The notes under the pieces: generated by a model
Database searches by the model: none
What the model saw: only the letters and a program-made list of their open reading frames with translations
Told to the model about the DNA's origin: nothing
Shown here: positions 1 through 64,000 of the stretch, one piece after another
Numbering within the stretch: position 1 is the first letter of the stretch
Layout of the letters: each line of letters begins with the position of its first letter
NCBI GenBank assembly: GCA_964524005.1
Contig: CAZGBK010000001.1
Location: 133,187-197,186 of the forward strand
Source: an uncultured Enterobacteriaceae bacterium
Lineage (GTDB): Bacteria; Pseudomonadota; Gammaproteobacteria; Burkholderiales; UBA3065
Direction of reading: 5' to 3'
DNA length: 64,000 nt
Made by a program: the position numbers and the translations under genes

Positions 1-1092
1 GATGTGAACGCGGGCGGCACCGTCCGCGCCTTCGACGCCGACTTCAACCACATCCCCGACGCGGCGATGACGCTGGCGGTGTGCGCGCTGCGCGCCGACG
101 GGCCGTGCCGGCTGCGCAACATCGGCTCGTGGCGGGTGAAGGAGACCGACCGTATCCACGCCATGGCGACCGAGCTGCGCAAGGTCGGCGCCACCGTGGA
201 GGTGGGCGACGACTGGCTGCGCGTCACCCCGACGGTCAACATGGAATTCGCCGCCATCGACACCTACGACGACCACCGCATGGCGATGTGCTTCTCCTTG
301 GTGGCGCTGATGGGTTCGCCTGTGCGCATCAACGATCCGGGCTGTACCGCCAAGACCTACCCCGGCTACTGGGACGACCTGCGCAGCCTGCTGCCGGCCG
401 ACGAACTGGCACGTGCGCAGGTGCCGGTGATCGCCATCGACGGCACCGCCGCTTCCGGTAAGGGCACCATCGCGCAAAGGGTGGCGCGGCGGCTCGGCTG
501 GGCCTATCTGGACTCGGGTGCGCTGTATCGCGTCGTCGGCCACGCCGCCACGCAGCATGGTGTCGACCTCGACGACGGCGAAGCGCTGGCGCGATTGGCG
601 CAACGACTCGACATCCGCTTCGACGGCGAGCGCATCGTGGTGGACGGCGCCGACGTGAGCGATGCCGTGCGCAGCGCCGAGGCGGGTGTCGCGGCCAGCC
701 GCGTCGCGGTCCACCCCGCCCTGCGTGCGGCCCTGCTGCAGCGCCAGCGCGCGTTCCGCTCGATGCCCGGCCTGGTCGCGGACGGCCGCGACATGGGCTC
801 GGTGGTGTTCAGCGATGCCCCGCTCAAGGTCTACCTGACTGCCAGCGTCGCTGCGCGCGCCCAGCGCCGGCTGCTGCAATTGCAAACTAAAGGCTTGAGC
901 GACAAAGGGAACGGTGTTAGTCTCGCCGCCCTCGAGCAGGACTTGGCCGATCGAGACGCGCGCGACGCGTCCCGCCCGACCGCCCCGCTGCGAGTGAGTC
1001 CAGGCGCTGTCGTCATCGACTCCACCGAGCTCGGCATCGACGCCGTGGTGGATCGCGTGATGCAGGCAGCCCGCGACGCCGGTCTGGCCTGA
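1..1092 (+). CDS. aroA-cmk: Bifunctional 3-phosphoshikimate 1-carboxyvinyltransferase (C-terminal part, 5' end cut by window edge) fused to cytidylate kinase
   Basis: One open frame. aa 1-127 look like the EPSP synthase C-terminus ([22 protein letters not shown]). After a ~12 aa linker (nt ~385-420) comes a full Cmk with P-loop [13 protein letters not shown] and YLDSGALYR. No stop codon between the two parts. Confidence 0.85.
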
Positions 1093-1238
1093 TCCGCCCG
1101 ACGCCCGCGCAACGACACGGGCCGATCCGCCTCAAGCCTTGCCAAACCGCTGTACAGGTGCCCTAGAGCCGCCCGGCCGCAGGGCTTTGCAACCAACCCC
1201 CACGCTTTCCGGCGCGGGATGATGGAAACCCGAACCTA

Positions 1239-2948
1239 ATGTCCACTGCAACCGCAACCCAGCACGCCCCCGAAAGTTTTGCCGCCCTGTTTGAAGAGAG
1301 TCTGAGCCGTCAAGAGATGCGCTCGGGCGAGATCATCACCGCCGAGGTGGTGCGCATCGAACCCAATTTCGTCGTCGTCAACGCCGGACTCAAATCCGAG
1401 AGCTTCGTGCCCATCGAAGAGTTCCGTGACGACCGCGGTGAGCTGGAGGTGGCAGAGGGCGACTTCGTGCAAGTCGCCATCGAATCGCTGGAGAACGGCT
1501 TCGGCGAGACTCGCCTGTCGCGCGACCGCGCAAAGCGCCTGGCCGCCTGGCACGCGCTGGAAGCCGCGATGGAAGCCGGCGAGGTCGTCGAAGGCTTTGT
1601 CAGTGGCAAGGTCAAGGGCGGCCTGACCGCCATGGTCAATGGCATCCGCGCCTTCCTGCCGGGCTCGCTGGTCGACACCCGCCCGGTCAAGGACACCACC
1701 CCCTACGAGGGCAAGAGCTTCGAATTCAAGGTCATCAAGCTCGACCGCAAGCGCAACAATGTCGTCATCAGCCGCCGCGCGGTGCTCGAGCAGAACATGG
1801 GCGCTGACCGCGCGCAGTTGCTCGAGACGCTGAAAGAAGGCGCCATCGTCAAGGGCATCGTCAAGAACCTGACCGACTACGGTGCGTTCGTGGATCTGGG
1901 CGGCATTGACGGCTTGCTGCACATCACCGACATCGCCTGGCGTCGTGTCAAGCACCCGTCCGAGGTGCTCAACGTGGGCGACGAGGTCGAGGCCAAAGTG
2001 CTGCGTTTCGACCAAGAGAAGAACCGCGTCTCGCTGGGCATGAAGCAGCTTGGCGACGACCCGTGGAACGGCATCTCGCGCCGCTACCCACAAGGCACCC
2101 GCCTGTTCGGCAAGGTCACCAACCTGACCGACTACGGTGCCTTCGTCGAGATCGAGCCGGGTATCGAAGGCCTGGTGCACGTCTCCGAGATGGATTGGAC
2201 CAACAAGAACGTCAACCCGAGCCGTGTGGTGCAGGTCGGCGACGAGACCGAGGTGATGATCCTCGAGATCGACGAAGATCGCCGCCGGATCTCGCTGGGC
2301 ATGAAGCAATGCATGTCGAACCCGTGGGACGAGTTCGCCGCCAACCAGGCCAAGGGCGATCGCGTCCGTGGCCAGGTCAAGTCGATCACCGACTTTGGCG
2401 TGTTCATCGGCCTGCCTGGTGGCATCGACGGCCTGGTGCACCTGTCCGATCTGTCGTGGTCAGAAGCCGGTGAAGAGGCGGTCAAGCGCTTCCGCAAGGG
2501 CGAAGAGGTCGAAGCCGTGGTTCTGGCCATCGACGTCGATCGCGAGCGCATCAGCCTTGGCATCAAGCAGATCGAGGGCGACCCGTTCTCGAGCTTCGCC
2601 AGCAGCCACGACAAGGGCAAGATCGTCGTTGGCACGGTGAAGAGCGTCGATGCCAAGGGCGCCGTGGTCGCGCTGGATGGCGACCAAGAAGGCTATCTGC
2701 GCGCCTCGGAATGGTCGCGCGATCGCGTCGAGGATCTGCGCAGCTTCCTGAAGGAAGGTGACAGTGTCGAGGCGATGGTGATCAATGTCGACCGCAAAAA
2801 CCGCTCGATCCAGCTGTCGGTGAAGGCGAAAGACATGGCCGACGAATCGGAAGCGATCAAGCAATACTCTGACACCCCGGCCAGCACTGGCACGACCAAC
2901 CTCGGGGCTCTGCTGAAAGCCAAGCTCGACGGCAGCAAGAGCGAATAA
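1239..2948 (+). CDS. rpsA: 30S ribosomal protein S1
   Basis: 569 aa with six S1 OB-fold repeats (recurring ..G.V..ITDFG.FV.L..GIDGL.H.S.. pattern). Conserved cmk-rpsA-ihfB order. Confidence 0.97.
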
Positions 2949-2962
2949 GCAGGGAGGCGCAG

Positions 2963-3247
2963 TTGACCAAGTCGGAACTGATCGCCCAGCTGTCGGTACG
3001 TTTTCCGCAGCTGGTCCTGAAAGACGCCGAACTCGCGGTAAAGACCATCCTTGAAGCCATGACGCAGACGTTGTGTCAGGGTGACCGGATCGAGATCCGC
3101 GGTTTCGGCAGTTTCGGCCTGAACCATCGCCCGGCACGCACTGGACGCAACCCGAAAACCGGCGAGACGGTGCCGGTTCCGGCAAAATATGTTCCTCACT
3201 TCAAGGCCGGGAAGGAACTGCGTGACCGGGTCGATCAACAGCCCTGA
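2963..3247 (+). CDS. ihfB: Integration host factor subunit beta
   Basis: 94 aa HU/IHF-fold protein ([18 protein letters not shown]). TTG start 5 nt after SD AGGGAGG. Lies directly after rpsA. Confidence 0.93.
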
Positions 3248-3283
3248 TGGCTGTCCAGCAGTGGCGGTCCCGCAGGCGCTAGG

Positions 3284-3565
3284 ATGAGCGCCGGCCTGCT
3301 AGGCCGTCTGTTGTCGGCGCTGGGCTGGCTGGTCCGGTTGCTGATCTTCTTGGTCTTGCTTGGGCTGGCCATGCGAAACAGTGAGCCGGTCACTCTGCAT
3401 TACTACTTCGGTCTGGAATGGCGCGCACCGCTCGTGATGCTGCTGTTCACCTTCTTTGCGGCCGGCGCCATTCTTGGCGTGATTGCCTGCCTCGGTCTTC
3501 GCCGAAGCCGGCGCGAAACAGCTCCCCGCATGAAGGACGCACGATCGGGCGACAGCGATGTTTGA
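3284..3565 (+). CDS. lapA: LapA-like inner-membrane protein (DUF1049)
   Basis: 93 aa with two hydrophobic helices. Overlaps the next gene by 8 nt. Conserved position upstream of lapB-pyrF. Confidence 0.7.
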   Translation: MSAGLLGRLLSALGWLVRLLIFLVLLGLAMRNSEPVTLHYYFGLEWRAPLVMLLFTFFAAGAILGVIACLGLRRSRRETAPRMKDARSGDSDV

Positions 3566-4718
3566 GATCGAGTTCTGGTGGCTGGTTGCTCTTCCGTTGT
3601 TCTTTGCCCTTGGCTGGGTTGCAGCACGCATCGACATCCGCCAGATCATCAAAGAATCCCGGGCGATGCCCGCAGCCTACTTTCGCGCTCTGAAGTTGCT
3701 GGTTGCCGAGGACACAGCGCGCGCCACCGACGTGTTGGTTGACATGGCGCGCAACGAGCGCGGCAACCGCGACCTGCAGCTGGCACTGGCAGGCCTGTTC
3801 CGGCGCAAAGGTGAGACCGACCGTGCGATCCGCATCCATCAGTTGCTGCTGCAAGAGGCGGAGCTCGATGTCAGCGAGCAGCAGGCTGTGGAACTGGAGT
3901 TGGCACTGGATTTCCTTGCCGCTGGACTGCTCGATCGCGCCGAGAAGCACTTGCGGCGCCTTGACGGGACCTCGCTGGAGGCTCGCGCCCTACCGGCATT
4001 GCTCGACCTCTACTCGGCCGAGCAAGACTGGGAACGCGCGATCGAGACCGCACGGCGGCTCGAAGAGGTCAGCGGCCGCCCCCGCCCTCAACAGATCGCC
4101 CAATATTGGTGCGAGATCGCCCAGCGGGCGTTCAACCACACCCGCGATGCGGACTGTGAAGCCGCTATCGCCGCCGCACTCGCGGCCAACTACAAATGCA
4201 CGCGCGCCAATCTGATCGCTGGTCAGCTGGCACAGCGCCGCGGCGATGCCCAAGCCGCACTCGAGCACTGGCAGCGCATTGAAGCGCAAGACCCCGAGGC
4301 GCTGCCTTTGGTCGCCGGACTGATCGCCGACACCGCGATCGCCGCTGGTTGCGCCGACACGGGGGCCAACCTGCTACGCGGCTACTGGCAGCAATGTCCG
4401 ACGGTGGATGTGCTTGACGCCGCGATTCGGCTGATCGAGGTCGCCAACGGAGCTGGGGCGGCATCCCAGTTCCTGGCCGATGCCGTACGCCAGCGACCCT
4501 CGCTACTGGTCTTGGCCAAACAACTCGAACACGGGGGCGCCGGCAGCGAGCTTGCGACTTTGCGCCAACTGCTCGCGCAACACACTCGCCGCTTGGGCCA
4601 ATACCGCTGCAGCGCATGTGGCTTCCGCGCCCGCTCACACTACTGGCACTGCCCGGCCTGCGCGCAGTGGGAAACCTACCCGGCACGACGCGTCGAAGAA
4701 CTGAATATCCATGACTGA
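3558..4718 (+). CDS. lapB: Lipopolysaccharide assembly protein B (YciM): N-terminal TM helix, TPR repeats, C-terminal rubredoxin-like zinc finger
   Basis: 386 aa. N-terminal hydrophobic helix, TPR-like repeats, C-terminal YRCSACGF..HYWHCPAC motif. lapA-lapB-pyrF synteny. Confidence 0.85.
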   Translation: MFEIEFWWLVALPLFFALGWVAARIDIRQIIKESRAMPAAYFRALKLLVAEDTARATDVLVDMARNERGNRDLQLALAGLFRRKGETDRAIRIHQLLLQEAELDVSEQQAVELELALDFLAAGLLDRAEKHLRRLDGTSLEARALPALLDLYSAEQDWERAIETARRLEEVSGRPRPQQIAQYWCEIAQRAFNHTRDADCEAAIAAALAANYKCTRANLIAGQLAQRRGDAQAALEHWQRIEAQDPEALPLVAGLIADTAIAAGCADTGANLLRGYWQQCPTVDVLDAAIRLIEVANGAGAASQFLADAVRQRPSLLVLAKQLEHGGAGSELATLRQLLAQHTRRLGQYRCSACGFRARSHYWHCPACAQWETYPARRVEELNIHD

Positions 4719-4727
4719 GGGCTGCCG

Positions 4728-5423
4728 ATGAGCCGCGCTGGCGTGATCGTCGCGCTCGACACCGCTGATACTGACAGCGCACTGGCGCTGGCTGCCCGTC
4801 TCGATCCGGCACGCTGCGCGGTCAAAGTCGGCAAGGAGCTGTTCACCGCGGCTGGCCCCGAGCTGGTGCGCGCGCTGGTGGCGATGCACTTTCGCGTGTT
4901 TCTCGACCTGAAATTCCACGACATCCCGAACACTGTCGCCGGGGCCTGCCGTGCGGCTGCCCGGCTCGGCGTGTGGATGCTGAACGTCCACGCCAGTGGC
5001 GGCGAGGCGATGCTGCGCGCCGCACGACAGGCGATCGATGGCTTGCCCGAGCCACGCCCGCTACTGATCGGCGTCACCGTGTTGACCAGCATCGACCGGC
5101 CACAACTGGCCGGGACCGGGCTCGACATCGAGCCGGCCGAGCAGGCCCTTCGCCTGGCGCGTTTGGCTGCCGCCTGTGGCCTCGACGGCGTGGTCTGTTC
5201 GGCGCAAGAAGTAGCGGCAATCAAGTCGGCCTGTGGCGCAGGCTTCCTCTGCGTCACGCCGGGGATCCGCCCGGCCGGCAGTGCCGCCGACGACCAGAGC
5301 CGCATCATGACCCCGGTTGCAGCTCAGGCGGCGGGAGCCGATGAACTTGTGATCGGCAGACCCATCACCGCTGCCGCGGACCCGAGCACCGCGCTCGCCG
5401 CAGTGTTGGCCGAACTTGGCTGA
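4728..5423 (+). CDS. pyrF: Orotidine 5'-phosphate decarboxylase
   Basis: 231 aa with IVALD, KVGKELF and [13 protein letters not shown] motifs typical of PyrF. Confidence 0.93.
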
Positions 5424-5510
5424 GTCAGGCGCCATCACTGTTCGCTTGGATGCAACACAGGCGCGGCATGCTCCCGCGTTTTCTTTTCGACCCTCTGGAA
5501 GACCCGCTGC

Positions 5511-6845
5511 ATGAAGATCACTGTCATCGGTACCGGCTATGTCGGACTCGTTTCGGGCGCCTGCTTGGCCGAAATGGGCAACGACGTACTCTGCCTCGAC
5601 CTCGACCCGGCAAAGATCCGCACCCTCGAGGAAGGTGGACTGCCGATCCACGAACCCGGCCTGCTCGAGATCGTGCGACGCAACGTCGCCGTCGGTCGCC
5701 TGCAGTTCACCACCGACATCGAGCGCTCGGCGCGCTTTGGCACGCTGCAGTTCATCGCCGTCGGCACGCCGCCGGACGAGGATGGCTCGGCCGACCTGCA
5801 GTACGTACTGGCAGCGGCGCGCAATATCGGCCGCCACATGGACGGCTACCGGGTGGTGATCGACAAGAGCACGGTCCCGGTGGGAACGGCCGCTCGCGTG
5901 CAGGCCGCGATCGCCGACGAGTTGCAGCGGCGCGGTGCCAGCCACGCATTCAGCGTGGTCAGCAACCCGGAGTTCCTGAAAGAAGGCGCTGCGGTGGCCG
6001 ACTTCATGCGCCCCGACCGGGTGGTGATCGGTGCCGACGACGAACGCGCAGCGACCTTGATGCGGCAGCTCTACGCGCCTTTCCTGCGCAACCACGATCG
6101 CATCCTGGTGATGGACGTCAAAAGCGCCGAGCTGACCAAGTACGCCGCCAACGCCATGCTGGCGACCCGCATCAGCTTCATGAACGAGCTGGCCTTGCTG
6201 GCCGAGACAGTCGGTGCCGACATCGAACATGTGCGCTTGGGCATCGGCTCAGACAGCCGCATCGGTTACAGTTTTCTGTATGCCGGCTGCGGCTACGGCG
6301 GCAGTTGCTTCCCGAAGGATGTCAAAGCGCTGGTGCGGACGGCGCACGAACATGGCCACCAGTTGCGTGTTCTTGATGCGGTCGAGGCCGCCAACGAGGC
6401 ACAGAAGCGGGTTCTGCCGCAACGCGTCGTGGCCCGCTTCGGCGAAGACCTGCGTGGCCGGCGCTTCGCCGTCTGGGGGCTGGCGTTCAAGCCCGAGACC
6501 GACGACATGCGCGAGGCCTCCAGCCGCGTGCTGATCGGCGAACTGGTCCGCCGTGGGGCCGAGATATGCGCCTACGACCCGGTCGCCATGCCAGAAGCAC
6601 AGCGCGTGCTGGCACTTGATCTCGGTGAGGCCGCTGCACAGGTGACAATGGCCAACGCACCGATGGCGGCACTACCAGGCGCCGACGCTTTGCTCATCGT
6701 CACCGAATGGAAGGCCTTCCGCAGCCCCGACTTCGACGCCATGCGCACCGCCCTGAACGCACCGGTGATCTTCGATGGGCGCAACCTCTACGATCCGGCC
6801 ATGGTCAGGGGCATGGGCTTCGAGTATTCGGCAATCGGTCGTTAA
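5511..6845 (+). CDS. ugd: UDP-glucose 6-dehydrogenase
   Basis: 444 aa. N-terminal Rossmann [16 protein letters not shown], catalytic region [11 protein letters not shown]-terminal UDP-binding domain. Confidence 0.9.
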
Positions 6846-6863
6846 AGGCGGCGTCAGCCAAGG

Positions 6864-8012
6864 CTAAGCACCCGACTGCCGGAAGACCCGGTAGATCAAA
6901 CCTTGATGGTCGTCGGCGATCAGCAGGCTGCCATCGGGCATGGTCAAAACATCAGCCGGACGCCCCCAAACATACTGTCCACGAAGCCAGCCGCTGACCA
7001 GGTCTTCGACCGCCGTCACCCGTCCGTCCGCCAAGCGCACGCGCACCACCTTGTAACCGGATTTCTGCGAGCGGTTCCAAGAGCCATGCAGCGCGACCAC
7101 GACATCGTCCTGCCAGAAGGTCATGCCCAAAGGCGCGGTGTGCGGCCCAAGCTTGGCCATGGGGGAAACAAACTCGCTGCAGGCGCGCTGACGGCCGAAC
7201 TTCGGGTCGGGCAGGTCGCCTTGGTGGCAGAACGGGAAGCCGAAGTGCTGGCCAGGTTGGGTGAGCCGGTTGAGTTCGCATTCGGGCTGATCATCGCCCA
7301 TCCAGTCGCGGCCGTTGTCGGTGAACCACAGATGACCGGTGACCGGTTCGAAGTCAAAACCGACCGAGTTGCGCACACCACGAGCGATCACTTCGCGCCC
7401 ACTGCCGTCACGCTGCATGCGAACGATAGTGGCAAAGCCGTCGGCATCGCGGTCGCAGACATTGCATGGCGCACCAATAGCAACTACCAAGCGTCCATCG
7501 GCATCGACCCGAAGATAACGCCAGCCATGACTCCGCTCTTTCGGCAGGCTGTCGGTGACCAGCTGCGGGGTTGGTAACTGTCCGGATGCCGCCGCGGCGA
7601 GACGCGACTCGACCGCCGGGATCTTCCAGATGCGCGAGATGTCGGCGATGTACAGGTCACCCTGGTGCAGGGCGATGCCACTGGGCATATCCAGCCGCTC
7701 GAGCAGGGTGACCACCTTGCGGTTGGCGACGTCGCCACCGGGCAGTACGGCGTGCACCCGACCGGCGTCGCGCGAGCCGACGAACAACACCCCGCTGGAT
7801 GAAAGCGCCATTTGCCGGGCATTGCGCACACCGGTAGCGTAAACCTCGACGGCCAAACCGGGCGCCACCACCAGTCGCTCGACGCCACCAGGCGCTGCCA
7901 CAGCCGACAGCGTATGCAAGCCGAGCCAGAACCCGACACAAGCCAACAACCAGCCAATACCCTCTGGCTTGGCACTGAAAGAAGCGTTTCGACCAGCATC
8001 CAACGGTGTCAT
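6864..8012 (-). CDS. PQQ-dependent sugar dehydrogenase / sorbosone dehydrogenase family protein, exported
   Basis: Beta-propeller SGDH-like sequence (HFGFPFCHQG, GSWNRS). Start chosen at ATG 8012 (SD GGGAGA) ahead of a hydrophobic signal/anchor; the ORF extends to 8078. Confidence 0.7.
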   Translation of the reverse strand: MTPLDAGRNASFSAKPEGIGWLLACVGFWLGLHTLSAVAAPGGVERLVVAPGLAVEVYATGVRNARQMALSSSGVLFVGSRDAGRVHAVLPGGDVANRKVVTLLERLDMPSGIALHQGDLYIADISRIWKIPAVESRLAAAASGQLPTPQLVTDSLPKERSHGWRYLRVDADGRLVVAIGAPCNVCDRDADGFATIVRMQRDGSGREVIARGVRNSVGFDFEPVTGHLWFTDNGRDWMGDDQPECELNRLTQPGQHFGFPFCHQGDLPDPKFGRQRACSEFVSPMAKLGPHTAPLGMTFWQDDVVVALHGSWNRSQKSGYKVVRVRLADGRVTAVEDLVSGWLRGQYVWGRPADVLTMPDGSLLIADDHQGLIYRVFRQSGA

Positions 8013-8143
8013 GGTTTCTCCCGAGATTGCGTGGCCAGCGAGCCACATGGGCAGTCGCAAAGCCAGCAAAAGCTGCATGCTAGACTGCCTTCGCCGCGAC
8101 GACCGCGCGGCGCCCTGCCGGACGCAATCCTAGCCCCACCATC

Positions 8144-9904
8144 ATGCCGCCGCGTTACACCGTTCGCTGCCCTCAGCCCGAACGCCATGAATGGCGCGTC
8201 GTCGTCGACATCGACCAGCCCGACAACGAGGGCCAACGGCTGCGTCTGCCGGTGTGGTCGCCAGGGAGTTACCTGGTTCGCGAGTACGCCCGGCTTGTGA
8301 CTGCAGTACGCGCCGAAAGTGCAGGCCAACCGGTCGCCGTACACAAAACCGACAAACACAGCTGGCGCTGCGCCCCCTGCAATGCTCCGCTGCAGGTCGA
8401 GTTCACGCTCTACGCACACGATCCCTCGGTGCGTGGCGCCTTTGTTGACGATACGCGCGCTTTCTTCAATGGCCCGGCGATCCTGCCCTGGGTCGAGGGT
8501 CAGACCGAGTGTCCGCTATCGCTGACGGTCGAGCGCCCGGTCGACGGCTGGCAGGTGGCTACATCGATGACACCTCAGGCGGTCGACGCCGACGGCTTTG
8601 GCACCTACACCGCAGCTGACTACGAAGAGCTCATCGACCACCCCTTCGAGTTGGGCACGCTTGCAGTGGTCGGATTCTCAGCCGCTGGTACGCCGCACCG
8701 GATCGCCGTCAGCGGCGCCCACAGCGGCGATCTGGAACGCTTGAGCAGAGATGTCCAGCGTATCTGCGCCTGGCACATCGACCTGTGGGGCGCCCCGGCA
8801 CCATTCGCCGCCTACACGTTTCAGCTGCTGGTCACCCGTGACGGATATGGCGGCCTGGAGCACCGCGCCAGCACCAGTCTGATCGCCCGCCGTGATCATC
8901 TGCCACGCCGACACGGCCACGACGCGACTGGCTACCGCGGGCTGTTGGGTCTGTTCAGTCACGAGTACTTCCACAGCTGGCTGGTGAAGCGCATCCGGCC
9001 AGCGGAACACGCCCCCTGTGACCTCACGCAAGAGAACCTGACGACCCAGCTCTGGCTATTCGAAGGCTTCACTTCCTACTACGACGATCTTGCCTTGCGC
9101 CGCTGTGGGCTGACCAGCGTCGACGACTACCTGAGCGACCTGGGCAAAACCATCAGCCGAGTTCACTGCGAGGCTGGGCACCGTGTACAGACACTGGAGG
9201 AATCCAGCTTCGATGCATGGATCAAGTATTACCGACCGGACGAGAACACGCCCAATACGGTGGTCAGTTATTACGCCAAGGGTGCACTGGTGGCACTGGC
9301 TCTCGACCTCACCCTGCGCTCAGTAAGTGGCGGGGCCTGCAGCCTTGACCACGTCATGCGCGCACTGTGGCAGCAGCATGGCGACACGCCAATCGCTCCC
9401 GGTGAGTTCGAAGCGCTGGCCGAAGCGGTGAGCGGCCAGCCCCTGGCGGCATTCTTTGAAGCCGCCTTGCGCAGCACCGAGCCGCTGCCACTGGAACGGC
9501 TACTGGGCACCTTTGGTGTGCGCAGCAGCTGGGAACCCGAGCAGATCAGCAAGCCGGATGGCGGACCCGCAGCGGACCTGGGCGCTCGCATCGATTCACG
9601 TGGCCCAGCGATGGTGCGCCAGGTGCGGCCGGACGCAGCGGCCAGCCGTGCTGGCTTGGCGCCGGGCGACGAGATTCTCGCTGTGGAGGGCTGGCGCGTC
9701 GACGGCGAGTCCCTGCGGAGCGTGCTTGCCGGCTTCAGGCCCGGCCAGACTGTTGCCCTACTCAGTAGCCGCGACGGGCGCGTGCGAAGCAGCATGCTCT
9801 GCTTGGACGCCGCGCCAGCCAAGGTCTGTAGCCTGAAGATCGATCCTGCAGCCGATGCGACAGCCGCCGCCCTGCGCGCTGGCTGGTTGGGTGAAACGAC
9901 ATGA
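8144..9904 (+). CDS. M61 family (glycyl aminopeptidase-like) metallopeptidase with C-terminal PDZ domain
   Basis: 586 aa. HEYFHSW zinc motif, COG3975-like N-terminus (LPVWSPGSYLVREY), C-terminal PDZ-like GLAPGDEILAVEG. No signal peptide seen. Confidence 0.8.
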   Translation: MPPRYTVRCPQPERHEWRVVVDIDQPDNEGQRLRLPVWSPGSYLVREYARLVTAVRAESAGQPVAVHKTDKHSWRCAPCNAPLQVEFTLYAHDPSVRGAFVDDTRAFFNGPAILPWVEGQTECPLSLTVERPVDGWQVATSMTPQAVDADGFGTYTAADYEELIDHPFELGTLAVVGFSAAGTPHRIAVSGAHSGDLERLSRDVQRICAWHIDLWGAPAPFAAYTFQLLVTRDGYGGLEHRASTSLIARRDHLPRRHGHDATGYRGLLGLFSHEYFHSWLVKRIRPAEHAPCDLTQENLTTQLWLFEGFTSYYDDLALRRCGLTSVDDYLSDLGKTISRVHCEAGHRVQTLEESSFDAWIKYYRPDENTPNTVVSYYAKGALVALALDLTLRSVSGGACSLDHVMRALWQQHGDTPIAPGEFEALAEAVSGQPLAAFFEAALRSTEPLPLERLLGTFGVRSSWEPEQISKPDGGPAADLGARIDSRGPAMVRQVRPDAAASRAGLAPGDEILAVEGWRVDGESLRSVLAGFRPGQTVALLSSRDGRVRSSMLCLDAAPAKVCSLKIDPAADATAAALRAGWLGETT

Positions 9905-12900
9905 TCGAGACCGCCATCCGCCGGCACGTACTGGCGATCATGCTCAATGCCGTGTTGGTACTGCTCGGGCTGATCGCCTACGACCGCATCGGCGTCGATC
10001 GCCTGCCCTACATCGAATTCCCCACCATCAGTGTCACGACCATCCAGCGGGGTGCCAACCCGGATGTCGTCGACGCGTCGATCACCAGCGTGGTCGAGAC
10101 GGCGGTGAACAGTGTTCCGGGCATCGAGCTGGTGACCTCCACCTCAACCCCGGGAACTTCGCAGGTCACGATTCAGTTCGAGCTGAACAAAGACATCGAT
10201 TCGGCCTATGCCGAGGTGCAATCGAAAGTGAACCGCGTGTTGCGGCAGCTACCGACCGACATCGACCCGCCGATCATCCGCAAGGTCGAATCGAACGCGC
10301 AGCCGATCCTGTGGCTCAGCCTGCAGGGCGACCGCACCCAGCAACAGCTCAACCAGTACGCGCTGAACGTGGTGAAGAAGCAGCTCGAGACCATCGACGG
10401 TGTCGGCGAGGTGCGTCTGGGTGGCCGCCGCGACCGAACCATCCGCGTCGAGCTCGACCCAGCGCGCATGGCCGCCTACGCCATCACCCCGGCCGAGGTC
10501 GCCGCGGCAGTGCGACGCGAGCATCTGCAAGCACCGGCCGGTTTCCTGGTCGAGGGCGATACTGAACAACTGCTGAAACTCGATCTTGAGTTCCACAGCA
10601 CCGACGCCCTGGAACGCCTGGTGGTGGCGACCCGCGATGGCGCCCGCATCCGTCTGGCCGACATCGCCCGTGTCGAGGACGGTCTGGCGGACTTCCGCTC
10701 GCTGGCGCGCTTCAACGCAGAGCCCTCGGTCGGCGTCGGCGTGGTGAAGATCGCCAACACCAACTCGGTGGCGATCATCGACGCGGTGAAGCAGCGGGTC
10801 GACGCGCAGATCCGGCCCAACCTGCCGCCGGGCATGCGGATCTCGATCGCCAATGACGACTCGGCGGTGATCCTCGAGATCGTCAACGCGCTGAAGGAAC
10901 ATCTGGTCGAGGGCACCCTGCTGGCGGCGCTGGTGGTGCTGCTGTTCCTGCGCAGTCTGCGCTCGACGCTGATCGTCGCCACCGCCATCCCGGTGTCGCT
11001 GATGGGGGCGGTGGCGGTGATGTATTTCGCCGGCTTCACCTTCAACGCCTTCACCCTGCTGGCACTCCTGCTGCTGATCGGGGTGGTGGTCGATGACGCC
11101 ATCGTCGTGCTCGAGAACATCGCCCGGCGCCGAGAGAAACTGGGCGAGGACGCCATGACCGCCGCCAGCCGCGGCACCCGCGAGGTGGTGTTCGCGGTGG
11201 TGGCGGCGACCCTGTCGCTGGTCGCCATCTTCGGCCCTGTGGTGTTCATCGGCGGGGTGGTCGGGCGCTTCTTTGCCAGTTTCGCGGTGGTCGTGTCGCT
11301 GGGGGTGCTGGCGTCGCTGTTCGTCTCGCTCACCCTGACGCCGGTGCTGTGTTCACGCTTCATGCAGCCGCCCGGCGAGGGCCGGGTGACGCGCTGGCTG
11401 GGCACCGCCTTCGACAGCATGGAGGCCGGCTACCGGCGACTGCTGCAATGGTCGCTGCGCCACCGCTGGTGGGTCATCGGCCTGGTGCTGCTGGCCGCCC
11501 TGCTCAGCGCTGCGGCGTTCACCCGCATCGGCAAGGCCTTCGCCCCCGACGAGGACGAATCGCGCTTCATCGTGAACCTGCGCACGCCGTTGGGCTCGAG
11601 CATCGAATACACCGACGCCCGACTGCGGGAGGTCGAAGCGATCATCCGGGCGCAGCCTGAGGTCACCGGCCTGTTCGCGGCGATCGGTCTGGGTGACGCC
11701 GGTCAGGTCAATCGCGCCTTCATGATCGTGCGGCTGCAACCGCGCCACGAGCGCAGCGTGCCGCAACAGGATGTGATCGCCCGTCTGCGCGGCGAATTGG
11801 CCGGTGTCGCCGGGGCCTCGGCCTTCCCCTCGCCGCCGTCGCTGGTCCCGGGCATGCGCGGCGACCCGCTGCAGTTCTCGGTGCTCGGCAACCGGCTGGA
11901 CGAGGTCGAGCGGGTCGGCATCGCGCTGCGCGAGCGGCTGGCGCAAGACCCGGCGATGGGCAGCATCGACCTCGACCTGCAGCTCGATCTCCCGCAGCTG
12001 CGCGTCGAAGTCGACCGCGAACGCGCGGCGATGGCCGGCCTGAGCGCCGACGAGATCGGCACGGCGTTCAACATCATGGTCGGCGGGCTCGACGTGGCGA
12101 AGTTCAACGACAGCCCGGGTGATGGCCAGCGCTACAACGTCCGCCTGAAGGGAGACGAACGGCAGTTCCGCTCGGCAGCGGATATCGGCCGCATCTTCCT
12201 GCGCACCCCGCAGGGCGACCTGGTCAGGCTTGACAGCGTCGCCCGCCTGGAGCGCGAGGCCGGAGCGGCGGTCATCACGCGGCTCGACGGACGCTTCGCG
12301 GCGAGCTTCTACAGCACACCGCTGATGCCGCTGGGCAATGCCGTCGACCGCGTGCGCGAGGTCGCCGCCGAAGTGCTGCCACCCGACTTCACGGTGCGCT
12401 TCACCGGCCAGGCCGACGAATTCGGCAAGACCATGCGGTCGATGGGCTTTGCCTTCGCACTCGCCCTGGTGCTGCTCTACATGGTGCTCGCCAGCCAGTT
12501 CAACTCCTTCGTGCAGCCGCTGTATGTGATGTTCGCGCAACCGCTGGCGATGATCGGTGGCGTGCTCGCGCTGTGGCTCACTGGCCACACGCTGAACATC
12601 TTCTCCTTGATCGGGTTGCTGCTCTTGATCGGGCTGGTGGCGAAGAACGCCATCCTGCTCATCGACCTCACCAACCAGCGTCGGGCGCAAGGCATGGCGA
12701 TCGACGAGGCGTTGCTGGACGCCTGCCCGATCCGCCTGCGGCCGCTACTGATGACCTCGCTGACGGTGGTGCTGGCGATGCTGCCAGCGGCGCTTGGTCT
12801 GGCCGCCGGCTCGGCCAGCAACGCCCCACTCGCCGTCGCGGTGATCGGCGGGATGCTGTCATCGACACTGCTGACGCTGGTGGTGGTGCCAGCGGTCTAT

Positions 12901-12948
12901 TCGCTGCTGGAGCGCTGGCTGGCAGGGCGCAAGCGCAGGCCGGTCTAG
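9901..12948 (+). CDS. RND (AcrB/HAE1-type) efflux permease with no adjacent adaptor or outer-membrane factor gene
   Basis: 1015 aa with 12-TM AcrB-like architecture and typical N-terminus. Start ATG overlaps the peptidase stop (ATGA). Confidence 0.9.
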   Translation: MIETAIRRHVLAIMLNAVLVLLGLIAYDRIGVDRLPYIEFPTISVTTIQRGANPDVVDASITSVVETAVNSVPGIELVTSTSTPGTSQVTIQFELNKDIDSAYAEVQSKVNRVLRQLPTDIDPPIIRKVESNAQPILWLSLQGDRTQQQLNQYALNVVKKQLETIDGVGEVRLGGRRDRTIRVELDPARMAAYAITPAEVAAAVRREHLQAPAGFLVEGDTEQLLKLDLEFHSTDALERLVVATRDGARIRLADIARVEDGLADFRSLARFNAEPSVGVGVVKIANTNSVAIIDAVKQRVDAQIRPNLPPGMRISIANDDSAVILEIVNALKEHLVEGTLLAALVVLLFLRSLRSTLIVATAIPVSLMGAVAVMYFAGFTFNAFTLLALLLLIGVVVDDAIVVLENIARRREKLGEDAMTAASRGTREVVFAVVAATLSLVAIFGPVVFIGGVVGRFFASFAVVVSLGVLASLFVSLTLTPVLCSRFMQPPGEGRVTRWLGTAFDSMEAGYRRLLQWSLRHRWWVIGLVLLAALLSAAAFTRIGKAFAPDEDESRFIVNLRTPLGSSIEYTDARLREVEAIIRAQPEVTGLFAAIGLGDAGQVNRAFMIVRLQPRHERSVPQQDVIARLRGELAGVAGASAFPSPPSLVPGMRGDPLQFSVLGNRLDEVERVGIALRERLAQDPAMGSIDLDLQLDLPQLRVEVDRERAAMAGLSADEIGTAFNIMVGGLDVAKFNDSPGDGQRYNVRLKGDERQFRSAADIGRIFLRTPQGDLVRLDSVARLEREAGAAVITRLDGRFAASFYSTPLMPLGNAVDRVREVAAEVLPPDFTVRFTGQADEFGKTMRSMGFAFALALVLLYMVLASQFNSFVQPLYVMFAQPLAMIGGVLALWLTGHTLNIFSLIGLLLLIGLVAKNAILLIDLTNQRRAQGMAIDEALLDACPIRLRPLLMTSLTVVLAMLPAALGLAAGSASNAPLAVAVIGGMLSSTLLTLVVVPAVYSLLERWLAGRKRRPV

Positions 12949-12970
12949 AGCCCGCCGATACGGTGCGGGC

Positions 12971-13336
12971 CTAGTCCGCCCACTCGCTCTTCAGAACCTT
13001 CCATTCCTGCTTGCCGCCCTCGATATTGGAGCAGCCCAACGCCTCGGGCTCGCCCCCGGGCGCCAGCAAAGAGCGGCCACGATCGGCAGTGCGGGTATCC
13101 ATATACCAGCGCTCGAGCACAAGTCTCATGGTGCGGGTCGGATGGGTGTTGGCGATATAGATCATCACGCCATTGCGTTGCACACACTTGGCATCGAAGT
13201 CGGTGCTAAAAGCGATAAACGATGCCGGGTCTTCGTCAGCCCGGGCCGTGGCGATCGTCCCCGGCGCCAAGGCGAGCGCAGCGGGCAAGAGCAGTGCAGC
13301 CACAAGGCAGTCACGTGATCGGCGCAGCATTCGCAT
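12971..13336 (-). CDS. Hypothetical exported protein
   Basis: 121 aa. N-terminal signal peptide (LLLPAALALAPG), two Cys, no recognisable motif. Coding-like GC3. Confidence 0.5.
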   Translation of the reverse strand: MRMLRRSRDCLVAALLLPAALALAPGTIATARADEDPASFIAFSTDFDAKCVQRNGVMIYIANTHPTRTMRLVLERWYMDTRTADRGRSLLAPGGEPEALGCSNIEGGKQEWKVLKSEWAD

Positions 13337-13441
13337 GTGTTCTTAAACTCCCTGGAAGCGCAGTGGTCTGAGTCAGTCCTCAGACGCGCCCTGTGGTTCC
13401 CAGCCGAAGACCTCGATAAAGTCCGCCAGCCCCGCCAAACC

Positions 13442-14404
13442 ATGACCAGACTCGCCCAGATACGCTGTTTCTCTGTACTCGCCATTGCCAGCTTGCTGCA
13501 CGCTTGCTCGCCGATTCGGGTGCTGAATGCGATGGTGCCCGAGGACACCCACCGACGGGTACCAGACCTGGCCTACGGTGAACACCCGCGGCAACAGCTC
13601 GACCTCTATCTGCCAGTGGCTCAGGCTGGTCCCGCGCCGGTGGTGGTGTTCTTCTATGGCGGTAGCTGGCAAGGCGGCGCCCGCGAACAGTACCGCTTTG
13701 TTGGCGAAGCACTGGCGGCGCGCGGCATCGTCACCGTAGTCGCCGACTATCGGCTCTACCCCGAGGTGCGCTACCCCGACTTCCTCCACGACTCGGCCGC
13801 AGCGGTCGGCTGGGTCCGCCGCGAAATCGCCACCTGGGGTGGCGACCCACAACGCCTGGTCTTGGCTGGCCACAGCGCCGGCGCGTACAACGCCGCGATG
13901 CTGGCTCTGGACCCGCGCTGGCTGGCCGACGCCGGACTGCGCCCGGAGACCAGCATCGCCGGCTGGGTCGGGATCGCCGGCCCATACAATTTCCGGCCCA
14001 TCGTCAGCCGCTCGCTGAAAGCGATCTTCAACCCGCCGACGACGCCCGAACTCACCCCCGACGAGACACAGCCGATCACGCATGCCACCGAGTCAGCGCC
14101 CCCAGCGCTGCTGCTTGCCCCGCTGAAAGACCATCTGGTCTACACCGACCGCAACACCGGCCGCTTGGCCGAGCGCTTGCGCGAACTGGCGGTGCCGGTC
14201 GAAGAGCGCTACTACGAGCGCCTGAATCATTACACCGTGATCGGTGCGATGGGCCGACCGCTACGGCAACTGGGTCCGGTGATCGACGATGTCGCCAGCT
14301 TTGTGCTGGCCCTACCGAGCCTGGACACGACGCCGGTGCAGCGCACGGCACAACCTGCGCCTACCCCGGCCCGCGAGCGGCCACAGGCAGAAGTCTTGAA
14401 TTGA
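13442..14404 (+). CDS. Alpha/beta hydrolase (esterase/lipase-type), probable lipoprotein
   Basis: GHSAGAY nucleophile elbow and FFYGGSW oxyanion region. Start chosen at ATG 13442 ahead of the lipobox-like LLHAC; the ORF extends to 13337. Confidence 0.75.
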   Translation: MTRLAQIRCFSVLAIASLLHACSPIRVLNAMVPEDTHRRVPDLAYGEHPRQQLDLYLPVAQAGPAPVVVFFYGGSWQGGAREQYRFVGEALAARGIVTVVADYRLYPEVRYPDFLHDSAAAVGWVRREIATWGGDPQRLVLAGHSAGAYNAAMLALDPRWLADAGLRPETSIAGWVGIAGPYNFRPIVSRSLKAIFNPPTTPELTPDETQPITHATESAPPALLLAPLKDHLVYTDRNTGRLAERLRELAVPVEERYYERLNHYTVIGAMGRPLRQLGPVIDDVASFVLALPSLDTTPVQRTAQPAPTPARERPQAEVLN

Positions 14405-14467
14405 CCTATTCTTGAAGACGTGCGGGGCCGATGTAGTGGACCCCGATACGCTGTTGAGGAGGTCGCC

Positions 14468-15292
14468 GTGTCGCTACGACTGCTCGTCTGCTCGCTACTG
14501 TTGACCAGTGTCTTGGCATCGGGCACGACTTTGGCCAACGTGTTTGGTGACGATCGCCGCGTACAAGACACCGGGGATCGCGAGCCCCAGCGCTGGGTCG
14601 GACAGCTGATCAGCGGTCGCGAGCATTTTCAAACCGGCAGTGCAGTGCTGGTGGGCGAATGCCACATTCTCACGGCCTTCCATTCAGCGTTCTTCCGACG
14701 CGACGGCGGTCTATACCGGCCCGGCGCCCATGTGGTGTCCCTGTTTTTGCTGCAACCCGACCCAGACCAACCTGGCGAATTCCACCGACGCTCGATCGCC
14801 CGGCCGGTGCTGTGGGGCGACTTCAGCCGCCACTCCCTGCGAGGACAGGCCGAGGACTGGGCCTTGCTGGAACTGGACGACTGCCTGGGCCGTGAGCTGG
14901 GCTTTGCAGCAGTGGCCGAGCCGGGGGCGAAGTCGCGTACCGGTTTTGGCGATCTGCTGTTTGCAGGCTTTCCACAGTCGCGGCGCGGCCAGACTGGCGT
15001 CACTATCGAGCGCAGCTGTCATGCCTGGGACAGCGGACCGCTGGTGCCGATCGTCGGGGTCGACTGCGCATTCGAGCGCGGCGCTTCGGGCGGGCCGTTG
15101 CTCGAGCGCATCAACGGCACGTGGACTGTGGTCGGACTGGCCAGCTACCGCAGCAACCCGGTCGATACCCCACTGCCCGCGTACCACAGCAAGCACCGCA
15201 ACGTGATGGTGTCGTCGGATGCGTTCAGCGCCCGCGTTGGGGAGGTGCTGGCCAAAGAGCGATCGGGGTTGCTGAAGGCGGGGGAACGCTGA
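14468..15292 (+). CDS. Secreted trypsin-like (S1 family) serine peptidase
   Basis: His (LTAFH), Asp (DWALLELD) and Ser (GASGGPLL) triad contexts. GTG start 14468 lies 6 nt after SD GAGGAGG and is followed by a signal peptide. Confidence 0.7.
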   Translation: MSLRLLVCSLLLTSVLASGTTLANVFGDDRRVQDTGDREPQRWVGQLISGREHFQTGSAVLVGECHILTAFHSAFFRRDGGLYRPGAHVVSLFLLQPDPDQPGEFHRRSIARPVLWGDFSRHSLRGQAEDWALLELDDCLGRELGFAAVAEPGAKSRTGFGDLLFAGFPQSRRGQTGVTIERSCHAWDSGPLVPIVGVDCAFERGASGGPLLERINGTWTVVGLASYRSNPVDTPLPAYHSKHRNVMVSSDAFSARVGEVLAKERSGLLKAGER

Positions 15293-15335
15293 CGGAGCAT
15301 CGACCTTCCGGTCTTGTATCTCGCTACCATCCAGC

Positions 15336-15881
15336 ATGGCTCTCCGCTCCATTGTTCATAAAGCTGACCTGCAGGTCAGCGACCTCGACCGCCAGGTGTT
15401 TGGATCGCAAGCGCTGTCGCTGGCGCTGCACCCCTCCGAAACCGAAGAGCGCCTGATGGTCCGCCTGCTCGCCTACGCCCTGCACTTCGGCGAGGGCCTG
15501 GCGTTCGGCCGCGGCATCTCCTCCGACGATGAAGCCGCCGTGTGGCAGCACGACCTCGCCGGCAACCTGCAGCTGTGGGTCGAGGTCGGCCTGCCTGATG
15601 AACGTTTGCTGCGCCGCGCCGCCGGCCGCGCGCGCGAGGTGGTGCTGTACGCCTACGGTGGCCGCGCGGTGAGCGTGTGGTGGCAACAGAACCGCGAGCA
15701 ACTGGCGCGGCTGTCCAACCTGCGCGTGTTCGAGATGCCGCAGGATCTGAGCCGGGCGCTGGCCGCCTGCGCCGCGCGCAACATGGCCGTGCAGGTCACG
15801 GTGCAGGACGGGCTGATCTGGTTCGCGGTGGGCGAGACCACCGTCGAAGGAACGCTGACGCGACTGCAGCCGGCGGACTGA
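15336..15881 (+). CDS. yaeQ: YaeQ family protein
   Basis: 181 aa. N-terminus MALRSIVHKADLQVSDLDR... and HPSETEERLMVRLLAYAL are typical of YaeQ. Confidence 0.85.
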   Translation: MALRSIVHKADLQVSDLDRQVFGSQALSLALHPSETEERLMVRLLAYALHFGEGLAFGRGISSDDEAAVWQHDLAGNLQLWVEVGLPDERLLRRAAGRAREVVLYAYGGRAVSVWWQQNREQLARLSNLRVFEMPQDLSRALAACAARNMAVQVTVQDGLIWFAVGETTVEGTLTRLQPAD

Positions 15882-15951
15882 GCCAGCGGAATGGCAGCCA
15901 TCCCGCGCGCCAAACCCTCCTGCACTAAACCCGGACTACACCCGACCCGGA

Positions 15952-18771
<2,820 letters not shown>

Positions 18772-18908
18772 TCGAAGGGTCGCAAAGGGCAAACCTGCTA
18801 ATATTAGTCTTTCGCTGCGGCGCACCCAATGCCGATTCGCAGCTGCGGTGCCCAAAGCACCCCGATCGCGCCGCCCGTCGGCGCTCCGCCCACTGCCAAC
18901 AAGGGCTC

Positions 18909-20144
18909 ATGTCCGACACTGCACCAGTCACCGCAGACCGTATGAGCCGCGAAGAGCTCCGCGCCACCGCTTGGCTGGCGTCGCTGTCGGCCCTGCGCCT
19001 GTTCGGCCTGTTTGTGATTCTGCCGGTGTTTGCGCTGTATGCGCAGACGCTGCCGGGCGGCAACAATCACGCTTGGGTCGGGCTAGCGATGGGTATCTAT
19101 GGCCTGACTCAGGGTGTGCTACAGATTCCGTTCGGCTGGTTGTCCGATCGCATCGGACGTCGGCCAGTTCTGTACGCCGGTCTGTCGCTCTTCGCACTGG
19201 GCAGCATCATCGCTGCGTGGGCACCCGATCTGTTCTGGGTGACCATCGGCCGCGCGCTGCAGGGCGCCGGCGCCATCTCGGGCGTGGTACTTGCCTGCGT
19301 CGGCGACGTCACCCGCGAGCAACATCGCACCAAAGCGATGGCCTTCATCGGTGTCAGCATCGGCTTGACCTTTGCCGGGTCGCTGGCGCTCGGCCCTTTG
19401 CTCGAGCAGGCGATCGGCGTGCCGGGCATCTTCGCGCTGACCGGCATACTCGCCGTTCTGGCCCTGCTCGTGGTGCGCCGCGTAGTGCCGGAGCGCAGCA
19501 GCACAGTCATCGTCTCGCCGGTCGCGTTCCGGGAGGTTCTTCGCTCCCGCGAACTGGCGCGCCTGAATGTCGGCGTGTTCGCGCTGCATCTGACGCTGAT
19601 GGCGCTGTTCGTTGCCATCCCGCTGATGCTGCGCGACGCCGGTCTGGTCGAGACCCGCCACTGGCAGGTGTATCTGGCCGCCATGATCGCTGCAGTGGTG
19701 CTCATGGTGCCGGCACTGATCGTTGCCGAGCGGCGCGGCATGGGCAAACAGGTGATGCTGGGCGGGATCGTGCTACTTCTGATCAGCCAGGGAGTGCTGG
19801 GCGGCTCGGTCGACGCTTCGTTGGCGCTGCTGGTTGGCGCGCTGCTGGCCTACTTTGTCGCATTCAATATCCTGGAAGCGCAATTGCCAGCGATGATCTC
19901 GCGCTTTGCACCGGCTGGCGCACGCGGATCGGCCAGCGGGCTCTATGCGACACTGCAATTCATCGGCACCTTCATCGGCGGTGCCGCAGGTGGGTGGCTG
20001 TATGAACACTACGGTTCATCTGCCGTATTCGCGTTCTGCACCGCAGTCACTACGATATGGCTGCTGGCGGCGCTGGGCATGCCGGCTTTGCCCACTCGTT
20101 CATCGTCGTCGCAAGGCGCCCGCCAGGGCACTGCTTCCACCTGA
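18909..20144 (+). CDS. MFS transporter
   Basis: 411 aa, about 12 hydrophobic helices, MFS loop motif [11 protein letters not shown]. Divergent from uvrA and followed 17 nt later by ssb. Confidence 0.85.
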
Positions 20145-20161
20145 CCTTCGGAGAATCTCGC

Positions 20162-20647
20162 ATGGCCTCGGTCAACAAAGTCATCCTCATCGGCAACCTC
20201 GGACGCGACCCCGAGGTGCGCTACCTGCCCAGCGGCTCGGCTGTCTGCAACCTGCGCCTCGCCACCACCGAGTCGTGGAAAGACAAGGCCAGCGGCGAGA
20301 AAAAAGAGATCACCGAATGGCATTCCGTGGTGCTGTTCGACAAGCTTGCCGAGATTGCCGGTGAATACCTGCGCAAAGGCCGCTCGGTCTACATCGAGGG
20401 TCGCCTGCAGACGCGCAAGTGGCAAGACAAAGAGACCGGCGCCGACCGCTACAGTACCGAGATCCGCGGCGACACCATGCAGATGCTGGGCGGACGCGAG
20501 GGCGGCATGGGTGCGGACGAGGGTGGTGGCGCTCCCGCACCGCGCAGCCAGGCCCGACCGGCAGCGGCCAAGGCCGCAGCGCCTGGGGCAGCCGCCGGCC
20601 AAGGCGGCGACCCATATGACAGCTTCGAGGACGACGTCCCGTTCTAG
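20162..20647 (+). CDS. ssb: Single-stranded DNA-binding protein
   Basis: [23 protein letters not shown]-fold N-terminus, Gly/Ala-rich linker, acidic tail DSFEDDVPF. Confidence 0.95.
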
Positions 20648-20684
20648 TCAGAGGAGCCGTGAGACCGCGGGCTGGCTGCCTGGC

Positions 20685-21533
20685 TCAGGCAGCGGTCGGT
20701 CTCAGCGATCTGCGGTAGCGGTTCAGGTCTTGCACCGTCTCGAAGGTCTGCTCGAACAAGCTCGAAAGGTTACGCAAGATGCCGCCAGTGACGCGTCGCT
20801 CGCACTCGGCATCGAAGCGGATCTGCTCGTCCAACCAGTGCTCGAGCCACTCCGGATCGGGCAGCCGGCTCTGCACCGTGTCGTTGGGGAACAGCGCCTC
20901 GTTGACGTGCAGGTTGGTCGGGTGCAGCGGCTTGCCCGCGCGTTTCGGGCTGGCCATCAGCATGCCGATCTTAGCGAACGCAGCGCGCGCCTCGTTGCCA
21001 GCGCACTCGATGGCCCGCTTCATGAATTTGAGGTAAGCCCCGCCGTGACGCGCCTCGTCGCGTGAGAGCAGGTCGTAGATGTGCTTGATCACCGGCTCGG
21101 TGTGCCATTCAGCAGCACGCCGGTACCACTGGGTGAGCCGCACCTCGCCGCAAAAGTGGAGCATCAGCGTCTCGTAGGGCGGCGCCGGGTCAAACTCGAA
21201 GCGCACCGCGTGCAGCTCGGCCTCGGTCGGCGCCAGATCCGGCCGGAAACGGCGCAGGTACTCCATCATCACCAAGGAATGCTTCTGCTCCTCGTAGAAC
21301 CAGATGCTCATGAACGCCGAGAAATCGGAGTCGTGGCGGTTGTCGCGCAGGAACATCTCGGTGGCCGGCAGCGCCGCCCACTCGGTGATGGCGTTGTACT
21401 TGATGGTCTTGGCCTGCTCGTCAGACAGCAGGCCGGCGTCGAAAGCGTCCCAAGGCACATCGTCCGCCATGTTCCAGCGCGCCTTCTCCAGCGACTTGAA
21501 GAGTTCCGGGTAAAGCATCGGTGGTTCAGTCAA
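20685..21533 (-). CDS. Ferritin-like di-iron carboxylate protein (acyl-ACP desaturase / AurF-like)
   Basis: Two E..H-type motifs (EEQKH, DEARH) in a ~280 aa helical protein. The start is uncertain (TTG 21533 or ATG 21518). Overlaps or abuts the stop of the upstream BON gene. Confidence 0.55.
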   Translation of the reverse strand: MTEPPMLYPELFKSLEKARWNMADDVPWDAFDAGLLSDEQAKTIKYNAITEWAALPATEMFLRDNRHDSDFSAFMSIWFYEEQKHSLVMMEYLRRFRPDLAPTEAELHAVRFEFDPAPPYETLMLHFCGEVRLTQWYRRAAEWHTEPVIKHIYDLLSRDEARHGGAYLKFMKRAIECAGNEARAAFAKIGMLMASPKRAGKPLHPTNLHVNEALFPNDTVQSRLPDPEWLEHWLDEQIRFDAECERRVTGGILRNLSSLFEQTFETVQDLNRYRRSLRPTAA

Positions 21534-22107
21534 TCATCTCGAACAATTTGACCACACCCTTGACGCCCGGGGTGGCAGCAGCCAGTGCGGTGGCTTCTTC
21601 GGCCTCGGCCGGCTTGACCAGACCCATCAGATAAACCGTCCCCATCTCGGTGACGACCTTCACATGGTTCGCTGAAAAGCCTTTGTCACGGCCCAAGAAA
21701 CGCGTCTTCACGCGCGATGTGATGTAGGTGTCGTTGCTGCGCTCGCCGAGAGTGGCCGGTGGCGCCACCTTGAGCTCGTTGTGCACTTTACGCACATTCT
21801 CGATATCGGCCGCTAGCTTGCCGACACGCTCGCGTGTGGCCTCGTCGGGCACTTGGCCGGTGAGCAGCACGATGCGGTTGAAACTGGTGAAGTTAATCTT
21901 GGTCTGGGTGCGATTTTCCAACTTGTTGACTTCGGCAAACCCCCGCAACTCAATGCGTTCATCCTCGATGTAGATGCCGCTGGTCCGACGGTCGTCGATC
22001 ATCATGGCGCCGGCACCAACGCCACCGGCAACGATCGGGAAACAACCCGACAAGCCAACAGTGAGCAGGGGGGCCAGCAGGGCAATGGCGGGAACGGTCA
22101 GGCGCAT
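21526..22107 (-). CDS. BON-domain lipoprotein (DolP/YraP-like)
   Basis: 193 aa, lipobox LSGC, two BON-like repeats. Lies downstream of yraN, as in the enterobacterial yraN..yraP locus. Confidence 0.8.
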   Translation of the reverse strand: MRLTVPAIALLAPLLTVGLSGCFPIVAGGVGAGAMMIDDRRTSGIYIEDERIELRGFAEVNKLENRTQTKINFTSFNRIVLLTGQVPDEATRERVGKLAADIENVRKVHNELKVAPPATLGERSNDTYITSRVKTRFLGRDKGFSANHVKVVTEMGTVYLMGLVKPAEAEEATALAAATPGVKGVVKLFEMID

Positions 22108-22162
22108 GTCTTCTCCACGGTGCGGGTGACGGATAACAGACCAATGTTTCAGTCACATTGTT

Positions 22163-22504
22163 TCATGCCTCGAAAGCACTGCGCAGCCATTCGACGTGCT
22201 GCTGCTTGCCGCTCACCAAAATGACATCGAAGCGACAAGGCGGGAAACGCCCCAGTCGCATCAGGTAATGGCGCGCTGCCGCCTGCAAGCGGGCCTGTTT
22301 GGCCGCAGTGATGCTGGCCGCAGCACCACCGTAGCGATCGGAGCTGCGCTGACGCACTTCGACAAATACAAGCACCTCGGCGTCCGCACATACAAGGTCG
22401 ATCTCGCCCATGCGACACAAGTAGTTGCGCTGAAGCACCCGCAAACCTTGCCGCTGCAAGAACTCGGCAGCGAGCAACTCACCGGCCTGGCCACGGCGGT
22501 TCAC
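22163..22504 (-). CDS. yraN: YraN family (UPF0102) endonuclease-like protein
   Basis: 113 aa with GE.LA..FL...G, GEIDLV and VFVEV motifs. Divergent from rsmI. Confidence 0.85.
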   Translation of the reverse strand: MNRRGQAGELLAAEFLQRQGLRVLQRNYLCRMGEIDLVCADAEVLVFVEVRQRSSDRYGGAAASITAAKQARLQAAARHYLMRLGRFPPCRFDVILVSGKQQHVEWLRSAFEA

Positions 22505-22554
22505 AAGGCACTCCGCGGGCTGGCGTATAGTCGGCTCAGCATATAGACACTGCC

Positions 22555-23421
22555 ATGCCGGATACCCCCCTCTCCGCTCACGCTCTCCCCGCCGCGCTCT
22601 ACGTCGTCGCCACGCCGATCGGTAACCTGGCTGACATTACTTTGCGCGCGCTCGAGGTACTGCGGAACGTCGATCGCATCGCCTGTGAAGACACCCGGCA
22701 CACCCGAACGCTGTTGGCACATCACGGGATCACCACCCCGACCTTCGCCGCCCATCAGCACAACGAACGAGTTGTTGCAGACAAGATCACGGGCCTGCTT
22801 CGAGAAGACAAAGCCGTGGCGCTGGTCAGCGATGCCGGCACACCCGGCGTGTCGGACCCGGGTGCGCGGATCGTTAGCGCCGTTCGAGACGCTGGCTTGC
22901 CAGTGGTCGCGGTACCCGGCCCCTGCGCCTTGATCTGTGCGCTGTCGGCATCTGGTCTGGACGCCCCAACCGTCACCTTCGCCGGCTTTCTGCCGGCCCG
23001 CAGCGCCGCTCGCCGCAAGGCGCTCGAGGTTCTGGCCGCTACTCCGGGAGCGCTCGCGGTCTACGAGGCGCCACATCGCGTACTCGACACCCTCAGCGAC
23101 ATGGCCGACATACTTGGTGCAGATCGGCATTGCAGCATCGCTCGCGAACTGACGAAGCGCTTCGAAAACATCCACCGCCTGCGCCTTGGTGAAGCGGTGG
23201 CATGGCTACAGGCCGACCCAGACCGCCAGCGCGGCGAGTTCGTATTGCTGATCGAACCAGCAGTCGAGCGCACAACCAACGTGGCGGATGCCGATGTACT
23301 GATGCGGGTCCTCCTGCAGGAATTACCGCCCAACCAGGCGGCGCGGCTGGCCGCAAAAGCGACTGGCCTAGACCGGCAGACGCTCTACCGGCGCGCACTG
23401 GAACTGAGATCCGGGACGTGA
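22555..23421 (+). CDS. rsmI: 16S rRNA (cytidine1402-2'-O)-methyltransferase
   Basis: 288 aa tetrapyrrole-methylase fold (LYVVATPIGNLADIT, ACEDTRHT, SDAGTPGVSDPG). Confidence 0.92.
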   Translation: MPDTPLSAHALPAALYVVATPIGNLADITLRALEVLRNVDRIACEDTRHTRTLLAHHGITTPTFAAHQHNERVVADKITGLLREDKAVALVSDAGTPGVSDPGARIVSAVRDAGLPVVAVPGPCALICALSASGLDAPTVTFAGFLPARSAARRKALEVLAATPGALAVYEAPHRVLDTLSDMADILGADRHCSIARELTKRFENIHRLRLGEAVAWLQADPDRQRGEFVLLIEPAVERTTNVADADVLMRVLLQELPPNQAARLAAKATGLDRQTLYRRALELRSGT

Positions 23422-23499
23422 AACCCGAACGATGATGGCCGGTCGCAGCAGCATACGCATCGGCCAATCAGACACCCCCCAACCCAACAGGAGCCTTCT

Positions 23500-23898
23500 A
23501 TGGACATTCGCCGTGTGACCGAAGACATTGCGGTCAGCCCTCAGATCCACCCCGAGGAAATAGCCGCCGTGCAGGCGGCCGGCTTCGCCAGCATCGTCTG
23601 CAACCGCCCCGATGGCGAATCGCCCGATCAACCGAACTGGGCCGAGGTCGAGGCGGCCGCCCGCGCTGCCGGCCTGCAGTGCGCGGCGGTGCCAGTGAGC
23701 GGTGGTGGCATGACGCAGGCGCACGTCGATGCCATGCGACAAGCCATGGACACCCTGCCCAAGCCGGTGCTCGCGTACTGCCGCTCCGGCACCCGTTCGG
23801 TCACCCTGTGGGCGCTGTCGCAACGCCACCACATCGAACGCGACACGCTGATCGCCGCCGCGCGCAACGCCGGTTACGACCTCTCTGGAATACCCTGA
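23500..23898 (+). CDS. TIGR01244/DUF442 family phosphatase-like (sulfur-transferase-associated) protein
   Basis: 132 aa with [15 protein letters not shown] and the PTP-loop-like YCRSGTRS. Confidence 0.7.
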
Positions 23899-23939
23899 TC
23901 AACGCGCCCTTGACCCGGCTGATGGGGCATTATCGAGCC

Positions 23940-24980
23940 ATGACCGACACCCTCACCCTGACCCGGCCCGACGATTGGCACCTGCACCTACGTGATGGCG
24001 CTGCGCTGGCCGCTGTGCTGCCCGACACCGCGCGCCAGTTCGCCCGCGCCATCGTCATGCCCAACCTGAAGCCGCCGGTGACCACCACCGCCCTGGCCGG
24101 CGCCTACCGCGAGCGCATCCTTGCCGCGCGGCCAGCGGGCAGCCGCTTCGAGCCGCTGATGACGCTGTACCTGACTGACCGCACACCCCCAGCCGAGATC
24201 GCCACCGCCAAAGCCAGCGGCTTCGTCCATGGCGTCAAGCTCTACCCGGCCGGGGCCACCACCAACTCGGATTCCGGGGTCACCGACATCCGCCATTGCG
24301 ATGAGACCATCGGCGAAATGGCCCGTCTGGGCATGCCGCTGCTCATTCACGGCGAGGTGACCGACGCCGAGATCGATGTCTTCGACCGCGAAGCGGTGTT
24401 CATCGACCGCATCCTCGGCCCGCTGCTGCAGCGCCACCCCACCCTGCGCGTGGTGTTCGAGCACATCACCACGCGCGACGCCGCGCAGTTCGTGGCGCAA
24501 GCCGGGCCAAATGTGGCCGCGACCATCACCGCGCACCACCTGCTCTACAATCGCAATGCACTGTTCCAGGGCGGCATCCGCCCGCACAACTACTGCCTGC
24601 CGGTGCTCAAGCGCGAGGTGCATCGGGCGGCGCTGGTCGAGGCCGCAATCAGCGGTGACCCCAAGTTCTTCCTGGGCACCGACAGCGCCCCGCACACCCG
24701 CCACAGCAAAGAGTCCGACTGCGGCTGTGCTGGCTGCTACACCGCGTTGACCGCGCTTGAGCTGTATGCCGAAGTCTTCGAGACAGCGGGGGCGCTGGGC
24801 CGGCTGGAGGCGTTTGCCAGCCACTTCGGCCCAGATTTCTACCGACTACCGCGCAACACCAGCACCATCAGCTTGCGCCGCGAAGCCTACCTGGTGCCGA
24901 CCGATCTACCTTATGGCCCCGGCAGCGACCGCCTGGTGCCGTTCCGCGCCGGTGAGACGCTGGCTTGGCGGTTGATCTGA
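23940..24980 (+). CDS. pyrC: Dihydroorotase, homodimeric type
   Basis: [11 protein letters not shown] metal-binding motif, [20 protein letters not shown]. Start chosen at ATG 23940; the ORF extends upstream to 23679 over the previous gene. Confidence 0.92.
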
Positions 24981-25060
24981 CAGCTCCATCACCGGTCCAG
25001 CGGCTGGCCCAGAACCCAGGCGAGGATCGCGGTGCCGCTTAGAGTCTGGCTTGACACCCC

Positions 25061-25069
25061 TGTTAAGAT
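25061..25069 (+). promoter_or_regulatory. Candidate extended -10 promoter (TGtTAAGAT) for rnpB
   Basis: TGnTAAGAT ends about 7-9 nt before the predicted 5' end of the RNase P RNA. Confidence 0.35.
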
Positions 25070-25075
25070 GACAGG

Positions 25076-25447
25076 GTGAAGTTGGCCAGACAGTCGCTGT
25101 ACGGTTCACCGTATGGAGGAAAGTCCGGGCTCCGCAGAGCAGGATGCCGGCTAACGGCCGGACGCCGTGAGGCGATGGACAGGGCAACAGAAAGCAAACC
25201 GCCGAAGCGCCCGCAAGGGCGCTGGCAAGGGTGAAATGGTGCGGTAAGAGCGCACCGCGGACGTGGCAACACGGACGGCACGGTAACCCCCATCCGGAGC
25301 AAGGCCAAATAGGGACGCTATGGTGTGGCTCGCACCGCGTCCGGGTAGGCTGCTCGAGCCGGTCAGTAATGGCCGGCCCAGATGAATGACTGTCAGCGAC
25401 GGGCAACCGCCGCCCACAGAACCCGGCTTATCGGCCAACTTCACCCT
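25076..25447 (+). ncRNA. rnpB: RNase P RNA, bacterial type A
   Basis: Near-collinear with E. coli M1 RNA: GAAGTTGGCCAGACAGTCGC 5' end, GAGGAAAGTCCGGGCTCC, ACAGAAAGCAAACCGCC, GGTAAGAGCGCACCGCG, AGCAAGGCCAAATAGGG, GGGTAGGCTGCTCGAGCC, AGATGAATGACTGTC, ACAGAACCCGGCTTATCGGCCAACTTCACCC. The P1 helix pairs the two ends. End coordinates are good to a few nt. Confidence 0.95.
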
Positions 25448-25623
25448 TCCCCCACCCCCGACCACCGCACTCAACAGCCCCGAGCTAGCCACGCCCGGCG
25501 AGCCGTCATGCTTAGTGCATATATCAGAAATATTCCGTATCCCCATGTTTCTCTTGGCCTTTTAATTTTACCGATATATCCGCCTAAGGTACTGTCAGGA
25601 AAGAAGATTTCGCGCTTACGACC

Positions 25624-25653
25624 TTGACCCAGGGCGAGGCCGTCCCTTATAGT
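25624..25653 (+). promoter_or_regulatory. Sigma70-type promoter of the dcw cluster (Pmra): TTGACC-18 nt-TATAGT
   Basis: -35 TTGACC at 25624-25629 and -10 TATAGT at 25648-25653, about 70 nt upstream of the mraZ ATG. Confidence 0.5.
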
Positions 25654-25686
25654 GGGGAGAAGTGGTGTTAGGTGGAGTTTTGTGGG
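25652..25686 (+). promoter_or_regulatory. Putative MraZ operator: four GTGG(G/T/A) direct repeats in exact 10-bp register
   Basis: GTGG begins at 25652, 25662, 25672 and 25682. The first repeat overlaps the -10 hexamer. Confidence 0.55.
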
Positions 25687-25723
25687 TCTCCGCCGGCCAC
25701 ATCGTCACAGGGTCGGGGGCGAG

Positions 25724-26164
25724 ATGTTTCGTGGGCTGACAAAGCTCAATCTGGACAACAAGGGGCGTCTGGTCATGCCGGCCAGACACCGCGCGACCCT
25801 GCTCAGCGAATCCGAGGGCAAGGTCATCGTCACGCTCGACCCGACCGGCTGCCTGATCCTCTACCCGCTACGCGAGTGGGCACCGGTCGAAGCGCAGTTC
25901 CAGCGGATCGGCATGGATCCAGCGGCGATTGCTCTAAAACGCCTGATCATTGGCCACGCCGAGGAGCTCGAGCTCGATGGCAACGGCCGTGTGCTGCTGC
26001 CCCCGGTGCTGCGCGAGATCGCCCACTTGGAAAAGACGGTGATGCTGGTCGGCCAGGGCAACAAGCTCGAGCTCTGGTCCGAGACTGGCTGGGACCGCGA
26101 GCGCGAACGCACCCTCACCCTGCCGGTCAGCGAGTGGCCGGCTGGGCTCGATTTCGTCTTGTGA
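25724..26164 (+). CDS. mraZ: Transcriptional regulator MraZ
   Basis: MFRG....LD.KGR...P tandem SpoVT/AbrB-like halves. First gene of the dcw cluster. Confidence 0.93.
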
Positions 26165-27093
26165 CGCAGCGCCATGTCCCGGTCCTGCTCGAAGAAGCCG
26201 TTCACGCCCTGGCGATCCGGCCCGACGGCATCTACGTCGACGCGACCTTTGGCCGTGGTGGCCACAGCCGCGCCATCCTCGCGCGGCTGGGGACTGGTGG
26301 ACGCCTGCTGGCGCTCGATCGAGATCCGACCGCAGTGGCGGCGGCAGCCGACATCGCCGACCCACGCTTTCGTATTGTCCACGCGCCGTTCTCGGAACTG
26401 GCCAAGGTCCTGCACGAACACGGCATCGAGCACATCGACGGCTTGTTGCTCGACCTTGGCGTCTCGTCACCGCAGCTCGACACAGCCGAGCGCGGTTTCA
26501 GCTTTCGCCACGATGGCCCGCTCGACATGCGCATGGACCCGACGCGCGGACCGAGCGCGGCTGAATGGCTTTCGGAGGTAGACGAACATGAGCTGGCACA
26601 GGTCATCCGCGACTACGGAGAAGAGCGGTTTGCTCGGCAGGTTGCACGCGCGATTGTCCAGGCGCGCGCGGTCGCTCCGCTCGAGCGCACCCGGGAACTC
26701 GCGCAGGTCATCGCAACGGCGGTACGCAAGCGCGAACCCGGCCAGGACCCAGCCACCCGCACCTTTCAGGCCATACGCATTCACCTCAACCGCGAATTCG
26801 AGGAACTGGAAGCGGCCCTTCATCAGGGCCTGCAACACCTTGCACCTGGAGGACGACTGGTGGCCATCACGTTCCACTCGCTGGAAGATCGGATCGTGAA
26901 GCGGTTCATCCGGGACCACAGCACGGTACCGGACCACCTCGCGCGGCTGCCGCTGCGCGAGGACCAATTGCCGCCGCGAGCGTTGGCGCCGATTGGCCGG
27001 GCGGCGCGCGCCAGCGCCGCCGAGGTGGCCGCCAACCCGCGCGCGCGCAGCGCCCATCTACGCGTCGCCGAGCGAACCCCATGCCCGCTCTGA
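26161..27093 (+). CDS. rsmH: 16S rRNA (cytosine1402-N4)-methyltransferase
   Basis: [31 protein letters not shown] start overlaps the mraZ stop (GTGA). Confidence 0.93.
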
Positions 27094-27341
27094 ACCTGTG
27101 GCTGCTCGCCGCCGTCGTGCTCAGCGCGCTGGCTGTTGTACTGACCCAGCACGAGGCGCGCAAGCTCTACATTCGCGGCCACGAGATCCACGATCAGACT
27201 CGCCAGCTTGAACTTGAACGCACCCAGTTGCAGCTCGAGCGCAGCACCTTATCGGCCCACGCCCGCGTCGAACAGATCGCCCGCGATCGCTTGGATATGG
27301 CCATTCCAACTGGCCAGCAGGTGCGGATCCTGCAGCCATGA
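27081..27341 (+). CDS. ftsL: Cell division protein FtsL
   Basis: 86 aa with one TM helix followed by a coiled-coil. Lies between rsmH and ftsI. Confidence 0.85.
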
Positions 27342-29116
27342 ACAACAAGCACCCCGCCCTGGCTCTGCGCCTGAAGCCCTGGCGAGCCAACTTTGTGTTG
27401 GGTCTGTTCGGCCTGGCACTCACTGGTCTGCTTGCACGTGCCGCCTGGCTGGCCAGTGTCGACAACGAGTTCCTGCAGGCCGAAAGCCAACGCCGGGTGC
27501 AGACCGCGGTGGACATCCCCGCCCACCGCGGGCAGATCGTCGACCGCAACGGCGCGCCGCTGGCGGTGAGCGTGCAGATGACGTCGATCGCGGTCGATCC
27601 GCGCAACGTCAACATCAACCCGCAGCGACGCGCCGAATTGGCCAAAGCACTCGAAGTGCCCCTCGAGCGCCTTGATGCCCAGCTTGACGACCGATCACGC
27701 GGCTTTGTCTATCTGCGCCGCCAGCTGACCCCGGAACACGCGCGTCGGGTGCGCGAGCTGCGCATCCGCGGGCTGGTCTACGAGAGCGACTTCCGTCGCT
27801 TCTACCCGGCCGGCGAAGAGGCGGGTCACCTGGTCGGCTTCACCGGACGCGAAGGCCGTCGCAACGATGCCGGCCGCGCCGGTGTCGAGCGCGTCTTCGA
27901 CGATGCCTTGGGCGGTATCGACGGCCGCCGGTTCGGTCTGCGTGACAGCGGCGGGCGTATCGTCGACGACGCTGGCAACATGCTGCCACCGCGCCACGGC
28001 AGCGACCTGACTCTGGCCATGGATCGCGAGTTGCAGTACATCGCCTACCGCGAGCTGAAGAAAGCGGTGACGCACCACAAGGCCTCGGGCGGCGGCATCG
28101 TCATGCTCGACGTGCGCAGCGGCGAGGTGGTGGCGATGGCCAACTACCCGGGCTACAACCCCAACAGTGACGAGCGCGCCGACCCTGATCGAACCCGCAA
28201 CCGGACCGCCATCGACCTGTTCGAACCCGGCTCAACGATGAAAGCGTTCACCACCGCGATCGCGCTGGAGGAGGGCGTCGTCAAGCCTGACACCCCGATC
28301 GAAATCGGCGACGGCACATTTCGCATCGGCAAGCACGTGATCCGCGACACCCACCCCGATGCTCGCGTGATGACGGTAGCGCAGGTCATGCAAAAGTCCA
28401 GCAATGTCGGTTCGATCCGCATGGCGCTACAGACGCCGCGCTCGCGGCACTGGGAATACCTGCGCCAGTTCGGCTTTGGCAGTACGCCGGGAACTGGTTT
28501 CCCTGGCGAGGTCAGCGGCCAGCTGCGCCCCTGGCAGAACTGGCAGCCTGTTGATCAAGTGACGCTGTCTTATGGGCACGGCGTGGCCGTGAGTCTGCTG
28601 CAGCTGGCGCGCGCCTATCTGCCGTTCGCACGCGATGGCGACATCATCCCGGTCAGCCTTCTGCGCACCGACACGCCACCGCAGGGTCAGCGCGTGATCT
28701 CGCCCGAGACCGCCCGCCAGGTGCGCGAGATGCTTGAATCTGTGACGCAGCCAGGGGGTACCGCCACGCGTGCGGCGCTGCCTGCCTACCGCACCGCTGG
28801 CAAGACCGGCACTGCGCGCAAGATCCGCGCCGAGGGCGGCTATCACCCGAACCGCTATATCGGCTCATTCGTTGGCTTTGCGCCGGTCAGCCAGCCGCGC
28901 TACCTGATCGCCGTGATGATCGACGACCCTCGCAGTGGCGGCTTCTACGGCGGCCTGGTCGCGGCGCCGGTGTTTGGTGCAGTGATGGGCGAGGCGCTGC
29001 GCCTGAATGGCGTGCCACCGGATGCCGCGCCCCCGGTCTGGGCGACCCGACCGCGCCAGCCGGGCGCCGACACCCTTGCCCAGGCAAGTGCCGAACCGGT
29101 CGGAGTGAACCGATGA
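27338..29116 (+). CDS. ftsI: Peptidoglycan D,D-transpeptidase FtsI (PBP3)
   Basis: 592 aa. N-terminal TM helix; transpeptidase motifs STMK, SSN, KTGT. Confidence 0.93.
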   Translation: MNNKHPALALRLKPWRANFVLGLFGLALTGLLARAAWLASVDNEFLQAESQRRVQTAVDIPAHRGQIVDRNGAPLAVSVQMTSIAVDPRNVNINPQRRAELAKALEVPLERLDAQLDDRSRGFVYLRRQLTPEHARRVRELRIRGLVYESDFRRFYPAGEEAGHLVGFTGREGRRNDAGRAGVERVFDDALGGIDGRRFGLRDSGGRIVDDAGNMLPPRHGSDLTLAMDRELQYIAYRELKKAVTHHKASGGGIVMLDVRSGEVVAMANYPGYNPNSDERADPDRTRNRTAIDLFEPGSTMKAFTTAIALEEGVVKPDTPIEIGDGTFRIGKHVIRDTHPDARVMTVAQVMQKSSNVGSIRMALQTPRSRHWEYLRQFGFGSTPGTGFPGEVSGQLRPWQNWQPVDQVTLSYGHGVAVSLLQLARAYLPFARDGDIIPVSLLRTDTPPQGQRVISPETARQVREMLESVTQPGGTATRAALPAYRTAGKTGTARKIRAEGGYHPNRYIGSFVGFAPVSQPRYLIAVMIDDPRSGGFYGGLVAAPVFGAVMGEALRLNGVPPDAAPPVWATRPRQPGADTLAQASAEPVGVNR

Positions 29117-30621
29117 CGCCTGCCGCCCGCACTCCCACACCCCCGACCGGCCGCCCCGACTTCGATCGGGGCTTCGTCCATACCATGGGCCTGATCGACC
29201 GTCGCCTCTGTACCGACAGCCGCTTGGTGCGTCCGGGCGACGTATTCGCTGCAGTGCCCGGACATCGAGTCGACGGGCGTGACTTTGTCGGCCATGCTGT
29301 CCAGGCTGGGGCGAGCGCAGTACTGTGGGACCCTAGCGGCCGGCCGCCGATGCGCTTTGACGATCTGCCGGTGCCGCACATGGCAGTCCCCGAGCTCAAC
29401 TGGCGGCTGGGCTGGATCGCCGCTGAAATGGCGCGACACCCCAGCGCCAGCCTCTGGACCATCGGCATCACCGGCACCAACGGCAAGACCAGCTGTAGTC
29501 ACTGGTTGGCGCAAGCCTTGAGCGCATGCGGCACCCCATGCGGGCGGATTGGTACGCTGGGCTACGGCATCGATACCCTGTCGCCGCTGGCCAACACCAC
29601 ACCCGACGGGGGCCGTCTACAAGAGATCTTGGCAGAGCTGCGCAACGCTGGCGCTACTGCGGTGGCCATGGAAGTCTCGAGCCACGCACTGGCAGAGGGT
29701 CGCGTCCACGGTGTCGCGTTCGACGTCGCCGTATTCACCAACCTGACACGGGACCACCTCGACTATCACGGCACGCTCGAAGCCTATGGCGCCGCCAAGG
29801 AACGCCTGTTCCACTGGGATGGCCTGCAACATGCGGTGATCGTCACCGACGCCGATTTCGGCCTGCACTTGGCCGGCCGGATCGATCACAACCGCACACA
29901 GGTGCTGACAGCCGGTCGACGCGGCGACGTGCGCGTCAGTCAGGTTCAGTGTTCGGCCGAAGGCGTGGCGTGCCGCCTCGATACGCCGTGGGGCGCCGTC
30001 GAGATGCGGTCGGGTCTGATCGGGCGCTTCAATGTGGACAATCTGGCCTGCGTGGCGGCAACGCTTTTGGTGTCAGGCGTACCGCTAGGCCGCATAGCTG
30101 AGGCCATCGCCGCGCTGACGCCGGTACCCGGGCGCATGCAGGTCCTGCGTCGCGATGGCGCCCCCACCGTCGTGGTCGACTACGCACACACCCCGGATGC
30201 TCTAGGACAAGCACTCGCGAGCCTGCGCGAGGGACTGCCGACCAACCACCGACTGCACTGCGTGTTCGGCTGTGGCGGCGACCGCGACCCGGGCAAGCGC
30301 GCCGCGATGGGTGCTGTGGCGGCAAAGCTCGCAGACGTGGTGACGTTGACCAGCGACAATCCGCGCTCGGAGGATCCCGACGCGATCATCGCCACCATAT
30401 CGGCAGGCATCCCAGCCAGCGCCGACGCCACCTTGCATACCGAGCCCGATCGTGCCAGCGCCATCGCCCACGCGATCCAAGGCGCGGCTGCAGGCGATGT
30501 CGTTCTGCTGGCTGGCAAGGGACATGAAACCTGGCAAGAGATCGCTGGCCGCAGACTGCCGTTCAGTGATGCTGAGCACGCCCGTGCGGCGCTCGATGTC
30601 TGGACCGGGGCCCGTGCATGA
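29113..30621 (+). CDS. murE: UDP-N-acetylmuramoyl-L-alanyl-D-glutamate--2,6-diaminopimelate ligase
   Basis: Mur ligase with GITGTNGKTS P-loop and a DNPR motif. Position in the dcw cluster. Confidence 0.92.
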   Translation: MTPAARTPTPPTGRPDFDRGFVHTMGLIDRRLCTDSRLVRPGDVFAAVPGHRVDGRDFVGHAVQAGASAVLWDPSGRPPMRFDDLPVPHMAVPELNWRLGWIAAEMARHPSASLWTIGITGTNGKTSCSHWLAQALSACGTPCGRIGTLGYGIDTLSPLANTTPDGGRLQEILAELRNAGATAVAMEVSSHALAEGRVHGVAFDVAVFTNLTRDHLDYHGTLEAYGAAKERLFHWDGLQHAVIVTDADFGLHLAGRIDHNRTQVLTAGRRGDVRVSQVQCSAEGVACRLDTPWGAVEMRSGLIGRFNVDNLACVAATLLVSGVPLGRIAEAIAALTPVPGRMQVLRRDGAPTVVVDYAHTPDALGQALASLREGLPTNHRLHCVFGCGGDRDPGKRAAMGAVAAKLADVVTLTSDNPRSEDPDAIIATISAGIPASADATLHTEPDRASAIAHAIQGAAAGDVVLLAGKGHETWQEIAGRRLPFSDAEHARAALDVWTGARA

Positions 30622-32054
30622 ACGCCGCCCGCTTCCGCCTGGCGACCCTCGCCGCCGATTGCGGTGGCCGACTTGTCGGGACCGACCGCGATATCGCCCG
30701 TGTGCATACCGACACCCGCAGCCTCGCCACCGGCGACTTGTTCGTCGCCCTGCGGGGCGAACGGTTCGATGGCAACACCTTCGCGGCACAAGCGCTGCAG
30801 GCGGGTGCGGCGGCGGCGCTGGTCGAGCGCGATGACGCACTGCCGCCCGGTACGAGCGGCATCGTCGTGGCGGATAGCCGCGTGGCACTGGCGGCCATGG
30901 CCCGCGCCCACCGCCTGCGCATCGCGCCGCTGGTGCTGGGCGTGACGGGCAGCAATGGCAAGACCACGGTCAAGGAGATGCTCGCGAGCATCCTGCGCTG
31001 CGCGCATGGGGACGCCGCCGTACTCGCCACCGAAGGCAATCTGAACAACGATATCGGCCTGCCGCTCACGCTGCTGCGCCTCGAGCCGGCACACCGGTAC
31101 GCCGTGTGCGAGATGGGCATGAACCACGCTGGCGAGATCGCCCGGCTGTGCGCGATCGCCGTGCCAGATATCGGCGTCGTGAACAACGCCGGCACCGCGC
31201 ATCTGGAGAATCTTGGCTCGCTCGAGGGCATCGCCCGGGCCAAGGGCGAACTGGTCGAGGGGCTGGCAGCGACCGGTACTGCGGTGCTACCACAGACCGA
31301 CCGCTGGCTGCCGCTGTGGCAACAGTTGGCCGGCGCGAGGGACACGCTGCGCTTTGGCCTGGACCCTGCTGCCGAGCTGGTCGGCGAGGTGCTCCCTGAT
31401 GGCACGCTGCGGCTTCGCCACGGCGACAGCCGCGCGAGCTGCCATTTGTCGACCCCGGGCACACACAACGCCCACAACGCCTGCGCGGCAATCGCCGCCG
31501 CCCTGGTGGCCGGCGTCTCGCTGACACAAGCGGCTCTGGCGCTGGAAGGCTTTGGCGGGACCCGCGGGCGCTTGCAAAGCAAGCGGTCGGCCAGTGGCGC
31601 GATCGTGATCGACGACACCTACAACGCCAATCCGGACTCGGCCAAGGCCGCTATCGCCGTGTTAGCGGCCACCCCAGCGCCACGCATTCTGGTGTTGGGC
31701 GATATGGGCGAACTTGGTCCCGATGCCGCAGCCATGCACCACGAGGTGGGGGCCGCGGCGCGTGCTGCTGGTCTGGAGACACTGTTCGCCTTGGGCGAGC
31801 TGTCGCAGCAAACAGTTACGGGTTTCGGTACAGGCGGGGCCCACTTTGGCAGCCATGCCGAGCTGATCGATGCCCTGCGCGAACGCCTCACTCCCAACAC
31901 CACGGTTTTGGTCAAAGGCTCGCGCTTTATGCGCATGGAGCAGGTGGTCGATGCGCTGACGGCACCCGCTGGCGCGATGGTCAGCCCCAAGGCCATGGCC
32001 AGTGGCGCAGGCCAGACGCCGCGCGACCCGCGCAAGGAGTCCGCATGCTGCTGA
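30618..32054 (+). CDS. murF: UDP-N-acetylmuramoyl-tripeptide--D-alanyl-D-alanine ligase
   Basis: Mur ligase with [10 protein letters not shown]. Position after murE; ATGA overlap. Confidence 0.92.
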
Positions 32055-33130
32055 TCCTGACCCAGTGGCTGGCGGAAGACATCGGCGCCTTCCGCGTCTT
32101 CAGCTACCTCACGCTGCGCGCCGTGCTGGCCTGTATGACGGCGCTGCTGATCTGCTTCTGGGCGGGGCCGGCGGTGATCCGCAAGCTCGCCGCCATGAAG
32201 TTCGGCCAGGCAGTGCGCGACGACGGCCCGCAGACGCATCTGGTCAAGCAGGGCACGCCGACCATGGGCGGCGCACTGATCCTCATCTCCATCGCTGGCG
32301 CCACCCTGCTCTGGGGCGACCTCTCCAACCGCTTCGTCTGGCTGGTGTTGCTGGTCACGCTGGGCTTCGGACTGGTCGGCTGGGTCGACGACTACCGCAA
32401 GGTGGTCCGACGCGACCCGAAAGGCCTCGCCAGCCGCTGGAAGTTCTTCTGGCAGAGCGTCATCGGCCTGGCCGCGGCAGCCTTCCTCGCCTTCAGCACC
32501 ACATTGCCGGCGCAGACCGAACTGATCGTGCCGTTCTTCAAGAACGTCGCCTACCCGCTTGGTGCCTTTGGCTTCCTCATCCTCACCTACTTCGTCATCG
32601 TCGGCACCAGCAACGCGGTCAACCTCACCGACGGGCTCGACGGCCTGGCGATCATGCCGACGGTGATGGTCGGCAGCGCTCTGGGCGTGTTCGCCTATGT
32701 GGTCGGCAACGCGGTGTTCTCGAAATACCTGGGCTTTCCGTACATTCCGGGCGCTGGCGAGTTGCTGGTGCTGTGTGCGGCGATGGCCGGCGCGGGTCTG
32801 GGCTTTCTGTGGTTCAACGCCTACCCGGCCGAGGTGTTCATGGGCGATGTCGGCGCACTGGCACTGGGCGCCATGCTCGGCACCATGGCCGTCATCGTCC
32901 GGCAAGAGATCGTGCTGTTCATCATGGGTGGCGTGTTCGTCGTCGAGACCCTGTCGGTGATGATCCAGGTCGCCTCCTTCAAGCTGACCGGCAAGCGGGT
33001 GTTCCGGATGGCGCCGCTCCACCACCACTTCGAGCTCGAGGGCTGGAAGGAGACGCAGGTGGTGGTGCGCTTCTGGATCATCACCATGATGCTGGTGCTG
33101 GTCGGCCTCTCCACCCTGAAGCTGAGGTAG
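32045..33130 (+). CDS. mraY: Phospho-N-acetylmuramoyl-pentapeptide transferase
   Basis: 361 aa polytopic membrane protein with [22 protein letters not shown] and HHHFE motifs. Confidence 0.95.
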
Positions 33131-33133
33131 ACC

Positions 33134-34516
33134 ATGGCACTGCGCGATCAGAACGTCTTGGTGCTGGGGTTGGGCGACACCGGCCTGTCGATGGTGCGTT
33201 GGCTGAAGGGCGCCGGAGCGCGGGTGCGCGTGGCCGACAGCCGTGAGCTGCCACCGCATCTGCCGACGCTCAAGCGGGCCTACCCCGACATCCCGATCGC
33301 CTGCGGACCGTTCCGTGCCGAGAGTTTCGAAGGCATCGATCTGATCGCGCTAAGCCCTGGTGTCGCGCTGGCCGAGCCGCTGGTGCAGACGGCGGTCAGA
33401 CAGGGCGCTCGCGTCACCGGCGACGTCGAGCTGTTCGCCCGCGCCTTGAACCGCTATTTTCCCCGGACTCGAGTGATCGCCATCACTGGCTCGAACGGCA
33501 AGAGCACGGTCACCAGCATGGTGGGCGCGATGTGCCAGAAGGCCGGTTTTCGCACCGTGGTCGCCGGCAATATCGGGCTGCCGGTGCTCGACGCGCTGAA
33601 TCAGGCGATGGCCAGCGGCCAGGCCCCGTCGATCTTCGTGCTCGAACTGTCCAGCTTTCAGCTGGAGACCACCCGCAGCCTGTTCGCCGATGCCGCCACC
33701 GTGCTGAACATCAGCGAAGACCACATGGACCGCTACCCGGACCTCGCCACCTACGCCGCGGTGAAGGCTCGCATCTTCCAGGGCGAGGGTGTCCAGGTGG
33801 TGAACCGCGAGGATGCCTTCAGTGCCAGCATGGCGCAGATCGGCCGGCGGGTCTGGAGCTTTGGCCTCAACCCGCCCGCCAGCAGCCACGATTTTGGCCT
33901 CGCCGACGTCGACGGCGAGCCGGCCCTGACGCAAGGCCCGCGGGTGCTGATGCGCTGCTCCGAGCTGCAGGTACGCGGCCTGCACAACGCGGCGAATGCG
34001 CTGGCCGCTTTCGCCCTGTGCCGCGCGCTCGACCTGCCCGAAGGCCCACTGCTGCAAGCGCTGCGCGATTTCCGCGGGCTGCCACACCGGGTCGAGCCGG
34101 TCGCGGAGGTCGATGGCGTGCTGTACATCGATGATTCAAAGGGCACCAATGTCGGCGCCACAGTGGCGGCGATCGCCGGTGCGGAACGGCCGCTGGTGCT
34201 GATCGCCGGCGGCGACGGCAAGGGGCAGGACTTCTCCCCGCTAGTGACGCCGGTGGCCGAGCGCTGCCGGGCGGTGGTGCTGATCGGCCGCGACGCCGAT
34301 GCCATCGGTGCGGTGCTGCACCCGACTGGCGTGCCGCTTCTGCGGGCTGCCAACCTGCCCGATGCAGTCGCTGCCGCAGCGGGCATCGCCCAGGCTGGCG
34401 ATGCTGTGCTGCTGTCGCCAGCCTGCGCCAGCCTCGACATGTTCCGCAACTACGTGCACCGCGCCCAAGTCTTTGTCGACGCTGTACATGCCCTTCCGGG
34501 GAGCCACGCCGCATGA
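33134..34516 (+). CDS. murD: UDP-N-acetylmuramoylalanine--D-glutamate ligase
   Basis: GLGDTG Rossmann region and ITGSNGKST P-loop. dcw position. Confidence 0.92.
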   Translation: MALRDQNVLVLGLGDTGLSMVRWLKGAGARVRVADSRELPPHLPTLKRAYPDIPIACGPFRAESFEGIDLIALSPGVALAEPLVQTAVRQGARVTGDVELFARALNRYFPRTRVIAITGSNGKSTVTSMVGAMCQKAGFRTVVAGNIGLPVLDALNQAMASGQAPSIFVLELSSFQLETTRSLFADAATVLNISEDHMDRYPDLATYAAVKARIFQGEGVQVVNREDAFSASMAQIGRRVWSFGLNPPASSHDFGLADVDGEPALTQGPRVLMRCSELQVRGLHNAANALAAFALCRALDLPEGPLLQALRDFRGLPHRVEPVAEVDGVLYIDDSKGTNVGATVAAIAGAERPLVLIAGGDGKGQDFSPLVTPVAERCRAVVLIGRDADAIGAVLHPTGVPLLRAANLPDAVAAAAGIAQAGDAVLLSPACASLDMFRNYVHRAQVFVDAVHALPGSHAA

Positions 34517-35664
34517 CCCCACACGCGCGCCGCCTACTGCCGATGTACGACCATGCCCTCCTGCTGGCAGTGGCGGTCATCGCCAGCATCGGCCTGGTGA
34601 TGGTCTTCTCGGCCACCATCACCACCGCCGAACTCGGCCGTGCCACCGGCTACGACCCTTATTTTTACCTGAAACGCCACGCCCTATTCCTGATGCTTGG
34701 GGTGTTGCTCGGGCTCGTCGTGTTTCAGGTCGAGATGCGCACCTGGCAGCGCTACGCCCTGCCGATCTTCCTGGTCTGCGTGGTGTTGCTGATTCTGGTG
34801 CTGATCCCCGGTATCGGGCTCAAGATCAATGGCAGCCGACGTTGGCTGCCGCTGGGTTTGGTCAATCTGCAACCAGCCGAACTGATGAAATTCGCGGTGG
34901 TGCTGTACGCCGCCGACTACACCGTCCGCAAGGCCGCCTTCATGCACAGCTGGACGCGCGGTCTATTTCCACTGGCAGGGGTGATCCTGCTCGCCGGTGG
35001 GCTGATCATCGTTCAGCCAGATCTCGGCTCGTTTGCGGTGATGTGCGCCATCACCGCAGGGATCCTTTGGCTGGGGGGGATGCGAGTCCGCATCTTCCTG
35101 GGCCTGATGGCTCCAGTCGCCATGATGTTCTTTCTACTGATCTGGCTGGTGCCGTATCGCATGGCGCGGCTGGTGACCTTCATGAACCCCTGGGACAAAC
35201 CGCTCGCAGAGGGTTACCAGCTGACCCATTCGCTGATGGCATTCGGCCGGGGCGAATGGTTTGGAGCAGGTCTGGGTGCCGGCATGGAAAAACAGGGCTA
35301 TCTACCCGAGGCACACAACGACTTTCTGATGGCGGTGGTCGGGGAGGAACTGGGCTTTTTCGGCGTCACCGGCCTGCTCATCCTGTTTGCCTGGCTCACT
35401 TGGCGCGCCTTCCTCATCGGACGTCAAGCGATCGCGCTTGACCGTTGCTTTGCCGCGCTGGTGGCACAAGGCATCGGCATCTGGCTGGCAACGCAAGCGG
35501 TGATCCACGCCGGAGTGAGCATGGGCGCCCTGCCGACCAAAGGCCTGACTCTGCCGCTGATGAGCTACGGTGGCAGCGCGCTAATCACCATCTGTCTGGC
35601 GATTGCCATCCTGCTTCGGGTCGACTTCGAGAATCGCCTGCTGATGCGGGGGAAACCCATCTAA
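34513..35664 (+). CDS. ftsW: Peptidoglycan glycosyltransferase FtsW (SEDS family)
   Basis: 383 aa, 10-TM SEDS protein (RWL.LG..NLQP.E..K, PEAHNDF). dcw position. Confidence 0.92.
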   Translation: MTPHARRLLPMYDHALLLAVAVIASIGLVMVFSATITTAELGRATGYDPYFYLKRHALFLMLGVLLGLVVFQVEMRTWQRYALPIFLVCVVLLILVLIPGIGLKINGSRRWLPLGLVNLQPAELMKFAVVLYAADYTVRKAAFMHSWTRGLFPLAGVILLAGGLIIVQPDLGSFAVMCAITAGILWLGGMRVRIFLGLMAPVAMMFFLLIWLVPYRMARLVTFMNPWDKPLAEGYQLTHSLMAFGRGEWFGAGLGAGMEKQGYLPEAHNDFLMAVVGEELGFFGVTGLLILFAWLTWRAFLIGRQAIALDRCFAALVAQGIGIWLATQAVIHAGVSMGALPTKGLTLPLMSYGGSALITICLAIAILLRVDFENRLLMRGKPI

Positions 35665-36785
35665 TGGCCGGCACACCCTTCATGGTCATGGCCGGCGGCA
35701 CTGGCGGACACGTGTTCCCCGCACTGGCAGTCGCCAATGCGCTGCGCGAGGCCGGCCACGAGGTGGTCTGGCTGGGCAGCCGCAACGGCATGGAGCAGCG
35801 CATCGTGGCCGAGGCCGGTTACCCCGGCGTCTGGGTCGGCATCGGTGGTCTGCGCGGCAAGGGCCTGCTGACGCAGTTGTTGTTCCCGCTGCGCCTGCTC
35901 TGGGCCTGCGTGCAGGCGGCGCGGGGCATCCTGCGCTACCAGCCGAAGGTACTGATCGGTTTCGGTGGCTTTGCCGCCTTCCCCGGCGCACTGATGGGTG
36001 TGTTGCTCGGCCGCAAGCTCGTCATCCACGAACAGAACGCGGTGGCCGGCCTGACCAACCGCGTGCTGGCGAGCTTGGCTGACGCTGTGCTGACCGGGTT
36101 CCCCGACCCGTTCGCCATGCCGAGTGCGTCGCCGCTGGCACGGCCCTGGCCGCAGCCGAAGACCAGCCGGTGGGTCGGTAACCCGGTGCGCGCCTCGATT
36201 CTTGGGATGGGCGACCCGCAAGAACGCTTTGACGAGCGCGGTAGCGGCCGCCTGCGCATCCTGGTCGTAGGCGGCAGCTTGGGGGCCTTGGCAATCAACC
36301 AGGTACTGCCGGAAGCGCTGGCATTGATCCCACCCGAGCGTCGGCCGTTCATCTTCCATCAGTCAGGCGAGCGCCACATCGAGGCGCTGCGCGACGCTTA
36401 CGAAGCGGCCGGCGTGATGGCGAGCTGCACGCCCTTCATCCGCGATATGGCCACCCAGTACGCGATGGCCGATCTGGTCATCTGCCGCGCCGGTGCGCTG
36501 ACCCTCGCCGAGCTGGCCGTGGTCGGCGTTGGCGCTTTACTGGTGCCCTTCCCTTTCGCAGTCGACGACCACCAGACCGCGAACGCGCGCCTGCTTGCCG
36601 ACGCCGGTGCGGCGGTGCTGCTACCCCAGACGCAGCTCACACCCACACACTTGGCCCAGGTCTTGGAGTCGCTCGACCGCACCCATCTGGCGCAGATGGC
36701 GGTGCGGGCACGCAGCTTGGCGCGTCCGCAAGCCACGCGGATGGTGGCGGAGGCGTGCCTCGAAATGGCGGGTCTGAGGACATGA
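35664..36785 (+). CDS. murG: UDP-N-acetylglucosamine--N-acetylmuramyl-(pentapeptide) pyrophosphoryl-undecaprenol GlcNAc transferase
   Basis: [16 protein letters not shown]-terminus. ATG 35664 overlaps the ftsW stop (TAATG); the ORF extends upstream to 35445. Confidence 0.93.
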
Positions 36786-38179
36786 GACACCGTATCCGGC
36801 ATATCCACTTCGTTGGGATCGGCGGTACCGGCATGAACGGGATCGCCGAGGTCCTGTTTAACCTGGGCTACTCGGTGAGCGGCTCCGACCTCGCCGACAA
36901 TGCAACGACCCGGCGCCTGGCCGGCCTGGGCATCCGCATTCACCAAGGCCACGCAGCCGAACACATCCAAGGTGCCGATGCCGTGGTGGTGTCGACGGCG
37001 GTCGGTGCTGATAACCCCGAAGTCACCGCCGCCCATACCCGTCACGTGCCAGTGGTACCGCGCGCACTGATGCTCGCTGAGCTGATGCGCTTGAAGCAGG
37101 GCATCGCGGTAGCAGGTACGCACGGCAAAACCACCACCACCAGCCTCATAGCCAGCGTGCTGGCGGCAGGCGGGCTCGATCCGACCTTCGTGATCGGCGG
37201 CCGACTGAACGCCGCGCGCGCCAGCGCCGGCCTGGGCCAGGGCGACTGGTTGGTCGCCGAAGCCGACGAATCTGACGCCAGCTTTCTGCATCTGACGCCG
37301 GTGATCAGCGTGGTTACCAATATCGACCAGGACCACATGGACACCTACGGCCACGACTTCGGCCGGGTACGCCAGACCTTCCTGGATTTTCTGCAATGCC
37401 TGCCGTTCTACGGCGTGGCAGTTCTATGCATCGACGACCCGGTGGTCGCCGACCTGGCGCCAACCGTCGGCAAGACTGTCGTCTCGTATGGACTGTCGGA
37501 AACGGCCGCATTCCGCGCCATCAATGTGCGCCACGCAGCAGGACGCATGCATTTCACAGTGCAACGCCGCAATGGCAGCCCGTTAGCCGACCTCGAAGTC
37601 ACGCTCAACCTGCCGGGCGAGCACAACGTGCGCAACGCGCTTGCCGCGATCGCGGTCGGTACCGAGCTCGATGTGCCCGATGCCGCGATGGTCGAGGCTT
37701 TGGCCTCCTTCCAAGGCGTCGGGCGCCGCTTCGCGCGGCTCGGCGACATCGCGCTGGCCACTGGCGGAAGCTTTACCCTGGTCGACGACTATGGCCACCA
37801 TCCGGCCGAGATCGCCGCGACGCTGGCCGCTGCCCGCGGGGCTTTCCCCGGGCGGCGTATCGTGCTCGCCTTCCAGCCACACCGCTACAGCCGCACACGC
37901 GACCTGTTCGAGGATTTCGTGCGGGTGCTGGGAGAAGCGGACGTGCTGCTGCTGACCGACGTCTACGCCGCCGGCGAAACGCCGCTGGTGGCTGCCGATG
38001 GCCGCGCCCTGAGCCGCGCCATCCGCGTCCAAGGTCGTGTCGAGCCGGTGTTCGTCGAGCAGATCGCAGCGCTTGCCGGCGTCTGCCGCCAACATCTGCG
38101 CGACGGCGACGTGCTGCTGACCATGGGCGCCGGATCCATCAGCCAGGTGGCGCCGCTGCTCGCTGGAGGTGCAGCATGA
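36782..38179 (+). CDS. murC: UDP-N-acetylmuramate--L-alanine ligase
   Basis: [18 protein letters not shown] and [13 protein letters not shown] 36782 overlaps the murG stop (ATGA). Confidence 0.93.
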
Positions 38180-39093
38180 GCCGCTTCGGCAAGGTCGCCG
38201 TGATGTTCGGCGGGCGCTCGGCCGAGCGCGAGATCTCGATCCTGAGCGGCAGCGCGGTGCTCGCCGCGCTGCAAGGCCAGGGCATCGATGCGCACCGCTT
38301 CGACCCGGCCGAGAAGCCGCTCACCGCACTGCTCGACGAGGGCTACCAGCGCGTCTTCATCGCCCTGCATGGCCGTTTTGGCGAGGACGGCACGCTGCAG
38401 GGTGCGCTCGAGGCCTTTGGCATGCCCTACACCGGCTCAGGCGTGCTCGGCTCGGCGCTGGCCATGGACAAGTGGCGCACCAAGCTGGTCTGGCAGCAGT
38501 CGGGCATCCCGGTCGCCGATGGCATCGAGCTCACACCGGACATCACGCCGCAGCAGGTACTGGGGCGACTCGGCCCGGACATGATGATCAAAGCCGCGCG
38601 CGAGGGATCGTCGATCGGCATCACCAAGATACTGGGCGGCGATGCGGCTGCGATTCGTGCCGCATGGGACGAGGCGCTGCGCCACGACAGCATCGTGCTG
38701 GCCGAGCGCTTTGTTCAGGGCGGCGAATACACCTGCGCAGTGCTCGGCGACCGCGCCCTGCCAATGGTCCGCATCGTCCCGCCGCAGGGTAACTATGACT
38801 ACCAGAACAAGTACTTCAGCGACGACACGCAGTACTTCTGCCCGGCCGGGCTGGAGCCTGCCCTGGAGGCACGCATCCAGGCGCTGACCCTGCGCGCATT
38901 CCGCGCGCTCGACTGCCGCGGCTGGGGCCGCGCCGACATCATCGTCACGCCCGCCGGCGAGCCGGTGTTCCTCGAGATGAACACCAGCCCGGGCATGACC
39001 GGACACTCGCTGGTGCCGATGGCCGCCAAGGCCGCCGGCATCCCCTTCGAACAACTGGTGGTCGAGATCCTGGAGCGCGCCCATGCTGGATAG
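38176..39093 (+). CDS. ddl: D-alanine--D-alanine ligase
   Basis: [21 protein letters not shown]-terminus and ATP-grasp C-terminus (EMNTSPGMT). ATG 38176 overlaps the murC stop. Confidence 0.93.
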
Positions 39094-39910
39094 AGCACGG
39101 TCGGTCCGCGCCCTGCCCGACAGCCTGGTCACCGCGACCGCAGCGGAAAAACGACTATGGGACAAGCCGCAGTCGCTCGACCGGGTCACCGCTGGGCTGC
39201 TTGCCTTCACCGCTGCGGCAGTGGTCTATGGCGGGCTGTACTGGTTGGTACATCAGCCCTTGCTGCCGGTGACTCGCGTCGAATTCACCCACCCCCTGCA
39301 GCAGGTGACGGCACGTCAGGTCGAAGACGTCGTGCGCAACGAACTGCGCGGCAACTTTCTGACGCTGGACCTGCGTCAGGCGCAGTCGGCATTTGCTCGC
39401 CTGCCATGGGCGCGGACAGCCACGCTGCAGCGGGTGTGGCCGAATACACTGCGCGTGACGCTGGAAGAGCACGAAGCGCTGGCGGTGTGGCAAAGCGGCG
39501 GCCTGGTCAACCGCCAGGGAGAGCTGTTCCAGGGGGCAACTGACGCCCAACTGCCCGTCTTCTCTGGACCAGAAGACGCCAGCGCACAGGTCCTCGAGAC
39601 CTTCTTGGCGGTCAACCAGCGACTTGCTCCGGTGGGCCTGCACGCCCGCGCGGTGCATCTCTCGCCGCGCCACGCCCTGCGTGTCGATCTTAGCGATGGC
39701 CCGCGCATCGAGATGGCACCGACCGGGGCACTGACCCAGCTCGAACGGTTTATCGGCGTCTATCCCGACCACATCGCGGCGCTATTGCCGCGCATCAGTC
39801 ATATCGACCTGCGTTATCGCAACGGCTTTGCGCTGCGAAGTCGCGACGGCAAACCCCTCCCCGCCACTCCCGGCACCCGTAACCAGACCAGCACCACAGG
39901 ACGCGCATGA
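39083..39910 (+). CDS. ftsQ: Cell division protein FtsQ
   Basis: 275 aa, single TM helix then POTRA-like region. Lies between ddl and ftsA. Confidence 0.85.
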   Translation: MLDRARSVRALPDSLVTATAAEKRLWDKPQSLDRVTAGLLAFTAAAVVYGGLYWLVHQPLLPVTRVEFTHPLQQVTARQVEDVVRNELRGNFLTLDLRQAQSAFARLPWARTATLQRVWPNTLRVTLEEHEALAVWQSGGLVNRQGELFQGATDAQLPVFSGPEDASAQVLETFLAVNQRLAPVGLHARAVHLSPRHALRVDLSDGPRIEMAPTGALTQLERFIGVYPDHIAALLPRISHIDLRYRNGFALRSRDGKPLPATPGTRNQTSTTGRA

Positions 39911-41142
39911 AACCGGCCAAGGACACACCTCACATCGTCGGACTCGACATCGGCACCTCGAAGATCGTGGTCGTGGTGGCAATGGTCACCGCCGAAGACC
40001 AGCTCGAAGTGATCGGCGTCGGTTCGGCACCATCGCGAGGCTTGAAGAAAGGTGTGGTGGTCAATATCGAAGCCACTGTCAACGCCATCCAGGCGGCACT
40101 GGCCGAAGCCGAGCTTATGGCCAACTGCAAGATCAGCAGGGTCTACGCTGGCATCGCGGGCAGCCACATCAAGAGCTTCAACTCACACGGGATGGTCGCC
40201 GTGCGCGACCACGAGGTCAGCCAGACCGACGTCGAGAACGTGTTGCGCACGGCGCGGGCCGTGGCGATCCCATCTGATCAGCAGGTGCTGCATACCCTTA
40301 CCCAGGAATTCATCATTGACGACCAAGGCGACGTGCGCGAGCCGGTCGGCATGAGCGGCGTGCGGCTCGAGGTGAAGGTCCACATGGTGACCGGCGCGGT
40401 CAGCGCTGCCGAGAACATCATCAAGTGCGTGCGGCGTTGCGGGCTGGAGGTCGAGGAACTGGTGCTGCAGCCGATCGCTTCGGCGCAAGCAGTGCTCGAC
40501 GAAGACGAGCGCGACCTCGGCGTGGTGATGATCGACATCGGCGGCGGCACCACCGACATCGCCGTCTACACCGGCGGCGCGATCCGTCACACCGCCGTGA
40601 TTCCGATCGCTGGCGACCAGATCACCAACGACATCGCTATGGCCTTGCGCACCCCGACCAAAGATGCCGAGGACCTAAAGCAACAGCATGGCTGCGCGCT
40701 GCGCCAACTGGCCGGTAACGAGCAGCTGATCGAAGTGCCCGGGGTGGGTGACCGGCCACCGCGGCAGATGTCCCGCCAGACCCTGGCCGAAGTCATCGAA
40801 CCTCGCATCGACGAACTCTTCGCCCTGGTGCAAGCCGAGCTGCGGCGATCCGGTTTTGCCGAGATGCTGTCCTCGGGCGTCGTCCTGACTGGGGGCTGCA
40901 GCGCCATGCCTGGCATGGTCGAGCTTGGCGAAGAGGTGTTTCACATGCCGGTGCGTATCGGCTCGCCCCTTTACCGCGGTGGTCTCGCTGACTTTGTCCG
41001 CCACCCTCGCTACGCCACCTCGATCGGCTTGATCGGCGTGGGCTTCGAGGCTTGGCAGAAGAGCCGATTCGAGCGCCTTCGCGCCGGACCGATCCGCGGC
41101 GTGCTCGAGCGCATGAACACCTGGATCCGCGGCAACTTCTGA
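39907..41142 (+). CDS. ftsA: Cell division protein FtsA
   Basis: Actin-like ATPase ([25 protein letters not shown]) with a C-terminal amphipathic helix. Confidence 0.95.
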
Positions 41143-41342
41143 CACGGAGCACACAGCGCATGGACGAACACCTGCTCAACCGACCCGATTCTTATCAAGC
41201 CGAGGGCGACCAACGACAGTTGGACTTCCTTGGCCCCGAGCCCGCCGTGACCGCCCAACCGGTCGATCTCGGCATGCAATCCACCCCCAGTGATATGCCC
41301 GACATGCCTGCCAACGGCACACCCAGCAAGGAGACCGCAACC

Positions 41343-42509
41343 ATGTTTGAAGTGATTGAAGAAACGACCCACCAAGGTGCAGTGATCAAGGTGATCGGCG
41401 TCGGTGGTTGCGGCGGCAACGCCGTCGACCACATGATCGAGCGCGGCGTGCAAGGCGTCGAGTTCATCTGCGCCAACACCGACCAAAAAGCCCTTGTTCG
41501 CACTCAGGCCAGCGTGCAACTGGCGCTTGGCGAAAAGCTGACCAAGGGCCTCGGCGCCGGCGCCAACCCAGACGTTGGACGCAGTGCTGCACTGGAGGAC
41601 CGGGAGCGCATCGAGCAGACAATCGCTGGCGCCGACATGCTGTTCATCACCGCCGGCATGGGTGGCGGCACCGGCACCGGGGCAGCCCCGGTGGTCGCGC
41701 AGATCGCCCGCGAACTGGGTATCTTGACGGTCGCCGTCGTCACCAAGCCGTTCGCCTTTGAAGGCAAGCGCATGCGCGCCGCGCAAGAAGGCATCGCCGA
41801 GCTGTCGGAACACGTTGATTCGGTCATCGTCATCCCCAACGAGAAGCTGATGGGGGTGCTGGGCGGCGATGTCTCGATGCTCGAGGCCTTCCGCGCTGCC
41901 AACGATGTGCTGCATGGAGCCGTTGCCGGGATTGCCGAGGTCATCAACAGCCCGGGCATGATCGGCGTCGACTTCGCCGACGTGAAGACGGTCATGGGTG
42001 AGATGGGCATGGCGATGATGGGCTCGGCCGCCGCCAGCGGCATCGACCGCGCTCGCCTGGCGGCCGATGCCGCTGTAGCGAGCCCCCTGCTCGAGGACAT
42101 CGAACTGCGCGGTGCTCGTGGCGTACTGGTCAATATCACCGCCGATAGCCGCCTGCGTCTGTCCGAGATCGACGAGATCATGGCCACTGTCCGCGCCTAC
42201 ACCGCCGAAGACGCCACGGTCATCTTCGGCACCGCGATCGACGAGTCGATGGGCGACGAGCTGCGTGTCACCGTGGTCGCCACCGGACTGGGCCAGCCGG
42301 TCGCTCGCGCGCAACCGAAGCCGTTCACCGTGGTGTCACAACCGATGGCACGCACGGGCACCGACGATGCGTTTGGGGCAATCGCCGACGACGATGCCAT
42401 GCCGGGTGTGTTCCTGAGCGGACGCAGTGGTCCACGCCGCAACCTGGAAGAGCACAGCATGGACCAGCTCGCAGAGATCCCGGCTTTCCTGCGCCGCCAG
42501 GCCGACTAA
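41343..42509 (+). CDS. ftsZ: Cell division GTPase FtsZ
   Basis: Tubulin signature [24 protein letters not shown]-terminal peptide [10 protein letters not shown]. Start chosen at ATG 41343 (SD AAGGAGA 7 nt upstream). An in-frame ATG at 41160 would add 61 aa; see findings. Confidence 0.9.
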
Positions 42510-42647
42510 GCCGGGGCCGCGCAGTGTGGTCGAGGCCCGCACGCATGATCTGTCCAGCACTCGGGGCCCGATGTTGCATCGCAACATCGGCATCGACGCC
42601 TGGCGGTCGCGGGTTTAGAATTCGCCCATCAAGACTTGGACATCGCG

Positions 42648-43565
42648 ATGCTCTTCCAGCGCACCATTAGCCAGCCGATCCGCGCTACCGGCGTCGGCCT
42701 GCATTCCGGCAAGAAAGTCGAGCTGACCTTGCGTCCGGCACCGCCGGACCACGGCATCGTGTTTCGACGTAGCGACCTGGACCCGCCGGTGACCTTTGCC
42801 GCAGACGCGCACCTGGTACACGACACCCGCATGTGCACCGCCCTGGAATGCGATGGCGCGCGCGTAGGTACGGTCGAGCATCTGCTCAGTGCGGTGGCTG
42901 GGCTGGGCATCGACAATCTGCTTATCGAGTTGACTGCACCCGAGGTGCCGATCATGGATGGCAGCTCTGCGCCTTTCGTCTTCCTGCTGCAGTCGGCCGG
43001 CTTGCTGGAGCAAGATGCGCTAAAGCGCTACATCCGCGTGTTGAAGACACTGCGTCTGGAAGACGGCGACAAGTGGGTGCAGTTCGAGCCGTACGATGGC
43101 TTCCGCATCTCGCTGAGTATCGATTTCCGCCATCCGGCAACGGCCGGGGAGTCAGGTGCGGTCACCATCGATTTCGCCGAGCATTCGTACATCCGCGATG
43201 TCAGCCGGGCTCGCACCTTCGGCTTCATGCACGAGGTCGAGGCGCTGCGTGCACATGGCCTGGCGCTGGGCGGCAGCCTCGACAACGCCATCGTCATGGA
43301 CGAATTCCGTGTGCTCAACCACGACGGCCTGCGGAGCCACGACGAGCTGGTGCGCCACAAGGTGCTCGACGCCGTCGGCGACCTTTACCTTGCTGGCCAT
43401 CCGATCATCGGTGCCTTCACCGGCCACAAAAGCGGTCATGCATTGAACAACGCACTGGTCCGCGCCTTGCTGGACGACCCGGACGCCCATGAGCTCGTCA
43501 GCTTCGAGCGGCCCGAGGATCTGCCAACAGCATTCACGCCACTGCCAGCGCAAGAAGCCGCTTAA
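42648..43565 (+). CDS. lpxC: UDP-3-O-acyl-N-acetylglucosamine deacetylase
   Basis: MLFQRTI...[20 protein letters not shown] aligns with the E. coli LpxC N-terminus; also contains the HKSGHALNN motif. The ORF begins 12 nt earlier, at 42636. Confidence 0.93.
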
Positions 43566-43571
43566 ATCCCC

Positions 43572-44114
43572 TCAGGGGTTGCGACTGCGACCGCGCTGCT
43601 CGCTCGTCTGGGGAGCCTGTTCGCCGGTCCAACGATCCGCTGGGCTTGCCGCTTCGCTGGCGCCTGACGCCGCGCGCTCCAACAGGCTGGCCACCGCATC
43701 GCGCAGACCGCCCTCCGGCAGGCGCTGCTGCAGTGCCGTCAGGCTGCGCTGGGCAGCGGCTGCCAACCGCGGTACCCGGCGTGGCCGCTGTGCGGGCAAG
43801 CTCAATCGGCTGGGAGTGGCAACCTTCACCTTCACTGCATCGACAGCCAAGCCTCGCTCGGACAGACCGCGCCGCACCCGTGCCTGCACCTGCCGCAACC
43901 GCGTGGCCACTGCCGGGGAGTCGGCGCGCAACAGCAAGGTACCGGCCTCGAGCCGCACCGGATGCACGGCAGTCAGAATGTCCAGCGGCAGCAAGTCGAA
44001 CAACGCCGCCTCGCAAGCACGCAACGCGACGCGTCCCTGGAGCAGCGTGCCCATTGGGGTGTCGTCAAGCAACGAAGACAGCGGCAGCAAACCGCGCGAA
44101 CAGGTCTCGGTCAT
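43572..44114 (-). CDS. DUF721/DciA-like protein
   Basis: 180 aa. The N-terminal part resembles the DUF721 pattern (V.LE.GTLLLRADS.AVATRLR). DUF721 genes commonly sit just after lpxC in beta/gammaproteobacteria. The assignment comes from pattern and context only. Confidence 0.45.
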   Translation of the reverse strand: MTETCSRGLLPLSSLLDDTPMGTLLQGRVALRACEAALFDLLPLDILTAVHPVRLEAGTLLLRADSPAVATRLRQVQARVRRGLSERGLAVDAVKVKVATPSRLSLPAQRPRRVPRLAAAAQRSLTALQQRLPEGGLRDAVASLLERAASGASEAASPADRWTGEQAPQTSEQRGRSRNP

Positions 44115-44238
44115 CGTGCGTATGAGTTTTTGATTGCCTCTCGGGGGGTCTTGTCGCGCGCCATGGGTGCAGCGACAAGTCGCATATCACTGCGGTCAGA
44201 ACCCTGATCTACCACCCCGTCATGGTACGCTCAAGCAC

Positions 44239-44520
44239 ATGGACTTAAGCCATCTCGAGATCTCGGTCGTCAACTATGAAGCCGGGCAGCTAGACGCAGA
44301 CGCACTCGCCCTGCAGTGGCGTCGCGCCCTGCCAGAGCTGGGCTCAGGTCTGTCGCCTGACCTGCTGGAAACTGCCGAAGCCCTGCTGATGCGCGTGGAG
44401 AGTGCGCGCTGGTTCAGCGGCGAAGCCTGCGGCTTCTCGTCTCGCGACCTGGCCATCGCGCTGCGGCGCTGGCTTGATATGGCGCGTGCGAGCCAGCCTG
44501 CTGGCGCATCGACGCGCTAG
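44239..44520 (+). CDS. Hypothetical protein
   Basis: 93 aa from ATG 44239 (the ORF extends to 44134). No recognisable motif. The coding call rests only on frame length and GC3. Confidence 0.3.
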   Translation: MDLSHLEISVVNYEAGQLDADALALQWRRALPELGSGLSPDLLETAEALLMRVESARWFSGEACGFSSRDLAIALRRWLDMARASQPAGASTR

Positions 44521-44537
44521 TCCGACCCGACGTCGCA

Positions 44538-45278
44538 ATGCGGCCTGTCGGTATTGTGCGCTTTGCACCCACAGAAGGACCGGCGTGGTTCGCCAGCTGG
44601 CTCACCGCTGCTGCCATCCCGTGGAAGGAGATCCGCCTGGACCAGGGCGAGCCCTTGCCCGCCGATACTTCGACGCTAAGTGGCCTAGGCCTAATGGGTG
44701 GGCCGATGAGCGTCAACGACCCGCTGCCCTGGGTTCCGCCACTGCTCGCCCTGATCCGCGATGCCGACCAACGTGGCGCGCCGGTGATCGGCCACTGTCT
44801 GGGAGGACAGCTGATCAGCCGAGCATTTGGTGGCCACGTTGGCATCAATATGGTCGATGGCGCACCAGCGAAGGAAATAGGCTGGCACACCGTTACGCCC
44901 GTCGACACCGAGCAGGCCCGCGACTGGTTCGGCACCCGCCTGGACTTTGATGTCTTTCAATGGCATGGCGAGACCTTTAGCACCCCGCCAGGAGCGATAC
45001 ACCTTGCAGCCAGCGCCCGATGCGCGAACCAGGCGTTTGCGATCGGACCTCACCTAGGCATGCAGTTCCACTGCGAGATGGACGAAGCGACGATCGCCAC
45101 CTGGTGCCAGAGCGGCGCCGACGAGGTCGCTGAAGCGCTTGCTGGACCACACCCCGAGGGCGTACAGGATGCCGCCACTGTCATGCACGCCACACCGGAA
45201 CGATTGCCGTGTATGCGAGCTATCAGCCGGCGGATCTACGAACGCTGGGCGGCCGGTCTGCGACGCGAGCGCCAATAA
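44538..45278 (+). CDS. Class I (type 1) glutamine amidotransferase-like protein
   Basis: 246 aa. GATase1 nucleophile elbow GHCLGGQL and a downstream His (QFH.E) region. Confidence 0.75.
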   Translation: MRPVGIVRFAPTEGPAWFASWLTAAAIPWKEIRLDQGEPLPADTSTLSGLGLMGGPMSVNDPLPWVPPLLALIRDADQRGAPVIGHCLGGQLISRAFGGHVGINMVDGAPAKEIGWHTVTPVDTEQARDWFGTRLDFDVFQWHGETFSTPPGAIHLAASARCANQAFAIGPHLGMQFHCEMDEATIATWCQSGADEVAEALAGPHPEGVQDAATVMHATPERLPCMRAISRRIYERWAAGLRRERQ

Positions 45279-45305
45279 AACAGCCGGGCCTAGAACCCGG
45301 CTGTT
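45272..45305 (-). terminator. Rho-independent terminator of the porin gene (stem AACAGCCGGG / CCCGGCTGTT, then TTTTATT on the minus strand)
   Basis: 10-bp perfect stem at 45279-45288 / 45296-45305 with a 7-nt loop. The minus-strand U-tract overlaps the stop codon of the convergent GATase gene. Confidence 0.6.
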
Positions 45306-45323
45306 CAAACCCTACCCACGCAT

Positions 45324-46115
45324 TCAGAAAGATCGACTGACGTAGCCGGTGACTTGGCTTTCGCTGCCGAAGATGTTCGACGTGAAAACGTTGCCGGCGT
45401 TATGTTTGGTGTACATCAGACCCAGTTCGGTATTGTTGAACTGCGCGCTCAACCTGCCAAGGTCGTACGCGAGACTAACCTTGTAGTCGCTGTACGAAAA
45501 AGCGCTGGGTCCTTTGAACTTCTGATGTCCCGCATGCAAGCCGGCAGTAAAGCCGGTATCACCAAGAGGAATGTTCAGTCCGACTTGGGCATACCAACTG
45601 CCATCGGCGTTGGTGACTTGAAAGACCTCATCGGACAAGGCGTACGAGTACTTCGCCGTCAACCAGCCATAGGACAGCGCGCCATATGCCTCGAGCGTGT
45701 CGGCTCTCGGCGTGCCACCGCGACTGCCCGGGTAGAAGTACTGCAACAAGCCAACGTCGTAACCGATCCCCGTATCGCCGATCTCGTTCGCAAAACCAGC
45801 GTAAACGTCAATCTCTACGCTGCTCGAGCTGTAACCGAGACCATCAGACCCGTCGGTATACGAATCCCGTAACCACGAGATATTCGACGCCCAAGTGCCG
45901 ATATAGAAACCGCTGGCGTGGCTGTAGTCGAAGCCACCCTGCAGCGCCGGGTCCTCGTTGGTCTGGCTGATACCCCGGAAGATGTACTGGCTGAACAGAC
46001 CAACATTCGCCGAGAAACTGTGCGGTGACTCTGGGGCGACCGCTTCTTCAGCGAAAGCCGCCGGGGCAACGACAAGCAGCCCGGCCACCACTCCGGTTGA
46101 AAGACCTCTCCTCAT
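45324..46115 (-). CDS. TorF-family (TIGR02001) outer-membrane beta-barrel porin, paralog 1
   Basis: 263 aa. Signal peptide ending AFA-EE, FSANVGLFSQYIFRGISQT, C-terminal ...GYVSRSF. SD AAGGAG. Close paralog of 62450-63220. Confidence 0.8.
   Translation of the reverse strand: MRRGLSTGVVAGLLVVAPAAFAEEAVAPESPHSFSANVGLFSQYIFRGISQTNEDPALQGGFDYSHASGFYIGTWASNISWLRDSYTDGSDGLGYSSSSVEIDVYAGFANEIGDTGIGYDVGLLQYFYPGSRGGTPRADTLEAYGALSYGWLTAKYSYALSDEVFQVTNADGSWYAQVGLNIPLGDTGFTAGLHAGHQKFKGPSAFSYSDYKVSLAYDLGRLSAQFNNTELGLMYTKHNAGNVFTSNIFGSESQVTGYVSRSF
45338..45398 (-). repeat. 61-nt tract identical to 62464-62524 (3' ends of the two porin genes)
   Basis: Base-by-base comparison of the two loci. The flanks are also near-identical. 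Confidence 0.95.
45945..46025 (-). repeat. 81-nt tract identical to 63050-63130 (5' parts of the two porin genes)
   Basis: Base-by-base comparison. Only 3 mismatches in the next ~40 nt, whereas the central parts of the genes differ by substitutions and indels. Confidence 0.95.
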
Positions 46116-46229
46116 GTTTTCTCCTTATCTCGGCATGTCGCCGTTTTCTGCTGCTGAGCGCGGTGTGGGGAGCGCCCTCACCACGGGGCGTATCCGGGCG
46201 TCGATGCGACACCGGAACGTTCTTTCGCC

Positions 46230-46502
46230 TCATGAGACCGGGCGTTGACTGAGGGCCCGGCGGTACCGCGCCCAGAGATACGCATCCATGACCATGATGG
46301 CGTAGATGAAAAAGCCGCCCGCGTGGCGGCCGATGAAGGAATGCTCGGGGGTGGTCAGGCGGTACGTCACCATGCCTAACGCAAACGCGAAGAACAGCAT
46401 CACCCACGCGCGGACCAGCATGCCATTCAGCACTTGGCCCATCCCGGGCAACACGATGGCAACAGCCAACACCAGCACGGGGGGCAATGGTCGGCGTGCC
46501 AT
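46230..46502 (-). CDS. Small polytopic membrane protein, unknown function
   Basis: 90 aa with 2-3 hydrophobic helices and an LPGMGQVLNG motif. Start lies 1 nt after the stop of the upstream gene. Confidence 0.5.
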   Translation of the reverse strand: MARRPLPPVLVLAVAIVLPGMGQVLNGMLVRAWVMLFFAFALGMVTYRLTTPEHSFIGRHAGGFFIYAIMVMDAYLWARYRRALSQRPVS

Positions 46503-46503
46503 C

Positions 46504-47196
46504 TCAACGACGCTCCAATTCCTTGTCGTGCAACCCGGTCGCCAACGAACGGGCCTTCGCCAACCAGGTTATAAGCCACTCGGACGGGATGCGTTCGATC
46601 TCCGGCAGCATCGAGCGCAAGACCATGTAGTGGCTACGCTCCACTCCGCACACGCGCACCACCAGGCGTATGCCCTTCGGCGTGACAACGATCTCCTTGA
46701 GGTCAGTGCTGTCGATAGCCTCACCGAGTGCCGCATGCATTTGCGCCAGCGGCGGCCTCCATCCGACCGGGCCAACCCGGGCCATGTGGTGCTCGGGCCA
46801 CTCACTGCCGAGGTAGACCCGTTCCGGCAGGCGGTCGATCGAGGAGAAGAATTCGATATTCGCTGGCCGGAATACGATGTCCACACGACCCTCTACCGGC
46901 AACGGCCGATCGACGGTGATGAGCAACCATAGCGACGGCACCTTTCGGTATCCGACATGGTCGAGCAGGGGTTGGAGCATCACCTGCTCGCCCTCGAAGC
47001 ACCCTCGCAGCAAAGGGTAGTCGCTACCTGGCGAGATCAACTCGGCGCCCTGCAGCACCGCTCGGCAGTCATCGAAGATACTGGCCCGGCGAGCACGAAA
47101 ACGCGCCTGCGCCCGACGCTGCCAGAACCAGGCCGCCGCCACCCCGACAAGGGCGACGGCGACGCCGGCGGACGACATCTCGGCCATGTGTTGCAC
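46504..47196 (-). CDS. N-terminally membrane-anchored protein, unknown function
   Basis: About 227-230 aa (GTG 47196, or ATG 47187 with an AGGTG SD). One TM helix followed by an Arg-rich stretch, then a ~190 aa domain with no motif I recognise. Confidence 0.5.
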   Translation of the reverse strand: MQHMAEMSSAGVAVALVGVAAAWFWQRRAQARFRARRASIFDDCRAVLQGAELISPGSDYPLLRGCFEGEQVMLQPLLDHVGYRKVPSLWLLITVDRPLPVEGRVDIVFRPANIEFFSSIDRLPERVYLGSEWPEHHMARVGPVGWRPPLAQMHAALGEAIDSTDLKEIVVTPKGIRLVVRVCGVERSHYMVLRSMLPEIERIPSEWLITWLAKARSLATGLHDKELERR

Positions 47197-47236
47197 CTAG
47201 ACGAAGATGCTGTCCAAGAGCGCGTAACCACGCATC

Positions 47237-48631
47237 TCAGTAGCCCCGCGGACGCGGCCACGGCATGGTGAACTGATCACCCCGACGCACGTACTGGTAG
47301 CGCCGCAACACGAACCAGACCGAGATCAGGATGTAGAACGCCATGATCGACAGCAGTGAGGCGCCATAGCCAAGATAGGTGGCGAAGTAGGTCGCGGCAC
47401 ACAACAAGCCGAGCAGGATCGCCGGCAGCGGATGGAACGGATGGATGTAGCCACGGTTGATCACACCCAACGGCCATAGTCGCCGGAACCGCACGATGTT
47501 GAAGGACATGAAGGTATAGCCGAGCAGGCCCGACAGGATCGAGAAGGTGATCACCTGGTCCAACAAACCAGTAAAGGCGAACGACACTGCGATCGGGATC
47601 AGAAACAGGATGGCCCGATAGGGAGTGCGATAACGCGGGTGTACCGCACCGAACCACTGCGGCATATAGCGATCGCGCGCCATCGAGAACCAGGCCCGCG
47701 AGGCATCGTTGATGCAGCCATTGGCTGAGGCCACCGCAGCGAAGATGGTGCCGATGAACAGGATCACCTCGAGTTCTAGGCTACCGCTCAGGCGTCCAGC
47801 ATCGTACAGCGGTGTAACCGCCTGGCCCAGATACTCCCAAGGCATCAGACCGGCACAGACATACCAGGTCATGGTCGCGGCGATGAGCAGAGTGATGATC
47901 CCGCCCATCGTGCCCAACGGGATCGAGCGGCCCGGCGACCGCACCTCTTCGGCCGCCTGACAGGTGCCCTCGATGCCAAGGTAGTACCACATGCCGAACT
48001 GCAAGGCGGCTAGCACCCCCAGCCAACCATAGGGGAGATCCGTGAGCAACTCGCTGTGCCGCAGGATCGATTCGCCGCCACCGAGACCGCTGGTGCTGAA
48101 GAACAGCACCACGATCGCCGCGAACGCGAACGCGGTGATGACAAAGTTCACCGTGAGCGTCATGAACACGCCGCGATAGTTGAGCCAAGCCAAGATGGCG
48201 ATGGTCAACACCACGAATGGCTTGGTGTCCACGTCAGCACCATACTGGGCCGCCACTGTCTGCACCAGATCGCCGACCACGAGGGCGTCCGCGGCTTCCA
48301 GCATGGTGTAGGCCATCACCAGATAGAGCCCGACGTTAAAGGCCATGAGGGGCCCGATGATGTGTTTAGCCTGGGTGTATTGCCCCCCGGCCGCAGCCAC
48401 CGTTGAGGTCACCTCGGAGTCGATCATCGCTACGCAGGTATAGAGCAAGCCAATGATCCAGCAGGCGATGAGGGCCCCAAACGCGCCTCCCTTGCCAACC
48501 GAGAAGTTCCAGCCCATGTATTCGCCGACTAGCACGATCCCTACACCCAGAGCCCAGACGTGAATCGGGCCGAGGACCTTCAGCAGCGAATTCTTCTGTG
48601 GCGGGCTGGCCGCCATTGCGGATGTACTCAT
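47237..48631 (-). CDS. APC-superfamily permease (ethanolamine permease Eat/EutP-like); candidate methylamine-related transporter
   Basis: 464 aa, about 12 TM helices, APC-type N-terminus (LG..HVWALGVGIV..GEY.GWN). SD AGGAG. Confidence 0.8.
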   Translation of the reverse strand: MSTSAMAASPPQKNSLLKVLGPIHVWALGVGIVLVGEYMGWNFSVGKGGAFGALIACWIIGLLYTCVAMIDSEVTSTVAAAGGQYTQAKHIIGPLMAFNVGLYLVMAYTMLEAADALVVGDLVQTVAAQYGADVDTKPFVVLTIAILAWLNYRGVFMTLTVNFVITAFAFAAIVVLFFSTSGLGGGESILRHSELLTDLPYGWLGVLAALQFGMWYYLGIEGTCQAAEEVRSPGRSIPLGTMGGIITLLIAATMTWYVCAGLMPWEYLGQAVTPLYDAGRLSGSLELEVILFIGTIFAAVASANGCINDASRAWFSMARDRYMPQWFGAVHPRYRTPYRAILFLIPIAVSFAFTGLLDQVITFSILSGLLGYTFMSFNIVRFRRLWPLGVINRGYIHPFHPLPAILLGLLCAATYFATYLGYGASLLSIMAFYILISVWFVLRRYQYVRRGDQFTMPWPRPRGY

Positions 48632-48640
48632 GTGCGGCTC

Positions 48641-48784
48641 CTATTCCTCTTCGCCTTCGCGCGAACTCAGCAGGAAGTCTTCGCCGTACTGCGAGCTGGT
48701 GAATCGGGCGTCGGCGATCATCCAACCGAACAGCACGATCGAGATCCCCCAGGCGGCGTATTCAAGCGCGGTCCAGAAGTCCAT
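48641..48784 (-). CDS. 47-aa single-TM protein with acidic tail, unknown function
   Basis: ATG 48784 lies 1 nt after the upstream stop, with SD GGGAGGG inside the upstream gene's last codons. Its stop is 9 nt before the permease ATG. Confidence 0.45.
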   Translation of the reverse strand: MDFWTALEYAAWGISIVLFGWMIADARFTSSQYGEDFLLSSREGEEE

Positions 48785-48785
48785 G

Positions 48786-49178
48786 TCATTTCCCTCCCGT
48801 CGAGCCGAAACGTTCGCGGATGACCTCGCGATATTCCCGGTCGGACGTGCGCAGTACGAAGATGAAGTAACCAACGATCACGGCGATGGTCAGCGACAGG
48901 CTCCATGGTTCGATGGTGTAGTCGAAGCGGTTGGTGATCAGCGGGGCAGCGTCTTCGATGCCGACGCCAAGCTTCTCCCATTGTTCAACCATGGCCGGGG
49001 TCTGCCCTAAGGCTTCCCAAGTGGGAGCTTCGGCCTCGACAACCGGCTCTGTCCCGGTTCCGCCAGAAAACAGCAGCGGCGCCATCAGACTGGCATACAC
49101 GAGCACCAGGACGACGAGGCTATCGAACAGCTGTCCGGCAGTGCCCTGCACGGGCGGTTCATAGGGTTTGCTCATCAT
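48786..49178 (-). CDS. 130-aa two-TM membrane protein, unknown function
   Basis: ATG 49178 overlaps the upstream stop (ATGA). Two hydrophobic helices flank a ~60 aa acidic loop. The ORF's upstream extension to 49433 was rejected. Confidence 0.5.
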   Translation of the reverse strand: MMSKPYEPPVQGTAGQLFDSLVVLVLVYASLMAPLLFSGGTGTEPVVEAEAPTWEALGQTPAMVEQWEKLGVGIEDAAPLITNRFDYTIEPWSLSLTIAVIVGYFIFVLRTSDREYREVIRERFGSTGGK

Positions 49179-49537
49179 GGCGCTCCGGGTTCGGTATCGA
49201 CATGAGCGGGCCGCAGCGAAAGTTCGCTCAGGCGCTGGCGGTTCAGGTCGAGGTTGCGAAGGTCCTGGCCATAGATGTGATCGCGATCTTCGCGATAGTG
49301 GGCCAGCATGGCGAACACTGCCGCCGTATTGAAGATCAGTACCAACGATCCGGCGACCAGCAGAACGACACCGATGGGCGACTCTAAAAACCCATGCGGT
49401 ACGACGATGTACACATAGATAAGAATCAACCACAAAAACGCCAAGATGCCCAAGGCGCTCCAGCGGTCACGGGTGTGCATTGCTTCGGCCCGCGCGGCGG
49501 TCGCTGGGTCGAGCGTGTGAGCAGTCTCTCTTTCCAT
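49175..49537 (-). CDS. 120-aa two-TM membrane protein, unknown function
   Basis: Strong SD GGAGGGGG 6 nt before ATG 49537. Two adjacent hydrophobic helices. Confidence 0.5.
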   Translation of the reverse strand: MERETAHTLDPATAARAEAMHTRDRWSALGILAFLWLILIYVYIVVPHGFLESPIGVVLLVAGSLVLIFNTAAVFAMLAHYREDRDHIYGQDLRNLDLNRQRLSELSLRPAHVDTEPGAP

Positions 49538-49700
49538 CTGAATCCCCCTCCAAAAATCGTTTTTATGAGATGGATAAAACGCCGACTGTTAATGGTGAGC
49601 AGTGAAGTGTGTGATCGCCTCCTTTATCGATAACGCTTAAATGCCAATGTCATAAAGTGGGTGCTGCATGGTGACCGAAGCCTGGTCGAGGCGCAAATGA

Positions 49701-51056
49701 CTAGCGCCCCGGTACCCAACTAGTTCCAGCCAGCGGCACACCAGCCATCGCCGCGGCCTCGATGGTCAGCGCCACCAGGTCTTCACGCTCAAGGTGATGC
49801 ACGTTCTGCTTGCCGCACGCACGGGCGATCGTGGTGAGCTCCATGTTCAGGGTCTTCAGGTAGTTGCGTACCCGGCGGGCGCCAACCTCCGGCTCCAGCC
49901 GCTGTTCCAGTTCAGCATCCTGAGTGGTGACGCCGACCGGGCACTTGCCGGTGTGGCAGTGGTGACAAAAACCGGGCGCCGTGCCTAGCGCATCGTAGGA
50001 CTCGAGCGCCGAGTAGTGCTGACCGTTGCGGATATAGGTCTCGGAATTGCAGCCTAGTGCAAACAGGACACCCTGGCCGATCGCCACCGCATCCGCGCCC
50101 ATCGCCAAGGCCTTGGCGACATCAGCGCCAGTGCGAATACCGCCGGAAACGATCAGCTGAACGGTTCCTTTCATGTTCAGGTCTTCCAACGCCTCGACCG
50201 CCTGACGCACGGCCGCCAAGGTCGGGATCCCGATATGTTCGATAAAGCAGGTCTGGGTCGCTGCGGTACCGCCCTGCATCCCGTCGACGACGACAACGTC
50301 GGCGCCAGAATGCACCGCCAGTTTCACGTCATGGAACACCCGAGTGGCGCCGACCTTCACATAGACCGGTTTTTCCCAGTCGGTCATCTCGCGCAATTCC
50401 TGGATCTTGATGGCGAGGTCGTCGGGGCCGGTCCAGTCGGGGTGGCGACAAGCCGAACGCTGGTCGACACCCTGTGGCAGGGTGCGCATCTTCGCCACCC
50501 GGGGGTTCACCTTCTGCCCCAGCAGCATGCCGCCGCCACCCGGCTTGGCGCCCTGGCCGATCACCACCTCGATGGCATCGGCACGCCGCAGGTCGTCCGG
50601 GTTAAAACCATAGCGGGACGGCAGGCACTGGTAGACCAGGGTCTTCGACGACCCGCGCTCCTCCTGTGTCATGCCGCCATCGCCGGTGGTGGTGCTGGTC
50701 CCCATCTCGCTGGCAGCACGGCCGAGCGCCTCTTTCACGTTGGCCGACAAAGCGCCGAAGCTCATGCCAGCGATGGTGATGGGGATGTCCAGCTCGATCG
50801 GCTTTTTGGCATAGCGCGTGCCCAAGATGGTCTTGGTACTGCACTTTTCGCGGTAGCCCTCGAGCGGGTAGCGCGACAACGAGCCCGCCAGGAACAGCAG
50901 GTCGTCGAAGTGCGGCACCGAGCGCTTTGCCCCCAGACCGCGGATCTCGTACAGACCATGAGCGGCTGCGTTCTGGATGTAGTCGATGATGCGCCGGTCG
51001 AAGCTCGCCGATTCTTCGGTCGAGTGGCGCTTGATATGCACTGGCTTCATGTCCAT
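49701..51056 (-). CDS. mgsC: N-methylglutamate synthase subunit C (GltB FMN-binding domain homolog)
   Basis: Glutamate-synthase domain-2 motifs (GMSFGALS, GQGAKPGGGG, VVVDGMQGGTAA). Start chosen at ATG 51056 (SD AAGGAAA). Third of three split GltB-domain genes next to gmaS. Confidence 0.75.
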   Translation of the reverse strand: MDMKPVHIKRHSTEESASFDRRIIDYIQNAAAHGLYEIRGLGAKRSVPHFDDLLFLAGSLSRYPLEGYREKCSTKTILGTRYAKKPIELDIPITIAGMSFGALSANVKEALGRAASEMGTSTTTGDGGMTQEERGSSKTLVYQCLPSRYGFNPDDLRRADAIEVVIGQGAKPGGGGMLLGQKVNPRVAKMRTLPQGVDQRSACRHPDWTGPDDLAIKIQELREMTDWEKPVYVKVGATRVFHDVKLAVHSGADVVVVDGMQGGTAATQTCFIEHIGIPTLAAVRQAVEALEDLNMKGTVQLIVSGGIRTGADVAKALAMGADAVAIGQGVLFALGCNSETYIRNGQHYSALESYDALGTAPGFCHHCHTGKCPVGVTTQDAELEQRLEPEVGARRVRNYLKTLNMELTTIARACGKQNVHHLEREDLVALTIEAAAMAGVPLAGTSWVPGR

Positions 51057-51081
51057 GGGGTTTCCTTGCCGCTCAGGGGGC

Positions 51082-51777
51082 TCAGTATTCTTGGTTGGCG
51101 TCGGCGTTCCAGTGGTACAAGCCACGCGCCGACGCGACACGTTTGAACGATTTCGGGTCGTGTTGCATGCCCGCTCGCTTCAGCAGTTCGTCAACCGTCT
51201 GGTAGTCCGCATCGGTCATCGGCTCGAACTGCGCATCGGCACCGAGCGAACGCGGTGTGCCGCGAATGTAGATGACCGCCTCGTACAGCGAGTCACCCAG
51301 CGCGTCACCAGCGTCGCCACAAATGACCATCCGGCCAGCCTGCGCCATGAACGCCGAAAAACTGCCCACCGAACCGCCGACGACGATGTCACCGCCCTTT
51401 AGCGAGATACCGCAACGCAAGCCGGCATCGCCATCGATGACCAACAGACCGCCGTGGGCACTGGCACCGGCGCCATTCGAGGCAAATCCCTTCACGTGCA
51501 CGGTGCCGCTCATCATGTTTTCGGCGACGCCCGTGCCGGCGCTGCCATGCACCACCACGGTCGCCTTCTTGTTCATCCCCGCAGCGTAGTAACCCGCATG
51601 GCCATGGATCTCGACCGTCACCGGCTGGTCCAGGCCGACGGCGATGTTGTGGGCGCCGTCGGGGTTGTGCACCTCGAACCGGCGTTGATCGCCTTCTGTC
51701 AGCTGCCGGTGCAAAAAGGTATTGACCTCGCGCAGCGGCGTGCTGGCCAGATCGAAACTCACTGGTTGCGCGTGCAT
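51082..51777 (-). CDS. mgsB: N-methylglutamate synthase subunit B (GXGXG / GltB C-terminal domain homolog)
   Basis: Repeated G.G.G beta-helix motifs (HGHAGYYAAGM, HGSAGTGVAENM, GDAGD.LG). Start chosen at ATG 51777 (SD GAGGTGG); an alternative ATG at 51801 overlaps mgsA. Confidence 0.72.
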   Translation of the reverse strand: MHAQPVSFDLASTPLREVNTFLHRQLTEGDQRRFEVHNPDGAHNIAVGLDQPVTVEIHGHAGYYAAGMNKKATVVVHGSAGTGVAENMMSGTVHVKGFASNGAGASAHGGLLVIDGDAGLRCGISLKGGDIVVGGSVGSFSAFMAQAGRMVICGDAGDALGDSLYEAVIYIRGTPRSLGADAQFEPMTDADYQTVDELLKRAGMQHDPKSFKRVASARGLYHWNADANQEY

Positions 51778-51788
51778 GTCTGCCACCT

Positions 51789-52697
51789 CTAAGCGTTCCA
51801 TACGTACATCTCTTCGGGCGCAGGCTCGAAGACGTTGGCGTGTTTCACGTCGGGCAGATGCGCCAGAGAACGGAACTCGCTGGCGATAGCCACGTAGTCG
51901 TCGGTCTCGGCGACCACCGCCGGCTTGCACGCGAACGGGTCACGGATCAAAGCGAGCTTGTCGGGTGTGCCCATGAGGAAGGTAAAGAAGCCATCGAGCT
52001 CCTCGAAGCCTTTTTGCAGGGCAGTCTCGAGATCGTCGCCTTCACGCAGGCGCCACTCGAGAAAACGACAGGCCGCCTCGGTGTCATTGTCGGTGTCGAA
52101 ATGGATTCCATGCGGCTCGAGCATGCGGCGCACGCCGTAGGGGTTCGACAAAGACCCGTTGTGCACCAGACAGAAATCCTCACCAGCGGTGAACGGGTGG
52201 GCGCGATCGGGCGTCACCGCCGACTCGGTGGCCATGCGGGTATGCCCGACCAGATGCGAGCCGGTCAGTTCGGCAAAATCGTAGCGCTCGGCCACCTCGG
52301 CCGGCGTACCGATGTCCTTGTAGAGATCGATGGTCTGGCCAGTCGACAAGATGTGTAGCCGCGGATGATGCTCGTGCAGCCATTTCTTCACCAGATCCGG
52401 CGACACGTCGAAGGTCAGTACGGCGTGGTTGTGTTTGACCTCGATCTGCGAGTCGACACTCAGGTGCTCCTTCAGGGCGTGGGTCAGACCATGCCAGTTG
52501 AAGTCGGCGCCGTCCTCGGTCAGCCCCGAATACAGACTGAGCTTGCGCGCCGCGCCCTTCAGTGGCTCGGCAAACACGGCCAAGCCCGCCGAATCCGGAC
52601 CGCGCTCGGTCATGCCGATGAGCATCGGCACCATCAGCTGCCCCAGTTGTTGCTTGAGCTCTGGCTTCTTGACCAGCAGCCCGACGATTCCACACAT
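51789..52697 (-). CDS. mgsA: N-methylglutamate synthase subunit A (class II glutamine amidotransferase domain homolog)
   Basis: The protein begins MCGIVG (Ntn-type Cys1). SD GGAGAG. The ORF's upstream extension to 52811 was rejected. Confidence 0.75.
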   Translation of the reverse strand: MCGIVGLLVKKPELKQQLGQLMVPMLIGMTERGPDSAGLAVFAEPLKGAARKLSLYSGLTEDGADFNWHGLTHALKEHLSVDSQIEVKHNHAVLTFDVSPDLVKKWLHEHHPRLHILSTGQTIDLYKDIGTPAEVAERYDFAELTGSHLVGHTRMATESAVTPDRAHPFTAGEDFCLVHNGSLSNPYGVRRMLEPHGIHFDTDNDTEAACRFLEWRLREGDDLETALQKGFEELDGFFTFLMGTPDKLALIRDPFACKPAVVAETDDYVAIASEFRSLAHLPDVKHANVFEPAPEEMYVWNA

Positions 52698-52747
52698 GTC
52701 TGTCTCTCCGACGAATCCCAGAAACGGCCGGCCCACACCGGCCCGGC

Positions 52748-54076
52748 CTAGAAGAACTGCAAGTAGTTGTCGACTTCCCAATCCGACACATGGCGCATGT
52801 ACTCGACCCACTCCATGCGCTTGAGGCTAAGGAACTCAGGGGCCAGCGGCCCCAGTGCGCCCAGCACGACCGCGTCTTTCTCCAGCGCATCGAGCGCTTC
52901 TTTAAGGTTCTGCGGCAGTACCCGGATACCACGACGCTTGAGCTGTGCCGGCGTCATGTCGTAGAGGCTGTCGGTCACCGGCTCGCCTGGGTCGAGCTTG
53001 CGCTCGATGCCGTCGAGGCCAGCGGCGATGACGGCGGCTGTGGCCAGGTACGGGTTGGCCGAGCCGTCGGGTAAGCGCAGTTCTAGCCGGCCACCCGGAC
53101 CACGGATCATGCCGGTGCGGTTGTTGTTGCCGTAGCAGATGTAGGCGGGAGCCCACGTCGCCCCGGTCAGCGAGCGCCCAACCACCAGCCGTTTGTAGCT
53201 GTTCACCGTCGGGCAGCAAATGGCCGTGAGCGCCGGAGCATGTGCCAGCAAGCCCGCAGCAAACTGATAGGCCAGCGGCGACAGGCTCAGCCCGCGAGAA
53301 TCGCTGGCGTCTTCAAACAAATTACGTTTGCCGTCGCCGACGCTCATGTGCATGTGCAGACCGTTGCCCGGGCGGTTGCTGAACGGTTTCGGCATGAACG
53401 AACAGATCAGACCCAGCTCGTTCGCGATCTCGGCCGCACCCATCTTGAAGAAGGTGTAGTGGTCGCACGAGGTCAGCGCGTCGGAATACGTGTAATTGAT
53501 CTCGAACTGGCCGTTCGCGTCCTCGTGGTCGATCTGGTACACATCGATCCCCACAGCACGCATCGACTCCGCCAGCCGCTCAAGGAAGACCCGCGAGCGG
53601 GACAAGCCCTTGTAGTCGTAGCAGGGCTTGGCAAGGGTGTCAGAGTCGTCGCAGGGCACGATGCGCCCTTCCACGCGGCGCAGCAGCGAGAACTCGGGCT
53701 CGAGACCGGTGTAGAAGGTCCAACCCTTGGCGGCCATGCGCGCGAGTTGCTGCTTAAGGATCACGCGCGAATCGCAGGCATAGGGCTTACCATGCAGATG
53801 GCCGTCGCAGGCCATCCGTGCATACCCAGGCTGCCAAGGCACAAGACTGAGCGTGTTCGGGTCGCCTACGGCCATGTAGTCGCCATCGACGTTGGGCTGC
53901 ATGCCCATGCCAGAGATCGCAAAACCAGCGAATCCGGCACCATCGGTGATCACAGTATCGTAGTGCTCGGCCGGCACCGATTTCGCCTTGGCCGTGCCGT
54001 GCATGTCGACAAACTGTGCCAGCACGTACTTCACCCCTTGGTCCTTCAAGAACTTCTTGGCATCTGCCCGATTCAT
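52748..54076 (-). CDS. gmaS: Gamma-glutamylmethylamide synthetase (glutamine synthetase-like)
   Basis: GS catalytic-domain motifs ([15 protein letters not shown]). Start chosen at ATG 54076 (SD GAGGGGAG). Sandwiched between the mgd and mgs genes. Confidence 0.72.
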
Positions 54077-54119
54077 CGCGCTCCCCTCGCTTGTGCTCAG
54101 ACGTCTCGCGTCGGCCTTG

Positions 54120-54791
54120 TCAGGCGCCGACATGCTTCAACAGCAGGCCCGCCCCGACCGGCCCACCACCCAGATCCGCCGCGACATCGCAGAGGGTCTG
54201 CCACAGATATCCGCCATAGGTGCCGTCGCACCAAACGCGGTACACCGTCGCGTCAGCATCGGCGCCGGCAGGCGTGGCGGCTACGGTCACACCCACGCCG
54301 ACCATCGAGGTGAGAGCGAGGTCACCACGCGCGGCAGACAGTGCGCCGATATCGATCGCGCAGATCTCCCGGAACAGCTCGATGGCCTGCGGGCCACTCA
54401 CCAGGAGCGCCGCATCAAAGCGCGGCACCGGGTAGACATCGCTGGCCGCAGGCAAAGCCGATACGCGCTCGACAGCGGACGCACCCCGCGCATCCTCCAC
54501 CAGGTATTCGGTCAGCCCTAGGCGCAGCACCAGCGAATCGCCGCTGCGGCACCAAGCATTTGGGCGGTCGGGCGTGGTGAGCCCCAAGCCCGCCAGTGCG
54601 GCAGCGGCACCCGGCCCCTTCAGGCCAGTGCGTCGGCAATGGCTCAGGTCGCCGATCGCTACGGTCTGCAAACTGCTTGCTTGCTCGCCGGTGAAGCGCT
54701 CGACACAACGCATGGCCTCTAGCTCGAGCCATGCCGCGGCGCGCGCCGACTGCGCATCACTCAGGGGACTGACGCGTGCGGGCGCGCTCAT
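54120..54791 (-). CDS. mgdD: N-methylglutamate dehydrogenase subunit D (SoxG-like gamma subunit)
   Basis: 223 aa. ATG 54791 overlaps the mgdC stop (ATGA). SoxG-like size and position. The ORF's upstream extension to 55292 lies inside mgdC and was rejected. Confidence 0.65.
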
Positions 54792-57685
54792 GACGGCTCC
54801 TTCTGACGCAGGTCTTCGGGGTCGAAGAATGGGGTCTCGCAGACTTCGGCGTTCACCATCGAACCATCGGTCACGCGGACCTGGAACACCGTACCCGGCG
54901 TCGTCATGTCGGGCGGCAGGAATGCCAAGCCGATGTGATGGCCGAGGTTCGGACTCCAGTAGATGCTGGTGATGCGGCCGGCGATCTCGCCGTTGACGAT
55001 CACCAGATGGCACTCCTGCGGCACCTGACCGCTGTAGCCGGCAGGCAGCTTGAAGCCGGCCAACGTGCGCTTGAGCGGCATCTGCTTGAGGATCTTCAGC
55101 GAGCGCTGGCCGACGAAGAACGGCTTGTCGAGCTTCACCGCCCAGTCCATGCTCACCTCGAACGGGTGGGTCAGACCGTCGGTGTCCTGACTGACGATGA
55201 GGTGGCCCTTCTCCAGACGCAGCAGCCGCTGCGCCTCGACCCCGAAGGGGCCAATGCCGTAGGGCGCCCCGGCTTGCATCAGGGCATCCCACAGGGTGGG
55301 ACCGTACTCAGCCGGTACGTGGATCTCGTAGCCCCATTCGCCAACGAAGCCGACGCGCATCATGCGTGCCGGGATACCGGCCACGTGGCCGACGCGCACC
55401 GCCAGGTAGGGGAACGACTCCGCCGACAGGTCGATATCGCACAGCGGGCCGAGCACCTTGCGGCAGTCGGGACCGGCCAGGTTCACCGACGCATAGGCGC
55501 CGGTCAGATTGACGATGCCGCACTGCAGCCGCCACTCGGCATTGAGGCGCGACAGTTCACGATAGACATTCGCCGCGCCCGAGGTCGTTGTCGTGAAGTA
55601 GTAGACCTCTTCGGACAGGCGAGCGATGACCCCTTCGTCGGTCAGCACCCCAGAGTCGTCGCACGTGATGCCGTAGCGCGTGCCACCGACCTTGAGCAGA
55701 TCGATGCGGGCGGTGTAGACGCGGTTGAGGAACTCCGCCGCCTGCGGGCCGCGGATCTCGATCTTGCCGAGCGTGCCGACGTCGATCATTGCCACCTTGG
55801 TGCGCACGCGACGGACCTCGTCGTGGATGCACTCGATGCGCGACTTGCCCGGCACCGCGTAGTACTCCGGACGCTCCCAGGCGCCGGCAGGCATGAACAC
55901 CGCTCCGAGCGCGGCGTGCCGTCCGTGCAGGGGGCTGCGGCGCTGCGGATGGAAGCCCCGGCCACCCAGGTGCGACATCGGTACCGGATGGAAGAACGGC
56001 CGCGCCGTGGTGGTACCGACCTGCTGCGGCGATTTGCCGGTGAGGCGCGCGAGGATGCGCAGCGCCGTCATGTTCGAGTGCTTGCCCTGACTCGGGCCCA
56101 TGCCCACGGTGGTGAAGCGCTTGAGCAGCTCGATGTTGTCGTAGCCCTCCTGCACCGCGTTCTCGAAATCCTTGACCTGCAGGTCCTCGTCGAAGTCGAC
56201 GAAGTTCTTCGCCGACGGGTGTGCAACCACTGGCCAGGGGTGGGTCGGCCGGCTAGTTTCGGTCTGCACCTCGACACTGCGCGGGGCCGTCCCCAAGACA
56301 TGCGCGGCAGCGGCAGCGCCGGCGCGCTCGCCATCACGCAACTTGGCGTCGAAGCCGAACAGGCCGTTGACCCGCCCACAGGCAAATACGCCTTCGGGCA
56401 GCGCATCGGGCACGAACTGCTGCAGTCGCTCATCGAAGCGCATCTTGGTGCCAGCCTGGTAAAGCAGGTTGGCCGCGGGCGCCCAACCGGTGCTCATGGC
56501 CACGCCGTCACAATCGATGCGGCGAGCCGTCGACGCATCCGCCGTGCCGTCACGGACGCGGCACACCGTGACCGCTGCCAAAGTCCCTGCCGAATCGGCG
56601 TGCGCTTCGTAGATGCCGCTTCCGGCCAGACACTCGACTCCGCGCGAGCGCACCGCCTCGACCAGCGGGCCAGCCGACAGCGGTTCGCGCAGGTCCGCCA
56701 CGGCCATTACTTGCACGCCAGCATCCAACAAGTCGAGGGCGACCCGATACGCGTCGTCGTTGGCCGCCAACACCACAGCGCGTCGGGCCGGTTGTACGGC
56801 GTATCGGTGGATCAGCCGTTGCATCGCGGAGCCAAGCATCACACCTGGCAAGTCGTTGTTGCGGAACACCGCTGGCTGCTCAAAGGCACCGCTGGCCATC
56901 ACTGTGGCACCCGCGCGCAGCTTGGTCATGCGCTTGCCATCGACCAAGGGGATCCATTGATCGGCATACCAGGCGGCGGCAAGCGTTCCGGTATAGAGCC
57001 GAATGTTCGGATCGGCAGCAACCTGGTCGAGCAATGCGCGAGTCGCATCGCGCTGACCTGCATCGCCACCGAGCTGGTAGAGGCCGCTGCCGCCAGCCTG
57101 GGCATTCTCGTCGACCAGCACGACCCGCGCTCCAGCCGCCGACGCAGCAAGTGCGGCCGACAAACCCGAGGGGCCAGCGCCGATCACGGCGACGTCGCAA
57201 AAGTCGTAGCGCTTGGGCGTGCGGATGTGCGGAGTCGAAAGATCGAGTCGACCCAATCCGGTGATCGCGCGGAACATGCGCTCCCAGGTCGGGAACCAGC
57301 GCTTGCTATAGAAGGCCTTGTAGTAGAAGCCAACCGGCAGGAATGCTGAAAGGCGATCGAGAAAACGCACGCGATCGGCCTGAAGCCCGCCCCAGGTGTT
57401 GACCGCTGTCAGGTCCATGCCATCACGCAAGAGCTCGACGTCGCCGCGAACATTCAGGCGCTGGCCGTCCTGCAGCAACACGTTCACGTCGTGGTTGGCC
57501 ATCGACAAGATGCCGCGCGGACGGTGGTACTTGAAGCTGCGCCCCAGGACCCGCACGCCAGCCGCCCACAACGCGCTGCTTACGGCATCGCCAGCAAACC
57601 CGGTGTAGTCGCGACCCTCGAAACGGAACCGCACCAAGCGCGTCCGGTCGATCCATTCCGCTGGCTGTTGAGGAAGCCGGCTCAT
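54788..57685 (-). CDS. mgdC: N-methylglutamate dehydrogenase subunit C (SoxA-like alpha subunit with GcvT-type folate-binding domain)
   Basis: 965 aa. N-terminal 2Fe-2S-like/NAD(FAD) region (VAVIGAGPSGLSAA) and a C-terminal aminomethyltransferase-like domain. Confidence 0.78.
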   Translation of the reverse strand: MSRLPQQPAEWIDRTRLVRFRFEGRDYTGFAGDAVSSALWAAGVRVLGRSFKYHRPRGILSMANHDVNVLLQDGQRLNVRGDVELLRDGMDLTAVNTWGGLQADRVRFLDRLSAFLPVGFYYKAFYSKRWFPTWERMFRAITGLGRLDLSTPHIRTPKRYDFCDVAVIGAGPSGLSAALAASAAGARVVLVDENAQAGGSGLYQLGGDAGQRDATRALLDQVAADPNIRLYTGTLAAAWYADQWIPLVDGKRMTKLRAGATVMASGAFEQPAVFRNNDLPGVMLGSAMQRLIHRYAVQPARRAVVLAANDDAYRVALDLLDAGVQVMAVADLREPLSAGPLVEAVRSRGVECLAGSGIYEAHADSAGTLAAVTVCRVRDGTADASTARRIDCDGVAMSTGWAPAANLLYQAGTKMRFDERLQQFVPDALPEGVFACGRVNGLFGFDAKLRDGERAGAAAAAHVLGTAPRSVEVQTETSRPTHPWPVVAHPSAKNFVDFDEDLQVKDFENAVQEGYDNIELLKRFTTVGMGPSQGKHSNMTALRILARLTGKSPQQVGTTTARPFFHPVPMSHLGGRGFHPQRRSPLHGRHAALGAVFMPAGAWERPEYYAVPGKSRIECIHDEVRRVRTKVAMIDVGTLGKIEIRGPQAAEFLNRVYTARIDLLKVGGTRYGITCDDSGVLTDEGVIARLSEEVYYFTTTTSGAANVYRELSRLNAEWRLQCGIVNLTGAYASVNLAGPDCRKVLGPLCDIDLSAESFPYLAVRVGHVAGIPARMMRVGFVGEWGYEIHVPAEYGPTLWDALMQAGAPYGIGPFGVEAQRLLRLEKGHLIVSQDTDGLTHPFEVSMDWAVKLDKPFFVGQRSLKILKQMPLKRTLAGFKLPAGYSGQVPQECHLVIVNGEIAGRITSIYWSPNLGHHIGLAFLPPDMTTPGTVFQVRVTDGSMVNAEVCETPFFDPEDLRQKEPS

Positions 57686-57939
57686 GGCTCGCCTCCGGGT
57701 AACCAGGTGCGCAACACACGGTCTTTCTCTGTGTCACGTTCGGCGATGAACCAGGTGTTGCTGGGTGTGTGGCACCACCATTCGCGCTTCACGCCAGGGG
57801 CTCCATTGCGGTTGAACACGAAATCGGCCCATTCGGCGTCGCTGCAGGTGGCAGCGTCGGGCGCAGGACGCAGTTCGCCCCAGTAGACAAACTCCGACAC
57901 CGGGCGCAGACCATTCAGCGGGCAAGGCATCAGTTTCAT
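57682..57939 (-). CDS. mgdB: N-methylglutamate dehydrogenase subunit B (SoxD-like delta subunit)
   Basis: 85 aa starting MKLMPCPLNG.RP..EF. Typical SoxD Cys/His pattern. ATGA overlap with mgdC. Confidence 0.75.
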   Translation of the reverse strand: MKLMPCPLNGLRPVSEFVYWGELRPAPDAATCSDAEWADFVFNRNGAPGVKREWWCHTPSNTWFIAERDTEKDRVLRTWLPGGEP

Positions 57940-57940
57940 G

Positions 57941-59182
57941 TCAATGCCCCACGCTCGCTGCGCCCTTCTCGCCGGTGAGCGCATAGTTGCGGAAGCGATC
58001 CAACGAGAAACCGGTGATCAGGTCGTGCGGGGCATCGTTGGCGACCGTCCACGCCATGGTCTTGCCGCACACCGGCGTCGCCTTGAACCCCCAAGTGCCC
58101 CAGCCGGAATCGAGGTAGAAGCCTTCGACCGGGGTCTTGCCCATGATCGGCGCAAAGTCAGGCGTCATGTCGGCCATGCCGGCCCACTGACGATTCACCT
58201 TTACATGCGACAGGAACGGGAACATGTCGAGCATGTGTGCCGACAAGCCCTCGGTGAAGTCGAGCGTCGAGCGCGTCGACTGCACCTCGTAGGGGTCCAA
58301 AGATGCGCCCATCACCAACTCGCCGCGGGCGCTTTGACTGATATAGATGTGCAAGCTACCGGATACGAAGATCTGGTCGAGCCAGGGCTTCATCGGCTCG
58401 CTGACCATCGCCTGCAGCGGGTGGATATAGATCGGCGTATCGACTCCGACCATCTCGGTGACGCGGGGGGTGAAGCCAGCCACCGCGCAAAGGACCTTGT
58501 TGGTGGCGATGTGCCCCCGCGTGGTCTGTACACCGACCACCTTGCCGCCCTTGACCTCGATACCGGTCACCGCCGTCTGCTGATGGATCTCGACGCCGCG
58601 TTGGCAAGCACCACGCCCGTAGCCCCAAGCCACTGCATCGTGGCGGGCCACTGCGCCGGGAGCGTGATACAGCGCACCGAGGATGGGGGCATGACCACTA
58701 CAGCTGATATCGATGCTCGGACACGCGCGTTTGACGAAATCCGGCCCCACCAGCTCCGACTCGATGCCGTAGTGCTTGTTGACCTCCGCGCGCCAGCGCA
58801 TGGTGCGTACGGCCGAGTCAGTGTGAGCAAGCGTGAAATGCCCGCGGGTGGAATAGAACAGGTTGAGGTCGAAGTCCTCGCTAAGGTCTTGCCACAGCTT
58901 CACCGAGGCGTCGTAGAACTTCACACCTTCGGGCGTGAGGTAATTCGAGCGGATGATGGTCGTATTGCGTCCGGTATTGCCGCCGCCGATGTAGCCTTTC
59001 TCCAGTACAGCGACGTTGGTGATGCCGTGCTCTCGCGCCAGATAGTAGGCCGCAGCCAGCCCGTGTCCGCCGGCACCGATGATGACCACGTCATAGGCTG
59101 GCTTCAGGTCACCAGGTGGCGAGAACATCCGCGGCTCGGGATGCTTGCGGCTCAGGCCAAAACGCAGGAGTCTCCAGGGCAT
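57941..59182 (-). CDS. mgdA: N-methylglutamate dehydrogenase subunit A (SoxB-like FAD-dependent beta subunit)
   Basis: YDVVIIGAGGHGLAAAYYLA dinucleotide fold and NTTIIRSNY. First gene of the minus-strand operon. An alternative start at 59128 is possible. Confidence 0.78.
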   Translation of the reverse strand: MPWRLLRFGLSRKHPEPRMFSPPGDLKPAYDVVIIGAGGHGLAAAYYLAREHGITNVAVLEKGYIGGGNTGRNTTIIRSNYLTPEGVKFYDASVKLWQDLSEDFDLNLFYSTRGHFTLAHTDSAVRTMRWRAEVNKHYGIESELVGPDFVKRACPSIDISCSGHAPILGALYHAPGAVARHDAVAWGYGRGACQRGVEIHQQTAVTGIEVKGGKVVGVQTTRGHIATNKVLCAVAGFTPRVTEMVGVDTPIYIHPLQAMVSEPMKPWLDQIFVSGSLHIYISQSARGELVMGASLDPYEVQSTRSTLDFTEGLSAHMLDMFPFLSHVKVNRQWAGMADMTPDFAPIMGKTPVEGFYLDSGWGTWGFKATPVCGKTMAWTVANDAPHDLITGFSLDRFRNYALTGEKGAASVGH

Positions 59183-59200
59183 GATTCTTCAGTCGACAGG

Positions 59201-59233
59201 TTAAAGGATGCAGGCGAGGCACTCGGCCTTTAA
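59201..59233. promoter_or_regulatory. Inverted repeat TTAAAGG-N19-CCTTTAA in the mgdA / regulator divergent intergenic region
   Basis: Perfect 7-bp arms at 59201-59207 and 59227-59233, 19-51 nt upstream of the mgdA ATG. Function unknown. Confidence 0.3.
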
Positions 59234-59333
59234 TGTTTACTCAGAGGAAACTATTATTCTCAGGAACGTTTATAGCCGAGCGCAAATCAGTGGTCAACTA
59301 TCTTTCTTGTAGTGAAACAACGCGGCGAAACAG

Positions 59334-59984
59334 ATGGGTGAACACATGACACCGCCCAGTCGACCTGAGCCCAGCCCGGCTGTCGACACCTCCGTTCTCG
59401 ACGGCGTAGCCTTGGGGCGTTGCTTGGGCACGGCGCTGCGCGAGCAGCGTTTGGCGCACAAGCTCACGATTGCCGATGTCGCCGAACGCGCTGGCATCTC
59501 GCGGGGCATGCTGTCGAAGATCGAGAATGGCCAAAGCGCGACTAGCCTCGAGACCCTGCATCGCCTGGCCCGCGCTCTGGGCGTGTCGTTGTCGGCACTG
59601 TTCCGCGATGTCGATGTGATCGAGGGTGATGCTCAATTGATTCGAGCTGGTGAAGGGATGGAAGTGGTTCGGCGCGGAACCAAGCGCGGACACACTTACC
59701 AGTTGCTGGCCTACGACCAAGGCCCGAAAAAGCTGTTTGAGCCGTTCCTGATCAGCCTGGACGACGCATCGGAGGTGTTTCCGACGTTTCAGCATCCAGG
59801 CACCGAGTTCATCCACATGCTGCAAGGCCGCATGGCCTATCGGCATGGCAACGACACACACGAGCTCGGCCCCGGGGACACCCTGACCTTTCGTGGCGAC
59901 GTACCCCACGGACCCGAGGTCTTGCGCGAAACACCGATCCGCTTCCTCGCGATCATCGTTTACGGCGACGCTGGCGAATCATGA
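59334..59984 (+). CDS. XRE-family HTH + cupin domain transcriptional regulator (PuuR-like architecture)
   Basis: HTH segment LTIADVAERAGISRGMLSKIENG and a C-terminal cupin (HPGTEFIHMLQG...GD). Divergent from mgdA. Start is 59334 or 59346. Confidence 0.8.
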   Translation: MGEHMTPPSRPEPSPAVDTSVLDGVALGRCLGTALREQRLAHKLTIADVAERAGISRGMLSKIENGQSATSLETLHRLARALGVSLSALFRDVDVIEGDAQLIRAGEGMEVVRRGTKRGHTYQLLAYDQGPKKLFEPFLISLDDASEVFPTFQHPGTEFIHMLQGRMAYRHGNDTHELGPGDTLTFRGDVPHGPEVLRETPIRFLAIIVYGDAGES

Positions 59985-60475
59985 CCGCTGCCAAGGCAGA
60001 GCCGTCCCCACCCGAAGGACTGCGACTTGGGGTGGCCCAGGCCACCGACATCCCCGCACTAGTCCGCCTGTTGGACCAGTTGTTCGCCATCGAGTCCGAC
60101 TTTTCCGCCGACGCCAGCCGTCAGGAACGTGGCTTGCGCAGTGTCCTGTCCAGCCCCACCGCTTGTGTCATGGTTGCCCGGAGCGCGGCCGGGACGCCGG
60201 TCGCCATGTGTTCAGCTCAGCTCGTCTACTCGACCGCAGAGGGAGCGCCCTCGGCATGGATCGAAGATGTGATCGTGGATGCGGCTTGGCGCAGCCGCGG
60301 CCTTGGCCGTTCGGTCCTGCAGGCCACTCTCGACTGGGCTCGCTCGCAAGGCGCGACCCGGGCACAGTTGATGGCCGACCTCGACAACCAACCAGCACTC
60401 GACTTCTATCGCCGGTTGGGCTGGGCAACAACGCGCCTGGGTGCCCTGCGCCTGCAGTTGGTCGATCGACAGTAA
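59981..60475 (+). CDS. GNAT family N-acetyltransferase
   Basis: 164 aa with the acetyl-CoA motif region VDAAWRSRGLGRSVL. ATGA overlap with the regulator gene. Confidence 0.8.
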   Translation: MTAAKAEPSPPEGLRLGVAQATDIPALVRLLDQLFAIESDFSADASRQERGLRSVLSSPTACVMVARSAAGTPVAMCSAQLVYSTAEGAPSAWIEDVIVDAAWRSRGLGRSVLQATLDWARSQGATRAQLMADLDNQPALDFYRRLGWATTRLGALRLQLVDRQ

Positions 60476-60579
60476 CCCCAGGGCACATTCCGCACCGACA
60501 GTATTGCCGCTGGCAAGAGACGCCCTCGGCACGGCCCAAGGCAGTGCCCAAGATGACGCGGAACTGCCCAAAAACGCAC

Positions 60580-60604
60580 AAAAAAAGGGCACCCGGAGGT
60601 GCCC
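60580..60604 (-). terminator. Rho-independent terminator after amtB (GGGCACC-tccg-GGTGCCC followed by T7 on the minus strand)
   Basis: 7-bp GC stem at 60587-60593 / 60598-60604. The A-run at 60580-60586 on the plus strand gives the U-tract on the minus strand. Lies 27 nt downstream of the amtB stop. Confidence 0.7.
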
Positions 60605-60630
60605 CAAGACCCATCTCGAGGGAGATGTAT

Positions 60631-62019
60631 TTAATTGTGGTAGGCAGTCTCGCCGTGATAGGTGGTGTCGAGCCCCTCGCGCTCGTCTTCCTCGCGGACC
60701 CGCAGCCCGACCACCATGTCGGCGATCTTGTAGGCAATGTAGGCAACCACTGCAGACCAGACGATGGTGATGACGACGCCCTCGGCTTGAATCAACAGCT
60801 GGCTGCCGATCTCGAGCTCATCGTCGATACCGCCCAAGCTGGCTGCCGAGAACACGCCGGTCAGCAGGGCACCGATGATGCCGCCGACACCGTGCACGCC
60901 GAACACGTCGAGCGAGTCGTCGGCGCCGATCATGCGCTTCAGGCTACTGACCGCCCAGAAGCAGATCACGCCGGAGATGAAGCCGATCACGATCGCCCCC
61001 ATCGGGCCGACAGAACCGCAGGCCGGGGTGATCGCCACCAGGCCAGCGACCGCACCCGAGGCAGCGCCAAGCATCGATGCCTTGCCGCGCAGCACCGCCT
61101 CGGCGACCGACCAAGCCACCACAGCAGCAGACGTGGCGAGCAGGGTGTTCACGACGGCCAGGGCAGCGTCGGGGCCAGCCTCGAGAGCCGAGCCAGCGTT
61201 GAAGCCGAACCAGCCCACCCACAGCATGGCCGCACCGAGCATGGTCAGCGGCAGCGAGTGCGGAGGCATCGCTTCCTTGCCGTAGCCCATCCGCTTGCCC
61301 AGCACATACGCACCCACCAAACCGGCGACGCCGGAGTTGATGTGCACCACGGTGCCGCCAGCAAAGTCGAGCGCGCCCTTGTCGAGCAGGTAGCCGCCCT
61401 CACCCCAGACCATGTGCGCGATCGGCAGATAGGCAAAGGTGAACCACAGCACAGAGAACAGCAACACCGCCGAGAACTTCATACGTTCGGCGTAGGAGCC
61501 GACGATGAGCGCGGCGGTCAAGCCGGCGAATGTTGCCTGGAAGGCAACGAACAACAGTTCAGGCAGCTTGTATTCGTCGCTGAACGTGTCGGCGAGCGAA
61601 TCGATGGTCACCCCACTGAGGAACAACTTGTCGAAGTTGGCGTAGATCAAGCCCTCGCCGCCAAATGCAAGGCTGTACCCATAGATTCCCCATAGGACAA
61701 CAATCAGCGAGAACACAACCATGACCTGCATCAACACCGAGAGGATGTTCTTCGAGCGGACCATGCCACCGTAGAACAGCGCCAGACCCGGCACCATCAT
61801 CACCACCAACAGCGTGGCGACGATCATCCAGGCAACGTCGCCCTTGTCGACAGTCGCTTCGACCGCCTCTTCTTCGGCCATTGCTTCGTCGGCCGCTTCG
61901 TCAGCCTCGACCTGCTCGGCCGCGATCGGCTCCTCATACAGCTCTTCTTCGGCCATGACCGGGGCGGCCAAGCCGAATCCGGCGACCATGGCCAGCGAGA
62001 GCAAAAGTCTCTTCAGCAT
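60631..62019 (-). CDS. amtB: Ammonium transporter AmtB with acidic N-terminal extension
   Basis: Amt/MEP family (PGLALFYGG, DFAGGTVVHI, GVHGVGG). Start chosen at ATG 62019 (SD AAGGAG), 10 nt after glnK. Signal peptide, then an E/A-rich ~35 aa segment. Confidence 0.93.
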   Translation of the reverse strand: MLKRLLLSLAMVAGFGLAAPVMAEEELYEEPIAAEQVEADEAADEAMAEEEAVEATVDKGDVAWMIVATLLVVMMVPGLALFYGGMVRSKNILSVLMQVMVVFSLIVVLWGIYGYSLAFGGEGLIYANFDKLFLSGVTIDSLADTFSDEYKLPELLFVAFQATFAGLTAALIVGSYAERMKFSAVLLFSVLWFTFAYLPIAHMVWGEGGYLLDKGALDFAGGTVVHINSGVAGLVGAYVLGKRMGYGKEAMPPHSLPLTMLGAAMLWVGWFGFNAGSALEAGPDAALAVVNTLLATSAAVVAWSVAEAVLRGKASMLGAASGAVAGLVAITPACGSVGPMGAIVIGFISGVICFWAVSSLKRMIGADDSLDVFGVHGVGGIIGALLTGVFSAASLGGIDDELEIGSQLLIQAEGVVITIVWSAVVAYIAYKIADMVVGLRVREEDEREGLDTTYHGETAYHN

Positions 62020-62029
62020 GATGCGCTCC

Positions 62030-62449
<420 letters not shown>

Positions 62450-63220
62450 TTAGAAAGAGCGAGTGACGTAGCCGGTGACTTGGCTTTCGCTGCCGAAGAT
62501 GTTCGACGTGAAAACGTTGCCGGCATCATGTTTGGTGTACATCAAGCCGAGCTCGGTATTGTCAAACGTCGAGCTCAACCGACCAAGGTCATAGGCAAGG
62601 CTGACCTTGTAGTCGTTGTACGAGGTCGTGTTTTCGATCTTCTGATGGCCGTAGTGCAAACCAGCCGTAAAGCCCGAATCGCCGAGCGGAATGTCGGCAC
62701 CCAAGTCGATGTAGTAGGAATTGCGCGCATTGGCAAAGCCGAAAACGTCGTCGGAAAGGGCGTGGCTGTACTTTGCATAGAACCAGCCGTACGAAACCTG
62801 ACCATAGGCTTCAAGGGTGTTGCCCTTCGGCAGACCAGGGTTGCCCAAACCTTTTCCTGGATACCAGTAGTACAGCAAGCCAACGTCATAACCGATTCCC
62901 GTGTCGCCAATCTCGTTGGCAAAACCACCATAGATGTCAATCTCGGCGCTACCAGTCTGATTGTCCCCGTCACGGATCCAGGACACGTTCGACGCCCAAG
63001 TGCCGATGTAGAAACCACTCGAGTGCGAGTAATCGAACCCACCCTGTAACGCCGGGTCCTCGTTGGTCTGGCTGATACCCCGGAAGATGTACTGGCTGAA
63101 CAGACCAACATTCGCCGAGAAACTGTGCGGAGACTCTGGAGCGGCCGCTTCTTCAGCGAAAGCCGCCGGGGCCGAGAGCAGAAGAGCGCCAAGGGCGCAG
63201 GCTGAGATGGAACGAAGCAT
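62450..63220 (-). CDS. TorF-family (TIGR02001) outer-membrane beta-barrel porin, paralog 2
   Basis: 256 aa with the same signal peptide end, N-terminal and C-terminal blocks as 45324-46115. First gene of the porin-glnK-amtB unit. Confidence 0.8.
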   Translation of the reverse strand: MLRSISACALGALLLSAPAAFAEEAAAPESPHSFSANVGLFSQYIFRGISQTNEDPALQGGFDYSHSSGFYIGTWASNVSWIRDGDNQTGSAEIDIYGGFANEIGDTGIGYDVGLLYYWYPGKGLGNPGLPKGNTLEAYGQVSYGWFYAKYSHALSDDVFGFANARNSYYIDLGADIPLGDSGFTAGLHYGHQKIENTTSYNDYKVSLAYDLGRLSSTFDNTELGLMYTKHDAGNVFTSNIFGSESQVTGYVTRSF

Positions 63221-63262
63221 GTTGTTTTCCTTTCAACAAAATTAAACTGCACCAGAGCTAAA

Positions 63263-63277
63263 GCACAAGTCGTGCCA
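63263..63277 (-). promoter_or_regulatory. Sigma54 (-24/-12) promoter CTGGCACGACTTGTGCT for porin-glnK-amtB
   Basis: The minus strand reads TGGCACG-N4-GTGCT, one mismatch from TGGCACG-N4-TTGCW. The -12 element lies ~43 nt upstream of the porin ATG. Confidence 0.6.
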
Positions 63278-63339
63278 GATTTTTTTCTTCTCTATAGACA
63301 AAGGCTTGCGTATTTTTTAAGCATTCCAAATGCGTATGT

Positions 63340-63356
63340 TGCACCGCACAGGTGCC
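63340..63356. promoter_or_regulatory. NtrC-type enhancer site TGCACC-N5-GGTGCC
   Basis: 11/12 match to TGCACC-N5-GGTGCA, centred ~95 nt upstream of the predicted sigma54 transcription start. Confidence 0.5.
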
Positions 63357-63370
63357 ATTCTTCAGGCCCG

Positions 63371-63387
63371 CGCACCCCATCGGTGCA
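63371..63387. promoter_or_regulatory. NtrC-type enhancer site CGCACC-N5-GGTGCA
   Basis: 11/12 match. Its centre is 31 bp from the first site (three helical turns), like the tandem sites at glnAp2. Confidence 0.5.
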
Positions 63388-63516
63388 ATGACGGACGCAT
63401 CCACTATCAAGCCATTGCTACACTGGGCTCGCCTTCCCTGCTATCGCAACGGCTCGCGCGACGGTCTGATCGGCACGCCAACCCGGGTCGCAACAGCAAA
63501 TACCGCGAGGTTCTCC

Positions 63517-63756
63517 ATGCAAAACACCCAAGCTTTCATCGACCAGGTCAGTGACCGCATCGCCGCACTAGCAGCCAGCAGCCCAGCGCGCGATCTACAG
63601 CGTAATGTGCGCGCACTGCTAGGCCCGGCTCTGCAACGACTCGAACTGGTTTCGCGCGAGGAATTCGACGTACAGCGACAAGTGCTGGCGCGCGCCCTGG
63701 AACGCGTGCAGGCACTCGAACAGCGCATCCGCGAGCTCGAGCAGAAGCGCGGCTGA
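63517..63756 (+). CDS. ubiK: Ubiquinone biosynthesis accessory factor UbiK (YqiC/BMFP family)
   Basis: 79 aa coiled-coil protein with LVSREEFDVQRQVL and a C-terminal LEQRIRELE. Start chosen at ATG 63517; the ORF extends to 63352 over the NtrC sites. Confidence 0.6.
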   Translation: MQNTQAFIDQVSDRIAALAASSPARDLQRNVRALLGPALQRLELVSREEFDVQRQVLARALERVQALEQRIRELEQKRG

Positions 63757-63771
63757 AGCGCGGAGTCGGCG

Positions 63772-64000
63772 GTGGCGCTGGCCGTCATCCGCAGTCGCGC
63801 GCTCAGTGGTGTGCGTGCCGACCCGGTCGCGGTCGAAGTCCACCTTGGCAATGGCCTGCCTTGCTTCACTCTGGTCGGACTGCCCGACACCGAAGTCCGC
63901 GAGTCCCGGGATCGAGTACGAGCAGCACTGCAAAACGCCGGCCTCGACTTTCCGGCGCGGCGCATCACCGTCAATCTGGCGCCCGCCGATCTGCCCAAAA
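63772..64000 (+). CDS. yifB: YifB/ComM family Mg-chelatase-like AAA ATPase (N-terminal part, 3' end cut by window edge)
   Basis: GTG 63772, then [48 protein letters not shown]...[14 protein letters not shown], the typical Lon-protease-like N-domain of YifB. Confidence 0.75.

Follow-up and report, generated by a model that had tools for sequence, protein, structure and literature searches.

Six genes, encoding an APC permease and five unnamed membrane proteins, are co-inherited as a block that is restricted to one clade of permeases and linked to methylated-amine genes. We describe this cassette in a 64,000-nucleotide stretch of DNA from an uncultured bacterium (the window) and regard it as the best candidate so far for a methylamine uptake system. 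The chances seem to us evenly balanced that it is a conserved inner-membrane unit for methylammonium uptake or sensing, in which a permease related to ethanolamine permeases (Eat) works with dedicated accessory proteins to serve catabolism by the N-methylglutamate (NMG) pathway. From its sequence and genomic setting we infer a physical complex, its substrate, the direction of transport and a role for each small protein.

Methylated amines rank among the main sources of carbon and nitrogen in soils, lakes and oceans, and the enzymes of the NMG pathway are well studied. How does methylamine enter the cell? Recent work still draws both the methylamine transporters and the sensor as unidentified (PMC13199381). 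The cassette is a concrete, testable candidate for the 'unidentified transporter' of such models. For Methyloversatilis universalis, a 6-10-fold rise on methylamine is described for 'co-clustered conserved proteins' of the NMG cluster, which are not named individually (PMC5023235). A literature search for a publication describing the six-gene cassette found none. The block is as conserved as the pathway enzymes, occurs in at least 477 species genomes and defines five protein families without name or structure. It would also supply markers with which the use of methylamine could be traced in metagenomes.

The six ORFs lie where the original prediction had placed them, packed on the minus strand between 46230 and 49537 (Table 1). 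The spacer behind mgsC is AT-rich as described, with 47% G+C against 64.8% for the window. The ATGA overlap of O1 and O2 is present, O3 and O6 each begin 1 nt past the preceding stop, and the Shine-Dalgarno sequences proposed for O1, O3 and the permease (O4) were all found; the permease itself begins 9 nt past the O3 stop. For O5, which had been started at a GTG at 47196, public gene calls instead use an ATG at 47187 (227 aa), and for O2, claimed as 130 aa, they use the second ATG, which gives 129 aa. Public collections contain gene calls with exactly these sequences for all six, and O3 is called on hundreds of public contigs. In close relatives the 3' part of the spacer is conserved and reads TTATCCATC, an A-run and then the Shine-Dalgarno sequence GGAGGGGG. 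A search of the spacer for a terminator-like site found none.

Table 1. Positions of the cassette genes and adjoining features in the window.
Feature	Coordinates	Strand	Description
O1	49175..49537	(-)	120 aa, two-TM hairpin protein
O2	48786..49178	(-)	130 aa; 129 aa from second ATG
O3	48641..48784	(-)	47-aa micro-protein, one TM helix
O4	47237..48631	(-)	464-aa APC-superfamily permease, PF00324 match
O5	46504..47196	(-)	227-230 aa, N-terminal TM anchor; likely start ATG 47187
O6	46230..46502	(-)	90-aa polytopic membrane protein
Putative TorF/Gcw_chp-family outer-membrane porin	45324..46115	(-)	263 aa; PF09694 and TIGR02001 matches
mgsC-to-cassette spacer	49538..49700	(-)	163 nt, AT-rich

Conservation of the small ORFs, which the original prediction had proposed to check, extends to related and distant genomes alike. 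Relatives of O2 are present in 477 species genomes, and every one of 309 O2 homologues is annotated 'hypothetical'. The order O1-O2-O3-permease-O5-O6 is held in the 80 species loci fetched, wherever the contig is long enough, and spans Alpha-, Beta- and Gammaproteobacteria, with junctions that are tight or overlapping across related loci. Each small ORF is kept in 77-83 of 83 fetched loci in identical order and strand: O1 lies directly upstream of O2 in 82, O3 is found in all 83 and O6 in 78, the missing cases being contig ends. Compared with close relatives, the six genes have dN/dS values of 0.03-0.25, with synonymous sites near saturation (O1, 0.11-0.16; O2, 0.13-0.21; O3, 0.03-0.06; permease, 0.05-0.07; O6, 0.08-0.10). 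Purifying selection is strongest on the permease and on the 47-aa O3, whose dN/dS is as low as that of the permease. The six ORFs are real genes under purifying selection.

The small ORFs also keep company with one kind of permease. Their co-occurrence with Eat-like permeases, another point raised by the original prediction, is one-to-one with a distinct clade of these in 80 of 80 loci and in 22 of 22 plasmid records. The latter figure comes from an independent collection of 72,556 plasmid and chromid records, in which permease orthologues (at least 68% identity) and O2 share the same 22. Beyond these orthologues, identity falls to 31% or less, and the proteins next in line are Eat permeases. 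Distance-matrix correlations among the six proteins are only moderate, 0.29-0.68 without a control.

The neighbourhood of the cassette points to methylamine. In a further check raised by the original prediction, the small ORFs frequently adjoin gmaS, mgs and mgd genes: within 10 kb, 48 of 80 loci have gmaS, 39-40 have mgsABC and 34-36 have mgd genes. About half to 60% of loci have NMG pathway genes at this distance. Roughly 40% do not, for example those of Methyloligella and Methyloceanibacter. The cassette is appended to mgdABCD-gmaS-mgsABC in the window, Methyloversatilis and Methylophilaceae; it is divergent from mgsABC-gmaS on plasmid pAMI6 of Paracoccus aminophilus, embedded between tdm-tmm-dmm and gmaS-mgs-glxA-mgd in Sinorhizobium, and adjoins Fae and GcvT in Paraburkholderia. 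Monomethylamine is the only step common to all the contexts just described.

Several other genes recur nearby. In 30 of 80 loci a Usp gene sits behind that of the permease, and in two Methyloceanibacter species (loci L023 and L043) the Usp domain (PF00582) is fused to the permease C-terminus, which shows a cytoplasmic partner at the conserved permease tail. In the window, O5 follows the permease with no Usp gene in between. In 19 loci, two-component systems or LuxR-type regulators stand next to the cassette. The gene 114 nt downstream of O6 is assigned by its profile matches to the TorF/Gcw_chp putative porins (PF09694, 5e-54, 184 bits against a cut-off of 24; TIGR02001, 168 bits against 47.15), and no terminator-like site was found in the 114-nt gap. 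It is not a core part of the cassette, since it lies behind O6 only in the window and in three Methyloversatilis loci, but it is possibly a lineage-specific seventh gene of the unit. Upstream of the methylamine operon in the window lie genes for an Amt transporter and for a TorF porin of its own. In other bacteria amt is placed with gmaS-mgs, and only 2 of 80 loci have an Amt gene no more than 10 kb from the cassette. The Usp insertion and fusion, the downstream TorF porin and the upstream Amt and second TorF porin had all been missed by the original prediction.

What might the permease carry? It matches PF00324 (AA_permease) over residues 32-442, the entire 12-TM core, with an E-value of 6e-30 (104.7 bits; cut-off 24.6) and PF13520 with 92.4 bits (cut-off 27), scores above the Pfam gathering thresholds that assign it by profile to the APC superfamily. 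Its best NCBIfam match is the ethanolamine permease model TIGR00908, at 182.2 bits; AdiC and PotE are among the others, and the closest solved structures are SLC7 chains. We rejected its classification as an Eat equivalog, for which the cut-off is 381.75 bits; identity to annotated Eat proteins is 27-32%. The cassette permeases are a distinct clade, sister to Eat, within which identity is 69-92% across classes. Their TM1 motif is GIVLVGE(Y/F)MGWNF, and their C-terminal tail, RRGDQFTMPWPRPxGY, is conserved and clade-specific. In an alignment that includes two annotated Eat proteins, the columns G.V..GE(Y/F).GW of TM1 and IEG..AAEE of TM6 are invariant. Retention of the Eat TM1 motif, with its invariant Glu, and of the TM6 motif fits a small primary-amine substrate. 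The suggestion that a gamma-glutamyl intermediate is carried is unlikely, because GE(Y/F)xGW in TM1 is typical of carriers of small primary amines and such intermediates are made inside the cell.

The five accessory proteins (O1, O2, O3, O5 and O6) matched no family in Pfam, NCBIfam or the PDB. They had been said to carry no recognised motif, and the Pfam and NCBIfam searches agree; likewise, none matched a characterised family unrelated to transport. Each has conserved features of its own. O1 is a hairpin with both ends predicted to be cytoplasmic, and past TM2 it carries LFNTA...AM.RHY.EDxD.IYG.D..HLD, with N70, I88, Y89, D92 and D97 invariant in the alignment. O2 (AF2 model, pLDDT 79.5) begins with YxPPxQ..GQ..D. 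Past TM1 and a variable, acidic linker comes a conserved helix-hairpin (TWESLGQ....QWEKLG....A....NRFDYT), and TM2 is followed by a C-terminal helix, SDKEYREVIxERF; the O2 loop is predicted to be periplasmic because it is net acidic. Behind its TM helix, O3 has a conserved acidic tail, ..Y.ED.LLSSREG.., and A11, W12, D25, L38, S40, E43 and G44 are invariant.

Behind its anchor, O5 has an Arg-rich stretch, a soluble domain rich in beta structure and a C-terminal helix, and it is the Arg-rich stretch that leads us to predict a cytoplasmic domain. The AF2 model is confident (pLDDT 87.5, pTM 0.84), and Foldseek found no fold neighbour for it in the PDB (best E 0.31, TM below 0.25); the sequence matched nothing in the PDB or Pfam. 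Relatives of O5 number 384 cluster representatives among 1.84 billion proteins. The best 150 of these are short (up to 315 aa, mostly about 220-235 aa), and none has the length expected of a fusion with a second protein of the cassette. O6 carries the motifs LPGxGQvlnG...R and GR.AGG...Y.....DAY. Membership of O6 in DUF5683, DUF7533 or DUF6677 was rejected: the window protein scores 18.5 bits against a gathering score of 26.7, and the matches in 19 of 28 orthologues (E down to 9e-5) cover the PGxGQ helix only.

The original prediction proposed a multi-subunit complex for the uptake or sensing of methylamine. What stands of this idea is an uncharacterised membrane module that conservation, co-occurrence and adjacency tie to the catabolism of methylamine. 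In the mechanism we propose, the permease would move the small cation CH3NH3+ over the inner membrane to GmaS, and the unit would serve monomethylamine catabolism through the NMG pathway. O1, O2 and O3, immediately upstream and translationally coupled, would be accessory subunits, with O2 putting its acidic conserved helix-hairpin into the periplasm. The TM-anchored cytoplasmic domain of O5, together with O6 and in many genomes Usp, would form a regulatory or gating part on the cytoplasmic side, and in the source genome the downstream TorF-type porin may give an outer-membrane route. A stronger version, which we offer tentatively and hold to be somewhat doubtful, is a hetero-oligomeric secondary transporter of a kind not described before: an APC permease that works only with five (in many genomes six) dedicated subunits of new families, one of them with a fold that the PDB lacks, and that would constitute the long-sought inducible methylamine uptake of NMG-pathway bacteria. 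If the small proteins are obligate subunits, this would be the first demonstrated case of a bacterial APC transporter that depends on partners.

Alternatively, the permease could be the sole transport protein, and the five small proteins, with Usp where present, a membrane signalling or regulatory device rather than structural subunits. Such a transceptor or regulated gate would report or limit amine flux, protecting against methylamine or ammonium overload or feeding the methylamine sensor. The large conserved cytoplasmic domain of O5, the Usp gene beside O5 or fused to the permease tail and the regulators flanking 19 loci are consistent with this idea, as are a sensor left unidentified by published models (PMC13199381) and a regulator, TmaR, whose effector is a downstream catabolite and not methylamine itself (PMC13390433). 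However, profile searches detected no recognisable signalling domain (kinase, HTH or cyclase) in the five proteins. The overlapping start and stop junctions and the invariant gene order suggest stoichiometric co-production, not a separate pathway, and O3 is constrained as strongly as the permease. We consider a purely regulatory role unlikely.

Another small nitrogen compound of C1 or amine metabolism might be handled instead of simple methylammonium import. Candidates are export of ammonium set free from methylamine, exchange of CH3NH3+ for NH4+, and uptake of dimethylamine, trimethylamine N-oxide (TMAO), ethanolamine or some other small amine; taken jointly they are distinctly improbable. 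Many APC transporters are precursor/product antiporters, and the AdiC and PotE matches recall this. TmoP, an APC permease, is reported for TMAO in Methylocella, tdm, tmm and dmm adjoin the cassette in Sinorhizobium, and about 40% of loci lack NMG genes at distances up to 10 kb. Furthermore, Amt proteins conduct methylammonium. The one in the window is available for its entry, so cassette uptake could be redundant or its role could differ; with the second TorF porin upstream, this makes 'sole methylamine importer' a less certain description. Yet in the betaproteobacterial carriers (window, Methyloversatilis and Methylophilaceae) the cassette is attached to a monomethylamine-only operon with no tmm, tdm or dmm nearby, and the 69-92% conservation of the permease over all contexts argues for one substrate. 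Bacterial APC permeases are normally single polypeptides and high-GC DNA gives many spurious ORFs, and one might therefore take the small ORFs for noise of annotation, or for unrelated genes beside an ordinary single-polypeptide permease. This is scarcely credible and already refuted by the conservation data: the gene order is kept in 80 loci, dN/dS lies at 0.03-0.25, each family has invariant motifs of its own, the small ORFs and the permease clade co-occur exactly, and RefSeq and metagenomes contain independent gene calls.

How does the proposed uptake unit compare with known systems? Eat shares with the cassette permease its fold family (PF00324/PF13520), full-length colinearity and the TM1 and TM6 motifs, and a small primary-amine substrate is expected for both. 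Eat lacks the clade-specific C-terminal tail, and the Eat genes examined sit beside eutBC or a primary-amine oxidase, whereas neither was found beside the cassette permease, whose neighbours are mgsC and the five unnamed membrane proteins; these five always accompany it and are absent from the Eat loci examined. TmoP (Msil_3606), an APC permease that Zhu et al. 2014 are said to have described as the TMAO permease of Methylocella silvestris, is reportedly required genetically for methylated-amine use and located in a methylated-amine gene island. It is reported to stand alone and to carry TMAO, whereas some bacteria with the cassette have local genes for monomethylamine only. Amt/Mep/Rh channels likewise let methylammonium cross the inner membrane and have a dedicated regulator, GlnK, in the cytoplasm, but their fold and family are unrelated to those of the cassette permease.

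Other known systems are transporters with partners. YjcH/DUF485 with ActP, and DUF4212 or DUF3311 with sodium:solute symporters, are small proteins of one or two TM helices whose genes directly precede that of a secondary transporter and are translationally coupled to it, like those of the cassette, and the two-TM hairpin of O1 presumably has the topology of DUF485 proteins. Those transporters belong to the SSS superfamily and have one partner, whereas the cassette has an APC permease and five. The partners are also unrelated in sequence: no Pfam match was found among 26 O1 or 20-45 O2 members. We rejected O1, O2 and O3 as DUF485, DUF4212, DUF3311 or DUF997, none of which matched at E up to 1; a scan of 26 O1 orthologues with E up to 0.05 did not return these families either. 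The SLC7 light chain with its SLC3 heavy chain is an APC-fold transporter that requires a single-pass partner. O5 was rejected as an SLC3-type heavy chain: it is single-pass, but SLC3 has an extracellular glucosidase-like ectodomain, whereas the O5 domain is predicted to be cytoplasmic and has no fold or sequence neighbour in the PDB. The SLC7/SLC3 pair is eukaryotic, and SLC3 bears no sequence relation to O5.

Downstream of mgsC lie six co-directional genes, the cassette studied here: O1, O2, O3, a permease, O5 and O6. ORF calls on the window place all six on the minus strand at the coordinates originally predicted, and the window sequence agrees with the junctions and Shine-Dalgarno sequences described for them. 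Public gene calls put the starts of O5 (ATG at 47187) and O2 (the second ATG) further in. All six exact sequences are called as genes on one 227-kb public contig. Many public contigs also carry called members of the cluster containing the 47-aa O3, with a single member called on as many as 428.

Locations of features in the window and, where an L-number is given, in related loci from other genomes
Feature	Position	Strand	Remark
Second TorF/Gcw_chp porin	63220-62450	minus	precedes amt
amt, Amt-family ammonium transporter	62148-60631	minus	5' of mgd operon; PF00909, 7e-125
XRE-type HTH + cupin regulator	59334-59984	plus	divergent from mgdA
mgdA	59182-57941	minus	start of mgd-gmaS-mgs series
mgdB	between mgdA and mgdC	minus	
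mgdC	57685-54788	minus	
mgdD	between mgdC and gmaS	minus	
gmaS	54133-52748	minus	
mgsA/B/C	ending at 49701	minus	5' of 163-nt spacer
Spacer, 3' third	49538-49600	minus	
O1, 120 aa	49537-49175	minus	
O2, 130 aa	49178-48786	minus	
O3, 47 aa	48784-48641	minus	
Permease, 464 aa	48631-47237	minus	
Permease C-terminal tail	47237-47290	minus	
O5, ~230 aa	47196-46504	minus	
O6, 90 aa	46502-46230	minus	
TorF/Gcw_chp porin, 263 aa	46115-45324	minus	114 nt past O6
Class-I glutamine amidotransferase	44538-45278	plus	convergent to post-O6 porin
DciA family (DnaC/DnaI antecedent)	43572-44114	minus	PF05258, 4e-8
Bacterial RNase P RNA class A	25078-25446	plus	RF00010, 330.8 bits; unrelated to cassette
Usp gene	L021 11992-12423		between permease and O5
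Permease-Usp fusions	L023 10597-12432; L043 10587-12422		two Methyloceanibacter species
547-aa APC permease with own Usp gene	L085 6926-9020; L049 7295-8938		unrelated to cassette permease
Paraburkholderia franconis locus	L041 150-6299, 6852-14349		

What are these proteins? Pfam and NCBIfam recognize only the permease and the porin. The permease belongs to AA_permease; its best NCBIfam model is the ethanolamine permease Eat (TIGR00908), which it matches with 182 bits, below the cut-off of 381.75. The profile searches called for in the original prediction found no Pfam or NCBIfam family for O1, O2, O3, O5 or O6. Searching single sequences and the full membership of the O1, O5 and O6 alignments returned nothing but transmembrane noise (FA_desaturase, DUF4153) or matches of the DUF5683 type below threshold, and profile searches of the PDB with O1, O2, O5 and O6 gave no match at E up to 1. 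The 309 detectable homologues of O2, all labelled hypothetical, come from Rhodocyclaceae, Burkholderiales, Methylophilaceae, Methylobacterium, Methyloligella, Roseovarius and gammaproteobacteria. Each small-protein family has invariant motifs in its alignment. Compared with four close relatives, with synonymous sites near saturation, the window genes give dN/dS values of 0.11-0.16 (O1), 0.13-0.21 (O2), 0.03-0.06 (O3), 0.05-0.07 (permease), 0.11-0.25 (O5) and 0.08-0.10 (O6). All five small ORFs are thus conserved in related genomes, with dN/dS in the purifying range.

The six genes also travel together. We scanned 185,579 species, each represented by one genome, with the O2 profile, and 477 genomes proved to have relatives. 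From O2-positive genomes we fetched 80 loci and searched them by tblastn with the window proteins. Every locus has the order O1-O2-O3-permease-O5-O6 on one strand, with gaps only at contig ends and junctions of mostly -4 to about +80 nt. The carriers are betaproteobacteria (Oxalobacteraceae and Burkholderiaceae MAGs, Methyloversatilis, Methylotenera, Ca. Methylopumilus, Paraburkholderia), alphaproteobacteria (Methylobacterium/Methylorubrum, Methyloceanibacter, Methyloligella, Hyphomicrobiaceae, Roseovarius, Sedimentitalea, Aurantimonas) and gammaproteobacteria (Methylophaga, Arenicellales, Pseudomonadales). A collection of 72,556 plasmid and chromid records served as an independent test set. 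Permease orthologues (68-81% identity) occur in 22 of these; all further permease matches are at most 31% identical and annotated as Eat or amino acid permease. O2, too, matches 22 records exactly, spread over organisms just as the permease orthologues are, and O5 matches 17 of the 22, fewer because it is more divergent. RefSeq labels the small genes on these records 'hypothetical protein'. Mirror-tree distance correlations among the six proteins were moderate (0.29-0.68) and lacked a control, so we give them no weight. The proposed co-occurrence of the small ORFs with an Eat-like permease clade is borne out by the 80 loci and the 22 records: the six genes are a co-inherited unit, confined to a single permease clade and subject to selection.

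The second question is what the cassette serves. The window places it beside the N-methylglutamate (NMG) pathway of methylamine catabolism. Among the 80 loci, gmaS lies within 10 kb of the cassette in 48, mgsC in 40, mgsA and mgsB in 39 each, mgdC in 36 and mgdA in 35; these counts are lower bounds because many contigs are short. The arrangement varies. The cassette is appended to mgdABCD-gmaS-mgsABC in betaproteobacterial methylotrophs, precedes an AraC/GlxA-type regulator and mgdABCD in Methylobacterium, and is divergent from mgsABC-gmaS on Paracoccus aminophilus pAMI6. In Sinorhizobium meliloti Ak57 it stands between tdm-tmm-dmmDABC-purU-XRE and gmaS-mgsCBA-glxA-mgdABCD, and in Aminobacter NyZ550 it is on the methylotrophy plasmid pMET1, as genes N7E70_RS28870-28895, near ppc-glyA-secR2. 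Among the contexts with catabolic genes, the only substrate shared by all is monomethylamine. The tie is incomplete: although gmaS is close in most loci, about 40% have no adjacent NMG genes, and in Methyloligella the cassette is alone among housekeeping genes. Overall, the cassette is placed preferentially with catabolic genes for monomethylamine and other methylated amines.

In P. franconis, the cassette lies between Fae and a GcvT-type aminomethyltransferase, with a nitronate-monooxygenase-like gene also in the flanks, no NMG genes nearby and two transposase genes upstream. This setting suggests that the block is mobile. In nine other loci, a relative of the window's XRE-cupin regulator (41-50% identity) stands no more than 10 kb from the cassette, and XRE regulators are present in published methylated-amine clusters (PMC13199381, PMC7574528). 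An amidotransferase gene 49-54% identical to that of the window lies directly past O6, on the cassette strand, in the closest relatives (L004, L005, L007 and others).

The 163-nt spacer between mgsC and O1 has 47% G+C, against 64.8% across the window. Its 3' third is kept among close relatives (GTTyTATCCATC, an A-run and GGAGGGGG), and a AAAGGAGG motif lies about 80 nt 5' of the O1 start. These elements could be a promoter or operator; a promoter/terminator scan of the spacer found nothing, and an Rfam search of the cassette region found no RNA element. A leader-peptide ORF marked by AAAGGAGG was ruled out, since no start codon follows the motif.

The permease is colinear with Eat and shares with it a TM1 motif, G.V..GE(Y/F).GW, with an invariant Glu, and a TM6 motif, IEG..AAEE. 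Among solved structures, those nearest to it are of SLC7 and CAT transporters and of GkApcT-type proteins (E ~1e-14). Unlike Eat permeases, it carries a conserved C-terminal tail: within the clade RRGDQFTMPWPRPxGY is kept to the last residue, and the last ~15 residues (RRGDQFTMPWPRPRGY) hardly vary among three proteobacterial classes. This near-invariance, and the absence of the tail from Eat, suggest that a cytoplasmic partner docks there. In 30 of the 80 loci, spread over all three classes, a ~143-aa gene of the Usp family (PF00582) sits between permease and O5, and in Methyloceanibacter superfactus and M. methanicus permease and Usp form one in-frame ORF of 611 aa. By Rosetta-stone reasoning, the fusion suggests a cytoplasmic partner working at the C-terminal end of the permease. 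A second APC permease, of 547 aa, lies near the cassette in 11 gammaproteobacterial, alphaproteobacterial and Burkholderiales loci.

The small proteins look like membrane components. O1 is a two-TM hairpin with an invariant Asn in TM2 and a conserved cytoplasmic tail, HY.ED.D.IYG.D..LD; O3 is a single TM helix with an invariant SS.EG acidic tail. The O2 model (pLDDT 79.5, pTM 0.35) has an extended, helical, subunit-like shape: a TM helix, a disordered acidic linker, two short helices and a long TM-plus-cytoplasmic helix. From its negative net charge, the loop is predicted to be periplasmic. The O5 model, a confident one built on 27 sequences of 43-68% identity (pLDDT 87.5, pTM 0.84), begins with a TM helix, continues into a beta-rich domain and ends in a further helix; Foldseek found no neighbour in the PDB (best E 0.31, TM <0.25). 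A profile search of 1.84 billion cluster representatives gave 384 for the O5 family. Among the best 150 of these there is no fusion to another cassette protein, all being too short (nearly all ~220-235 aa, maximum 315 aa). O6 resembles DUF5683, DUF7533 and DUF6677 only in a PGxGQ helix motif, at sub-threshold scores.

The six genes encode an APC transporter and, unusually, a set of putative dedicated partner proteins from five unnamed families. We infer an inner-membrane device for methylammonium uptake, or uptake and sensing, in which O1-O3 would be membrane partners of the permease and O5 and O6, with or without Usp, a putative cytoplasmic-side regulatory part. The original prediction of a multi-subunit methylamine uptake or sensing complex is partly supported. 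A second candidate route for methylammonium exists in the window: amt and the porin preceding it, which is 72% identical to the post-O6 porin. With one TorF porin beside Amt and one beside the cassette, the methylamine locus has on either side a pair made up of a porin and an inner-membrane transporter. Only two of the 80 other loci have Amt near the cassette, and among the loci examined a TorF porin follows O6 only in the window and three Methyloversatilis loci. Alternatively, the cassette may exchange CH3NH3+ for NH4+, or export ammonium.

The literature searched holds no published description of the cassette genes, and they are not among the entries in the supplementary expression tables for Methyloversatilis, Aminobacter NyZ550 and Ruegeria. 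The Methyloversatilis paper mentions induced amino-acid permease homologues without itemising them (PMC5023235). Aminobacter NyZ550 has the cassette on its plasmid, and a 2026 scheme of how this strain assimilates methylamine continues to include 'MA transporters' together with 'an unidentified sensor system' (PMC13199381). In Pseudomonas sp. C5pp, amt in the gmaS-mgsABC operon was taken as the methylamine transporter (PMC8292978). Because it offers a direct way to test what the methylamine transporter is, the cassette is of clear interest. In the methylated-amine transport field, the nearest protein to have been characterised is TmoP of Methylocella, reportedly an APC-type permease for TMAO (Zhu et al. 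2014 are said to have described it).
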